Part shown: one piece after another, positions 1 through 64,000 of the stretch
Layout: every line of letters starts with the position of its first letter
Numbering within the stretch: position 1 is the first letter of the stretch
Source: Octopus vulgaris
Lineage: Eukaryota
Length of the DNA: 64,000 nucleotides
Assembly: GCA_951406725.2 (NCBI GenBank)
Contig: OX597816.1
Location: forward strand, 58,528,001 to 58,592,000
Reading direction: 5' to 3'
Made by a program: the position numbers and the translations under genes
The notes under the pieces: generated by a model
What the model was told of the DNA's origin: nothing
Databases searched by the model: none
What the model saw: the letters and a program-made list of their open reading frames with translations, nothing else

Positions 1-232
1 CACCATTACCGTCACGACAGCTCCCACCGCCGCCACCTTTATCCCACCACTACCACGCAACCACCACCAACACCACCACTCAAAGCTACCACCCACACAC
101 TACAACTTTACACAACTACTACCACACATACACACCAATAAAAACACCATCAACACTCCGCACTACAACCACCACAGCTGGCAACAACCGACACACTACC
201 GTAACCCCCCACTCCACTTCCAACTACCCTTA
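1..232. repeat. CAC/ACC-rich low-complexity tract
   Basis: Degenerate (CAC/CAA/CTA)n sequence. Confidence 0.7.
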
Positions 233-341
233 ACAGTAAGTAGGGCACTTGACATTCCATGTTGTTAGAGAGTCTGGGTTGGTTGGTGAGAGGAATTGAG
301 AAGGACGAAGAGCAGCTTTGAAGAGAAAGAGAGAGAAGAGG

Positions 342-372
<31 letters not shown>

Positions 373-561
373 CGGTGGGGAGTATCACTAGATATTGATG
401 TCTGGAGAGAAGTCAATGGGAGAACTTCAGCTGGGGTCGATCAGATTGCTGAAAATAGCAGCTAGACCCCTGGTCCTCAACTGGGGTCGATATGGCATTT
501 GAGGGTCCATATAAGATCTTGCTGTTAAAATTTATGATCAATAAATTGGTTATAATTCTAC

Positions 562-714
562 GAGTGGCTGTGTGGTAAGAAGCTTCCCAACTTCAAGGTT
601 CCGGGTTCAGTCCCACTGCGTGACACCTTGGGCAAGTGCCTTCTACTATGGCCTCGGGCCGACCAAAGCCTTGTGAGTAGATTTAGTAGACGGAAACTGA
701 AAGAAGCCCGTCGT
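562..714 (+). mobile_element. tRNA-derived CORE-type SINE family A, 5' half
   Basis: A box TGGCTGTGTGG, B box GGTTCAGTCCC and CORE-like CCTTGGGCAAGTG; matches copies at 6185 and 9759. Confidence 0.85.
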
Positions 715-870
715 GGGGGGGGGAGTGGTACAGTCGATAACATCGATCCCAGTACTCAACGGGTATTTAATTTATCGACCCCGAAAGGATGAAAGGCAAA
801 GTAGATCGTGGTGGAATTTTAACTCAGAACATAAAGAGACGGAGAAAATGCTGATAAGTATTTAGTCCGA
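715..870 (-). mobile_element. SINE family B (Meta-domain-like) fragment
   Basis: Reverse complement of CTTTGCCTTTCATCCTTTCGGGGTCGATAAAT. Confidence 0.8.
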
Positions 871-1040
871 TTCGAATAATTTCTGTTACCTGTTTCAGAA
901 ATATACCAACAGTTTTCTTTCTTACATAAGAAGAAACAAGTTGACGCTTCCCAGAAGATACATTTACAATCATTCGACATGTTGGACCGCTGAAATCTAC
1001 AACTTCTTTTTTCATTCTCTTTCTGTTTGCTTTCACATTC

Positions 1041-1076
1041 CTTTCTGTTGAAGAACGTAGGCTCGAAACGTAAAAG
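1041..1076 (+). ncRNA. Minimal type I hammerhead-like motif in PLE terminal repeat remnant
   Basis: CTTT-CTGTTGAA-GAAC gtag GCTC-GAAA-CG-TA-AAAG; same family at 29885(-) and 50167(+); stem II has one mismatch. Confidence 0.55.
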
Positions 1077-1165
1077 ACATTTTCATTTTTCCGAGTGTCA
1101 AACTAATACACTTGTTTGTTGTTCATAAACCTGTCATCGTCTTTTGTTTCTCAATAAATTTCAAC

Positions 1166-1204
<39 letters not shown>

Positions 1205-1206
<2 letters not shown>

Positions 1207-2013
1207 CAATAATAATTCTCTAAATGAGATATAGACAGTAACTGCTCCATAACATAAGGGACTAAAGCCATCTGAATATGGCTAGGGACAGGGCAGGGTG
1301 GTGGGGGTGTTACTGTTGAATTTAGCCCCAGGCGAACATCAACGTCGCCAGATAGGCTTGACACCATCACGGCGTCCTCTATCCTGCAAAGGGAGATAAT
1401 TCCCCGATGAAGCGGAAACCACACACGGACCTAGGTTTCAAGGTGTTTGCCTATTATCAACGTATGGTAGGCACCCACTTCCTCGACGAACTACTCACTC
1501 TGCAGGATATTTATATAGATTTTCAAGCAAAATACATTTGCTGATTTCGAAAATCTGTTCGACAGCAATAATAATTCTCTAAATGAGATATAGACAGTAA
1601 CTGCTCCATAACATAAGGGACTAAAGCCATCTGAATATGGCTAGGGACAGGGCAGGGTGGTGGGGGTGTTACTGTTGCATTTAGCCCCAGGCGAACATCA
1701 ACGTCGCCAGATAGGCTTGACACCATCACGGCGTCCTCTATCCTGCAAAGGGAGATAATTCCCCGATGAAGCGGAAACCACACACGGACCTAGGTTTCAA
1801 GGTGTTTGTCTATTATCAACGTATGGTAGGCACCCGCTTCCTCGACGAACCACTCACTCTGCAGGATATTTATATAGATTTTCAAGCAAAATACATTTGC
1901 TGATTTCGAAAATCTGTTCGACAGCAATAATAATTCTCTAAATGAGATATAGACAGTAACTGCTCCATAACATAAGGGACTAAAGCCATCTGAATATGGC
2001 TAGGGACAGGGCA
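1205..2013 (+). repeat. Tandem array of 2.25 copies of a highly structured 359-bp unit
   Basis: Units start at 1205, 1564 and 1923; four substitutions seen between units 1 and 2; begins directly after (TA)n. Confidence 0.95.
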
Positions 2014-2032
2014 TGAACAATGGTATGAACAA

Positions 2033-2547
2033 TGGTATGAACACAAGCCAAAGGGAGTAATGGAAAATGACCATTACAATATGCTCTGGGATTTTAAAAT
2101 ACAGTGCGAGACGGTGCGAGATTTTAAAATATAGAGGCGAGACGGCCAGATATCGTGATCATCCATTAAGATGAAAAAGAAGCAAAGATAATAGATGTTG
2201 CAATACTAAGCGATTCGAGGGTGAAATGTAAGGAAACAGAAAAGTGTGAGAATTACCAGCCATAGTGGGACGAAATGGGAAAGCTATGGGGCATAAGGAA
2301 AGTAATGGTGATACCAGTGGTAATTGGAGCATTAGGAACATTTTCTAAGAGTTTTGAAAAACATATTAAGAATATTGGAGCTGCTGTAAGGCTCGAGGTG
2401 ATCCAGAAGATCGCATTGTTTGGTACAGCTCGCATTCTAAGGAGAGTATTGTCTCTGAGTCACTACTTGAAACCTTTGGTGATTTGTTGTTGCCTGCTTT
2501 CAAGTGAAGAACAACAGGTAATTAAGGTCTATCCGATAGTCTTTCAG
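2033..2547 (+). mobile_element. Decayed 3' end of R4/Dong-like RLE non-LTR retrotransposon
   Basis: WYEHKPKGVMEND..MLWDF, RPDIV, and IPVVIGALG...IQKIALFGTARILRRVL; followed by (AAT/AAC)n. Confidence 0.85.
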
Positions 2548-2565
2548 AATAATAATAACAGTAAT

Positions 2566-2646
<81 letters not shown>

Positions 2647-2649
2647 TTT

Positions 2650-2812
2650 TGTCATAGGCACAAGGCCTGAATTTTGAAGGGAGGGATACTCATTTCATCG
2701 ACTCCGGGAGGATGAAAGGCAAATGTCGACCTCGGAGGAATTTGAACTCAGAACGTAAAACCGGGAGAAATACTGCTAAGAATTTTGCCCATGCCAGCGT
2801 TTCTTCCAGCTG
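2650..2812 (-). mobile_element. SINE family B copy
   Basis: GGATGAAAGGCAAATGTCGACCTCGGAGGAATTTGAACTCAGAACG. Confidence 0.8.
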
Positions 2813-2924
2813 TCCAGCTTCAAATTCTTTGCCCAAGTCCAGCAAATCAACTGAGGCCAAAGTCGATTGCACTTGCTCCTCGAGCTTAACTAAACAGAAT
2901 GGAAAAGTGAGATAGACTAGGTTG

Positions 2925-3360
2925 AAGAGGCAACGAGGAAGAGAGAGAGAGGGGGGTAGAGAGGAGATGGAAAGAGAAAAGAGAGGGAGAGAGGCTAGAT
3001 AGAGAAAAGAGGGAGGGGGCAGGGAGGAGAGAGAAAAGGGAGAGGGGAGAGAGAGGGGGAGAGAGAGGGGAGAGAGGGGAGAGAGGAGAGAGAGGGAGAC
3101 AGAGAAAAGAGAGGGAGCGAGAAAGGGGAGAGGGGAGAGAGAAAGGGGAGAGAGTGGAGGAGAGGGAAGAGAGAGCGGTGAAGAGGGAGGGGAGAGAGGA
3201 GAGGGAGAGAAGGAGAGAGAGAGAAAAGAGAGGAAGAGAGAAAAGAGAGGAAGAGAGACAAGAGAGGGATAGACAGAGGGAGAGAGGGTGGAGAGAGAAA
3301 AGAGAGAAGGAAGAGGGAGGGGCGAGAGAAAGGGTAGGGGGGAGACAGTGGGAGAGAGTT
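2925..3360. repeat. Purine-rich (GA/GGA) low-complexity tract
   Basis: About 430 bp almost entirely G and A. Confidence 0.9.
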
Positions 3361-3619
3361 AATGTCGGGTAGTGGGGTGTGGAGAGTGAAGAAGGAAAAA
3401 AAAGGAAACAATGGTTGAATGGAAGTTTGGAAAAGATTGGTTGTTGTCAGAACAACAATGAATATTAATTTTATTGCCCTCTCTCAGCGACACCTAGCGT
3501 TGACCCCGTCGCCACGTTATCCTTGTATCTTAAAGCCTGGAGGACCTTAATTATATAACACACTTCAGCCTCATTAATTTGTTTTAAAAAGGGGCTGGAG
3601 TTCAGTTGGTGTAACGCAG

Positions 3620-4141
<522 letters not shown>

Positions 4142-4447
4142 CCGTCTACCCCCATCCTTGATTACCTAAGTATTAACTTAAACAGGATCCCTAATGGTCC
4201 TTGATCAACCATGCTACGAGTATACTCCCACCCTAACTGCACCTGTAAACTTATTTACCTCTAGCTTTTCCCTTCGTGTTTAATCCCCTCTGACCCCTTC
4301 ACATATATCATGATTCTGTAATTAAGAACCTGAAGATTATAAATTACTCCGAGTACAACAACATCTGTAAGTTATTAAACTTCACTTCAACAACATCGTT
4401 AATGTCTTACATAAATTCTTAAATCTTGGCGGTAACGTCGAATTAAA

Positions 4448-4521
<74 letters not shown>

Positions 4522-4799
4522 GTCTACAGTTGAACTGTTTCACAGAATCCTTAGAGCCCTGGAAAAGTGGGACATAGTATTTCTTCTGGTTCTGAGCTCG
4601 AATCCTGCCGAGATCAGTTTTGCCTTTCATCATTTTGGTGTCTATAAAATAAATAGTATTCAAGAATTTAGGTTTATCATATCAACTAATCCCTCCTCTA
4701 AAAACTGCTGGCCTTGTGACAATATTTGAAACCACCACTTCCTGTATTTTCGCGGCTGTTATCGGCCTGTCACGCCGTTCGAGCCTCTCTCGCCAACAG

Positions 4800-4817
4800 G
4801 CGCGACAGCCCATCCAG
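4800..4817 (+). CDS. Putative 18-nt microexon of host gene (phase 2-2, ..RDSPS..)
   Basis: ctctctcgccaacAG|GCGCGACAGCCCATCCAG|GTagtc; frame-compatible with exon 5995-6050. Confidence 0.4.
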
Positions 4818-5335
4818 GTAGTCCTTGAAGTAGAGTGAAGTGCTCTTGAAAACCCGCACACATCTTCACTAGTTCGAGCAATGTGGATGAATAAACATTA
4901 CATTTCACAGAATAATTTTGGTAAATTGTTAAAAGCAGAAAGTTTTTAAAATTTAATACTTAACATTTCATTTAGGAAAAAAAACAACAACTCAATTTGT
5001 ACATGATACAAGTAGGCATTAACAAGTTCAGGGGCCTTCAGGGTTGCAGAATCTAGCAGGAGCACAAGGACATAAATATACAAATTTCTTTCACATAAGG
5101 AAAGACAAACTGACAGTGAAGCCATACGCAGACAGACACAAATTCACAGCGAAACGAAAATCATCGACGCACCAACAAAAAGACAACTACACAACCGCCT
5201 TGCCCTGCATTCCTGACAAGATAAAAAATTTTTTTTCTTTTGCGGCATTTCCTCTATCTTCACGTTCTGAGTTCAAATGCTTCCGAAGTTGACTCTACTT
5301 TCCAGCATTTCAGAGTCGATATAATAAATACCACT

Positions 5336-5568
5336 AAGGCGGCGAGTTGGCAGAAACGTTAGCACGCCGGGCGAAATGCGTAGCCGTATTTCGTCTGTCT
5401 TTACGTTCCGAGTTCAAATTCCGCCGAGGTCGCCTTTGCCTTTCATCCTTTCGGGGTCGATTAAATAAGTACCAGTTACGCACTGGGGTAGATATAATCG
5501 TCTTAATCCGTTTGTCTGTCCTTGTTTGTCTTCTCTGTGTTTAGCCCCTTGTGGGTATTAAAGAAATA
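5336..5568 (+). mobile_element. Young full-length SINE family B nested in an older family B copy
   Basis: AAGGCGGCGAG...AAAGAAATA with 18-bp TSD GATATAATAAATAC(C/T)ACT at 5318-5335 and 5569-5586. Confidence 0.9.
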
Positions 5569-5630
5569 GATATAATAAATACTACTTGAGCACTGCGGTT
5601 GATGGGATCAACTAACCTCTCTCCTCACTT

Positions 5631-5637
5631 TACAACA

Positions 5638-5693
<56 letters not shown>

Positions 5694-5910
5694 AACCACC
5701 ACCACCACCACCGCCAGCACTACCAACACCACCACCACCACCACCGGCACCTCCACCTCCGCCTCCACCACCACCACCACCACCATCACCACCACCATCA
5801 CTACCACCACCACCACTACTACTATTACTACTACTACCACCGCCGCCGCCACGGCCGGCACCACATCCACCACCACCATCGCCACTACTACTACTACTAC
5901 TACTACTACA
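5631..5910. repeat. (ACT)n/(ACC)n compound trinucleotide repeat
   Basis: Direct reading. Confidence 0.95.
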
Positions 5911-5994
5911 GCGATGTCAGCTGTGAAGTGTGGCTATACTCGGATCGTCTCCGCTCACATGACACTCTCCCCCTGTTTTGTGTTTTCCTTCAAG

Positions 5995-6050
5995 GCCCTG
6001 CACCCGCTACTTCATTCATTCCTTCTTCCTCCACTCCATCCGCCAGAACG
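5995..6050 (+). CDS. Putative host-gene exon (phase 2-1, PCTRYFIHSFFLHSIRQN)
   Basis: Branch-like GCTCAC, pyrimidine tract, ttccttcaAG| acceptor and CG|GTAAAC donor; open frame joining the next exon. Confidence 0.55.
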
Positions 6051-6184
6051 GTAAACATCTCAGATTAGTGCTCTGCAAAGCTTTCCGCTACTCCAGTAAT
6101 TACTTAAGAGGAGCACCAGTAGCAACCGTTTATGAGATCAAGCGAAGGACAGTTCCTTTCTTGATATTCACACACACACACATA

Positions 6185-6316
6185 GGCGTAGGAATGGCTG
6201 TGTGGTAAGTAGCTTGCTAACCAACCACATGGTTCCGGGTTCAGTCCCACTGCGTGGCACCTTGGGCAAGTGTCTTCTGAGTGGATTTGGTAGACGGAAA
6301 CTGAAAGAAGCCCGTC

Positions 6317-6370
<54 letters not shown>

Positions 6371-6567
6371 ATGTTTGTGTTTGTCCCCCCAACATCGCTT
6401 GACAACCGATGCTGGTGTGTTTACGTCCCCGTAGCTTAGCGGTTCGGCAAAAGAGACCGATAGAATAAGTACTGGGCTTACAAAGAATAAGTCCTGGGGT
6501 CGATTTGATCGACTAAAAAGGTGGTGCTCCAGCATGGCCCCATTTAAATGACTGAAACAAGTAAAAG
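6185..6567 (+). mobile_element. SINE family A, near full-length with internal (TA)n(TG)n
   Basis: tRNA head, CORE-like segment, internal microsatellite and 3' GACTGAAACAAGTAAAAG. Confidence 0.9.
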
Positions 6568-6709
6568 TGTAAAGAGAACCTGTTACGTTTAAAACACACA
6601 CACATACACACACACACATACACATACACACTCACATGGATGCTTACATATACAGGCATATACATACATATACACACGTATAACAACAACAACAATAATA
6701 ATAATAAGT

Positions 6710-6903
6710 TAAAATTTTTGGTAGAGGTTCAGCAGTTTTAGGATGGAGGGTAAGTTGAATACATCAACCTCACTACTCAGCTGTACTCAGATTTTATCGA
6801 TCCCGATAGGATGAGCTGCAACGTCGATCTCAGAGGAATTTGAATTCAGAACGTAAAGACGGACGAAATGCCGCTAAGCATTTTTTCCGGCCAGCTCACC
6901 GCC

Positions 6904-6973
<70 letters not shown>

Positions 6974-6989
6974 TATGATGATGATGATG

Positions 6990-7042
<53 letters not shown>

Positions 7043-7247
7043 CCTGACTACTATTTGTACAAGGCCTGAAATTTTGGGAGACGGGGCCAGTCGATTACAT
7101 CGACTCCAGTATGCAACTGGTACTTAATTTATCCACCCCGAAAGGATGAAAGGTAAAGTGTCGACCTCGGTGGAATTTGAACTTAGAAACTAAAGACGGA
7201 CGAAATACTGCTAAGCATTTTCCCAATGATTCTGCCAGCTCGCCGCC

Positions 7248-7250
<3 letters not shown>
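6710..7250 (-). mobile_element. Two SINE family B copies separated by (AAT)n
   Basis: Family B reverse complement at about 6710-6905 and 7055-7250. Confidence 0.85.
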
Positions 7251-7303
<53 letters not shown>

Positions 7304-7315
7304 CTAACCACTATA

Positions 7316-7510
7316 TTTGTGGGATTGCTACTTCCTTAGATTTGGCAAGTTATTTTTATATTTTAGGATTATCTTCAATTCAGATTTGTAAGTAATCATT
7401 TAAACAGTTATGCTACGTATTACATATAATCCGTTACAGCTTTAAAATTTTGTGCATAGAGTTGCTTTAGAAAAATATCTTTAAGCTTTTACATCTGGGA
7501 AAATAAAACT
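7316..7510. repeat. Old unclassified interspersed repeat, second copy at about 10360-10553
   Basis: Both share TTATCTTCA.TTCAGA, TAATCATTT and TTTAAGCTTTTACATCTGGGAA. Confidence 0.6.
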
Positions 7511-7929
7511 ACGGCTTGAAATATTCATCCGTCCGTCCATCCATGCAGACTTCGTCTCGTGTTAAATATTACAATAAACGGAAAAATAAGAACGTATCAT
7601 GGTTTTAGGGTTAATTCCTCTTTAAAAAACCTACTGCACAAGTTTTGCATCAAAACTGAAAAAAAAAAAAAAATGTCCTCTGTGATGTGGGAATTAATGG
7701 CTAAAAACTGTGTTGTTGCAACAGATGTATTTGTGGTGGGCATAATTATTTCTATATTCCTTAATGAAATTACATTTTCGAAATTTGATTCTTATATTTG
7801 GCATTCTTTCCATTTACCGTGTTCTCATAGCACTAAAGAATTATTTTTCGGATATTGAGCATTTATCAAAGAGGACCTTATAATTGCTGCTATAATTCAG
7901 CACCATGTACAGAATCTTACATGGATATA

Positions 7930-8320
7930 TTCATCCATCCATCTCCGCACACTATTCATAGAAGTATCGTAAGAGTAGAGCCCTCAACTACTTCCTTCAT
8001 AGGATCCTATTAGAGGCAACCATCACTACTCTTTCTGGCTGGATTCTCAAGCGTGACCAACCCAGACGATGGATATTATCTAACCATCTCGTTCTTGGTC
8101 AACCTTAAGGCCTCCTCTCCTTTGGCCCAGCTTGAAGAATTCTTCTTGCGAGCCTTTCTTGTGGCATTCTAATAACATGTCTGTACAACTGGAGTTGTGA
8201 CCTCCAAATGCAGATATGTAGCGGCTTGAACTTGGGGTTTCGAGCTACATATTCTGTAGAGTTATGTTACTCCGGAGATCTTTCGAAGGAACCCAATTGC
8301 GACTGATTGTATTCGCGATC
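7930..8320 (-). mobile_element. Decayed RTE LINE 3' end
   Basis: Minus strand reads RSQLQLYRHVIRMPQERLARRIL...PRTRWLDNI with a (TGGA)n tail; same family at 55390. Confidence 0.7.
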
Positions 8321-8340
8321 CTACTCTTTTATATGAAATC

Positions 8341-8493
8341 ATGGCTGTGTGTTAAGAAGCTTGCTTCCCAACTACAGGGTTCCAGGTTCAGTCCCACTGC
8401 GTGACACCTTGGGCAAGTATCTCCTGCTAAATCCCCGGGCTGACCAAAACCTTGTGAGTTGATTTGGTTGACGGAACCTGAAAGAAGCCCGTC
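8341..8493 (+). mobile_element. SINE family A 5' half
   Basis: Matches 562-714. Confidence 0.85.
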
Positions 8494-8603
8494 AAGGCTC
8501 ACGCTCGCTCTGATACCATGAGTTGAGGTGATGTCTTCTAGTGCCTTCAAATTTAATACACAATTATTAATAATTGAGATGCAATTATTTATGATTGAAG
8601 AGT

Positions 8604-8694
8604 CCTACGCTGAGGAGGAAAATAGTCAGGTAAGACATAATTATTTAATTTTTATGCTCTGAATTGACTTGATTCCGAAACGTACGTCCGTAGG
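8604..8694 (+). ncRNA. Type I hammerhead ribozyme with intact core and long stem II
   Basis: Stem I CCTACG/CGTAGG, core CTGAGGA, stem II GGAA/TTCC, GAAA, palindromic stem III ACGTACGT, GTC cleavage triplet. Confidence 0.85.
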
Positions 8695-8876
8695 TAACTT
8701 AATATAGAATGATTTCCGTCATTTCTTTCTCTTTTGCCTGCGTCGTTTGTTTTTTAAGTGCTTTGGTTTTACTGGGATCGGCCTTTTAAGTAGAAAGAAT
8801 AGCCAAAACTTTTTGACTGCTATTTCTAAATTCGGTATGTGGTGAGGCAAATCGTTGCTGAACCCTTAATTAATTA

Positions 8877-8946
<70 letters not shown>

Positions 8947-9144
8947 GTACGTGTATTTTTTCAATGTGTAAAAATAACACGAAAAAAAAAAAATAGTTAC
9001 CAGGATAGCAAAAATTCGCTCAAGTTCCAAGGATATTACAGCCTATTTATAAAGGTAGAAGTTCCAGGGTTTAGTGAAATGTTCTTGTTTAACATGGATA
9101 AATTAAGAAATGGAGTTAGACGCAGGTGTTATTCAAATCTTTAT

Positions 9145-9230
9145 ACTTCCGACATATGTTTCGAAAACATTGGTATTATTCTCGAGGGAATAAAATGATG
9201 TAAAACAATGTAATCATCTCATCAGAGAGC
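9145..9230 (-). ncRNA. Type I hammerhead ribozyme motif
   Basis: Minus strand: CTGATGA, long stem II (CATTG/CAATG), GAAA, ACATATGT palindrome and GTC; stem I partly decayed. Confidence 0.7.
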
Positions 9231-9270
9231 TACTGTCTGGTACTCCATCAGGGCATTATTATTATTATTA

Positions 9271-9334
<64 letters not shown>

Positions 9335-9464
9335 CATCATCATCATTATCATCATCATCATCATCGTATCGTCATCGTCATCATCATCATCAACATCATC
9401 ATCATCATCATCATCATTATTCATGATAATATCAACAACAACAACAACAATAATAATAATTATA

Positions 9465-9665
9465 GGTTTCAAATTTTAGCACAAGGCCTGAAATTTTGGT
9501 CGCGGGGATAAGACAATTACATCTTCCCCAGTACTCAGCTCTTACTTATTTTATCGACTCCCGAGAGAGAGATGAAAGGCAAAGTCGAAATTCGAACTCA
9601 GAACGTAAAAGACATGCGAAATCCCGCCACGTATTTTGCCCGGCGTGCTAACGATTCCACCAGAT
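9465..9665 (-). mobile_element. SINE family B copy (degenerate)
   Basis: GATGAAAGGCAAAGTCGA...GAACTCAGAACG...GCCCGGCGTGCTAACG. Confidence 0.8.
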
Positions 9666-9758
9666 CAATAATGATAAAAAAAAACAAAAGACACCAGCAA
9701 TCCTGCATTCTGCTAGAATCCTAACAAATATTCTTGAGGTTTAAAGAGAATTGTCAAC

Positions 9759-9912
9759 GGCTATGTGGTAAGTAGCTTCTTTACCAACTGCATGGTTCCG
9801 GGTTCAGTCCCACTTCATGGCACCTTGGGCAAGTGTCTTCTACTATAGCCTCGGACCGACCAAAGCCTTGTGAGTGGATTTGGTAGACGTAAACTGAAAG
9901 AAGCCCGTTGTA

Positions 9913-9975
<63 letters not shown>

Positions 9976-10219
9976 ATGTGTGTGCGTGTGTGCGTGTGTG
10001 TGTTTGTGTGTCTGTGTTTGTTCCTCTTGCATTGCTTGACAACCGATGCTGGTGTGTTTACGTCCCCGTCGCTTAGCGGTTCGGCAAAAAAGACCGATAG
10101 AATAAGTACTGGGCTTACAAAGAATAAGTCCCGGGGTCGATTTGCTCGACTAAAGGCGGTGCTCCAGCATGGCCGCAGTCAAATGACTGAAACAAGTAAA
10201 AGAGTAAAAAAAAAAGAGT
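9759..10219 (+). mobile_element. SINE family A with 60-bp flanking direct repeat
   Basis: Identical 60-mers at 9699-9758 and 10220-10279. Confidence 0.92.
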
Positions 10220-10553
10220 AATCCTGCATTCTGCTAGAATCCTAACAAATATTCTTGAGGTTTAAAGAGAATTGTCAACAAACCTCACGATAATATTCCT
10301 TTAAATTAATTTGGCGTATAATAGCTTTTGATAACAACAACACCCATCCAACCGCTGTATTTCGGGGTGAGCCACTTGTGCAGTTATGACGAAATATTTT
10401 AAATATTAGGGTTATCTTCAGTTCAGACGGTAACTAATCATTTGAGCAGTTATACCGTGTATTACATGTAAGCTGTAGCGGCTTTAATTTTTTTTTTTAC
10501 AAAGATAGGGTTTAAAAATATACATTTAAGCTTTTACATCTGGGAACTTAAAC

Positions 10554-10587
<34 letters not shown>

Positions 10588-10609
10588 CATATATATATAT
10601 ATACACGCA

Positions 10610-10640
<31 letters not shown>

Positions 10641-10653
10641 CATATATATATAC

Positions 10654-10694
<41 letters not shown>

Positions 10695-10717
10695 TACATA
10701 CATACATATATACACAC

Positions 10718-10797
<80 letters not shown>

Positions 10798-11235
10798 TGG
10801 TAAAACGGTAAGATAACAAAAGAAAGAAAGATACCTCAATATTATGTAAATAGAGGAAATTTATCTATAAGATAATATGTTACATTACTTGATAGTCAAG
10901 ATAAAACTCTGAGTTTCAGATGCCGAAGTGGGAATCCACAACTCCATCTCTTCGGTTATCTGGCTATTTGAAAACGCTATGAAAAAATACCGTTATACAA
11001 AGGGAAATTACTGTGTTATAACTCTGCTTGCCTGCGTACTTATACATCGTTATGTAAACGTACACATCTTCACTCGCATTTTTCGCCATAAAAATTATAT
11101 AAAAATACATTAAAAAAATATAAAAAATATATTAAAAAAATATTAAAAAATATACATAAAATATATATAAAAAATATATGATAGAAGGTATGATGAGGTA
11201 AAAAACTTCTTGGGACATAACATAGAAAGCATGTT

Positions 11236-12992
11236 CTATCTGTTTTCTTTAGGGGACCAAAAACGTAACAGAAATTTAGTCACGTGTGGGCATGATCCGA
11301 AAAGTTCTGTCCTTGAGTTTAGACATGTAGTAGGGTCTAAGCTGCTTTTTCAGATAAGCCATCTCTCCATGTCGCATAGACCGCACCTTCCGCTGCCGTT
11401 GGTATAGGGCTTACATTTGGCTAAAATCTTCCAATGTATGTTATAATCGACACCTTTATCTCTTAAAGACCAAATATGATTAAATAATTGTGTCGCTTTT
11501 CTTTTGTTCCAGTGCCTAAAGCTCAAAGTGTGGTTATTGAACCTGGCCTTGAAATTACCCTCTGTGAGGCCCACGTATTTCTTCGTCGAAACGGTGTCTT
11601 TTGTGGTTATAGAGTCTACGGTAGCTTCATATATTATGGTCTTGGACATGCAAGCTCCATTTAGCGGGCACAATTCTTTATACCTGCATGAACAGCTGTT
11701 TTCTTGTAGTGTTTTTTGTATGTTATGTTTGATTATGTTTTTAAAATTGGTAGTGGAACTAAAACTAATTTTTAAATTGTGTCTATTGAAGAGTTTCCTA
11801 TAAGTATGGTTAACTGGAAAATATCTATCTATCAGTGCCAGGAAATATTTACCTATATTGAAGGCCACCTCGGGTGAGTAAGGGGGTGTAAACCAGATGA
11901 CCTTCCTATTTCTATTATTCCTTTTCCTTACTGTTGGGGTAGTAAAGGGTGTATATTTTATTTTTTCGCTAAAACCACTATCTTTTAAAGCCTTATTATA
12001 AACTGGGGCAACGCTATTAAAATGTCCTTATGAGAGGAGAGGCTAGAAATCCTCTTACTAATATTTTAAACTAAATTTTTTAATACTATAGGGGGATGGC
12101 ATGAACCTACATTAATTTAACTTAGTCTATCATTGGGCTTCCTATAAGGCTTATAAATATTCTTATTAAGATCTAAGGAAACGTCTAAGAAATTGACAAC
12201 CGTCAGGTTAGTATCTATAGTTATACTAAGTCCGAAGTATTTCATTAACTGGATAATATCCTTCCTAAAATGATCTTGTGCTGGTCCATTTGTATTAGCT
12301 GTTGAGGCGAGGGCATCATCTTTGTAGATGGCGAAATGTACGTCAGGGAATGTCTTACCTAAGGTATCTGGGAGAAAAAAATCCAATAAGATCGCAAATG
12401 CCTGCCCCATCATATGACCCCATGCTCACATCGAAAGCGCCCTCTGTGTCGGTGTTTTTGACCCACTTTGCGTTCTCACTGAAAAGTAAGTACTTTCTAG
12501 CATGGAAGATTATGTCCTTATCATTTGTACTAATTTCTATGAAGTCGCTAGCGAAGACGAGGGCTTTATCTAGCAGTTCTTTAGAGATAGAGGCATAAAA
12601 ATCAACAATATCGAATTGTGTAAACCTCGCTTTTTTCTTATTCTTAATGGCTTTAAACCAGTCTACGACTTCTATACTATTGGACCATTGTACTAGCCTA
12701 GTATCGGTCTTAATTTTCGCATTTATTTTATCTAAAATTTCTTTACTAATAATCCCAAGTTCTGACTTGGCTGGGTTGATAAGCCTACATTTAGGGTTGG
12801 AAAGGAAGTTCTCTTTGTGATCTTTAATAGTAATAAAGGCCTCTTTTTGGGGGAGGGCTTCTATTTTTTTTTATCTAATTTAAATTTAGCGGCGATGACG
12901 CTAGCCTCTTTATTAATTTCGTTATATGTCTGTGCCCTAACCTTAGTGTAATTATTAATGATGCTGTTGTGTAAGAGTTGTGTGTATTTGCT
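11236..12992 (-). pseudogene. PLE RT + GIY-YIG ORF, frameshifted
   Basis: ORF pieces 12117-12413 and 11350-11868 plus hand translation of the remainder; several frameshifts and an in-frame TGA at 11350-11352. Confidence 0.9.
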
Positions 12993-13064
12993 AGGCAAGC
13001 AGAGTTATAACACAGTAATTTCCCTTTGTATAACGGTATTTTTTCATAGCGTTTTCAAATAGCC

Positions 13065-13127
13065 AGATAACCGAAGAGATGGCGTTGTGGATTTCCACTT
13101 CGGCATCTGAAACTCAGAGTTTTATCT
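13065..13127 (+). ncRNA. Variant hammerhead motif in PLE terminal repeat (copies at 10899-10961(-) and 13999-14061(+))
   Basis: Stem I AGATAA/TTATCT, core CCGAAGA, stem II GATG/CATC, TGAAA, stem III ACTCAGAGT. Confidence 0.65.
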
Positions 13128-13334
13128 TGACTATCGAGTAATGTAACATATTATCTTATAGATAAATTTCCTCTATTTACATAATATTGAGGTCTCTTTC
13201 TTTCTTTTGTTATCTTACCGTTTTACCAATAAATCACCTCCCGGACGACGTTATTCTTAACTAAGAGCTAATACGGCCTTTTTGGATTATCGCCTAACAT
13301 CGGTTGAGGACTCTTACACACAGAAGAATTTAAT

Positions 13335-13767
13335 ATGGATGCATATTATATAGATTATTCTACGAAAAATATACCAATCCCATCAAAGGAATTTTACTCA
13401 AAGAAACTTCTACAGAAAATTACTTATCTGATTAAGCGCATGAGATGGAAGGCTTTCTTTTTTGATACAGAAGCGGACACCACGGAAAACACTTTCTATT
13501 GTATAAAATCCAAAAAATTCCCTCCCAGGATTAAAGGCTTGGAAGATTTCGAAGCGGACTTGCTGAAAATTATGAACAAAATAAAATTTTGTAAGTATTT
13601 TAACAACTTCCAACATAAATTGAAAAAAGATATTAAACATATAAAAAGCTCCAAGAAAAAAACACTTTTTTCGGACAAAACTAAGAACTTATACCTGGTA
13701 GATAACAGCAAATTCACACAACTCTTACACAAACAGCATCATTAATAATTACACTAAGGCTAGGGCA
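13335..13767 (+). pseudogene. PLE ORF N-terminus (inverted segment)
   Basis: 136-aa ORF beginning MDAYYIDYSTKNIPIPS; its last 60 nt or so overlap the start of the minus-strand body. Confidence 0.88.
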
Positions 13768-14095
13768 TCATACCTTCTATCATATATTTTTTATATATAT
13801 TTTATGTATATTTTTTATATTTTTTTAATATATTTTTTATATATTTTTTATGTATTTTTATATAATTTTTATGGCGAAAAATGCGAGTGAAGATGTGTAC
13901 GTTTACATAGCGATGTATAAGTACGCAGGCAAGCAGAGTTATAACACAGTAATTTCCCTTTGCATAACGGTATTTTTTTATAGCGTTTTCAAATAGCCAG
14001 ATAACCGAAGAGATGGCGTTGTGGATCCCCACTTCGGCATCTGAAACTCAGAGTTTTATCTTGACTATCGAGTAATGTAACATATTATCTTATAC

Positions 14096-14158
<63 letters not shown>

Positions 14159-14229
14159 TATTTATTTATACACTTATATATATATATATATATATATACT
14201 TTATTTAAAGCAGCAGAAAATTCAACAAA

Positions 14230-14272
14230 ACCTGTTACTCTGAGTTTCACGTTCCCGTTCGTCGGACATGGT
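14230..14272 (-). ncRNA. Minimal hammerhead motif with CCGACGA core
   Basis: Minus strand: TGT-CCGACGA-ACG ggaa CGT-GAAA-CTCAGAG-TA-ACA. Confidence 0.7.
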
Positions 14273-14328
14273 ATTTGAGTACTCTTTTTTTCCACCTTGT
14301 TTCACATTTATGTGTTTACTCCGGTATT

Positions 14329-14419
<91 letters not shown>

Positions 14420-14712
14420 TATATATATATTTATTTATACACTTACACGTACAGTTATCTGTCTATATATCTATAATATTCTTCCACAAAAATAGTATTG
14501 ATAGTGACTTTGAAGTTTTTGCCAGCTACGCCACTATCGAGCAAGATGATGGCTTAGCTGGAAGCAACTTCGAAATCACTGTGAATTATATTCTCGTTAA
14601 AGAATAATAAATTCGTTCTCTATCAAAAGTATTGACTAATACTTCAGCTTAATGCAAAACTATTTTTTATTATAACATAAAAACAAACATTACACACGCA
14701 CACACACACGTA

Positions 14713-14972
14713 TGCATGAGTGGATATCAGAAATTATCCGCACGTTCCCTATAACATATCTGTTTTATTTCCATACTGCCTTCTGCGCATGCGTGCTTAT
14801 AGTTGGTACTATTGTGGTCACGTAATCGAAGTTTGAACCTGATCGCGCCATTTTCTTTCTGGCTTTACAGTGTAAGCATGGCCGCTCCACTAGCAATGTG
14901 CACCAAAGAAGAACAAATGACAGGGATCCGATTTCTCTGGTCGGAAGGTGTGTCAGGTATTAAAATTCATTA
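14713..14972 (+). mobile_element. Mariner 5' fragment (TIR + transposase start)
   Basis: MAAPLAMCTKEEQMTGIRFLWSEGVSG; homologous to 55751-56010. Confidence 0.75.
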
Positions 14973-15149
14973 TAAGGCGGCGGGCTGGCAGAAACGTTAG
15001 CATGCCGGGCGTTAACTCCAGGAAATAGGAGTTGCAATAGATGTAGCAGAAGCAGATAGTATAGCACTGGTATTGCACGGGAGGAGTGGAGAAATGAAAT
15101 TTGACTGAGATAGGATTTGAAGAATCCTATCTCAGTCTATCTACTCTAG

Positions 15150-15330
15150 GCTCAAGGCCCAAAATTTTAGATCGACCTCAGTACGCAACTGGTACTTAAT
15201 TTATCGACCCCAAAAGGATGAAAGGTAAAGTTGACATCGGCGGAATTTGAACTCACAATGTAAAGACAGACGAAGTACCCGCTACGCATTTCGCCCGGCG
15301 TGCTAACGTTTCTACCAGCACGCTGCCTTA
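15150..15330 (-). mobile_element. SINE family B copy
   Basis: Family B reverse complement. Confidence 0.85.
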
Positions 15331-15393
15331 AGAATATATAGATATGGCGTTTTGGCAGTATTGTACCGATTCAGTGATGTCTTCCATCAATAC

Positions 15394-15534
15394 TGATGAT
15401 GATGATGATGATGATGATGATGGCAGCGAAGATGACAATGATGATGGTTATGATGATGATGATAATGATGTAATGATGAAGATGGTGATAAAGATGACGA
15501 CGACGACGATGACGACGTTGATGATGATGATGAA

Positions 15535-15571
<37 letters not shown>

Positions 15572-15705
15572 GCAACGAAGATGACAATGATGATGGTTAT
15601 GACGATGATGATAATGATGATGATGGTGATAAAGATGACGACGACGACGATGACGACGTTGATGATGATGATGATAGTTTTGGTGTCGACGACGATGATG
15701 ACGGC
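15394..15705. repeat. (GAT/GAC)n tract with internal ~150-bp duplication
   Basis: GGCA.CGAAGATGACAATGATGATGGTTATGA occurs at about 15422 and 15571. Confidence 0.85.
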
Positions 15706-15899
15706 TGCGATGGTGGCGGTGAGAATGAATAAGAACCGTTTGTGGGGCAGATATTCTTTGCAGCCAGGAATCAGAAACGGTAAAAAAAAAAAATAGACAA
15801 CAACATTCTCCCTAATTAATGCTGTTTATGACTCCGCCATAAAGCAGCAAAATACGGTTGAAGATGATGTGAAATACTTCTGTTGCGATACATATACAC

Positions 15900-17285
<1,386 letters not shown>

Positions 17286-17374
17286 TGTTCAGGTAAATTA
17301 CTGACAAAATCCTATTTTCTGTCTCCTTTTTGTCCCGGATATATTTACGTCTCTTTTTACTCCTTCTTTTCTAG

Positions 17375-17431
17375 TTGTAAGCTTTTGCCGGAGGAACAGT
17401 GAAGAATGGGCAGTGAAGAAGCGGAGGATAC
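17375..17431 (+). CDS. Putative host-gene exon (phase 1-1, VVSFCRRNSEEWAVKKRRI)
   Basis: TACTGAC branch-like site, about 70-nt AG-free pyrimidine tract, ttctAG| acceptor and AC|GTGAGC donor; 57 nt, open. Confidence 0.6.
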
Positions 17432-17499
17432 GTGAGCACACGCACGCGCACGCACACATACACACACACACACACGCGCGTACACACACACAGACGTAC

Positions 17500-19284
17500 A
17501 AACCTTCTTTGCCCATGTCCAGCGGAATTCCCGCTTGAACAACCAGATTGTAACATTGGTAGACTCAACAGGCGTATCGATTGAGGACCCTTATCAACAG
17601 AGTCAATTATTTGCCGAGGCTTTTTCAACTATTTTCAAACAAGATGATGGTCGTGAACCCCCTCCATTTGATAGATCGGTACCTCCAATGCTTCGATTGA
17701 TCATCACGCGGGACCAAGTCAAACGTGTTATTCAAGGCCTCGATGTCAACAAGGGTCACGGCCCTGACGGCATACACCCACGGGTTATCAAAGCGTTGGC
17801 TCCGGTCATCTGCGAGCCCTTAACACGACTATTCAATATGTCATTGGCGACGGGTGTTATACCTGCAGACTGGAGAACAGCGATAATCTGCCCAATTTTC
17901 AAGAAAGGGAGCCGCTAAGACCCGCTTAACTACCGACCGGTTTCCCTTACATCAATAATCAGCAAGATGTTCGAAACCATCCTTAAGAAAAGTATGATGC
18001 TCCACCTCCTAAGCACAGCCTCGATCACTGATTCCCAACACGGCTTCGTGCCGAAGAGATCATGCTTGACCAACTTACTAGTAATGGAAGAATTGGTGAC
18101 GCGCATCCTCGATGATAGTGATGCTGTTGACATCGTTTTATTGGACTTTGCCAAAGCTTTTGACTCGGTAAACCACCGCCTACTACTTGTCAAGCTTCAA
18201 GCATATAGTTTCCATCCGGATATTGTACGATGGGTTGGTGCCTTCCTCTCAGATCGCTCCTTCCAAGTTCAAGTTAATGGTTCGCGGTCCGACGTCTCCA
18301 GTGCGAGCAGTGGCGTGCCTCAAGGTTCAGTGCTTGGGCCCTTGTTGTTCTTAGTCTTCATAAATGACTTGCCCGACGACCTCACGCAACACACCCTTCT
18401 ATTTGCCGACGATATCAAACTGGTCGCTCCTCGCGGTAGTATAGAGGATCTTCGTCGATGCCTCCACCAAATTTGGAAGTGGTCTAACGATTGGGACCTG
18501 TGTCTGAACGTGTCAAAGTGCTGTCATCTGCCTGTCGGCTCTACTCCTGCAACTCAACTTGATTTCGAGCCGGGTCGTCTGCTGCTGGAGAGGACCGATC
18601 AGGTAAAGGACCTGGGTATCTTGGTGGATTCCTCCTTTTCGCCTTCGGCCCAGTGCGTCCATGCTGCCAACAAAGCGCGCGGAATTCTGTTTTTGATTCG
18701 ACGGTCATTCGGAGTGCTCACAGCAGCCATATTCCTGCCACTCTATGTCACGCTGGTGAGACCCATATTGGAGTATGGGATTCAAGCCTCTTCTCCTTAT
18801 CTCCTCAAAGACATACAGCACCTCGAAAGAGTCCAGAGGCTGGCTACCCGCCTGGTTCATGGTCTCAAAAATTTGTCCTACGAAGAAAGGCTGAGGACGC
18901 TCGACCTTTATTCTCTTGAAAACGCCGCCGCCGTGGTGATCTCATTCTCGCCCACAACATCATAAGCGGGAAGTGTAACCTCTCGAAAGAGCTGTTCTTC
19001 ACTCCTGCTCCGGAGCGTCGGCTGCGGGGTCATTCCGAAAAGCTCTACCTGCGACGATTTCATCTCAATCGAAGGAGAGGAGCTTTCTCCGTCCGGGTTG
19101 CGGATCCGTGGAACAAGCTGCCAGATGAGATGGTGAAGATGCCAACGACCGCTTTGTTCAAAGCCTCCCTGGACCTCAAGTGGCCTGAACTCTTTACATG
19201 AACACCACCCTGTACTTAACTCCATGTCCCCCTACATGGCGTTGCTATTTGCTTTTGAGCCAAATTAACTAACTAACTAACTAA
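17500..19284 (+). mobile_element. 5'-truncated CR1-group LINE (ORF2 RT) with (AACT)n tail
   Basis: GPDGIHP, NYRPVSLT, QHGF, LDFAKAFDSV, GVPQGSVLGP and FADD motifs; stop at 17916 and frameshift at about 18920. Confidence 0.93.
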
Positions 19285-19514
19285 CATATACACACATACA
19301 CCCACTCATTTACTCTTTGAAAACATATTCTTCCGTCAACAGATTACAAACGGTCGGGATTTCATCTGGAAACGCTAATTAACAACAATCTATGAGATCA
19401 ACTTCAATCAAATGGCGGCTTTAAGTAAACATTAAACAAATTCACTTTTCTGAGCTTTATCTTAGCTACACACACACACGCACACACACACACACATACC
19501 TTTCAGTCTCCCAC

Positions 19515-19562
<48 letters not shown>

Positions 19563-19642
19563 CAAAATGTAACTTCGTGAATCGTTGGTGATTTTTTTTT
19601 ATACTCCATGTTCCTTTTCTTTTGGTATTTCCTCTGTTTCCT

Positions 19643-19677
19643 GTTTCTGAAGAAGAGCTTTGCTCGAAACGTAAAAC
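19643..19677 (+). ncRNA. Minimal hammerhead motif
   Basis: GTTT-CTGAAGAA-GAGC ttt GCTC-GAAA-CG-TA-AAAC. Confidence 0.7.
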
Positions 19678-19756
19678 CATCTCTCTTTCCTTCCATTACA
19701 TGTACCACGTCCTCACGTTGTTGTTTTTTCTTTTTGTTCTTCGTTTTTTTGGGATT

Positions 19757-19850
<94 letters not shown>

Positions 19851-20031
19851 AACACACACATACATATATACATACATATATATATGGAACTCCAACTATA
19901 ACATCCTACATATATTTATATTTTTACTTTTATTCTCTTATTTCCCTATATACTACTTATCTCCATCCTTTTCCAAAATAACTCCTTATACTGAACTCTA
20001 ATATTTCCCTCTGCTTAACCATTTCACATCG

Positions 20032-20077
20032 TCTCTGATAAAGGGATATTTCTAACATCCCAGAAACACTTGTAAGA
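20032..20077 (+). ncRNA. Decayed hammerhead motif (family of 52740)
   Basis: TCT-CTGATAA-GGGAT..ATCCC-AGAAA-CACTTG-TA-AGA. Confidence 0.5.
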
Positions 20078-20271
20078 ATAGCTTTTCCTTTATAAATGTC
20101 CTGAAAACTCCACACACCCTTGGCTTTGTTGTCTCATTTCATTTGATAATACAAGCTAATACAAGACCCATATTAGACTCCTCATTCGTATCATAATCGA
20201 ATCGAGAGTTCAACTACAGTCCTTCCATAGTACTTACATAGTACTTACTTAGGTCTTCTGGACACCAATAC

Positions 20272-20361
<90 letters not shown>

Positions 20362-20532
20362 AATTAAATTACAGATAAAACCACTATTAGGCAAATCAAA
20401 CAGTGAAAAACATAAACCAAAACATAGAAATAAAATTAATTCATATAAAATACAAAATATATAAAATATAAAATTCAAAATTTAAATAATTTAAATTTAA
20501 ACTTAAAAATTAAAAATTATTAATTTATATTT

Positions 20533-20619
<87 letters not shown>

Positions 20620-20678
20620 TTTATTAAATATATATAACTATCAAAAAGTATAAAAAGTTTAATATAAGATAAAAAGAT

Positions 20679-20742
20679 AATTCCACTGTATCTATAAAGT
20701 GTGTATATATATATATACACACTTTATAGATACAGTGGAATT
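20679..20742. repeat. Perfect 64-bp palindrome centred on (TA)n
   Basis: AATTCCACTGTATCTATAAAGTGTGTATATAT followed directly by its reverse complement. Confidence 0.95.
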
Positions 20743-21272
20743 CTTGGTGTATGTCCATTAGCAAGAGCATTTCCGCTTTACGATGATAACAGATAGCCAG
20801 TTACTGTGGACGAGCTTTGCATGGCATTTTACAAGGTTTCTTATTTAACTATATTCATACATATATGAGCGTATGTGTGTGTTTGTAAGTATGTATACGT
20901 GAGGAGAATAAAACAGGTTTATTTATCTTCTTATCACACACACATTTTGGAAATTTCTTCTCCGCTCCTCTCACAATATTCTAATCCTCGTTCTTGTTTC
21001 TTTCCCTCGATTCTTCTGTCCTGCTTCTCCATTGTTCCCCTCTCTCTTTAATTTTAATGTAGGTGTTCCATTTTTATTTAACTTTTTTTACAATTCATAC
21101 GCTCTCTCTCTCTCTTGCTCTCGTTCTCTCTTGCTCTCGTTCTCTCTCTTTCTCTCACGCAATTCTACTCTCTCTTCTTCCCTCCCTCCCATCTCTCTCT
21201 ATCTTCATTCATTCTTCACATCTTTCCTATATTCTGTTCTCTTTCTGTAATTGATTCTACTCTTGCTGTCAG

Positions 21273-21323
21273 TTCCGGCAGATAAGCGCGCTGTGTACAT
21301 CCAACAGAAGATACAGCCGCCAG
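21273..21323 (+). CDS. Putative host-gene exon (phase 1-1, LPADKRAVYIQQKIQPP)
   Basis: About 200-nt AG-free pyrimidine tract, tgtcAG| acceptor and CAG|GTATTG donor; 51 nt, open. Confidence 0.6.
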
Positions 21324-21576
21324 GTATTGTTAGTGACTCTGTTTGGTCTTCAGTAAAATTATTATTAAAGTATTCTAGACGTTAATTTCTGCATTTATTT
21401 CACTCATCCGATGCAGATATCAGGAGTTAGAGAGACCAGATTAACCCGGCGGCGCCGAATTATGAGAACATTACAAAGATTACCCAATGTGTGTGTGTGT
21501 GCGTGTGTGCGTGTGTGCATGTGTGTGTGTATATGTGTGTGAGATTGTGTGCGTGTGTGTGTGTGTGTCTGTGTGA

Positions 21577-21628
<52 letters not shown>

Positions 21629-21909
21629 GTGGGTTTATACAGAAAGCGGGAAAGCAAAACGAACTAAAAAAAGCGAAATAAAAGTATCTATAGTCAACAA
21701 GAAGGGATGATATAAACCTGATACTAGAGCTAATTGAGGAACCTCATAGATCTCTGGTCACTCTGTCCTCATCCAGTCATTATTCATTGACCTACAGGCA
21801 CATCCTGACAATGTATGCATTCACTCTGACCGTTTTTACCTCTGTCACCCACCTTTTATTAAACTCTCTGGAGGAGAACAACTTTCTCTCTCGCTCTTCC
21901 CCCTCTCTC

Positions 21910-22262
21910 TAGTGAGTATGGCGGATGAGGCAAAGTTTCGTAGCCCAATTCGTTCAACTTCTGCAAGGTCAGTTGTGCGACGTGCGGCCGAAAGTTGTCG
22001 TGGAGAAGAATTGGTCCTTTTTTATTGACAAATGCTGGCTGTTGTTGTTGGAGTTTCTTATGCATTTCATCCATTTGCTGACAGTACTTCTCCGCTGTAA
22101 TGGTTTTACCTGGATCCAAAAAGCTGTGATGGACGAGACCAGCCGCAGACCACCAAACAGTTATCATGATCTTCTTTTGGTGCAACTTTGGCCTCAAGAA
22201 GTGCCGTGGAGCTTCGTTGGCGTCCAACCACTGAGCTGAGCATTGCCGGTTATCGTAAAGGA
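21910..22262 (-). mobile_element. Mariner transposase catalytic-domain fragment
   Basis: YDN..QW..KKIMITVWW..ILLHDNFRPH..LPHPPYS. Confidence 0.9.
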
Positions 22263-22289
22263 TGTGTTCGAAATGGAATTCTTCGATGT

Positions 22290-22625
22290 TTCCTTTCAAA
22301 GTAGAAGTTGTAAACGTTGTTGACAGTTTGACCAAAAAAAAAAAAAGCATCTGTCTTCAATCGTTCCAGCCTCGTCCATTACACAATCTCTTCCGCCGCC
22401 ATAGCCATTAGACGGAGGAAACCTTGCCTGCCCTTCTCGGTTAAACTCGATGGAGCTGGCCGATAACCTGATCTGTACTACGAGTGATAATAAGCTGTTT
22501 GACATAATTTTGCATGTCTGAAATGGCTAGACATTGAAAGAACGAGTGCAGAACTGTTTCGTCGCTCTGCATGCACCTCAGACAGACTCGTCCGACAGCA
22601 TATATGTGCCTGCTTACTGTCAATA
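22290..22625 (-). mobile_element. L1/Tx1-like LINE C-terminal remnant
   Basis: CLRCMQSDETVLHSFFQC matches a CX2CX8HX4C zinc knuckle. Confidence 0.55.
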
Positions 22626-23247
22626 AAATATGTACGGTAATACTAGTTAATCGTCACACGGAAAAGTTCTGCTTCACCTAAAAAATACGCGTACATGATA
22701 TTGTGAAATGAACGCTGCTTCTTTCTTCGTCCTTTTTGACTCTACCTGATCATTGCATCTGGTATGTCTGTCTAAGATTAGTAATATTATGATTAGTAAT
22801 ATTAAGATTAGTAATATTATCATATTCATTTCATTATTTCTGCTTTATCATATTGTTACCCATCGCCTTTTATTCAGACGTTTTAAAAGTAGTTGTCATA
22901 AAGAACCAACGTCTTAGTCACTTAGATTTGATTTCACTACGATAGCCATATTGTTAGTCTGTGACCATCAATGTGGCTATTTTAGTTTACGTCACCGTGG
23001 TCTCTCGATCATGAGGATCTCTACAATTGTAATGCTGTTCTTGCTCTCCATATCAGCTAAACCTCTAAATGTGTTTGATCTGTAAACCTCAGTTGTGTTT
23101 CATCCCTTATAATGTGTTCTAACGGGTTCCATCTGATCCCCACCAGCAACACAAGGAAGCTCCAGACTTCAAGTTTACTCCGCCATATGTTTATGCCGTT
23201 TAACCAGAGACAGAAGAGCGGCAACCACGAGTCTTTTATGTTTTCAG

Positions 23248-23315
23248 GTCCTCGGAGACAGGCGGAAGGAAGAAAGGAAGTATTCTTAAACTGGAGACTG
23301 GCGGACTCTGCTTAA
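23248..23315 (+). CDS. Putative last coding exon (GPRRQAEGRKEVFLNWRLADSA*)
   Basis: Strong ttttatgttttcAG| acceptor; phase 1 matches the previous exon; TAA at 23313-23315. Confidence 0.5.
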
Positions 23316-23324
23316 AACACCCAA

Positions 23325-23492
23325 TAATTAGATGGTGATGTTAAATCGAATGATGAAGTAAATCTATAATTAGATGGTGATGTTAAATCGAATGATGAAG
23401 TAAATCTATAATTAGATGGTGATGTTAAATCGAATGATGAAGTAAATCTATAATTAGATGGTGATGTTAAATCGAATGATGAAGTAAATCTA
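23325..23492. repeat. Minisatellite, 4 perfect copies of 42 bp
   Basis: TAATTAGATGGTGATGTTAAATCGAATGATGAAGTAAATCTA x4. Confidence 0.95.
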
Positions 23493-24200
23493 TCTCGCAA
23501 AAACTCAAGATGAAAAAACCGGAACAAAGAATTGCAAAGCATCACGCTGGTCCCTCTACCAATTCCGCCTCTCCATCTTTCTGGATCGTTGTTTTTAATT
23601 TATAGACCCCGAACGATGAAAATGAACCTTGATGTGATTTGAACTGCAAATGTAGGTTACCGGAAATAATCCACACAGAATATGTTTGCGCTAACGATCT
23701 GCCAATCTACTGCTTATAACTGTAGATGAATGACCTTTCAGACTGTAATTATTTCCATTTTTAATGAAATGTTTCACTTCATAAAATGTTTAATTAATAA
23801 TCCACTTTTTATGTCATACTGATGATTTCTAAAAGGAATGAAATAGTGCTGTACATGATTACCAACGACGAAATGTTAAAGAACTTCGTACTGAGTAAAG
23901 AGACGTGAATTCTAATGCTCTGTTTCCTTTTGATTCCTTAATTTTAATCTGGCATCGAATTATGGAGAACAGATTATCTCCTTTTTAAGCTGTGATCGTT
24001 AGAGAGATCACGTGTGAGTCAGTTTCTGTCAAAACAGCACCTGGTCCTATTCAGGCCTCCATCCCAATAAACAACTACTATGTGGTTAGTCTAGCGAATT
24101 TAGTCGAATTCCAAACCTCTGCCTTAATAAACAACTAAAACCTTGCAACTAAAATTTTTCTTTTGAACAAAGTTGTGAATTATGCGAGTATCATCATCAC

Positions 24201-24263
<63 letters not shown>

Positions 24264-24294
24264 TATCATCATCATTATTATCATAATCATTCGA

Positions 24295-24593
24295 CGTGAC
24301 TGAACAACCAATCGCAAACAATCGGGACTCACTGGCTGTACTATTCATCCTTTCGATCGCTGGACACAAAAACGGGACTCGCGAGTCGACCATTCGGGTG
24401 ATTCTCCTGTGTTCCCATCCCGCCCTTGTGCACCAATCCGCTGCAGGGTGTACCGATTCACAGTCGAGTGGACTGTTAAACAACGTGAAATGAAGTGTTT
24501 TTGTCCAAGAACACAACGTACCGCCAAACTGGTGAGTATCGAAACCACGATCTGGTAATTGTGAATACGAGACCCTATACACCAGGCCACGCG

Positions 24594-24600
<7 letters not shown>
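24295..24600 (-). mobile_element. tRNA-derived SINE related to family C
   Basis: Minus strand GCGCGTGGCCTGGTG...GGTTTCGATAC...TGTGTTCTTGGACAAAAACACTT. Confidence 0.65.
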
Positions 24601-24645
<45 letters not shown>

Positions 24646-25077
24646 TGACTCATCTGTGCTTATTTTTGAGCTTGTGTGTGCCTATATGTATCTAGGTGTA
24701 CGTGTGTTTAAATGTATTTGCGTATAGTTATGAGTATGTGGTTGCGCGTGTGGCCGTGTCTGTGTGTTTAGATGTATTTGTGTATATAATTATGTATGCA
24801 TATTTTTAAGTGTGTGTGTATTGGTGTGTGTGTGTGTGTGTGTATGTACGTCTATATATATATGTGTGCACATCTGTATAGTTGTGTGTGTGGTTGAATG
24901 ATAGCGTGTGTGTATAGTAACGTGTGTTTGTGTGTAGCTGTAAGCGTACGTGTGTGCGAATGTCTGTTTGTGCGTGTGTATGTGCATCTATATATGTGTG
25001 TGCACATCTGTATAGTTGTGTGTGTGTGGTTGTATGATTGCGTGTGTGTATAGTTACGTGATTTTGTGTGTAGCATT

Positions 25078-25108
<31 letters not shown>

Positions 25109-25109
25109 C

Positions 25110-25140
<31 letters not shown>

Positions 25141-25244
25141 CATGTGTGTGCGTGTGCACATTTGTATAGTTGTGTGTGCGTGGTTGTATGATAGTGTAAG
25201 TGTATTGTTACGAGTGTTTGTACCTGTACGTGCGTGCATGCGTA

Positions 25245-25302
<58 letters not shown>

Positions 25303-25689
25303 TGTGTGTGTGTGGTTGAATGAGTGTATATGCAGGTGTTTTGATAAAGCCGACTGCTATCGACCGTATCAAGTGGTGACAAGATCCAGGGAAATCCCAC
25401 AGATTATTGTGGACTATTTTAAAACAAACACGGTCCCCTGGTGAGCAAACATGGCGTTGTTCGTGAAACAACGGACCCCGTGCCAGTCACAATTGGATTA
25501 TCAACAGATACCACAAATTTACCTGTTGATTCACTGATATCACCTGAATTAGTATTGTTATTGTTGTTGCTGTCGTTGTCGTTGTATAGTCCCAGGTCAG
25601 CACTTACCCGGATCCAGTAAATCTAGGATCAAAGACATTCCAATTGTGACAATCCCGTCCTTTGTCTTATGTTTTATCTTACATTTTGT

Positions 25690-26350
<661 letters not shown>

Positions 26351-26717
26351 AACAATGTTTGTTTATTTTCCGCATGTCATCTAACATTGCATTCGTCGTT
26401 TGTTTCCTGTAGGACAGTGAGATGGTGGGATTTGCGGGAGATTTAGCAGCTATTTCCTACCGGTCGAGTGACTCTACAAGGAGCTTATCTTGTTACCATA
26501 GTGAGCGGTTTAGCAAGTAACAACGTAGTCCCGCGGCCACCAACTGTTTTGAATCGACATACCTGAGGAATATCTCAACCTGTAGCCCCACCTTCTGCAC
26601 CTGTTATTCGTTACAGATTTTCTTGACATCATAACCACCAACCTTAAATCAGGAATGTGTTTGTCAAAGGCAATAACTTATTTCTTCACGGTTTATAAAC
26701 CCTTAATACCAACAGAC

Positions 26718-27262
26718 ACTCTGTCGATTACGACGACGATTGTCCAGTTAATCCGATCAACGGAACAGCTTACTCGTGAAATTAATGTGCAAGTGGCTGA
26801 GTATTTCTGAGACACGCACACCCTTAACATTGTTCTCAGGGAGATTCAGCGTAGCACAGAATGCGACAAGGATGCTACTTTGAAATATATGTATAGTAGT
26901 CCCTCGACTATCGCGGATGTTACGTCTCCCCACCCTGCGATAGGTGAAAATCCGCGAAGTAGAAATATTACTGTATTTTATATTTTTTTATTATCATTTT
27001 TATAATTTGTATATATTTATTTTATTATAACTGCAAAACAACACCACAGAGGAATCGACGTAAGCTTAAATAATAAACCGCGATAAGTGAACCGCGATAG
27101 GTGAACCACAATATGGCGAGCGATTAATGTACATCTCATTTTTGCCAACTGAGTCAAGTGGAGCTCCGTGAAATAGTGTATTGCTCAAGGACCCGACGCG
27201 CTGCCGGGAGTCGTGCTCACGACCTTAGGATCATGTGCCGAATATACTGAGCCATGCGCCTT
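26718..27262 (-). mobile_element. SINE family C interrupted by MITE
   Basis: Homologous to 44536-44860 on both sides of the insertion. Confidence 0.85.
26894..27129. mobile_element. Tigger/pogo-like MITE with TA duplication
   Basis: Imperfect TIRs (T)AGTAGTCCCTCGACTATCGCG and CACAATATGGCGAGCGATTAATG, internal CCGCGATA repeats, inserted at a TA of SINE C. Confidence 0.75.
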
Positions 27263-27559
27263 CCCTTAATATCTACACAACTTCCATAACCAATTCCTGG
27301 ATGTTTTCGTTGTTGTTGCATAGCCTCAGGTCAACGTTAATCAAATACCCCACACGTTAATAGTAATTTGGTCTATCATTCACCCAATCGTTTTCTTTGA
27401 ACCAGTCATAGTATATCTAGGATTACATGATCTAATGTACAGGTTCTTTTTAAGACAACAGAATGTGATTTGAGCAAGAAGTGGCCGGTGATCCTACCAA
27501 GTCGAGGTACCACGTTGAGTCGCCTCCTGCACAACTTTCAGTGATTAATTTTTATCGTC

Positions 27560-27875
27560 ACTGGTTTCAATTGTTAGACCGTGGCCATACTGGAGCAACA
27601 TCTTGGTGAGTTTAACCGAACTAATAGACGCAGTACTTATCTTTAAGTCTGGTGCTTATTTTATCGGTATATTTTGCCGAGCCCCTAGGCTATGGGAACG
27701 TAAACAAACCAGTACCGATTGTCGAGCGGTAGTGGAGAGATACACACAAAAACAAAAATACACACACACATGTATCTATAAACATACACATACATAGATA
27801 CAAGAACGCATACGCGCGGACAGATATATGGCAGGCTTCCACACAGTTTTCGTCTGCCAAATTTACTCACAAAGC
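27560..27875 (-). mobile_element. Degenerate SINE family A
   Basis: GGCCATACTGGAGCA...CAGTTTTCGTCTGCCAAATTTACTCACAA. Confidence 0.75.
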
Positions 27876-28870
27876 CAGAAGCTGAGCGTCTTTTCAAACT
27901 TTATTTATTCCACTTAGTTACATGTTTACGTTTGTCAGTTATATTCACCTCCCTAATTGTATCCTACCTTTATGTAGAAAGCTCACTTAGCAAAACGTTA
28001 GTGTTTAATAATTCTGTTTTTCTAGCATACGACTGACATTTTCGCAGAGACGAGAGTTGAAACATCTGGCTATGTAAAACTCCAATAAACCAAATCTAAG
28101 ACATTACTACAGTCGCTATCCCAGAATTTCTATAAAGACACACACACCATTACCCAAAGGAAAAGTACTTTATTCAAGGCATATGTAGAGTGAAACAGTT
28201 CTTTTTCTATTTGATAAAAACCGATTTTTACAGAACGGTCAGATTTCGCAAAACTTATCAGTATATCTGATAGACAGATCTGAAGCAGGCCTGGATTAGA
28301 GAAGACATGTTATTATTGATGAGGTTACGACTGGCGACGAAAAGACATTGACAAACTTACTTCATTGATTTATTGGTTGACCAAACAATTAAGTAATCGA
28401 TTACTTGATTGGATAAATTGTTTGCAAGTTAAGAAATAAGACATAAAGAAGTGATGTAGAGCCAGGGTAAAATCCAGGTTGTGCCCCTACCACTCTTGAA
28501 GTAAATCTATATATTCCAGTATTACAATCCAACATATAGATGCTGTCGTTCTTGTATTGATGGAAGGTACATATTGGAATTGAAAATATGGCTTGCAGAG
28601 TTTATTGTATAACAAAGTATATAACAATTCCTGAATTTCCAAAAGAAAATTCCTTACATGTAAAACTTTGTATTTCCTATTACCACATGAAACATGTGTA
28701 ATGGTGAATAAATGCTGGCTCTAAATTATATAGGATATCTGTAGAGCGAAAATTAAAAGTGATTATATTGCATTGCTAATACGAAAATAAGACAATATTC
28801 ACTCATAATCTTATATTATACTTGCTTGTATATTATGGTTACAAAACGAAATAGGGTGTCCTTACCATAA

Positions 28871-28931
<61 letters not shown>

Positions 28932-28936
<5 letters not shown>

Positions 28937-29018
28937 ATAAAAACGGTAAGATAACAAAAAGAAAGAAAGAGACCTCGATATTATGTAAATAGAGGAATTT
29001 ATCTGTAAATGTAATATG
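28932..29018 (-). mobile_element. Terminal fragment of the Naiad-type PLE in (TA)n
   Basis: Matches 10796-10880 (AAAACGGTAAGATAACAAAA...TATTATGTAAATAGAGGAA). Confidence 0.85.
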
Positions 29019-29032
29019 TATATATGTATGTA

Positions 29033-29091
<59 letters not shown>

Positions 29092-29115
29092 TATATATAT
29101 ATATATATATATATA

Positions 29116-29412
29116 TCAATAATTATAAAGGGGTTAAATTAATTAATTAATCAATTAATATATTAATAATTAATAATTTTACCAAGTAGTTCGGTATGTT
29201 AAAATAACCTTCTTAGGTAAAATTATACAAATATTCTATAATTATAAACATAATTAGCTGACCTCTGATTATAATTATGTTTATAATTATAGAATATTTG
29301 TATAATTTTACCTAAGAAGGTTATTTTAACATACCGAACTACTTGGTAAAATTATTAATTATTAATTAATTAATTGATTAATTAATTAATTTTACCTCTT
29401 TATAATTATTGA
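29116..29412. repeat. Long inverted repeat, arms ~140 bp, 15-nt spacer
   Basis: 29116-29256 vs 29272-29412; the inner 95 bp or so are perfectly complementary. Confidence 0.95.
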
Positions 29413-29456
29413 CATATATATATATATATATACATACATATATATATATACACATA

Positions 29457-29700
29457 TTCTTTTATTTATTTCAGCCATTTTGACTGCGGCCATGCTTGAG
29501 CACCACCTTAGTCGAACAAATCGACCGCAAGGCTTATTCTTTGTAACCCGGGAACTTATTCTGTCGGTCTCTTTTGCCGAACTGCTAATTGACGGGGACT
29601 TAAACACACCAACATCGGTTGTCAAGCGATGATGGACACACACACACGTATGTATGTATGTATGTATGTATGTATGTATGTATGTATGTATGTATGTATG

Positions 29701-29755
<55 letters not shown>

Positions 29756-29760
29756 CGGGC
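29457..29760 (-). mobile_element. SINE family A 3' part
   Basis: Family A reverse complement. Confidence 0.85.
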
Positions 29761-29884
29761 AGCTTTATGAAAATAGACAAAAGACGAAGGCAGGTTTACG
29801 GAAATAAACAAAAGACGAAGGCAGGTGGAATACAAACAAACAATTGTATTAGTATGGCGCTCAGGAAATATAAATAAAACAAGT

Positions 29885-29920
29885 CTTTAACGTTTCGAGC
29901 CTACGCTCTTCAACAGAAAG
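29885..29920 (-). ncRNA. Minimal hammerhead-like motif in PLE terminal repeat remnant (29760-30030)
   Basis: CTTT-CTGTTGAA-GAGC gtag GCTC-GAAA-CG-TT-AAAG. Confidence 0.6.
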
Positions 29921-30062
29921 ATACACAGAGAAAAAAAACACAGAAAGAAGGAGAGAAAAAAATATGCGTGCAGAGGCTAGCGAATCAACATGGCGATCTG
30001 ATTTCGGCCAGAAGTGAAAGATCAAACGTGAGACGCAATATATACATATATATACTTACTGA

Positions 30063-30343
30063 CAGTCCGTCGGTTCCAATTGATCCGATCAACGGAACAG
30101 CCTGCTCGTGAAAATGGCTGAGTACTCCACAGACACGCATATCCTTCACGTACTTATCAGGAAGATTCAGCATGACACAGAGTGTGACAAGGCTGGCCTC
30201 TTTTAATTACAGGTACTAATCATTTTTGCCAGCTGAGTGGACTGAAACAACGTGAAATAAAGTGTCTTGCTCAAGGACACAACGCGTCACCGGGAATTGA
30301 ACTCCCGAGCCGAATACGCTAACGACTAAACCCCGCGCCTTCA
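30063..30343 (-). mobile_element. SINE family C
   Basis: tRNA head and TGTGTCCTTGAGCAAGACACTTT core. Confidence 0.85.
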
Positions 30344-30677
30344 CACACTCACAAACACACACATACACAGATTCATCATTTCGGGGTGGATAAAATAAGT
30401 ACCAGTTATGTACTGGGGTTGATGTAATCGACTTAACCCCTCCCCCGAAATTGCTGGCCTCGCGCCAAAATTTGAAAGTAATATATATGTGTGTTTGTGT
30501 GTGTGTGTGTGTTTGTGTGTGTTTGTGTGTGTATGTATGTGTTTGTGTGTATATGTTTGTGTGTATGTGTTTTTCTGTGTGTGTATGTATATATACATAC
30601 ATACACTCATACATACACTCATGCGTACATACATACATACATACATACATACATACATACATACATACATACATACA

Positions 30678-30729
<52 letters not shown>

Positions 30730-30866
30730 CAAAACTACTCTGCTTGATGCCAAAATTCCGGTGAAATACTCAGGCTTCTAGGTTAGAAACCGGCTCATTT
30801 TCCCATTAGTCAGAAAACAAATAAAGAACACACGTACACACACACACGTACACACACGTACACACA

Positions 30867-30898
<32 letters not shown>

Positions 30899-31269
30899 TG
30901 TTGATATGTGCCTATACACATACACACAGACGTTGTCTTTGTGTGTATGTACATGCAGTTCTCTCTCTCTCTGTGTCTCTCTCTCCTCTTCATTGTTGCT
31001 CACAACCAAAACCGTTTTACCAACGATTACAGCCGACATCTAAATGTCTACCTGTAGTAAATCATCCAATTACATGTAATATTTGACCGCAATATTTCGG
31101 AATCTTTCTCCATTTATTATTATTAATTAGATCAACATTCCAAACGAGAGCCACATATATTCCACTGATCTAAGCAAACATTCCGAGAATTATGTCAATG
31201 CTGCTTATTCGCGGATTTCTCAGCTGTGAATGTCTTTTGCCCATTTCCCACTGATTCCAGAAACATTTC

Positions 31270-31630
<361 letters not shown>

Positions 31631-32379
31631 TATATGTATCTCTCCATTTACATTTACGCACACACAAACATATATATGTATGTATGTGTATATATATATA
31701 TATGTTTGTTTGTGTATATATGTATATAATTCGCGTTTCTGTATACTTCTATCTTCACTCTTTGAGAGAATCTCTACTTCTCTCTTTCCCTCTCTCCCTC
31801 TCTCCCTCTATCACTCTATCCCTTCCAGTCCCCCCTCCTCTCCCACGTTCTCACTTCGCTTCAATACCACATTTATTTAATTGGTCTCTAAAATAATAAT
31901 TGAGATTTCCTCTTGGTCCGTAGCCAGTTGCTTCGCTAATTTTATCCTAACCTAATTGGAACCAGAGTAAAGCACAAACGCTAGTCTCAATCATTCCTTC
32001 CAAAGCGTTGCCCAGGGCAGTAGCTATCCAAGACATATAATAACCTACATAGAAATAGGGTGCCATGCGAAAGTACAATAGGAGGGAGCACTCTAAAATG
32101 GCATACATTCGCTAGTATATATTTCATCTGTTCACCGAGAGGAAGCAAGCTGAGTCTGCTCCACTTTATTCTGCATTGGATTCATTTCATATAGCGGAAG
32201 TGATCAATGATTAGTGATGAGTGTTTGCAGTGGATTCTGGGATGTACTTTTACACTCACGTTTATACCGTTGATTTAACGATATTCTAGAAATCAGTGGG
32301 AAGGAAATTATGCAGTAAAATTGTATTTTTGATAGGAAGCAAAAAAAAAAAAAGAGTCGCCGATGGAAATTATTATATA

Positions 32380-33415
32380 TAACATGTTGGAACCGAACTA
32401 GGAGAAGGCAGTTGAAAGACGAGTGTCTGGCGCCTTCAAATAACCAGTGCTCTGTGTAGGCTGAGCTCGTCAGCCCTGGATTGCAAACCAGCCTAGGTGA
32501 AGGACCACTCTGATTTCAAAACGAGGAGAGCAAGGCATCCTCCATCTAGGTGGGCAACATTGCTAGAGATGGTATCTCGATAAAAAGGCGGCGAGCTGGC
32601 AGAAACGTTAGCACGCCGGGCGAAATGCGTAACCGTATTTCGTCTGCCGTTACGTTCTGAGTTCGAATTCCACCAAGGTAGACTTTGCCTTTCATCCTTT
32701 CGGGGTCGATAAATTAAGTACCAGTTACTCACTGGGGTCGATGTAATCGACTTAATACCTTTGTCTGTCCTTGTTTGTCCCCTCTATGTTTAGCCCCTTG
32801 TGGGTAATAAAGAAATAGGTATCTCGATAAAAATACCAGTTGGTGGTAATCTAAGAGCGAACCTCATTTATGAGTGAAAATGTGAGGCAAAATAGCTAAC
32901 CATAACGATGTGGATAGGACTGGAGCCAATGGTATCTGACAGGTGTCCCGTTATGCAGCAAGGTGGGCCCGGTCGTAATCAAGCCACTGCTAGCCATGTC
33001 GCGAGACAAAAGTGGAGTAAACAAGTAAACGTGGTGGTTATGGAGTGTTTCTATCGGAGTGTTCCAGTAGATGCAAATGGCGTGCCAGTCAGAGGATGCA
33101 GGCAACGAAGTATTAGCACTTAACTACAAACATGGCTCAAAAAGATTGGTACAAATGTAAAGATAGAACACCAACAGAAGTCATCATTGCTTGGAAGTGC
33201 AAGAGTTTCCCGCAGGGTTCTTGAAGCATGATCAGTAAACAAGTGCCTGCTGGCTGTGGACAGCTAATACTTTCCATCAAACTCAGCAAATATTACCAGG
33301 AGGGTTCTAAGCACTTGAAAGACTGCTGAAAACTTATGGATACCCATGGTTTCAGGTAGTAACGCACTACCGACATAAAATCTACCTGGAATAAGACCAA
33401 ACCTGAATCAAACTA
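32380..33415 (+). mobile_element. Internally deleted R4/Dong-like element (leader, N-terminus, C-terminus, 3' UTR)
   Basis: Leader motif GCAAACCAGCCTAGGTGAAGGACCACTCTGA; RQKWSKQVNVVVMECFYRS; then QKSSLLGSARVSRRVLEA*; ends at (TAA)n. Confidence 0.7.
32587..32817 (+). mobile_element. Full-length SINE family B with 16-bp TSD
   Basis: GGTATCTCGATAAAAA at 32571-32586 and 32818-32833. Confidence 0.93.
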
Positions 33416-33417
33416 AG

Positions 33418-33502
<85 letters not shown>

Positions 33503-33528
33503 AGATAATAACAATAAGAATAATAATA

Positions 33529-34086
<558 letters not shown>

Positions 34087-36859
34087 GCGAGGTATGAAAA
34101 GCGTGCTAGATTTTTCAAGGACAACAACATGTTCAAAAATAACACCAAGAATTTTTACAGGAAGATAGGAAAAACAGCGTTTACTGCAGGGTCTGTACCA
34201 TCAAAAGAAGAAGTGCAGAGATTTTGGAATAAAATCTGGGCAGAAGAAAAAACACACAACGAAAAGGCCCCCTGGATTGACAGAATATCTACAGAACTGG
34301 ACCCCTTAGAAGAGCAAAAGTGGGAGGGTGTCAAGGTAGAAGATATAAGATCTGCTCTCAGGAGGTCAAGCAAATGGAAGTCTCCAGGAAAGGATAAAAT
34401 TCCTAACTTCTGGCTGAATGCCTTCCCAGAGAGCCATGAACTGCTAACAGAACTGTACAATGATGTTTTGCAACACCCTAGTAGGATGCCTCCTTGGCTA
34501 GTTAATGGGTTAACATTCCTGCTTCCAAAAAGTGAAGAAACAAATGAACCAAAAAACTATAGACCCATAACTTGCTTAACAACTATGTACAAAACACTAA
34601 CATCTGTCCTGACGGAATATACCTATAGTTTTTTAACAGACAGCAGCATATTCCCTAATGAACAGAAAGGATGTAAACGTGGATCCTACGGCTGTAAAGA
34701 CCAACTACTCATCAATAAGATGATCTTAGAAGATTGTCACAAACGACACAAAAACTTATCAATAGCCTGGATAGACTATAAAAAGGCTTTTGATAGCCTA
34801 CCACATAGCTGGATTAGAAAATGCCTTGAAATGTATAAGATAGCACCAACTCTGCGAAACTTCTTGACTGTAAGTATGAGATCATGGAGAACCACACTAA
34901 CTCTGAACAGTGACAGTGAATTCCTAAATGCTGGTGATGTAAAAATTTCGTGTGGCATTTTCCAGGGTGACTCACTGTCACCACTCCTCTTTTGTTTATC
35001 CTTAATACCTCTCTCAAAGCTGCTCAATGACGCGCAGTACGGGTATAAAATGTTTGATAAAAATATAAATCATCTCGTTTACATGGATGATTTAAAGCTT
35101 TTTGCAAAAAATGATCAACAACTCAAGGGCTTACTAGCGATAGTCAAACAATTCAGTGACGACATCAGAATGCAATTCGGCCTCGATAAATGTGCAAAGG
35201 CTACCTTTATCAAAGGAAAAATGACAGAAACATCTAACGTTAACCTTGACCAACAGAATGTCATAAAAGAACTAGACCCAGCGGAGAGCTACAAGTACCT
35301 AGGGATAATTGAAGGGAACGGAATAAGGCATTCAGAGATGAAGGAAAGGATCAGGAGAGAATGCTATCGAAGAGTGAGAGCAATACTCAAGACAGAGCTG
35401 AATGCAAGAAACAGGATCGAAGCAATCAATGCATTAGCTATACCAGTCGTGACTTACAGTTTCAATATTGTTAACTGGTCAATTACTGAAATATGTCAGC
35501 TCGACAGAAAAATAAGGAAACTGTTGACAATGCATAGAATGCACCACCCTAAGGCAGATACAGAACGACTCTATCTGCCAAGAAAAGAGGGAGGCCGTGG
35601 TCTTTTGCAACTGGCAATAACAATGAAGATTGCTACAATTGGCCTAGACACCTACCTGAAAAACTCTGAGGACTGGATGCTAAAACTTGTCTCAAAACAT
35701 GAAAACAAGAAAGCATCATACTCAGTCACAAAACAGGCAAAGGAATATCTAAGTGAATTCCGAATACAACCAATTTCGGAGATAGATATACAAGAAACAA
35801 GCACAGAAAAAGCTAGGCGCATGAAAACCCGTGCCAAAACTGCGGCCTTAGATATTCTGAATAATAAATGGCAAGAAAAACCTCTCTATGGCAAATACCC
35901 AAAGAGAGCGAATAATGCAGATATCGACAAAGCCCTGACCCATCAATGGCTAATGGCCTCTGGCTTAAAATCTGAAACAGAGGGGTTTATCATAGCAGCT
36001 CAAGATCAATGCCTACCAACAAGAAACTACCAGGCCAACATATTAAAGATCAGAAGCAGTCCAACGTGTCGTGTATGCAAGCAACAAAATGAAACCATTG
36101 ACCATGTGGTCTCCAAGTGCAGTCTTCTAGCGCCTACAGAGTATCTCAACAGGCACGATAGAGCTGCACAATATATTCACTGGGTAATCTGTAAAAACCT
36201 GGATTTGCCCCATGAAAAAAACTGGTGGGAACACAAACCACCCCAGTGCTTGAAAATGACCACATCTCACTCCTCTGGAACTTCACCATTCAAACTGACA
36301 GGAAGATAGATGCAAATAGGCCAGACATCATATTGAAAAACTTCAAACAAAGAACATGCCTCCTCATTGATATGACAGTCCCAATCGATATAAACGTATC
36401 TGTCAAGACCTACCAAAAACTGAGCAAATATAAAGATCTTGAAATAGAAATCAGCAAAATGTGGAAGCTGAAGACTAAAACAATACCTGTTGTCATAGGT
36501 GCCCTGGGAATGATAGCAAAAGGGGCTGATAGCTACCTAACTCAGATACCAGGAAACCCAAAAATGGCAGAAGTTCAAAAGATAGTGCTCATGGGAACTG
36601 CTCATATCCTACGCAAAATACTCTCTATGTAATCTCAAGGTTTAAAACAAACATAATTTTCGGTTTAAAAAAAAAAAAAAAAAAAAAAAACCTTTTTTTT
36701 TTTTTCTTTTTAGACATTCATTAGTACAACATCCCCACCCCCCAAATATATGGCACACTAGGCATAACAACAACATGAACTTCCAACCCTGTTGTCTCTT
36801 GAGGTCTCTGGGTGAGACTTGGAGCCAACTTGTACAAATATAAAGCAAAAGTCAAACAT
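34087..36859 (+). mobile_element. 5'-truncated R4/Dong RLE retrotransposon family X (RT + CCHC + RLE)
   Basis: SPGKD, NYRPITCL, WIDYKKAFDS, GIFQGDSLSP, YMDD, CRVC..HVVSKC, RHD and RPD..LID motifs; one frameshift at about 36240; flanked by (TAA)n. Confidence 0.95.
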
Positions 36860-36860
36860 A

Positions 36861-36927
<67 letters not shown>

Positions 36928-36932
<5 letters not shown>

Positions 36933-37112
36933 AGATTGCCACAATTGGCCTAGACACCTACCTGGAAAACTCTGAGGACTGGATGTTAAAACGTGTCTCA
37001 AAACATGAAAACAAGAAAGCATCATACACAGTAACAAGATAAAAAAAAGGCAATGGAACATCTAAGTGAATTTCGAATTCAACAAATTCCAGAATTAAAC
37101 GTACTAGAAACA
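36928..37112 (+). mobile_element. Internal fragment of R4/Dong family X
   Basis: Diverged match to 35623-35805 (MKIATIGLDTYL..SEDWML). Confidence 0.85.
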
Positions 37113-37114
37113 GG

Positions 37115-37230
37115 CGCCTGTCGCTACGTTGTGAGTTCGAATTCCGCCGAGGTCGACTTTGCCTTTCATCCTTTTCGGAGTCGATAAAATAAGTACCAGT
37201 CGACTTAACCCGTGACCCTAAATTTCAGGT
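37115..37230 (+). mobile_element. SINE family B fragment
   Basis: GAGGTCGACTTTGCCTTTCATCC. Confidence 0.8.
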
Positions 37231-37247
37231 ATTATTATTATCATTAC

Positions 37248-37310
<63 letters not shown>

Positions 37311-37362
37311 CATTATTATTATCATTATTATTATCATTATTATTATTATTATTATTATTATT

Positions 37363-39405
37363 CAGTAGTTTTATTTTTATTTTTATAGCGTGCTTTCACT
37401 TCACTACCGAGCACAGCTCTGTGTGCCTTGGGTTTGTGCTGTGATTTGTTGTGATGCTCTGATGGTTATTGTATGGAAAGTGTTCTGCGTAGGATGTGTG
37501 CAGTGCCCAGTAGTGCAATTTTCTGTATGTTATATGTGTTTGTAAGTCCTGGTGTTTTTGTTATGTATTTGTCTGAATATTTTTTTATCATGCCTAATGC
37601 ACCTACTATGATAGGAATTGTTTCTGTTTTCAGATTCCACATTCTAGTTACCTCTATTTCCAGGTCTTTGTATTTTGAGAGTTTCTCCATTTCTTTTAGA
37701 GACACGTTGTCATCTGCCGGTACTGATACATCAATTAGAAAGCATTTTTTTCTTCATGGTCTCTGACAACTATATCTGGTCTGTTGGCCTTAATTTCTCT
37801 ATCTGTGTGTATCGGCATATCCCAGAGTATGGTTGCTTTCTCGTTTTCTGTGACCTTTTCTGGTGTGTGCCTATACCATCTTTTTTCTGTTGTTATTCCA
37901 TAATGTTGGCATAGCTTCCAATGTATGTAAGTTCCAACTCTGTCATGTCTGTGAATATATTCCTTCTTAGCCAGGACTGGGCAGCTAGAGATAATATGAT
38001 TTATTGTTTCTTGTCCATCTCCACATATTCTGCAGTTACTTGTAATATTTCTTTTCATTACATGTTTTTGGTAATTTCTGGTGGGGAGGCTTTGGTCTTG
38101 TGCTGCAATTAAAAATCCCTCTGTTTCTGCTTTGAGTCCTGAGCTTCTCAACCATTGCTGGGATTTTTCTTTGTCTATTTCTTTTGCGTTTAGTTTAGTC
38201 CAGTATTTACCATGAAGGGGCTTTTCTTGCCATCGTTTTATCATGGTTCTTTGCTGTTCTATTTTTAGTTTGGATTTCATTTTTTTTATAGCTTTTGTTG
38301 TTTCTTCATCTTCTTCTTCTTCTTCATGTTTATTAGGTGGTATGATTTCTTGTTTGTATTTGTCAGCTTCCTTAAATACTGAGAACAGTTTTTTGTTTTG
38401 CTCGTGTTTTGCCGCTATCTGGATCAGTTTTCCTTCCTTCTGAAGTAGATATTTTTGCAGTCCTATGGTGGTTATTTTATAGTAGTTTTCCAGCTGTATA
38501 AGGCCTCTACCACCTTCTATACGTTGTATATATAGTCTTTCTATGTCAGATTTTGGGTGATGCATCCTAGATCCTGTCATTATTTTTCTTGTTTTCCTGT
38601 CTATTTTGGTCAGTTCATTTCGTGTCCAGTTAAGGATATTGTAGCTGTAACTTATAACTGGGACAGCTAAAGTGTTGATACCTATTATCTTGTTTTTAGC
38701 ATTGAGCTCTGTGTTTAGTATTGATCTAACTCGTCTATAATATTCTTTTTTTATTTTCTCTTTCATTTGTGTGTGTTGTGTCTTATCTAGTTCATGGATT
38801 CCTAAGTATTTGTAAGTTTGGCTTTGGTCTAATTCTTTTATTTCATTTGCTTCATCTAGTGTGATGTTGTTACTCTTAACTAGTTTTCCTCTTTTCATGG
38901 TTACTTTGGCGCATTTTTCTAATCCAAATTTCATATCTATTTCTTTGGTAAATCCATGAACTGTCTTTAATAGTGTTTCCAGCTGTTTGTCATTTGCAGC
39001 GTATAGTTTTAGGTCATCCATATATAAAAGGTGGCTGATCGTTTGGCCGTAACATTTATATCCGCATCCAGTTCTATTTAGCATATCAGATAGAGGTGAC
39101 AGTGCCAAGCAGAAAAGGAGTGGAGAGAGCGTATCTCCCTGGAATATTCCTCTTCTAATGGGGATGTCTTTTGTTTTCATGAGTCCCTCTTTTGTTTGGA
39201 GGTGTAGGACTGTTTGCCATTTATTCATAGAGTGCTCTATGAATTTTATGATTGTTGGTGCTACTTTGTTAATGGCTAGTGTTTCGAGGATCCATGTGTG
39301 GTGGATGCTATCAAACGCCTTTTTGTAGTCAATCCAGGCCATACTGAGGCCTTTCTTCTTTCTGTGGCTGTCTTCAGTTATGGCTTTATTAATCATTAGT
39401 TGATC

Positions 39406-39406
<1 letters not shown>
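37363..39406 (-). mobile_element. 5'-truncated R4/Dong RLE retrotransposon family Y
   Basis: 553-aa and 79-aa ORFs with YMDD, CRIC..HIISSC, RHD and RPDIV; frameshift at about 37750; flanked by (TAA)n. Confidence 0.95.
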
Positions 39407-39458
<52 letters not shown>

Positions 39459-40085
39459 CAGCAGTTTGCTCTTGTCGGTGGTTGTTTATTGATATTGTTT
39501 GGATTGAAGTTTTGAAAAAGAGATTGTATTACTCTGATCTCCCCACTGCTTCTCATTCCTCAAAGGACTCCTTCACATCTTGCAAACAACGGCTTCCCGA
39601 TTCAATTAGAAAATCCACTTACTCCCTCCTCTTCCACCCCTCTCTCTCACTCACTCCCTCTCGCTCTCTCGCTTCTATTTTCTTATTTATGAATTCAGTG
39701 CACTTAACACTCCCTCTGCTCTTCATCCTATTTTTTATTTGTTGTCTTATTCTTTAATTGCCGACCACAACAAGTGGAGAGAATTACAGTAAACTCGAAT
39801 GAAAGACTGCCTTACGTCTGCCATGTTTCATGTGAGTAAAACACCTGAGAGGGGAAGGAAAGGGGAAATAACTTCTCTTTCGAATACTTCACAGAGCTTA
39901 GCGTCATCGCCGTTTCTTAGGATTGATGTTTATGTGAATATATTCGCTCTACACGTGTTAACGTGTTTGTGTGTGTGCGTGTGTGTTTGTGTGTATGTGT
40001 GTGTGTGTATATGTGTGTGTGCATATATCTAAGTATTTAGCTCCTACATACGGGCGTACATATATGTATATAATATATATGTATA

Positions 40086-40120
<35 letters not shown>

Positions 40121-40122
<2 letters not shown>

Positions 40123-40341
40123 TTTTATTATTTCATTTGTTTCAACCATTTCACTGCGGCCATGCTGGAGCACCACCTTTAGTCGAACAAATCGACCCCA
40201 GTATTTATTCTTTGTAGGCCTAGTACTTTATCTATCGGACTCTTTTGCCGAACTGCTAAGTTACAGGGACGTCAACACAACAACATCGGTTGTCAAGCAC
40301 AGAAACACACATACACACGCACACATACATACGTACATACA

Positions 40342-40382
<41 letters not shown>

Positions 40383-40480
40383 GACGGGCTTCTTTCAGTT
40401 TCCGTCTACCAAATCCACTCTGAAGGTTTTGGTCGGCGGCCCGAGGCAACTGTAGAAGGCACTTGCCCATGGTACCACAT
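40121..40480 (-). mobile_element. SINE family A
   Basis: Family A reverse complement with internal microsatellite. Confidence 0.88.
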
Positions 40481-40924
40481 AGTTTGTTTGTTGTATTCCT
40501 GAATATTAATTTTTACAAACATTTTGCCTCTCTCATCTGACCGCCATCTTCCAACATTATTGAACACTCGACTTGCGAGACAAACTCATGTTTTTATACC
40601 CTTTTAACTGAACATACAAACCTCAGTGATGAAAGAACATTTCGTCTAGTATACTATTTGCATACTATTAGGGGCTCCCCCCTAATAGGAATTTGACTCA
40701 AATTTATAACTGTCAGAAACTGGTTCTAAACAGTTAATCAAGCTTTAGATTTGCACTCTGCTCTCTGCACCACCCTGCATCCACAGAATGGAGGTTCTAC
40801 TCAGGTTTAACCGATGAAATTTAAGTGGTTTCCCTATTTTTCAAATAATGTTGGTTGGCTTGCACACACACATAATGTATGTGTGTATGTGCATAAATAT
40901 ATACACAAACACACTCACATATAC

Positions 40925-40976
<52 letters not shown>

Positions 40977-41172
40977 TTCGATACATATAAAGGGTGAAAT
41001 ATAATTAATTTAATAAAATTAATAAATTTCATCTAGTAGCTTTTTCGGTATGGAAAGGACCATATTCGGTAAAAATTATATATAATTATAATAAAGGGTT
41101 TTTTATAATTATAATAAAGGGTTATTTTCGGTATGTGGTTTAAGCAACTTGTTGCAAATAACCCTTATTTAT

Positions 41173-41221
<49 letters not shown>

Positions 41222-41226
<5 letters not shown>

Positions 41227-41485
41227 GGTGATTCAAAAGTTTCCATACATAGGAAAATTTTATTTTTTTATAATGAAATAGTTTATAAAATCGCCTAGAT
41301 CCCTTGATCCGACCCTACTTTGCGGGCATTTGAAAGGCACGATTTATTGCAGAAAGATAAAAGACCTAAATCATTTGAAGGAATGCATCACCAACTCCTT
41401 TGCACACGTAACACCAGATGTGCAGTTACGAGTTCACAATGAGTGGGGTAAACCTATTGCAATGTGTATTCAAAACAATGGTGTA
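41222..41485 (+). mobile_element. Tc1/mariner-superfamily remnant (TIR-like end + transposase C-terminus)
   Basis: TACATGGTGATTCAAAAGTT end; PRS.D...GHLKGTIY....DLNHLKECI. Confidence 0.6.
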
Positions 41486-41851
41486 TGTGTGTTTGGATGC
41501 ACTCGACGTGCGACAATTAAACCATTCGTGTTTCGGGTCTAGTGTTAATCGCATAACTCCCGAAGTAAAGGAGTACCGAACCAATACTCATTCTTTCTTC
41601 TCTCATATTTTATCTTTTATCCCTTATTTGTTTCAGTTGTTGAACTGCGGTCATGCTGGGGCACCGCCATGATGAATTTATAGTCGAATTTATTGTCGAA
41701 TGAATCTACCCCAGTATTTATTATAAATTTTTTAAGCAGAGCCGCTAAGTTACAGGGACGTAAGCGCATCACCACCAGTTGTGAGGCAGTGGTGGGGGAC
41801 AAACATAGATACAAAGATACACGTATGTATATATACATGCACATATATATA

Positions 41852-42402
41852 TGGTGGCTGCCCCCTCGTTATCGAATATGGCCATTGCACGAAGTTTAAT
41901 CAATGTTGCTATCGTGCAATGCCTGTGCAATAAGATTTTTTTAAAGTGAGGAAAGGCTGTGCACAGAGTCAATCTCACTCACTAAGCAACAGCAGCCGTA
42001 ACCCGAAAAGAAGAACAAGTCAACATCATCGGTAACCACTGAGCCGCAGGTTTTATGTCGGAGTTATCCCAGTTACCTGAGTTACCTTCTCCTAGAAGGA
42101 TGCCCTAACAAAGGCTAGGAGTCCTTCACTCCCAATGGTTTAACCGCGCGATCGGGTATTCAGTCCGATTATTTCTATGTCCTCGCGCATGATACAGCCT
42201 TAAGACATTTATTGGATGGCCATTGACTCTCGAGAGTTCCTCCGCCCTTTGACGGATCTTGTTTTTCATTCCGCAGGGTGTCCAATAAACACCCTCTTCA
42301 CCAAGCAAGCTTGGTGGAGTTGCCGGTTTAGTCGCCGACGACTTGACCATGCAACAGGTTGTACTGGGTTACATATTACCAGTAGCACTCGAAAGTGACC
42401 TG
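41852..42402 (-). mobile_element. LINE (RTE-like) 5' leader fragment
   Basis: Minus-strand GCCTTTGTTAGGGCATCCTTCTAGGAGAAGGTAACTC resembles the leader motif at about 32470-32515; GC-rich and hairpin-rich. Confidence 0.5.
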
Positions 42403-42422
42403 ATATAAAATATATATACCTG

Positions 42423-42516
<94 letters not shown>

Positions 42517-42550
42517 GTGTGTGTGTGTATGTATATATACATGCACATAT

Positions 42551-43626
42551 ATCCGGATATTGTACGATGGGTTGGTGCCTTCCTCTCAGATCGCTCCTTC
42601 CAAGTTCAAGTTAATGGTTCGTGGTCCGACGTCTCCAGTGCGAGCAGTGGCGTGCCTCAAGGTTCAGTGCTTGGGCCCTTGTTGTTCTTAGTCTTCATAA
42701 ATGACTTGCCCGACGACCTCACGCAACACACCCTTCTATTTGCCGACGATATCAAACTGGTCGCTCCTCGCGGTAGTATAGAGGATCTTCGTCGATGCCT
42801 CCACCAAATTTGGAAGTGGTCTAACGATTGGGACCTGTGTCTGAACGTGTCAAAGTGCTGTCATCTGCCTGTCGGCTCTACTCCTGCAACTCAACTTGAT
42901 TTCGAGCCGGGTCGTCTGCTGCTGGAGAGGACCGATCAGGTAAAGGACCTGGGTATCTTGGTGGATTCCTCCTTTTCGCCTTCGGCCCAGTGCGTCCATG
43001 CTGCCAACAAAGCGCGCGGAAATCTGTTTTTGATTCGACGGTCATTCGGAATGCTCACAGCAGCCATATTCCTACCACTCTATGTCACGCTGGTGAGACC
43101 CATATTGGAGTATGGGATTCAAGCCTCTTCTCCTTATCTCCTCAAAGACATACAGCATCTCGAAAGAGTCCAGAGGCTGGCTACCCGCATGGTTCATGGT
43201 CTCAAAAATTTGTCCTACGAAGAAAGGCTGAGGACGCTCGACCTTTATTCTCTTGAAAAACGCCGCCGCCGTGGTGATCTCATTCTCGCCCACAACATCA
43301 TAAGCGGGAAGTGTAACCTCTCGAAAGAGCTGTTCTTCACTCCTGCTCCGGAGGGTCGGCTGCGGGGTCATTCCGAAAAGCTCTACCTGCGACGATTTCA
43401 TCTCAATCGAAGGAGAGGAGCTTTCTCCGTCCGGGTTGCGGATCCGTGGAACAAGCTGCCAGACGAGATGGTGAAGATGCCGACGACCGCTTTGTTCAAA
43501 GCCTCCCTGGACCTCAAGTGGCCTGAACCCTTTATATGAACACCACCCTGTACTTAACTCCATGTCCCCCTACATGGCGTTGCTATTTGCTTTTGAGCCA
43601 AATTAACTAACTAACTAACTAACTAA
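42551..43626 (+). mobile_element. Second 5'-truncated copy of the CR1-group LINE
   Basis: About 99% identical (by eye) to 18214-19284; open frame to TGA at 43539; (AACT)n tail. Confidence 0.95.
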
Positions 43627-43647
43627 CATATATAAGTACACACACAC

Positions 43648-43803
<156 letters not shown>

Positions 43804-43840
43804 AAATAGATGGAGCAAGAACACACACGAAGACAGAGAG

Positions 43841-43885
43841 TGTTGCTGAAGAGTTCACAGATATGTGACGAAAGATTTTTGGACA
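43841..43885 (+). ncRNA. Decayed hammerhead motif (family of 51219)
   Basis: CTGAAGA-GTTCAC..GTGAC-GAAA. Confidence 0.5.
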
Positions 43886-44535
43886 ATGGACATGAGTTAG
43901 AATAAGAACAGTGACAAACGAGTGAAGAACGAATATATAGTGCCTGTGTTTATTTGGCTAAAAAGAATGACCATCCCGAAATGCAATACGACGGGGTTCT
44001 TTCAGTTTACCAAATCCATACAGAAGGTTTAATTAATCCGAGGCTAGTGTTGAAGACACTTGCCTAAGTTGCTACGCAGGGCAACTGAACCGGGACCCAT
44101 GTGGTTAAGAAGAAAAATTCTCACCACATTATTTATAATTCATTCTGCTTATTTCCAGCTCTCCAAAGTTTGAGACACGGGGCCTTTGAGCAAGGGGGAA
44201 CTTGTCTACCTGACACCAGAGACCTGGTGTAACGTATGTCAGAGGCCCGGCTCTCTTCTGAGTTTGTATGTCTTAACGCCAGGACTATTTTTTGTGAATC
44301 ACCACATTACTGGGACCCTTGACAGGTACTGTTACCCTAAGCCACAGCGAACCTGGAAATTGTGATGTCTAAGACGTAATTCCATACTCACCGGAACTCC
44401 TGAATATCCAAGTTGGAAACTCACCGCCAGAGGCGGTTTAAAATCTTTGCCAGGACAAACATACCACTATATATTTTAATCATAGTATTGAGATAAAATA
44501 CCCCAATATATCTTAAATATAGTATGAATATTACG

Positions 44536-44860
44536 TGGCACTCCGTCGGTTACGACGACGAGGGTTCCAGTTGATCCGATCAACGGAACAGCCTACTCGT
44601 GAAATTATCGTGTAAGTGGCTGAGCACTCCACAGACACATGTTCCCTTAACGTAATTCCCAGGGAGATTCAGCGTGACACAGAGCGTGACAAGACTGGCC
44701 CTTTGAAATGCAGGTACTACTCATTTTTGCCAGCTGAGTGGACTGGAACGACGTGAAATAAAGTGTCTTGCTCAAGGACACAACGCGTTGCTGGGAATTG
44801 AACTCACGACCGTACGATCGTGAGCCGAATGCCCTGACCACTAAGCCACGCGCCTTCACA
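44536..44860 (-). mobile_element. Full-length SINE family C
   Basis: A box TGGCTTAGTGG, B box GAGTTCAATTCCC, CORE-like segment and 3' ...GACGGAGTGCCA. Confidence 0.9.
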
Positions 44861-44943
44861 TATTTTAAACAGGATGCTAAAGTAAAGTACCTGTATGCAT
44901 ATGAAGCATTCTCTCAATATAATATACTCCTATATATATATAC

Positions 44944-45182
44944 AAGGCGGTGAGCTGGCAGAAACGTTAGCACGCCGGGCGAAATGCTCAGCAGTATTTC
45001 GTCTGCCGTTACGTTCTGAGTTCAAATCCCGCCGAGGTCGACTTTGCCTTTCATGTTCTGAGTTCAAATTCCGCTGAGGTCGACTTTGTCTTTCATCCTT
45101 TCGTGTTCGATAAATTAATAGCCAGATCTACTCGACTGCCCCCTACCGCAAAATTTCGGGCCTTGTGCCAAGAGTAGAAAAA
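44944..45182 (+). mobile_element. SINE family B with internal ~42-bp duplication
   Basis: GTTCTGAGTTCAAAT..GAGGTCGACTTTG.CTTTCAT occurs twice. Confidence 0.88.
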
Positions 45183-45627
45183 ATATACTTCTATATATCA
45201 TAAACTTCGTGTTTATATATAAAAATATCCCTATATATTTTAAAGAGGGTGCATGTGAAGTACCCCAATATATATATATATAAAGCATTCTCACTACAAG
45301 ATATACCCATATATATCATAAATACTATGTTTATGTAAACAAAATCGCATCAGTTATGATCTTCCAACAAATTTACTCTATTCTGAGAACATTTGATTTC
45401 TCGTTCGATAGAATGGTAAAATAAAATAAAATAAAATAAAATAAAATAAAGAGCGAAATGTTTAGTGTTGAATCCTCGGGGACAGAGTGTGCAGCTTTTG
45501 TGACGGAACCTAGTCATTCAGTTGATGGACCGACATGTTGGCACTCGACCATTGGGGACAGCCACCATTTTATGTTAATATTTATTTTAAATAAAATTAA
45601 AAATGAATTAACAAATAACATTTTTGA

Positions 45628-45685
<58 letters not shown>

Positions 45686-46042
45686 GTAATAATATAAATA
45701 TTATACTATCGGCACCCCTATCAAATTGACTTTCCAATTACGTATCCATGCTGACGTTTTTTTTTTTTTTTTAAAAAGCAATATTATAATGTAATTGATA
45801 TCGTATTTACATAAGATTAAGTCTAAATTTCCTCCTAACTCAAATGAATTTTAATTATTATCCTGCTGTTAGTTTGCTTAAAAATGTAGTGGTGTTGCAT
45901 TAGGTTTGTGTTTCTAGCTCGCCGTCAAAATACCCAAGTTCGTTCTGGGGTGAGATTTCGCAAGATCCATTCAGCCTGAAATTGTATGACTACAACAAGT
46001 AAAGATATTATGTGGGTATATACATACCTACACACACACACA

Positions 46043-46098
<56 letters not shown>

Positions 46099-46215
46099 CA
46101 TATATATATATATGTACATACATACATATACCTACATATATATATGCATATATATAATATATATATTTATATACAATTATATACGTATTTATGTATATAA
46201 ATGTATAAGTTGGTA

Positions 46216-46278
<63 letters not shown>

Positions 46279-46626
46279 GTATGCACGTATGCACACAGAA
46301 ACTAACACACGCACACACACGTGTGTAAGTATATATGCCTATATATGCTTATAGACTCTTTGTCACATAAAATAAAGAACATGCACAGGCACACGCAACT
46401 CGTTTCTATGTCTCACCGTCCGTCTGTATGTATGTGTACACGCAAAGTATACATACATGGGAACATGCGAACATGCAAGATATTCGTCCTAACGTGGTCT
46501 ATAAAGGAGGCCCAGTCTCTGCACCACGGAAAGAACTAGGGAACGCTGTGAAGCAGAAATTAATTAGTATTAGTTTGTTTAAACCGCGAAAAGTGATACT
46601 AGAGAGAGGGAGAAAAATGCAAATAC

Positions 46627-46990
46627 GTATGGTTGTGTAGTTAAGAAACTTGCATTGCAACCTCGCAGTTTCGCGGTCAGTCCTACTGCGCGGTTCTTTG
46701 AGTAAGTGTCTTTTACTATAACCCTGGGCGAATCAATGTTTTGTGAGTGGATTTAGTCGATTGCATGCAAGCCTGTCGTATATACACATGTGTGTGCTAG
46801 CGCGCGGCGTATGCGTGTGTCCTCGTTTTGCCCTCCACACTGTCGCGACAGTGTGGAGGGCAAAAGTACCAACAGAGAATAAATATCAGGATGAAAAAAA
46901 AAACATGTTCTGGGCCGGTTTTTTCGACTAAGCCCATCAAGGCGAGGACCCAGAATCGCTGAAATGCAATGACTGAAACAAGTGAAAGAT
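46627..46990 (+). mobile_element. Degenerate SINE family A
   Basis: Diverged head and 3' GACTGAAACAAGT. Confidence 0.75.
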
Positions 46991-47028
46991 AATATATGAA
47001 ACTATATTCCGATGTTTATAATGTGTGC

Positions 47029-47228
47029 AAGGTAGAGAACTAGCAGAATTGTTAGCACGCCGGACAAAATGCTAAGCGGTATTTCGACCGTCTTTACGTT
47101 CTTAGTTCGACTTCGCCTCTCATCCTTTCGAGGTCGATAAAAGAAGAACCAGTTGAACTATTGGGGTCGTTATATTCGACTGACCTCGTCCCCGAAAATT
47201 GCTGACCTTGTGCTAAAATTTAAAACCT
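47029..47228 (+). mobile_element. SINE family B
   Basis: Family match. Confidence 0.8.
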
Positions 47229-47400
47229 ATATATGCAATGTGTATGACTTGAAAAAAAGGGAGAGCATATTAGGGCCCCTCACATATCTTTGACATTCAT
47301 GAAAATGCCTTCGCTCTTGTTTAGAAATTGCAGGCGAAAATTGAGAATAGACATATACATGTATACCAAACTGTCCACTCTCATCCAGATTTCACAAAAT

Positions 47401-47649
47401 GAAATTATCGTGTAAGTGACTGAGCACTCTACAGACACATGTTCCCTTAACGAAATTCTCAAGGAGATTCAGCGTGACACAGAGCGTGACAAGACTGGCC
47501 CTTTGAAATGCAGGTACTACTCATTTTTCCCAGCTGAGTGGACTGGAACGACATGAAATAAAGTGTCTTGCTCAAGGACACAACGCGTTGCTGGGAATTG
47601 AACTCACGACCTTACGATCGTGAGCCGAATGCCCTGACCACTAAGCCAC
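47401..47649 (-). mobile_element. Partial SINE family C, near-identical to 44601-44849
   Basis: Shares variants absent from the 30063 copy. Confidence 0.88.
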
Positions 47650-48047
47650 TCTCACCTTAATTTTCAAGTAGTTTTTGAAAAGGTTGATGAAAACTTGACT
47701 GTGAAATAAAGGCTTTGAATAGTCTTCGAAATCATGTCTTTTCATCATTGACATCAGATTCAGGAAAACTACGATCCGTTTCTCAGTAAAAAAAAGACAA
47801 AAAAAAACAATAGGGGCAGGATAATCTTTACGACGGACTTGGCTGGAAGCTGGGACTAAACGACAAGGGACTGCAGCTGCTGGACATAAAGCAATGATTA
47901 AGCGATTGAGTTTGGTCGCTCTCTGCAAGAATTCATGTTTCAGAGGCTACGTTGCTTAATCTTGAGCGGCTGACATGATTCCGGAAGCCAGACGTCCAGT
48001 TTTGATCTGTGCTTGATCAATGGCAACAGTTAGTGAAACAGTTCAGA

Positions 48048-48098
<51 letters not shown>

Positions 48099-48217
48099 GT
48101 CGTCGTCGTCGTCATCATCATCGTCATCATCATCGTCGTCATCATCATCATCATCATCATCATCGTCGTCGTCGTCGTCGTCGTCATCATCATCATCACC
48201 ATCATCGTCGTCGTCTT

Positions 48218-48502
48218 CATTTAACGTCTGTTTTCCATGCTGGTGTGGGTTGGACGGTTTGACTGAGGAGTGGCAAGCCAGAAAGCTGCACCAGGCTCCA
48301 ATCTGATCTGCAAGGTTTCTACAGCTGGGTGCCCTTCCTAACGCCAACCACTCCGAGAGTGTAGCGGATGCTTTTTACGTGCCACCGGCACAGGAGCCAG
48401 TTAAGCGTGCCTGGCATTGGCCACGTTCGGATGATGCTTTATACGTGCCACCGGCACAGGAGCCAGTCAGGGGGTACTGGTATCGGCCACGTTCGGATGG
48501 TG
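48218..48502 (-). mobile_element. SINE-like element with (GAT)n tail
   Basis: Minus-strand GGTTGGCGTTAGGAAGGGCA.CCAGCTGTAGAAA motif; internal ~60-bp tandem ACGTGCCACCGGCACAGGAGCCAG. Confidence 0.65.
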
Positions 48503-49427
48503 ATCCACACTTGCTCCAAATCCAAGAATTTGTCCAGGTGCCGCATCCTCAGAACATCTTTTCGCATCATCAGTCACAGTATCATGATACCTCAACACAG
48601 TAGACATTGGCAGCAAATGAACCCTCAGAAGTCATTTGTATAGGAAAAAAAAGTGGGGAACACTCCAAGCTGGTCATGTTTGGCTTGAGACAAGGCACGA
48701 TGGTCAGTGATGAACAAGTTATAGAGACGATATGGGAGTTCGATACCTTCCACCCAAACTTTCAGGAGAAGCTGTCTTCCAGCCTATTTCTGATTGACGT
48801 CTGGATCAATTCGACCCTCAGTAGCAATAACAGAACCGAGTTCCTCTCTGGCTATCGGATCGCAATCCCACCGATTTCCCCTGGTTAATACAGCCTCATG
48901 CTAGGCCCTCATATTCCATCCTATATGATATCGGTCACTCTAAATCCCGCGATGTCCAACACTATGACGGTGGCGTGCCCCTCCCCTCCAACCTACTGAC
49001 ACACCATTCGCCTGTGTCCCACTTCCAGCAGAATCTCCCTCAACTGATCTAACTTCAAGCTGGATATGGCATAGTTATTTGCTTCAAACCAGTCGGAAAA
49101 TTTGAAATAGTTTTCGTAGCATTTTTATTTAAAGTTGCAGGATTATAATTGACTACATATAAAATATTTCCTATAATCCTACTTTAATAACTAAATAATT
49201 GAATTTTTTAATTACTTTAGCATAAAGAAAGGAAGGAAAGAAGAGAAAGTAATTTATTTATTCTTCAATTGTAGGTTTCGATCTCGCTACTATAAAGGAA
49301 TAATCCACGTCATTATTTATTAGGGAAGCGTTTTAATTCTGAGCCTATCTCCCCACCCTGATATCAGTTACTTTATTGCTAAGTTAGCAATATATTAATG
49401 TACATTCATGTAGATCTGTTGTTTAGG

Positions 49428-49818
49428 TAGGCGCAAGCGTGGCTATGGGGTAAGGCGTGGCTGTCTGCTTCTCTATCACATGGTTAGGGGTTTTGTCCAT
49501 TGCGTAGCATCTTGGGCAAATGTCTTCTATAGACTCGAGCCAACCAAAGCCTTGTGAGTGAGTTTGGGAAACGGAAAATGAAGAAACCCCACCGTATGTG
49601 TGTGTGTTCGTCTCCACCTCCACCGCCTAATAATCGGTGTTGGTTTTTTTTTGCGTCCCTGTAAATTAGCGGTTCAGCGAAAGAGATTGACAAAATAAGC
49701 ATCAGGCTTTAAAAAATATAAAAACTGGTGGGGGGTGGGTCGATTCGTTCCATTAAAATTCTTCAAGGTGGTGCCCCAGCATGGCCGCAGTCTAATGAGT
49801 TAAACAAGTAAAAGATAA
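49428..49818 (+). mobile_element. Degenerate SINE family A
   Basis: Family match. Confidence 0.8.
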
Positions 49819-50166
49819 CATGTCTTTAAAAAAGTAGAAATATTGGATTATGCCGTCTTAAATATCTGAAAAAAGTAAGACTGCAAGGTCAGAACTGGAA
49901 TCGTTTTCATCATAGGTCCATTTACTCAGGGCTAACCTAGGGATAAATTACAGCGAATACTGCAGTAAATTTACCTTTTTCACTTTGTATACATTAAGCA
50001 TGATACACAAGTAGCTAGTTTATTCTAATACTTCTTCAACCGAATTCTATTCAGACAGAAGGCTAATTGCAACACTAGTGATTGTTCGTTCACCGCTTTC
50101 TTATACCGGTAAGGACGGATTGCGTCTTGGTATGCGATATTTCTATCCCTGTTTATTTTTGTGTTC

Positions 50167-50202
50167 CTTTCTGTCGAAGAGTGTAGGCTCGAAACGTAAA
50201 AG
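50167..50202 (+). ncRNA. Minimal hammerhead-like motif
   Basis: CTTT-CTGTCGAA-GAGT gtag GCTC-GAAA-CG-TA-AAAG. Confidence 0.6.
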
Positions 50203-50420
50203 ACTTTCTCACTTCCCGACCGCTAAACTGATACATCTGTTTGTTGGTTACACACCCGTCTTCGTCTTTTGTCTTTTTTTTTGTAAATTCTCACTATATA
50301 TTTATGCATGCATGCATGCATGTATGTATGTATGTATGTATGTATGTATGTATGTATGTATGTATGTATGTATGTATGTATGTATGTATGTATGTATGTA
50401 GGTAGGTAGGTATATATGTA

Positions 50421-50489
<69 letters not shown>

Positions 50490-50500
50490 ATATATATAGA

Positions 50501-50545
50501 CACCTCTGATGAGAACCCAATAAGTTTCGAAAATCGATTATGGTT
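50501..50545 (+). ncRNA. Minimal hammerhead motif
   Basis: CTGATGA-GAAC..GTTTC-GAAA with AATCGATT palindrome; stem I weak. Confidence 0.55.
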
Positions 50546-50599
50546 GTTCATTTTTTTCAGCTTACGGAGAAATGGCTAAAATTTGCTCTGCTTATAATT

Positions 50600-50885
50600 A
50601 TGCCATATGTTACATATGAATATATGCGAAAGAGGTTTCAAATGAAGTTATGCAAACCAGCTCTCTTCTTTTTTGGCACTTTGACAAAAATAAATCCATT
50701 AAGTTGACTAGGCACTTATGAGTTTGAAGACCAGTTGCATACCACATATAATCAAGGGCAGAATCGCAGTGAAATCCATGCCATATGTAAATGGATCTAA
50801 GAAATACAACCTATGTGTAGCTGAAAAATCGCGCATTTTTCTTTTAGATCCAAAAATTTCAGTAAATCATGTATATCGAGAAATT
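50600..50885 (+). mobile_element. Decayed Naiad-type PLE GIY-YIG C-terminus
   Basis: IKGRIAVKSMPYVNGSKKYNLCVAEK..LDPK aligns to IHWKILAKCKPYTNGSGRCGLCDMER..LDPT of the 11350 ORF. Confidence 0.7.
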
Positions 50886-51049
50886 CTTTTTGGGGGAACT
50901 GGAGGAGGACGCCATCCTATGCGGATTGAGCAGTTGCCTCGCAGACTTTGGACTCCTCTCTGTGGAATTATTCTAAAGCAAATGTTTATTATGGTCTTAA
51001 TCTGTGTGTATTGGCATATCCCATAGTGTGGTTGCTTTTATTATTATTA

Positions 51050-51084
<35 letters not shown>

Positions 51085-51165
51085 GTTGTTGTTGTTGTTG
51101 TTGTTGTTGCTGTTGTTGTTGTTGTTGTTATTATTATTATTAATGATAATAATAATAATAACAAC

Positions 51166-51213
<48 letters not shown>

Positions 51214-51218
51214 TTATA

Positions 51219-51263
51219 TGTCAGAGTTTTTTCGTCACACATTCTGTGATCTCTTCAATGACA
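51219..51263 (-). ncRNA. Hammerhead-like motif; inverted diverged copy at 51348-51391(+)
   Basis: TGTCA-TTGAAGA-GATCAC..GTGAC-GAAA-AAAC-TC-TGACA. Confidence 0.6.
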
Positions 51264-51458
51264 TTTTATTTTGACTTTCTGATAACACGGGAAGACAAAA
51301 TGGAAGAGACAGAACACGATCAGAGAGAAGAAGAGACACTAAAGAAAGTCATTGAAGCGGTCACAGAATATGGGACGAAAGAACTTTGACACATAAACTA
51401 ATAGGTGCGTATGCTTAGTTGGCAAAAGATGACAATCCCCATATATAACAATATAACA

Positions 51459-51526
<68 letters not shown>

Positions 51527-51824
51527 CAAAATGGGACAAGAACGCAAAACATCCAAATAGACGATACAAAAAACACGGACGGGTCATTTGAAGCCTTTAA
51601 TCTTCAGTCAAGAACCGGATCATCCTCGCAATTTCGGCTGATTAATCTTGAGATTGCTCTAATCTGGCCAGCCCCAATGAAAAACTAAGCTAAGAGCATT
51701 AGATTCCTTGGGAAAAGGATCGAATGTATACGAAACAAGGACAGAAAAACGGACGATGTTACTCGAATATAAATACAAAAAAAAATAATACGAATACAAA
51801 TACATAAAAAAACACAACAATAAC

Positions 51825-51980
<156 letters not shown>

Positions 51981-51984
51981 AAAA

Positions 51985-52263
51985 GCTGATTGCTAACATA
52001 ATGTGACTGTCCTATTCATTAGCCCCAGGAAACGTCGTTTCTGGCTGGCTATTCGACACAATATCTGTGTCCTTATATTTTCGAATAGGGAGTTCAGCAC
52101 TCCCATCCAGCGCAAAACAACATCTGTGGACTAGTTTCTGAGTTATTGCTCTTTATCAACAAAGAGTATCTGCTCGGCTAGATGGCGTTGCTGAACTCAC
52201 CGTTCGAATATATAGTTTTCAAAGTGACACGCAGTCACTGATCTAAAAATTGAACAAATAGCC
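51985..52263 (+). ncRNA. Multi-domain structured RNA element, structural homolog of the 359-bp unit
   Basis: Nested stems (GGCTATT/AATAGCC, GACAC/GTGTC, TTCGAAT/GTTCGAA, GAGTTCAGCA/TGCTGAACTC, TGCTCTTT/AAAGAGTA, AGTGAC/GTCACT), with G-U pairs on the + strand. Confidence 0.7.
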
Positions 52264-52739
52264 GTTGTGGTTAGCCGACATCTGGAACCGAGTTAAGAGG
52301 AGACATGATAACCGCCAGGAAAATATATCCCTTTAAACTCATTTTTGGAAACATGTATATACTCATATATATACAGAGTATGAAGGTTTAGTTCACAGGT
52401 GATCTAAACAATTAGGTACGCTAAGTAGGTGTTGTAACGAATTCTATTATTGAACGTTGGTATGCTCGCGTCTTTTTCTTGAGATGTCTACTATATAAGG
52501 ACTTTAACCCACATGGATATACGCAGGATTTCACCTAAAGACTTACGCTCATGGATCTTCGCAGGATTGCACCTAAGGACTCATGCTCTGGTTTCTATAA
52601 CTTCGGAAAGTTGAGCTATGAAATTTAATGCCTCTTTTTTCTTCTCTCTTTCCATCTCCTTATTCTTTTACTCTCTACCTCTATGTTGTCATCTTGTTGC
52701 TGCATACCATTCTCATTATCCATATTTTCCCCCAATTTG

Positions 52740-52793
52740 TCTCTGATGACGGAATATGCCTTACTCGAGGATATCCAAGAAACAGCTGTAAGA
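52740..52793 (+). ncRNA. Type I hammerhead motif in PLE 3' terminal region
   Basis: TCT-CTGATGA-CGGAATAT..ATATCCA-AGAAA-CAGCTG-TA-AGA; palindromic ACAGCTGT; the region ends in (TA)n. Confidence 0.75.
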
Positions 52794-52875
52794 TTTTCAA
52801 TTTCTTCCTGTAATAATATTGTATACGACTTGAGATGTTTGCCTTGCCCTAATGCTTGATGTCCTGTTTAACAAT

Positions 52876-52945
<70 letters not shown>

Positions 52946-53287
52946 TGGTAAAGTAAAAAAAAATTCACTTTACCACACACCGAACTTTTCAGAAATAGCA
53001 GCCAAAAATTAGGCTATTTCTTCAACTGCAAATAAAAGTCTCCAGACAATGCATACTCAGAAAATAACTCACATAGGTATAAGGGAAAAACAATGAAAGA
53101 TCACATCCATATAACGATACCCGAGGACAGTCTGTTTCTGGATTTGTGGGTAATTTTTTTACTTTACCATATTTTTATAAATTAATACTTCAAATATACC
53201 GTAAATGGTCTTTACATACCGAATACTGCTTGGTCGAATTTATTAACAATTAATTAATTCTACCCCTTTTTTTGATTTTTTTTTTGA

Positions 53288-53328
<41 letters not shown>

Positions 53329-53494
53329 CATATATATATATCCACACACACACATATATATATATATACATGCCTACTCGGAATAAAAATTCAGTATTAA
53401 ACTATTCCGGTGAAAAATATAAATTTAAAATTAAGGATAAAATCTTTATAAGAAATTATCAGTAGTTAGCGTGAAAAACCTCGTAAGAGAAAAA

Positions 53495-53652
<158 letters not shown>

Positions 53653-54099
53653 GACCGAAATGCATTGCGAAGAAGTCCACCATTTTCATAGATATGTAAA
53701 AATAAACATTCGTACATGCTGCGGCGAATTCTACGGTTGGCTGTCGGGTATGTAATGTTGTGTTTTTTCTTATATGTCTTGAGTTCGTTGCACTGAAGAG
53801 CATAGAATGCATATTCTGCATTGATTGCGAAATCACAGGTGATATGTAACTAAATTCTGTTTTTAAATGACTTGCTTTGAAGTTTTGCATTCGGTACAAT
53901 TTGTTTATTTTAGAAGTTTTGACTGCAAAAGTCCCTCCTAGCGTGCGGTACCTATGAATAATAGTACCCTCTATATAATATAAAAAAATATTTTCAAAGT
54001 GGAAAAATTTACAGATTTTTTCTCTTAGAGGTTTTTCACGCTAACTACTGATAATTTCTTATAAAGATTTTATCCTTAATTTTAAATATATATATATAT

Positions 54100-54158
<59 letters not shown>

Positions 54159-54175
54159 TATAGATAGATAGATAG

Positions 54176-54206
<31 letters not shown>

Positions 54207-54969
54207 TGTATGTATGTATGTATGTATGTATGTATGTATTTATGTATGTTTCCATGTAGATGTATAAACATACAGACACATACATAGATATGTATGTATC
54301 TATCTATTTATGTCCATCGGTTTATACTGTGCCAGTTTACTTCATTTCACTTCTGCATACTTCTGGTTTTGCTCGACGATTTTTTTATCTCTTTTTGTTT
54401 TACCATATTTTATTCCCAAATATTATTTCAATATTTCGTCTCGTTTCCGTTTTGGTCTTTCATTTTGCAGTTTTTAAAATTTACATTTGACGTCGCCGAT
54501 TCAGACCATACGCTGAATTAGAACCTTAGTTAGATTTATTTTTTGTATTTCCTAAGATATCTTCGAGATTGAATAATAGAATTTCAAATATCAAACCAGA
54601 AAATGGATAGAAATGTCGGTCTCTCAAGAAAAGAGCATTGAAATATTGATCAACTTCAAAATAGAAAAGACTCGACAAAAATTCTGAAACAGTTTACTTA
54701 ATGTAAAGACTTAATTAATTAATATATTCTTAGAGCAATTAATAATAAACACTTAGAGCAATTAAAAAAAAGCACTACCAACGGTTAATTTAAAGCAATT
54801 AATAAAAACGCTTGAGACAATCCAAAGATACGAAGTAAAACACGAGCAGTTACCCATAATTACAGGGTGTTCAGCAACTGCTACACAAAATGTATCGTTT
54901 ATACATCGCTTTACTATACAACACAATAAAACTTTTCAATCATTTTTTTTTACAATAACGAGAAAATAT

Positions 54970-55377
54970 TCTTTTATTCTTTTATTTGTTTCAGTCATTT
55001 GACTGCTGGAGTACCGCCATTAGTCGAACAAATCGACCCCAGGACTTATTCTTTGTAAGCCCGGTACTTATTCTATCGGTCTCCTTTGTCGAACCGCTAA
55101 GTCACGAGGACGCATCCTCACCAGCATCGGTTGTCATGCGATGTTGGGAGGACAAACACAAACACACAAACATATACACACATATTCACACAAACATATA
55201 CATATATATATACGATGGGCTTCTTTCAGTTTCCGTCAACCAAATCTACTCACAAGGCTTTGGTCGGCCTGAGGCTATAGTAGAAGACACTTGCCCAAGG
55301 TGCCACGCAGTGGGACTGAACCCGGAACCATGTGGCTGGTAAGCAAACTACTTACCACACAGCCACTCCTGCGCCTA
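54970..55377 (-). mobile_element. Full-length SINE family A
   Basis: Family match from head to tail. Confidence 0.9.
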
Positions 55378-55389
55378 TAATAATCGAAT

Positions 55390-55635
55390 TTTTCCACAGA
55401 ATGGCAGAAAAGAATCGCGAGACAATTCTTAAAGCCAAGCCAACCGGCAGAAAACCTAAGGGTAGACGAAGAAGGAGATGGTTGAATAACATCCATAGTC
55501 CTATTTGGTCATGCTTGGAAATCCAGCAAGAAAATATAATGGCGATTGCTTTTGAAAGGCCTCTATGGAGAAGATGGTCGAGTGTTCTACCCTACGGCTC
55601 TTCCAGGAATAATGGGTGGTGAAGAGGGATGGATA
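55390..55635 (+). mobile_element. RTE LINE 3' end remnant
   Basis: RM....ILKAKPTGRKPKGRRRRRWLNNI...A.ER.LWR; GGATGGAT tail. Confidence 0.75.
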
Positions 55636-55750
55636 GGAGTTTTATACCAATCCAATTGCAAAACAAAACAGCATCAATAAATAAAAAAAAACTACTGAAA
55701 AATAACTGAAAAAGTTGAACAACATCCCCCGTTCTTTAAAACAGTTATTA

Positions 55751-56977
55751 TAAGAGGAAGTGAAAAATTAGTCGCACTTTCGCCAAAATTTTCTTTAGGT
55801 TCTTCGAACTACCTTCAGCGCTCGCATGCAGAGAGGCGGTACTCCTGTGGTTATGTAACCGAAGTTTGAGCTGGATCACTCCGGTTTTCTTATTTGTGTT
55901 ACAGAGTAAACATGGCCGCTTTACTGGCAGTGTGCATCAAGGAAGAACAAAGATCAGTGATCCGATCTCTCTGGTCTGAAGGTGTGTCAGGGCTGAAATT
56001 CATTGCAGTCTTTCAATACAATACGGTGACAGCGTTCTGTCGCGTAGAAGTGTGTATGAGTGGATCGAGAAGTTTTTTAATGGCCAGAGAAGCGTGAAGT
56101 ACGAAGAGGGAGCAGGACGCCTTTAACATCCACCACTGACGTGAAGATTCAACAAGCTCGAGAGATAATTATGGCAAACCGACGAGTGGCCATCGGTGAG
56201 CTGGCATGTTCACTACAAATTAGATATGGTTCTACATATGAAATCATCCAGAACAAGCCTTGCTTCTGAAGAATCTGTGCGAGATGTGTGCCAAGAGAGC
56301 TTACACATAAGCGCAATTGTGTGGAGATCTGTTAACGCTTACTCGACCGCTACAACGATAAAGGCGAAGCTATTTTGGAGAGAATAGTCACAAGTGATGA
56401 GATCTGGATTCATCACTTTGAGTGAGAATCCTAAAGGTAGAGAACGGTGCGGAAATGCCTGGAGTTGTCAGTAGAAAAGAAATTCAAGACTCAACTTTCC
56501 ACAGAAACAGTGATGCTGACTGTTTTGGACGCAAAAGGGGCTATACTGGAACATTACCAAGAAAAGAGGTCTACAATCACCAGTGTAAGCTACAGTGAAA
56601 TGCTGGCCAACAAACTCAAACAAAGAATTTGCGCCGAATGCTGGGGTCTATTGTCAAATCAAGTCCCACTGTTGCAGAACAATGCACACCCACATACAGC
56701 CGTCCACATCGTTGAAACCATTGAAAAATTGGGTTTTGAATTGCTGGAGCACCATGCATACAGTCCAAATCTCGCCCATCCGACTATCCTCTATTTGGAT
56801 TGCTCAAACATCCTTTACGAGGCCGTCGATTGGCTACAGACGAAGAAGCGCGGGAATAAGCAAGCTTGTGGACAGCTGTAAGAAGTGCATCAAAAAGCAA
56901 GGAGACTGTCGAGAAATGGTGTAACTGTCCGACCTCTGCTTACAGAAACAAGAATGTGCATAATTTTCGAGTGTGTA
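55751..56977 (+). mobile_element. Decayed near full-length mariner transposon
   Basis: MAALLAVCIKEEQRSVIR, IVTSDEIWIHH, QNNAHPH and HHAYSPNLA; degenerate TIRs; many frameshifts. Confidence 0.9.
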
Positions 56978-58044
56978 TAATTATCCTCGGAAATGCTGAT
57001 AAAAGAGAAACTTTTATATAATGGAAGCGAAATGATTTCTGGATTCCCACAATCTAAAGATCAAATCACGTTATTATTTCGGTGAAGTAAGGCGTTGAGC
57101 TGGTAGAATCGCGTGAGCGTCAGACAATACGCGTAGTGGCACTTCTTTACGTTCTGAGTTCAAACCCTGCCTCGAGAAAACGAGGGCTTGACTAAACTGT
57201 TCTCGTTGCTTGCAAAACATGCAACGAAGACATGATGAGTGGGTGATATCTAGTTACTCTGGTAAATTGGAATGTTTGTTACTGAAATGAAAATGATTTA
57301 AACACAAACATTTAAAATAATTATTTTTCTTTTTAATTAAATTATAGTTTAAAATGTTTTAATCACCTCATGTAAAATCTATTTCTTTAATTAGTCCCAT
57401 ACGTTTAGCAAAGAAATTTACAAAACTTTAATCAAGTACAGAATAAATTAACTTTGATGGTTGTATTGGGAATAGTAATTACATGAAAATATTGTTGGGT
57501 TTGAGTAAGCAAACACCATTTTAATGAGAAAACCAACGATTTCTAATCACAATACTTACTTGTAGTTTTTTCTAAAACTTGAATCGCATCAAAGACTTCA
57601 CATCTTTAACAACTAATTTCTATAAGTTTTAAATTAGGCATGAAACATGTTTTTTGCAAGACTGAAATAAAAATAGTTCCAAACAATGTTACTTTTGGAT
57701 CTCATGGGAAGAAAAACTACATTAATACAGCGATATACATGGCCATTGACCTAAAATATATTTTCACCGGGGCCGGAACTGATAGATGTGAGGGCGGGGT
57801 TGAAAAATATTGTATTAACAAGTGAAAAAAGGGTACCATTGGAGAATCAAAAATATCACGAAAATTAAGTCTTTTTATTAATTAATTACTGTACATGGAA
57901 ATGTATTCCTATTGACGTCATTGATGATAATTTTTAAAAATAATTGAGTAAAATGCAGTTTTTGAGTTCCAGACTTGAAAATGACAGGAAAGTCACAGAT
58001 TTGTACATTTTTTTTTCAACGCTAAAAACAACACCAATCATAAA

Positions 58045-58357
58045 TATTGGTTTCAAATTTTAGCACAAGGCCAGTATTTTCGGAGAAGGGGTACTTATTT
58101 TATTGACCCCGAAAAGATGAAGGACAAAGTTGATTTTTGAAGAATTTGAACTCAGAACGTAAAGACGGTAGAGACACCGCCAAGCATTCTGCCCGACGTG
58201 CAGACGATTCTTCTAACTCGTCGCCTTACAACAATGAGAAACATTCGTTCCAAATTTTGGCACAAGGCAAGCAATTTGTGGGGAGGGGAGGCCGAGTCAA
58301 TTACATCATCCCCAGTGTTCAACAGGTACTTCCTTTATCGACCCCGGAAAGATGAAC
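58045..58357 (-). mobile_element. Two SINE family B fragments
   Basis: Family reverse complement. Confidence 0.8.
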
Positions 58358-58371
58358 GGTATATATATATA

Positions 58372-58617
58372 TTCTTTTACCTGTTTCAGTCATTTGATTG
58401 CGGCCATGCTGGAGCACCGGCTTTAGTCGAAGAAATCGACCCCAGGAATTATTCTTTGTAAGCCGAGTACTAATTCTATCGATGTCTTTTGCCCAACAAC
58501 TAGGTTACCGGGACGTAAACACACAACATCGGTTGTCAAGCGATGGTAGGGGGACAAGCACAAACACAAATACATACATACATACATACATACATACATA
58601 CATACATACATACATGC

Positions 58618-58693
<76 letters not shown>

Positions 58694-58970
58694 ATAAGGA
58701 CTTTGGGTTAATTGAAATATGTCACCAATATAAATGAATTAATCTAAAGTTTGCTCATGCCTGAACACTGCTTGGCGTTGATATTACTGTATATGTGTAT
58801 GTATATACAACGGGCTTCGTTCAGTTTCCATCCACCAAATCTATTCACAAGACTTTGGCCAGCCCAATGCCATAGTAGAAGACACTTGGTCAAGGTGCCT
58901 TGCTGTGGGACTGAAACTGGAACCATATGGCTGGGAAGCAAACCTCCTAACACACAACCACGCCAGCGCC
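58372..58970 (-). mobile_element. SINE family A with expanded internal microsatellite
   Basis: 3' half at 58372-58570 and 5' half at 58808-58970. Confidence 0.8.
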
Positions 58971-59074
58971 TGTCACGATATTTTGTTAATGATATTGCTC
59001 TACGTTGGACACTAAAGGAACAGCCTACAGTTACAAATCCTTGTAACATTTACAGAAGTACATTGTAGTGTCAC

Positions 59075-59230
59075 GTGGTACCCCTTTACCTGGTAGGTAA
59101 ACTAGATCGTCCGGTGGTACCCCTTTAACTGATTCGTATGCTAGAATCATTGAGTTGTACCTCTTTAACTGTCAGGTAAACAAGATCATTAAATGGTACC
59201 CTTTTAACTGTCCGGTAATATTAGATCATT
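59075..59230. repeat. Degenerate 39-40 bp tandem repeat x4
   Basis: GGTACCCCTTTAACTG....GTAAA..AGATCAT starting near 59075, 59114, 59154 and 59193. Confidence 0.8.
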
Positions 59231-59976
59231 CCTTAATCATGGAACACAATATGAGATCAAAGTCGAAACACAGACCACCTCTCATTCAACCAGAAGTCAG
59301 CATTTACTCGGATGCTTCATTAATTCTATAATGGAATTCTTCTTTGTTTAAACAATATTTTTAAACCATATTCCATAAAGATATGAATGATTTTTTAATT
59401 AATCAGAAAATCTGAATCAACAACAATTGCCTTGCCTGAAGCCATTCCGTTATACGCATCATCCATTTTAGATGAATTCTCCACTGGGTTTTTGATGTTT
59501 AAAAATTTTTTTAGCTCATTATTATTTTTGATTTTCTTAATAAATTTCCTTCCTTCCGCCCTCATTCCTATAAATTCTATTTTTTCCTTTTTCTTCTTAT
59601 TCCATCCTCCTCCTCCTCCTTTATTTTTATTCATAAACTTCTTTTATTTAGCTTCTCACCCCTTCTCTATCTTCTTACTTCCCCAATTTTCCATTCTCTC
59701 TCCATTTATTCTCTTTAAGTTTTCACCTTCCATACACCTTTCTAATTCTTCTTCCTCTTTTCAGTGTTTTTTTTTTTAAAAATATATTTCTTAAAGGAAA
59801 GGAAGTAAGTCTCAATTCAATGCATCCCACTGCGTATCTATTTATGAAAAATACTGGTTCGTGGTTTCATGTTAATGCGTTCGATTCCTGCCTATGTTGC
59901 TTTGAAGCATTTTTCTCCAAAGAAGACATAAAATGCAAAACACGTAAGCATTACATGAATTCCAGTGCAATAAATG

Positions 59977-60130
59977 TAGGCATGTGGAGACGCGTAGCCT
60001 AGTGGTTAATGTGTTCGGCTCAATGTCATAATAACATGGGTTCAATTCCAGGAGTAGGCGGTACGTTCTGTTCTTCTGTAAGGCACTTTATTTCACATTG
60101 CTTCGGTCTACTGAGCAGTAAATGAGTAAC
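59977..60130 (+). mobile_element. Degenerate SINE family C head
   Basis: GCGTAGCCTAGTGGTTA...GGGTTCAATTCC...CACTTTATTTCAC. Confidence 0.7.
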
Positions 60131-60354
60131 AGCTCAGCGCTAGTAGCGCCCTCTCTCGGTCAAGCTGTCTCATTCTTGTCATACTTCCCAAGTGAAGTAT
60201 AACCAGGCAATACGTACTTTACTTTGGCCCCAACAGCCCGGAATACACCTGACTGTATAGATCTAGTGAAATAAAATTGTGCCATTGAGTAAACCATTGG
60301 TCTTTATTAAAAGTACAATATTTGCTGAACGAAGATGTAGCTTGCTATCTTTTG

Positions 60355-60561
60355 TTTTTTTTTCTTTTCACTAATTAGACCGAAGCCAAGCTGGGGCACC
60401 ACCTTGGAGAATTTTTAGTCGAATGAATACACCCCAGTACTTATTTAAAAAAAAAATTAAACCTGGTTCTTATTTTATCCATCATTTTGCCGAGTCGCTA
60501 AGTTACGGGAACATAAACACACCGACACCGGTTGTCAAAGGGTGTTAGGGGACAAACACAG

Positions 60562-60596
<35 letters not shown>

Positions 60597-60748
60597 ATCT
60601 TTCGGTTTCCGTCTACCAAATTCACTCAAAAAGCCTTGGTCGGACCGAGGCTTTGGCAGGAGACACTTGCCCACGGTGCCACGCACTGGGACTGAAACCC
60701 AGAACCATGTGGTTGAGAAGCAAGCTTCTTACCATACACCCACGCCTG
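60355..60748 (-). mobile_element. SINE family A
   Basis: Family match. Confidence 0.85.
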
Positions 60749-61849
60749 AACCTATCATGAAGACCTTAGTTAAGTGATGTCCATAATTGAGGGAATATAA
60801 TGCGATAACGTTTTCCTTATAGAGGAGCTGTCTTTTCTACCGCGACTACATCGGCGTCTGCTCAGAGTTTGCTGGGATTGTGTTACCTCTACTCAAGCAT
60901 TTCCAAACCCACTCGTTGCTTTTTCTTTCATCATCTTGTAGTGTCCAACTTGCCAGAGACCGCACTAATCACTACATTCAGTTCTTCTTTATCTTTCTGC
61001 TTAGTTCTCTCTCATACATGTTGACTTTAAAAAAATTCAAGAGGAACATCAATGGCAACAATCTCACCGGTCTTGGAGGACCTACAAAAGCTGTGAGCGC
61101 GTAAAAGAACGTAAAAGAAAACGTAGACTCCTCAGAAAAAGTATCATTTGTGAGGGTCAATCAAGAGATCCATGATCTCCCTCTCGCAGCCATAAGCGGA
61201 TATGACAGTAAGAAGGAAGTAGAAGTGAGAGGGAGGGGAAGGAGAGAGACAAAGAGAGCGAGTGAGAGACAGAGAGTGACCCATAGAAACAACAATAGCA
61301 AGAAGCGAACTGCAAGGAAGCTCCTCCCTCTCACCACTTCATCTCTTTGTCAAGATGAAACCCAGATGCAAGCCGAGCGGGATCGACAGACTTTTTTGAA
61401 AACCGAAAAGGGCCCTAATTTTTTAAAAAGAACAAAACGTGTGAGAAAATACATCTATGGAAAAGAGATTCTCTTCGGTGACGAGGAATTCATTTCTTAA
61501 ATCTGTGAGTTTATGAGTACGAATCATTTCCCTGTAGAGGGACACTCCATCCCTGTGAGGAACAACTCGTCTTCTTTTCGAATGAGTTGAACTTTGCAAT
61601 CCTTCGAAGCACTTCCTGCTTGGCTTTTTTTTTTTAATAATTAGAACAAAGGCCAAAAGCGAGACGATATAAAACGCACGATCTCTGGCCGAACACAGTA
61701 CTAACTAAAAATGAAACAGGATCACATTGATCAAAAGACAAGAAAGAGTGGTTATTAATGAAGGGCATCGGATATGATTACCTTACGTTACAGGTTAACA
61801 ACCACAAGAGGTGCATTACCCCAATTTTCTTGCACATAAAATCCTCACG

Positions 61850-62200
61850 AATGATTCTGGGCTCACCAATTTTAAACAACAAAGAGGTTCTATTGACAGG
61901 GGACATAATCTGTGGCGTTCTCCAATCAAAGCATTCATTTTGTTTTTGGTTATTTTGAATTTTTTAGGTAATTTTAAAATTATCCTATTTAATTACTTAC
62001 AAACAAACGTAAGAAAAATTCAAATATATTTGAAAGGTATTTGAACTTGCAAAGGCTTTTCACTGCAGTTTGTCCTGGAGAAAAAGGTATTAAAACACCA
62101 TAATCAGCTGATGGGTACATTTCGAACTCATAAGCTCTTTTCAGCATCAGATACCAAGAAAGGCAATTCTGAACTGATTAGGAAGTGAACCTTCCTTTGT
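61850..62200 (+). mobile_element. Heavily decayed Ty3/Gypsy RT remnant
   Basis: Ordered fragments W(A)SPIL, GDI-ICG, ELAKAFH and GTFRTHKL-F across frameshifts. Confidence 0.5.
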
Positions 62201-62325
62201 AAGAAATCAGCAAATATTATTTATCGATAGTACACCTTAGTCGCCAGGCCGGAACAAAATCGTGAGTAGAAGCACGTAACTGTGACGCAGAGTAAGCAGA
62301 TCTACATAAAAAATTGTTTGTATAG

Positions 62326-62389
<64 letters not shown>

Positions 62390-62935
62390 ATACATGTCTC
62401 TAAATATAATTGTACACTGTCTTTCACTCATCCCTTCAGATTCGTTGTCTTACTTGCTTTTCCCACCCATACATCATTGTAATACTCCGCTCTTTACCGT
62501 TTCATTGTATTGTGTTGTTATTAGCCCCATTGTGTTAATCACATTGTATTGTTATTAGCCACAAAGACTCGGCTTGTGTCCTTGTGGCCAATAAAAGAAC
62601 AATTGTCGTTGTTGTTGTTGTTCTACTTCTCACAGCAGCTCGGTCTTGTTTGCTCTGGTTGATTCTGTGAGAGCGGACAGCAGTTTGTTGTGAGAGGTCT
62701 CACGCGGTCTCTATTATTATTATTTGGTGAGAGAGCAATGCATGCTATCAAAGTGACACTGGGGTACAAAAATATACGAAGACCAATATACCCATCATGA
62801 CTATCCGTCTGATAAGGGTACTCCTAGCACATGCATGGAGCATCCTTATGTGCAACCATATGTGCGCGACATGGCGACCTTATTTCACGATAATCAGCGC
62901 ATGACCTTGCATGTGGGGTCTAGTTAGAACTTTCT

Positions 62936-63167
62936 AAGGCGGCGAGCTGGCAGAAACGTTAGCGCGCCGGGCGAAATGCTTAGCGATATTTCGTCTGCCG
63001 TTACGTTGTGAGTTCAAATTCTGCCGAGGTCGACTTTGCCTTTCATCCATTCGAGGTCGATAAATTAAGTACCAGTTTCGCACTGGGATCGATGTAATCG
63101 ACTTAATCCCTTTGTTTGTCCTTGTTTGTCCTCTCTATGTTTAGCCCCTTGTGGGCAGTAAAGAAAT
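62936..63167 (+). mobile_element. SINE family B with 78-bp flanking direct repeat
   Basis: 62858-62935 vs 63168-63245, 5 mismatches. Confidence 0.92.
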
Positions 63168-63607
63168 ATATGTGCGCGACATGGTGACCTTATATCACAA
63201 TAAACAGCGCATGACCTTGCATATGGGGTCTAGTTAGAACTTTCTTCAGGTTGAGTAGTCCATCCCGTTCAAAAGGTCCCTAAGTGAGGGTTGTTTAAGG
63301 ATGATGACAAAAAAAAACTATGTTTCCAGGGAGGAATTATTCAGCTCATCCCCAATTCCTCTCAACACATGGCCATGATGCTCGCCCACTACTTATGCTC
63401 GTGATCAGAGATGCACATATCGTCAGACACGAAGGGAAATGCTCAACTGATTAAGCTCAAACAACTGACAAGCAAATTTGTGGTAATGAGCAGAATACTT
63501 GCTGTAGCCCATCTTTTTGCACCAAGACAAAACATGTACATGATAACACTTCCAATCAGTTAAGATCAGAAGTCATGAGAGCCACTGCCTGGTCCTGCAT
63601 CGGGACA

Positions 63608-63971
63608 TTATTACCTCCGTCTTAGCGTAGGTGGAGGTATTGTTTTCAGTCGTGTTTGTTTGATCGTGGACAAGATATCTCAAGAACCGCTGGACGGATT
63701 CGGATGAAACTTTCAGGGATATTTGGCATTGTAACTGGCACAAATTGATTAGATTTTGGGATCGATCCGGTTCCGGACAAGGATTCTGGATTATGTTTCC
63801 TGTGTTTTTACGTAATTTTTGAGATCAGTTGGGTTCATTTTTAGTATTCTCGTTTGTGAGAGCATTCGAGTTTATTTCAGATATTCTCATTTTAAAAGTC
63901 ATCTCCGGCTAATCGTTGAGAGGATGTTGGTGTTGCCTTTGCAGAGGTTTGCGCTCTCTGAGTGCTCTTGT
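63608..63971 (+). mobile_element. Helentron-associated non-autonomous element (HINE/DINE-like)
   Basis: 5' TTATTACCTCCG..TGGAGGTA inverted repeat, (GTTT)n core, subterminal GCAGAGGT and 3' hairpin GCGCTC tct GAGTGC. Confidence 0.75.
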
Positions 63972-64000
63972 TGTTGTTGTTGTTGGCATTATTATTATTA

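Follow-up and report, generated by a model that had tools for sequence, protein, structure and literature searches.

Within the window, that is, the whole 64-kb stretch of DNA analysed here, a retrozyme-like tandem array characterised by its period, fold and hammerhead position occupies positions 1205..2013 on the minus strand and consists of 2.25 head-to-tail copies of a 359-bp unit with a GC content of 45%. Tandem Repeats Finder, run on the window, reported 1205-2013 with a period of 359, 2.3 copies and 99% matches. Read on the minus strand, the array has its 5' end at 2013 and its 3' end at 1205-1206, and the 359-nt periodicity ends sharply at both 1205 and 2013. Copies 1 and 2 differ at four positions (1319/1678, 1450/1809, 1477/1836 and 1492/1851), which corresponds to a divergence of 1.1%, and the third, partial copy of 91 nt shows no differences. 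Repeat finding and copy comparison are thus in agreement with the 2.25 copies, the period of 359, the four differences and the start at a (TA)n tract described in the first-pass annotation. The presence of 2.25 copies with an identical 91-nt third copy argues against any single simple duplication as their source. No further copies of the unit were found elsewhere in the 64-kb window. A coding role of the unit was rejected: its open frame of 88 codons (1526-1789) yielded a single candidate, which did not score, and had no Pfam or database match. Also rejected were a prokaryotic or phage origin (no matches in prokaryotic genome contigs and only two chance matches of 30-33 bp in phages), a tRNA-type SINE identity (strict A and B boxes being absent from both strands) and an autonomous Penelope-like element (no ORF for reverse transcriptase plus GIY-YIG inside or beside the array). 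Group I intron, SECIS, HDV-like, twister, pistol and hairpin motifs gave no convincing fit when their consensus was compared by eye.

Type I hammerheads were searched on both strands of the window with a descriptor that allowed all four Watson-Crick pairs at core positions 3-8 and placed no requirement on loop II or internal-loop residues. The scan returned three motifs in which helix III was short or palindromic, two of which are those of the array, on the minus strand: copy 1 at 1422..1466 and copy 2 at 1781..1825. The first-pass annotation had found no intact hammerhead in the unit, whereas the descriptor scan places one in each full unit; as that annotation had chosen the plus strand, the ribozyme on the minus strand was missed. 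Both hammerheads read, in order, CAUACG, UUGAUAA, UAGRCAAACACCUU, GAAACCUAGGUC and CGUGUG. In copy 1, helix I comprises 6 bp (CAUACG, 1466-1461, with CGUGUG, 1427-1422; pair probability 0.82-0.97), the core is UUGAUAA (1460-1454) with U3-A8 replacing C3-G8, helix II consists of a basal U.U followed by AGG/CCU and closes with the loop CAAACA (1449-1444), and the 3' core and helix III read GAAAC-CUAG-GUC (1439-1428), helix III being palindromic. Copy 2 has the same anatomy, except that at 1809 a G-C of helix II has become A.C, which breaks a pair of that helix. The boxes CUGANGA, GAAA and UH follow each other in order around a three-way junction with helix I open, and all core positions are canonical except U3 and A8, which form one compensating pair. 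Next to helix I, internal loop 1 has CUAC (1470-1467) on its 5' side and U at 1421 on its 3' side, and the contact residues of the Schistosoma hammerhead, IL1.U1, IL1.C8 and L2.A6, are all present by sequence. Cuts are predicted after GUC, between 1428 and 1427 in copy 1 and between 1787 and 1786 in copy 2. These sites lie exactly 359 nt apart and delimit a predicted monomer (1428..1786, minus strand) of 359 nt with a circular fold of -116.8 kcal/mol.

In 20,000 dinucleotide shuffles of the unit, circularised and scanned on both strands, the 3-8 core rule yielded any motif in 14 cases, one with a helix I of at least 6 bp and none that also had a palindromic helix III. When any single change in the core was accepted, the corresponding counts in 20,000 shuffles were 81, 14 and 0. 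The array has hammerhead ribozyme anatomy, of which we have very little doubt. Rfam gave no match at gathering score in the window, nine weak unrelated matches in a scan of 850-2600 and none in a scan of 1400-1490; none of them was a hammerhead. A canonical-core motif at 53787 likewise escaped Rfam, whose negative result therefore has little weight. The latter motif (53787-53850, plus strand) is type I hammerhead-like, with a CUGAAGA core, a 6-bp helix I, a long helix II and a stable helix III, sits between two microsatellite tracts and has no Rfam hammerhead match. On the plus strand of the unit, only the boxes CCGAUGA..GAAAC at 1404 were found, without helices, and hence no complete ribozyme on both strands. 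These boxes (CCGATGA..GAAAC at 1404-1419 and 1763-1778) face the minus-strand ribozyme and lack helices I and II; since such boxes occur in 1,528 of 20,000 shuffles (7.6%), they are probably due to chance. A two-polarity viroid-like RNA was rejected for lack of a full plus-strand ribozyme, the descriptor covering hammerheads and Rfam the other classes.

The folding of the unit likewise points to the minus strand. The minus-strand unit reached a minimum free energy (MFE) of -119.7 kcal/mol (z -4.56) and the plus-strand unit -106.9 kcal/mol (z -3.57), with none of 100 shuffles as good in either case. Over both copies, linear and circular, z ranged from -4.9 to -6.0 on the minus as compared to -2.5 to -3.3 on the plus strand, the circular minus-strand folds giving -4.9 and -5.1, and none of 60 shuffles was as stable in any of the eight folds of copies, strands and topologies. 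The minus strand moreover has more confident G-U pairs (10-11 vs 5-8) and a lower ensemble diversity, contrary to the first-pass statement that G-U pairs favour the plus strand. Energy, G-U count and ribozyme position together rule out a plus-strand RNA model. The description of the unit as mostly paired holds, with about 60% of its bases paired in the predicted fold. The 11 helix arm pairs listed earlier all occur in at least one copy, with two of them confined to copy 2 and one to copy 1; the arms of GACAC/GCGTC are present, but form an A.C mismatch on the plus strand and a G-U pair on the minus strand. Of the plus-strand pairings, GAAACC/GGTTTC and TGCCTATTAT/ATGGTAGGCA were set aside as folds of the ribozyme antisense; on the minus strand, adopting the GAAACC/GGUUUC conformer costs about 9 kcal/mol. 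As controls, 22 segments free of microsatellites were picked randomly from the remainder of the window; compared to 15 shuffles each, they had a median z of -0.85 on the better strand, with two of them below -5; folding alone is modest evidence and not unique within the window. These two are 14907-15265 and 35370-35728, with minus-strand z of -6.2 and -5.4 (15 shuffles each), the second lying inside LINE coding sequence.

Helix I of the hammerhead has a pair probability of 0.82-0.98 when the circle is included and is extended by a long rod (1380..1509, minus strand), the domain counting 52 pairs and -61.8 kcal/mol. In the nearest-neighbour model, which does not count tertiary contacts and magnesium, the active hammerhead fold lies 5.5 and 5.2 kcal/mol above the local misfold, and its penalty in the circle is 6.2 kcal/mol within the same scope, again exclusive of tertiary contacts; the canonical-core motif at 53787 pays 2.6 kcal/mol for its active fold. 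Helix III contributes +1.3 kcal/mol as an intramolecular hairpin vs -12.8 kcal/mol as a duplex of two copies, the palindrome ACCUAGGU (1429..1436, with a second copy at 1788-1795, minus strand) allowing an 8-bp helix between the two hammerheads. Over the complete minus-strand transcript, folding as a double hammerhead was 4.4 kcal/mol better than two singles and 8.3 kcal/mol above the free ensemble. Self-cleavage by the copy 1 hammerhead would have about an even chance.

The 3' end of the array abuts a (TA)n tract (1166/1170..1205), A1205 being common to tract and unit. This tract is likely the target or priming site of the array. Positions no more than 2 nt from a (TA)n end make up only 0.8% of the window. 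The array 3' end is located 222 nt past a cut site; hence the template would not have been a cut linear monomer, and a circle or an uncut multimer fits. Five of the eight checked copies of a frequent SINE-like repeat likewise pass into TATA, so the (TA)n tract does not single out Penelope. No target-site duplication of the array is visible, its 3' end being at a microsatellite and its 5' end fused to a LINE piece. Beyond the tract, the end of a different dispersed repeat (1015..1165, plus strand), outside the array, meets the latter tail-to-tail at the common (TA)n and contains a minimal hammerhead-like motif with the core CUGUUGA at 1045, which has relatives at 29916, 50171 and 19647. This is the motif (1041-1076) that had been taken for the nearest hammerhead on the same strand; it lies on the plus strand, that of the unit on the minus strand, and it derives from the other repeat. 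The minimal motifs at 1045 (plus), 29916 (minus), 50171 (plus) and 19647 (plus) all end in GAAACGTH, and three of the four have U for the conserved A6 (CTGTYGA), while the fourth is canonical (CTGAAGA); the shared change appears to be characteristic of a family, not the outcome of separate decay. An alignment of five hammerhead-like segments was uninformative.

On the other side, the array is followed by the 3' end of a decayed non-LTR retrotransposon (2014..2547, plus strand), which carries stops and a frameshift, terminates with an (AAC)n(AAT)n tract and matches the C-terminal region of the element at 33928-36632 (E 4e-19); it is related to the reverse transcriptase elements at 33928 and 39405. 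An imperfect duplication of about 30 bp within it (2090-2150) shifts its frame. Array and LINE fragment are joined head-to-head in opposite orientation, with a 12-bp tandem duplication at 2013-2043. Neither of the two has its expected flank at 2013/2014, which suggests deletion or imprecise integration, and the original array may have been longer than it is now. The unit as 5' UTR or (AAT)-tailed SINE of this LINE was rejected in view of the opposite strand of the ribozyme. Further retroelements in the window include two 5'-truncated non-LTR retrotransposons (33928-36860, plus; 37400-39405, minus) with proteins 50% identical, each beginning directly at (TAA)n, the first of which retains an open reverse transcriptase frame of 738 codons; we take the elements at 33928 and 39405 to be R4/Dong-like with a restriction-like endonuclease. 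Two near-identical LINE fragments encoding reverse transcriptase are present at 17436-19201 and 42424-43539 (plus), with Pfam RVT_1 detected in the first.

A Penelope-like element was recognised at 10798-14098, with pieces of its ORF lying on the minus strand, a GIY-YIG match too weak for the Pfam cut-off (E 0.01), 334-bp inverted terminal repeats (10862-11195 / 14098-13766, 97%) and (TA)n at both ends. Within its terminal repeat there is a hammerhead-like motif whose core carries U4C (CCGAAGA at 10955, minus). Comparison of the unit with five Penelope-type ends revealed no sequence likeness (best E 0.084), and the protein fragments of the element at 10798-14098 gave no match to the unit. As described in the accessible text of PMC8557442, Penelope-like elements show a (TA)n bias, have tandem or inverted ends and insert as partial tandems.

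Non-LTR retrozymes consist of at least two consecutive head-to-tail units of roughly 150-450 bp, each with a type I hammerhead; the array has two full units of 359 bp, helix II of copy 2 being weakened. It resembles in this respect the metazoan non-LTR retrozymes of coral, mussel and axolotl, which are tandem units of a few hundred bases with one type I hammerhead each and measure 350-390 in mussel and 330 and 350 in axolotl (PMC7229834). Furthermore, a GC content below 50% (0.45 in the unit), a stable self-paired monomer, predicted as a circle, and the lack of a coding role are common to both (PMC7229834). The canonical metazoan type I motif has a helix I of 6 bp, a helix II of 4 bp and a helix III of 1-2 bp with a palindromic loop, and is active as a dimer (PMC4209133); the array shares the 6-bp helix I and the short helix III with palindromic loop. 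The features of helices II and III are also like those of the axolotl HHR_Amex2, in which a 2-bp helix III carries a tetraloop and helix II has a basal U.U (PMC7229834). A preprint on vertebrate non-LTR retrozymes applies the rule of two consecutive type I units with a motif MFE below -5 kcal/mol (bioRxiv 10.64898/2026.07.22.740005), and the array hammerheads have motif MFEs of -8.8 and -5.5 kcal/mol, these MFE folds being other than the hammerhead fold.

The variant core also has precedents. Covariation of C3-G8 to U3-A8 occurs in several natural hammerheads, with activity in vitro stated as shown (PMC3088659), and approximately 1,300 U3-A8 motifs, mostly single, were found in Schistosoma via the Cercyon Penelope-like element (PMC4209133). 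The array shares with the minimal Cercyon hammerheads of Schistosoma mansoni the core covariation, the type I topology and a Penelope context; unlike these mostly single motifs, its hammerhead possesses a genuine helix III closed by a palindromic tetraloop, shows contact residues of the Schistosoma type and stands in tandem (PMC4209133). The full-length type I hammerhead of Schistosoma mansoni has the loop 2 CAAAUA and the contact triad IL1.U1, IL1.C8 and L2.A6 (PMC2632901). The array shares with it U1 and C8 in internal loop 1 as well as a loop II CAAAYA with its 3' A, but differs from it in the swapped core pair and in a shorter helix II with the basal U.U. In contrast to the metazoan retrozymes of PMC7229834, whose main text, as far as accessible, does not mention such a core, the array has U3-A8. 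Retrozyme class and U3-A8 core are thus each known; their combination in a tandem retrozyme of full architecture, to judge from sequence, appears not to have been described in the literature searched. That literature, including the accessible text of PMC7761336 and PMC8490949, contained no U3-A8 tandem retrozyme and no cephalopod retrozyme, although the supplements of PMC7229834 and the preprint could include such cases. The preprint surveyed 31 vertebrates, three insects and one coral with canonical and minimal models, and its accessible text does not state whether U3-A8 was allowed (bioRxiv 10.64898/2026.07.22.740005).

On the best explanation, the array is probably the genomic copy of a retrozyme of the metazoan non-LTR class, with a compensated U3-A8 core in its type I hammerhead. 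The type I hammerhead in both full units supports the first-pass guess of a non-LTR retrozyme-like, retro-copied circular or multimeric RNA, while its choice of strand and its association of the unit with the upstream hammerhead were mistaken; that a circle was copied and that a Penelope-like element mobilised it we still infer. A Penelope-driven rolling-circle origin is plausible. Following what is known of the family, the minus-strand transcript would cut itself after GUC at both sites, the two ribozymes most likely being paired via the ACCUAGGU palindrome as a double hammerhead during cutting, and the 359-nt monomer would be closed into a circle by a host RtcB-type ligase. Less firmly, a Penelope-like reverse transcriptase with GIY-YIG endonuclease may have nicked the (TA)n tract, and priming on a circle or multimer away from the cut site may have been followed by more than two rounds of copying. 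The 5' end of the array would have been fused, later or at once, to the older decayed LINE fragment. The fact that only one of nine predicted Xenopus retrozyme dimers cleaved (bioRxiv 10.64898/2026.07.22.740005) calls for caution on the prior for activity.

We consider it unlikely that the repeats are instead pLTRs, terminal repeats in tandem, of a Penelope-like element that lost its 5' part, having inserted with the RNA of that parent and belonging to no free-standing retrozyme family. U3-A8 is known from the hammerheads of the Schistosoma Cercyon Penelope-like elements (PMC4209133), Penelope-like elements insert as partial tandems (PMC8557442), retrozymes are derived from pLTRs in the preprint (bioRxiv 10.64898/2026.07.22.740005), and the distance of the array hammerhead from (TA)n, 255 nt, falls among the 113-293 nt of the other hammerhead-like ends in the window. 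However, the array hammerhead is of the full, tertiary-contact type, unlike the minimal pLTR type, and neither the protein pieces nor the terminal repeat of the window's Penelope-like element finds anything in the unit. Quite improbable is the amplification in place of a single hammerhead-bearing insertion at the DNA level, by unequal exchange or as the birth of a satellite, without rolling-circle copying. Local amplification is offered as a route in the preprint (bioRxiv 10.64898/2026.07.22.740005), only one locus is present within the 64-kb window and the 5' junction resembles a repair scar; against this, a one-step duplication yields 2.0 copies, not 2.25 with 91 identical nt, and a palindrome in helix III would be meaningful only where copies stand in tandem or pair with each other. 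We regard as very improbable that the reverse transcriptase of the adjacent LINE copied the RNA via template switching, giving a LINE-retrozyme chimera: the direct 2013/2014 junction with its 12-bp duplication and the lack, in the LINE fragment, of the (TAA)n 5' flank of the two related window elements would fit, but array and LINE are head-to-head on opposite strands, and their ages look different given the stops and frameshift of the LINE as compared to the 1.1% divergence of the array. A chance-folding tandem duplication without ribozyme is hardly credible, since despite the silence of Rfam and two of 22 control windows lying as far below their own shuffles, the motif occurred in none of 20,000 shuffles under either core rule and the loop and internal-loop residues, which had not been requested, also match.

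By its retroelements the host is an animal, and among 120 listed protein matches two were Penaeus proteins. It is possible, though short of probable, that the array represents one copy of an active, undescribed U3-A8 retrozyme family, probably of a cephalopod, overlooked by CUGANGA-based surveys and Rfam, the copies of which would end at (TA)n at many points of the circle. Such varied (TA)n end points would provide junction-level evidence for target-primed rolling-circle copying by Penelope-like elements, which has so far only been proposed. The variant core was missed by the first-pass annotation and by three Rfam scans, which indicates a blind spot for U3-A8, and were variant-core retrozymes common, counts of self-cleaving circular RNAs in animals would be too low. 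Moreover, the clean 3' junction at (TA)n, off the cut site, would be a direct handle on which autonomous element moves retrozyme RNAs, a question described as open in the accessible text of PMC7229834 and bioRxiv 10.64898/2026.07.22.740005. The array may also serve as a natural case for asking whether U3-A8 together with a weak helix III ties cleavage to dimers. As for other tandem repeats in the window, a perfect 42-bp repeat is present in four copies at 23324-23493.

Follow-up and report, generated by a model that had tools for sequence, protein, structure and literature searches.

Two diverged elements (E1 and E2) in a 64,000-nucleotide stretch of the Octopus vulgaris genome (GenBank assembly GCA_951406725.2, contig OX597816.1, positions 58,528,001 to 58,592,000; hereafter the window) very probably represent two subfamilies of a single protein-free repeat, about 355 bases long, whose minus strand bears a type I hammerhead motif; they are likely non-LTR retrozymes mobilised by Penelope-like elements (PLEs). 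The class is already known, as metazoan non-LTR retrozymes; for the family and the covarying scaffold outside its ribozyme, the literature found has no description. An original prediction, made from the letters of the window, had described E1 and E2 as a candidate undescribed structured-RNA family of the plus strand.

Hammerhead motif

Read on the minus strand, E1 and E2 both contain, in this order, UAC, a 6-nt helix I strand, UUGAUAA, helix II, GAAAC, a palindrome, GUC and the helix I partner (Table 1). The core of a type I hammerhead was found in both, comprising the 3-8 pair, which is U3-A8 in the place of C3-G8, G5 and A6, A9, G12, A13 and A14, the A15.1-U16.1 pair and H17, together with a canonical 6-bp helix I with internal loop and a short palindromic helix III. 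The original prediction had recognised no known fold; the centre of the minus strand reads as a type I hammerhead, and two of the motifs listed for the plus strand, GGAC(C)TAG(G)TTTC and ATCAAC, are the reverse complements of GAAAC-palindrome-GUC and of the UUGAU core.

The G10.1-C11.1 pair at the base of helix II is absent from both elements. The first E1 copy has U.U at 10.1/11.1 followed by a 3-bp helix II; E2 has A.A at these positions, likewise followed by 3 bp, and one helix I mismatch relative to the family. Without G10.1-C11.1 and with a helix II of three pairs, the activity of E1 and E2 is therefore possibly low. In the second E1 copy, a change at 1809 destroys one helix II pair, and both copies compared in the original prediction carry helix-breaking changes; they are damaged and may be inactive. 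G10.1-C11.1 is present in sister subfamilies (642 pattern matches versus 0 for the control), and the same pattern gave 0 matches in viral contigs.

Exact searches of the genome returned 1,869 matches to the U3-type core (A8 or G8) versus 1 for the reversed control, and 146 to the C3-G8 core pattern versus 1 for the control. Across subfamilies the core 3-8 pair covaries as U-A, U-G and C-G. Several C3-G8 loci are members of the E1/E2 family; two inspected loci (L136 and L140) lie outside it. Of 224 helix III occurrences in the fetched loci, with overlapping loci counted repeatedly, 197 are perfectly palindromic. Eight different palindromes of 6 or 8 nt were seen, and the six tested gave self-duplex energies of -4.8 to -11.4 kcal/mol. 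A palindromic helix III is the arrangement described for dimeric hammerheads (PMC4209133, PMC7229834).

With Rfam 15, the whole window and both elements gave nothing at the gathering threshold and chance-level matches alone at E<=10, and no Rfam family was assigned. The hammerhead models probably miss E1 and E2 because their core is the variant U3-A8. ARAGORN reported no tRNA or tmRNA. A plus-strand hammerhead in E1 (CCGATGA...GAAAC) was rejected, being without a helix I partner and missing from E2. Likenesses to group I/II introns, twister, pistol, RNase P/MRP and IRES elements were set aside on account of an unfitting motif order.

Table 1. Positions in the window of the features assigned to E1 and E2.
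Feature	Position	Strand	Details
(TA)n target adjoining RNA-sense 3' end of E1 array	1166-1204		
E1 array	1205-2013	minus	2.3 head-to-tail copies, period 359 bp, 99% matches
E1 array units	1205-1563, 1564-1922, partial 1923-2013	minus	
E1 array ends	1205 and 2013	minus	3' at fixed site 2 (1205); 5' truncation at 2013
44-nt "tail", E1 array	1205-1248	minus	end site 1 to end site 2 (1205)
End site 1, E1 array	1249; also 1608, 1967	minus	
Scaffold 3' of predicted cut, E1 copy 1	1249-1413	minus	long-stem strands and the three features below
CAGUAAC strand, E1 copy 1 scaffold	1309-1315	minus	
CCUGGGGCUA-closed domain, E1 copy 1 scaffold	about 1322-1358	minus	
GGACAC/GUGUC hairpin, E1 copy 1 scaffold	about 1360-1376	minus	
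Type I hammerhead, E1 copy 1	1414-1475	minus	core UUGAUAA 1460-1454; GAAA 1439-1436; palindrome 1429-1436
Predicted cut, E1 copy 1 hammerhead	between 1428 and 1427	minus	
Scaffold 5' of ribozyme, E1 copy 1	1476-1563	minus	includes long-stem strands
CUAUAUA stretch, E1 copy 1	1512-1518	minus	
AUCAG-hairpin-UUGAAAA, E1 copy 1	about 1520-1545	minus	
Type I hammerhead, E1 copy 2 (E1 of the original prediction)	1773-1834	minus	core 1819-1813; palindrome 1788-1795
Predicted cut, E1 copy 2 hammerhead	between 1787 and 1786	minus	
(TA)n target at E2 3' end	51944-51976		
E2	51977-52260	minus	single 5'-truncated copy, older 353-bp sister family; 3' end at site 1
Type I hammerhead, E2	52115-52174	minus	core UUGAUAA 52159-52153; GAAA 52138-52135; palindrome 52130-52135
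Predicted cut, E2 hammerhead	between 52129 and 52128	minus	

Extent of the elements in the window

The E1 first described is the second unit of a tandem array and no lone element; the two full units of this array differ at 4 of 359 positions. Within the scaffold 3' of the predicted cut, the first copy also contains a GCCA/UGGC hairpin (minus strand), and a small hairpin lies within the 44-nt tail, together with one of the two CAGUAAC/GUUACUG stem strands. E2 has an internal deletion of 26 alignment columns near 52010. The motifs and hairpins listed for the two elements in the original prediction are present where they had been placed, except that the first of its motif matches is out of register because this deletion conceals the register: TAACATAA of E2 is the loop of the GCCA/TGGC hairpin, whereas its E1 counterpart stands at the insertion end, about 20 nt beyond.

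The G+C content of the units is 42-48%. The longest stop-to-stop frame across the E1 array spans 89 aa, and there is no internal region between repeats. At the sequence level the marks of a non-LTR retrozyme are present: a hammerhead in each unit, short tandem repeats, many copies, no coding capacity, no arrangement of LTR type and a G+C content below 50%.

At the 5' junction of the E1 array (window 2013-2460), 2.6 copies of a 12-bp unit precede the 3'-terminal fragment of a LINE-like reading frame; this fragment ends in (AAT)n/(AAC)n.

Repeat family and covarying scaffold

Searching the octopus genome with E1 gave 1,503 first-look candidates; among the 40 scored, full-length copies were 95-100% identical. 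E2 gave 1,943 first-look candidates, with main matches 78-89% identical among the 40 scored. The unit measures 362 nt in the E1 family (33 distinct monomers), 353 nt in the E2 family (29 copies) and 358-359 nt in a sister subfamily. Units occur in tandem up to 5 copies. The original prediction had proposed extending the repeats towards a parent element; the tandem units measure 353-362 nt, and no parent bearing an ORF was found among eight copies of an intact PLE or at a longer hammerhead period of 1,380 bp.

For alignment, 27 copies were hand-picked from 140 loci so as to cover about 8-10 subfamilies. Identity between cluster representatives is 49-79%, and about 49% for those of the E1 and E2 clusters; both elements are collinear with the 25 other copies. 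In the RNAalifold consensus, helices I and II reappear, the ribozyme sits inside a long rod, and hairpins lie at the flanks. In the resulting 72-pair structure, which was predicted from the same alignment as was used for scoring, 84.9% of cells are paired and both sides change in 49 of 72 pairs, compared with 33-44% of cells and 19-26 pairs in slid controls; as the 27 rows are moreover related, this covariation is to be read as support rather than as a significance test, and the shuffle control overstates significance. Both sides change in 5 of 6 pairs of helix I and 3 of 3 of helix II (94% of cells paired in each), and outside the ribozyme in 7 of 8 pairs of the basal stem and 16 of 20 of the long stem. 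The CAGUAAC/GUUACUG stem lies partly outside the alignment; by eye, a compensating G-rich/C-rich stem takes its place in L133.

The expanded alignment therefore bears out the shared architecture and covarying stems that had been claimed from the two window copies, and the likeness of E1 and E2 is not due to chance. These predicted pairings support selection on the RNA structure of the unit, and the family provides a natural covariation set for the whole unit, beyond the ribozyme. Remoter subfamilies were seen at L133:1405-1709, L121:1406-1691 and L173:138-440, with a canonical or near-canonical core and the domain order kept; they would be useful for a broader covariation model.

A five-unit C3-G8 array (L143 / L125-L129; C1:20003083-20004543) consists of two alternating variants, one unit being 353 nt long. 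The alternation hints at a multimeric or dimer-circle template, or at later recombination.

Insertion ends and Penelope-like elements

In the fetched loci, every arm has a fixed end that meets (TA)n and a ragged opposite end; inverted insertions are fixed at both outer ends. A microsatellite was found at most 330 nt downstream on the hammerhead strand in 90 of 126 arms (some fetched twice, a few non-family), and in 74 of these 90 its distance from the cut is 160-189 or 210-229 nt. The two end sites are homologous across subfamilies, lie 44 nt apart in E1 and are both unpaired in the predicted circle. Both ends could be assigned to a fixed site in 15 of the 25 inverted insertions, and without exception these combine site 1 at one end with site 2 at the other; in the remaining 10 at least one end was unclassifiable. 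An apparent microsatellite peak at "upstream 50 nt" was discarded, being the unit's own TATATA stretch and no end. Target-site duplications of more than 4 bp are hidden because the retrozyme ends lie in (TA)n.

PLE insertions are described as comprising partial tandems, an inverted 5'-truncated copy, a one-sided tail of 30-40 bp and (TA)n targets (PMC8557442, Craig et al. 2021). By analogy, the paired end sites and (TA)n make up a Penelope-like footprint. The strict pairing of site 1 with site 2 supports the proposed, unproven role of PLEs as helpers, and the neighbourhood of (TA)n and Penelope-like elements, noted in the original prediction, was found again.

Intact ORFs of 781 aa with RT and GIY-YIG domains occur in the genome and end at TA repeats, the RVT_1 score being slightly below the cut-off. 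Eight copies of one intact PLE family share no sequence with the unit and have no clear hammerhead. At L171-L178, the 781-aa RT and GIY-YIG family is young, with many near-identical copies, partial tandems and 3' internal repeats; a match that suggested homology of the unit to it, at L173, proved to be a separate flanking copy. A 1,380-bp hammerhead period at C1:94.32 Mb was considered as an autonomous parent and rejected as a local duplication with other repeat fragments. Likewise rejected was a single composite insertion of E2 and the PLE-like piece at 52262-52880, this piece being a separate two-armed repeat starting near 52353. In the 5' flanks of 64 arms without an inverted partner, an antisense hammerhead was matched by regular expression for E2 alone; L071 looked alike by eye.

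The small two-armed repeat at window 52353-52880 gave 2,583 first-look candidates, 83-89% identical. It has a C3-G8 hammerhead-like motif near 52743 (+) and (TA)n at its end, and its inverted arm matches sequence past the 3' end of the main arm, in the manner of a tail. PLE-type hammerhead remnants stand beside (TA)n at 1040-1165, 19639-19690 and 51525-51770 (minus), that at 19639 found by regular expression and the others by eye. At L075, L077 and L141, retrozyme 5' ends are fused, by eye, to mid-ORF pieces of other LINE-like elements; these junctions are possibly template switches.

Comparison with known systems

Metazoan non-LTR retrozymes are described as non-coding tandem repeats of 150-450 bp with a type I hammerhead and a G+C content below 50%; mussel units measure 350-390 bp, and PLEs were proposed as helpers (PMC7229834, Cervera and de la Peña 2020). 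The octopus family shares with them the short palindromic helix III and, with axolotl HHR_Amex2, U.U at the base of helix II (10.1/11.1), a ribozyme whose monomer cleaves weakly and whose dimer cleaves better (PMC7229834). It differs in its core, which is mostly U3-A8 where theirs is C3-G8, and in its genomic arrangement, as its copies are dispersed in short arrays, both tandem and inverted, that sit in (TA)n and end at two fixed sites. Its scaffold is multi-domain and covaries at 49-79% identity, whereas the published circles are described merely as highly self-paired in the parts of PMC7229834 used here, where no cephalopod appears among the retrozymes. Cleavage and circles were demonstrated for the published retrozymes (PMC7229834); for the octopus family both are predicted from sequence.

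Like the hammerheads of PLE pseudo-LTRs (pLTRs), the octopus motif is of type I with a palindromic helix III suited to dimer action, and U3-A8, a covariant first seen in a PLE hammerhead, is reported in Schistosoma mansoni Cercyon elements (PMC4209133, Cervera and de la Peña 2014). Minimal pLTR hammerheads have a long helix II and a short helix I and flank an RT-EN ORF (PMC4209133), whereas the octopus units have helices of canonical size and no ORF. The octopus tail is 44 nt long, against 30-40 bp in PLEs (PMC8557442).

A preprint (Li, Clavereau, Pollet 2026; 10.64898/2026.07.22.740005) presents vertebrate retrozymes as non-autonomous PLE derivatives and reports cleavage of 1 of 9 tested Xenopus dimers. 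No mollusc was sampled in that preprint and its argument is from co-occurrence and homology; the octopus case argues from insertion ends. For the octopus unit, no pLTR homology was found in the eight copies of one PLE family that were compared.

No description of the family was found in the literature on octopus or cephalopod retrozymes and hammerheads, a search that covered papers and part of their supplements. Of the claimed novelty, the family and its scaffold stand, being without a published description found, and the class gives way to known non-LTR retrozymes. The result adds a cephalopod retrozyme family with a dominant U3-A8 core that Rfam misses.

Strand and alternative explanations

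In target-primed reverse transcription, fixed ends correspond to RNA 3' ends. The RNA is therefore the minus strand of the window, as we infer from the fixed ends of the arms. The original prediction had called the plus strand from G-U pairs and proposed a structured RNA unrelated to known ribozymes, which we regard as hardly credible. Plus-strand folds are stable as well (mean z -3.5; alifold -68 kcal/mol), both strands show the covariation equally, and nothing in Rfam matches; yet the minus strand folds better on both measures (mean z -4.7 for 27 sequences with 12 shuffles each; consensus -76 kcal/mol). Over the 62 pairs predicted on both strands, the minus strand has 173 G-U cells versus 81 A-C cells, 123 to 42 outside the old E2 family and 50 to 39 inside it. 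Counted by themselves, the window copies yield 11 to 8, and the strand is therefore not decidable from E1 and E2 alone. Besides the fixed ends, which are minus-strand 3' ends, it is on the minus strand only that the conserved unpaired nucleotides form a hammerhead, the plus-strand look-alike of E1 being missing from E2.

Two other explanations accept the hammerhead and differ on how the unit moves. The less improbable of them, though still unlikely, is that the unit is a PLE pLTR or a short derivative of one, copied from linear multimeric transcripts with no circles and perhaps with a weak hammerhead. The insertion footprint is that of PLEs, units within one array can differ, Xenopus retrozymes are related to pLTRs (10.64898/2026.07.22.740005), and U3-A8 has its PLE precedent (PMC4209133); against this, no ORF-bearing parent appeared, either in the eight copies of the intact PLE family or in the 1,380-bp period, the unit length is constant at 353-362 bp across subfamilies, and the shape of the hammerhead is that of canonical retrozymes, with a 6-bp helix I and a short helix II bearing a CAAUAA-type loop, where minimal pLTRs have a long helix II. 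Mobilisation of a retrozyme by a restriction-like-endonuclease LINE of R4/Dong type instead of a PLE is very improbable. It would account for the LINE fragment that the E1 array adjoins at its 5' end (window about 2046-2460), which we take to be of this type. Such LINEs are capable of template jumping. The fragment, however, ends in (AAT)n/(AAC)n and the retrozymes mostly in (TA)n, the 64 arms lacking an inverted partner border varied sequence, and the inverted arm with one-sided tail is described for PLEs and was unseen in non-LTR target-primed reverse transcription (PMC8557442).

Proposed mobilisation

For a PLE-mobilised retrozyme, tandem copies would be transcribed by read-through or internally. 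Neighbouring hammerheads would then pair through their palindromes and cut as a dimer, and the released monomer would likely be ligated to a circle; RtcB circularises axolotl and mussel retrozymes in vitro (PMC7229834). The PLE RT-endonuclease would likely start copying at sites 1 and 2, primed by the two nicked strands of (TA)n, with the scaffold outside the ribozyme presumably presenting both priming sites to the enzyme, and copying of more than one unit would give tandem and inverted arms. Array units can differ, which counts against a template made purely of a single circle, as later mutation would then be needed.

More tentatively, and with the odds somewhat against it, the covarying scaffold may be a recognition element for the Penelope RT-endonuclease, the two single-stranded priming sites 44 nt apart flanking one strand of a conserved stem, so that one circular RNA would serve both nicked (TA)n strands as template. 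If so, PLE reverse transcription would have in the unit a minimal, well-defined RNA substrate, and the origin of the inverted arm and one-sided tail of PLEs would be explained. That origin becomes testable on a 360-nt RNA, and the part worth pursuing is how the conserved scaffold and the two putative priming sites might serve PLE reverse transcription as a substrate.

Part of the unit was found in 20 of 24 listed sequencing runs under five organism labels, none recorded as RNA, the contigs giving neither strand nor circle. One 388-nt contig (X1) wraps round the 359-nt unit; a tandem would explain this as well as a circle would, and the contig was left out of the evidence.
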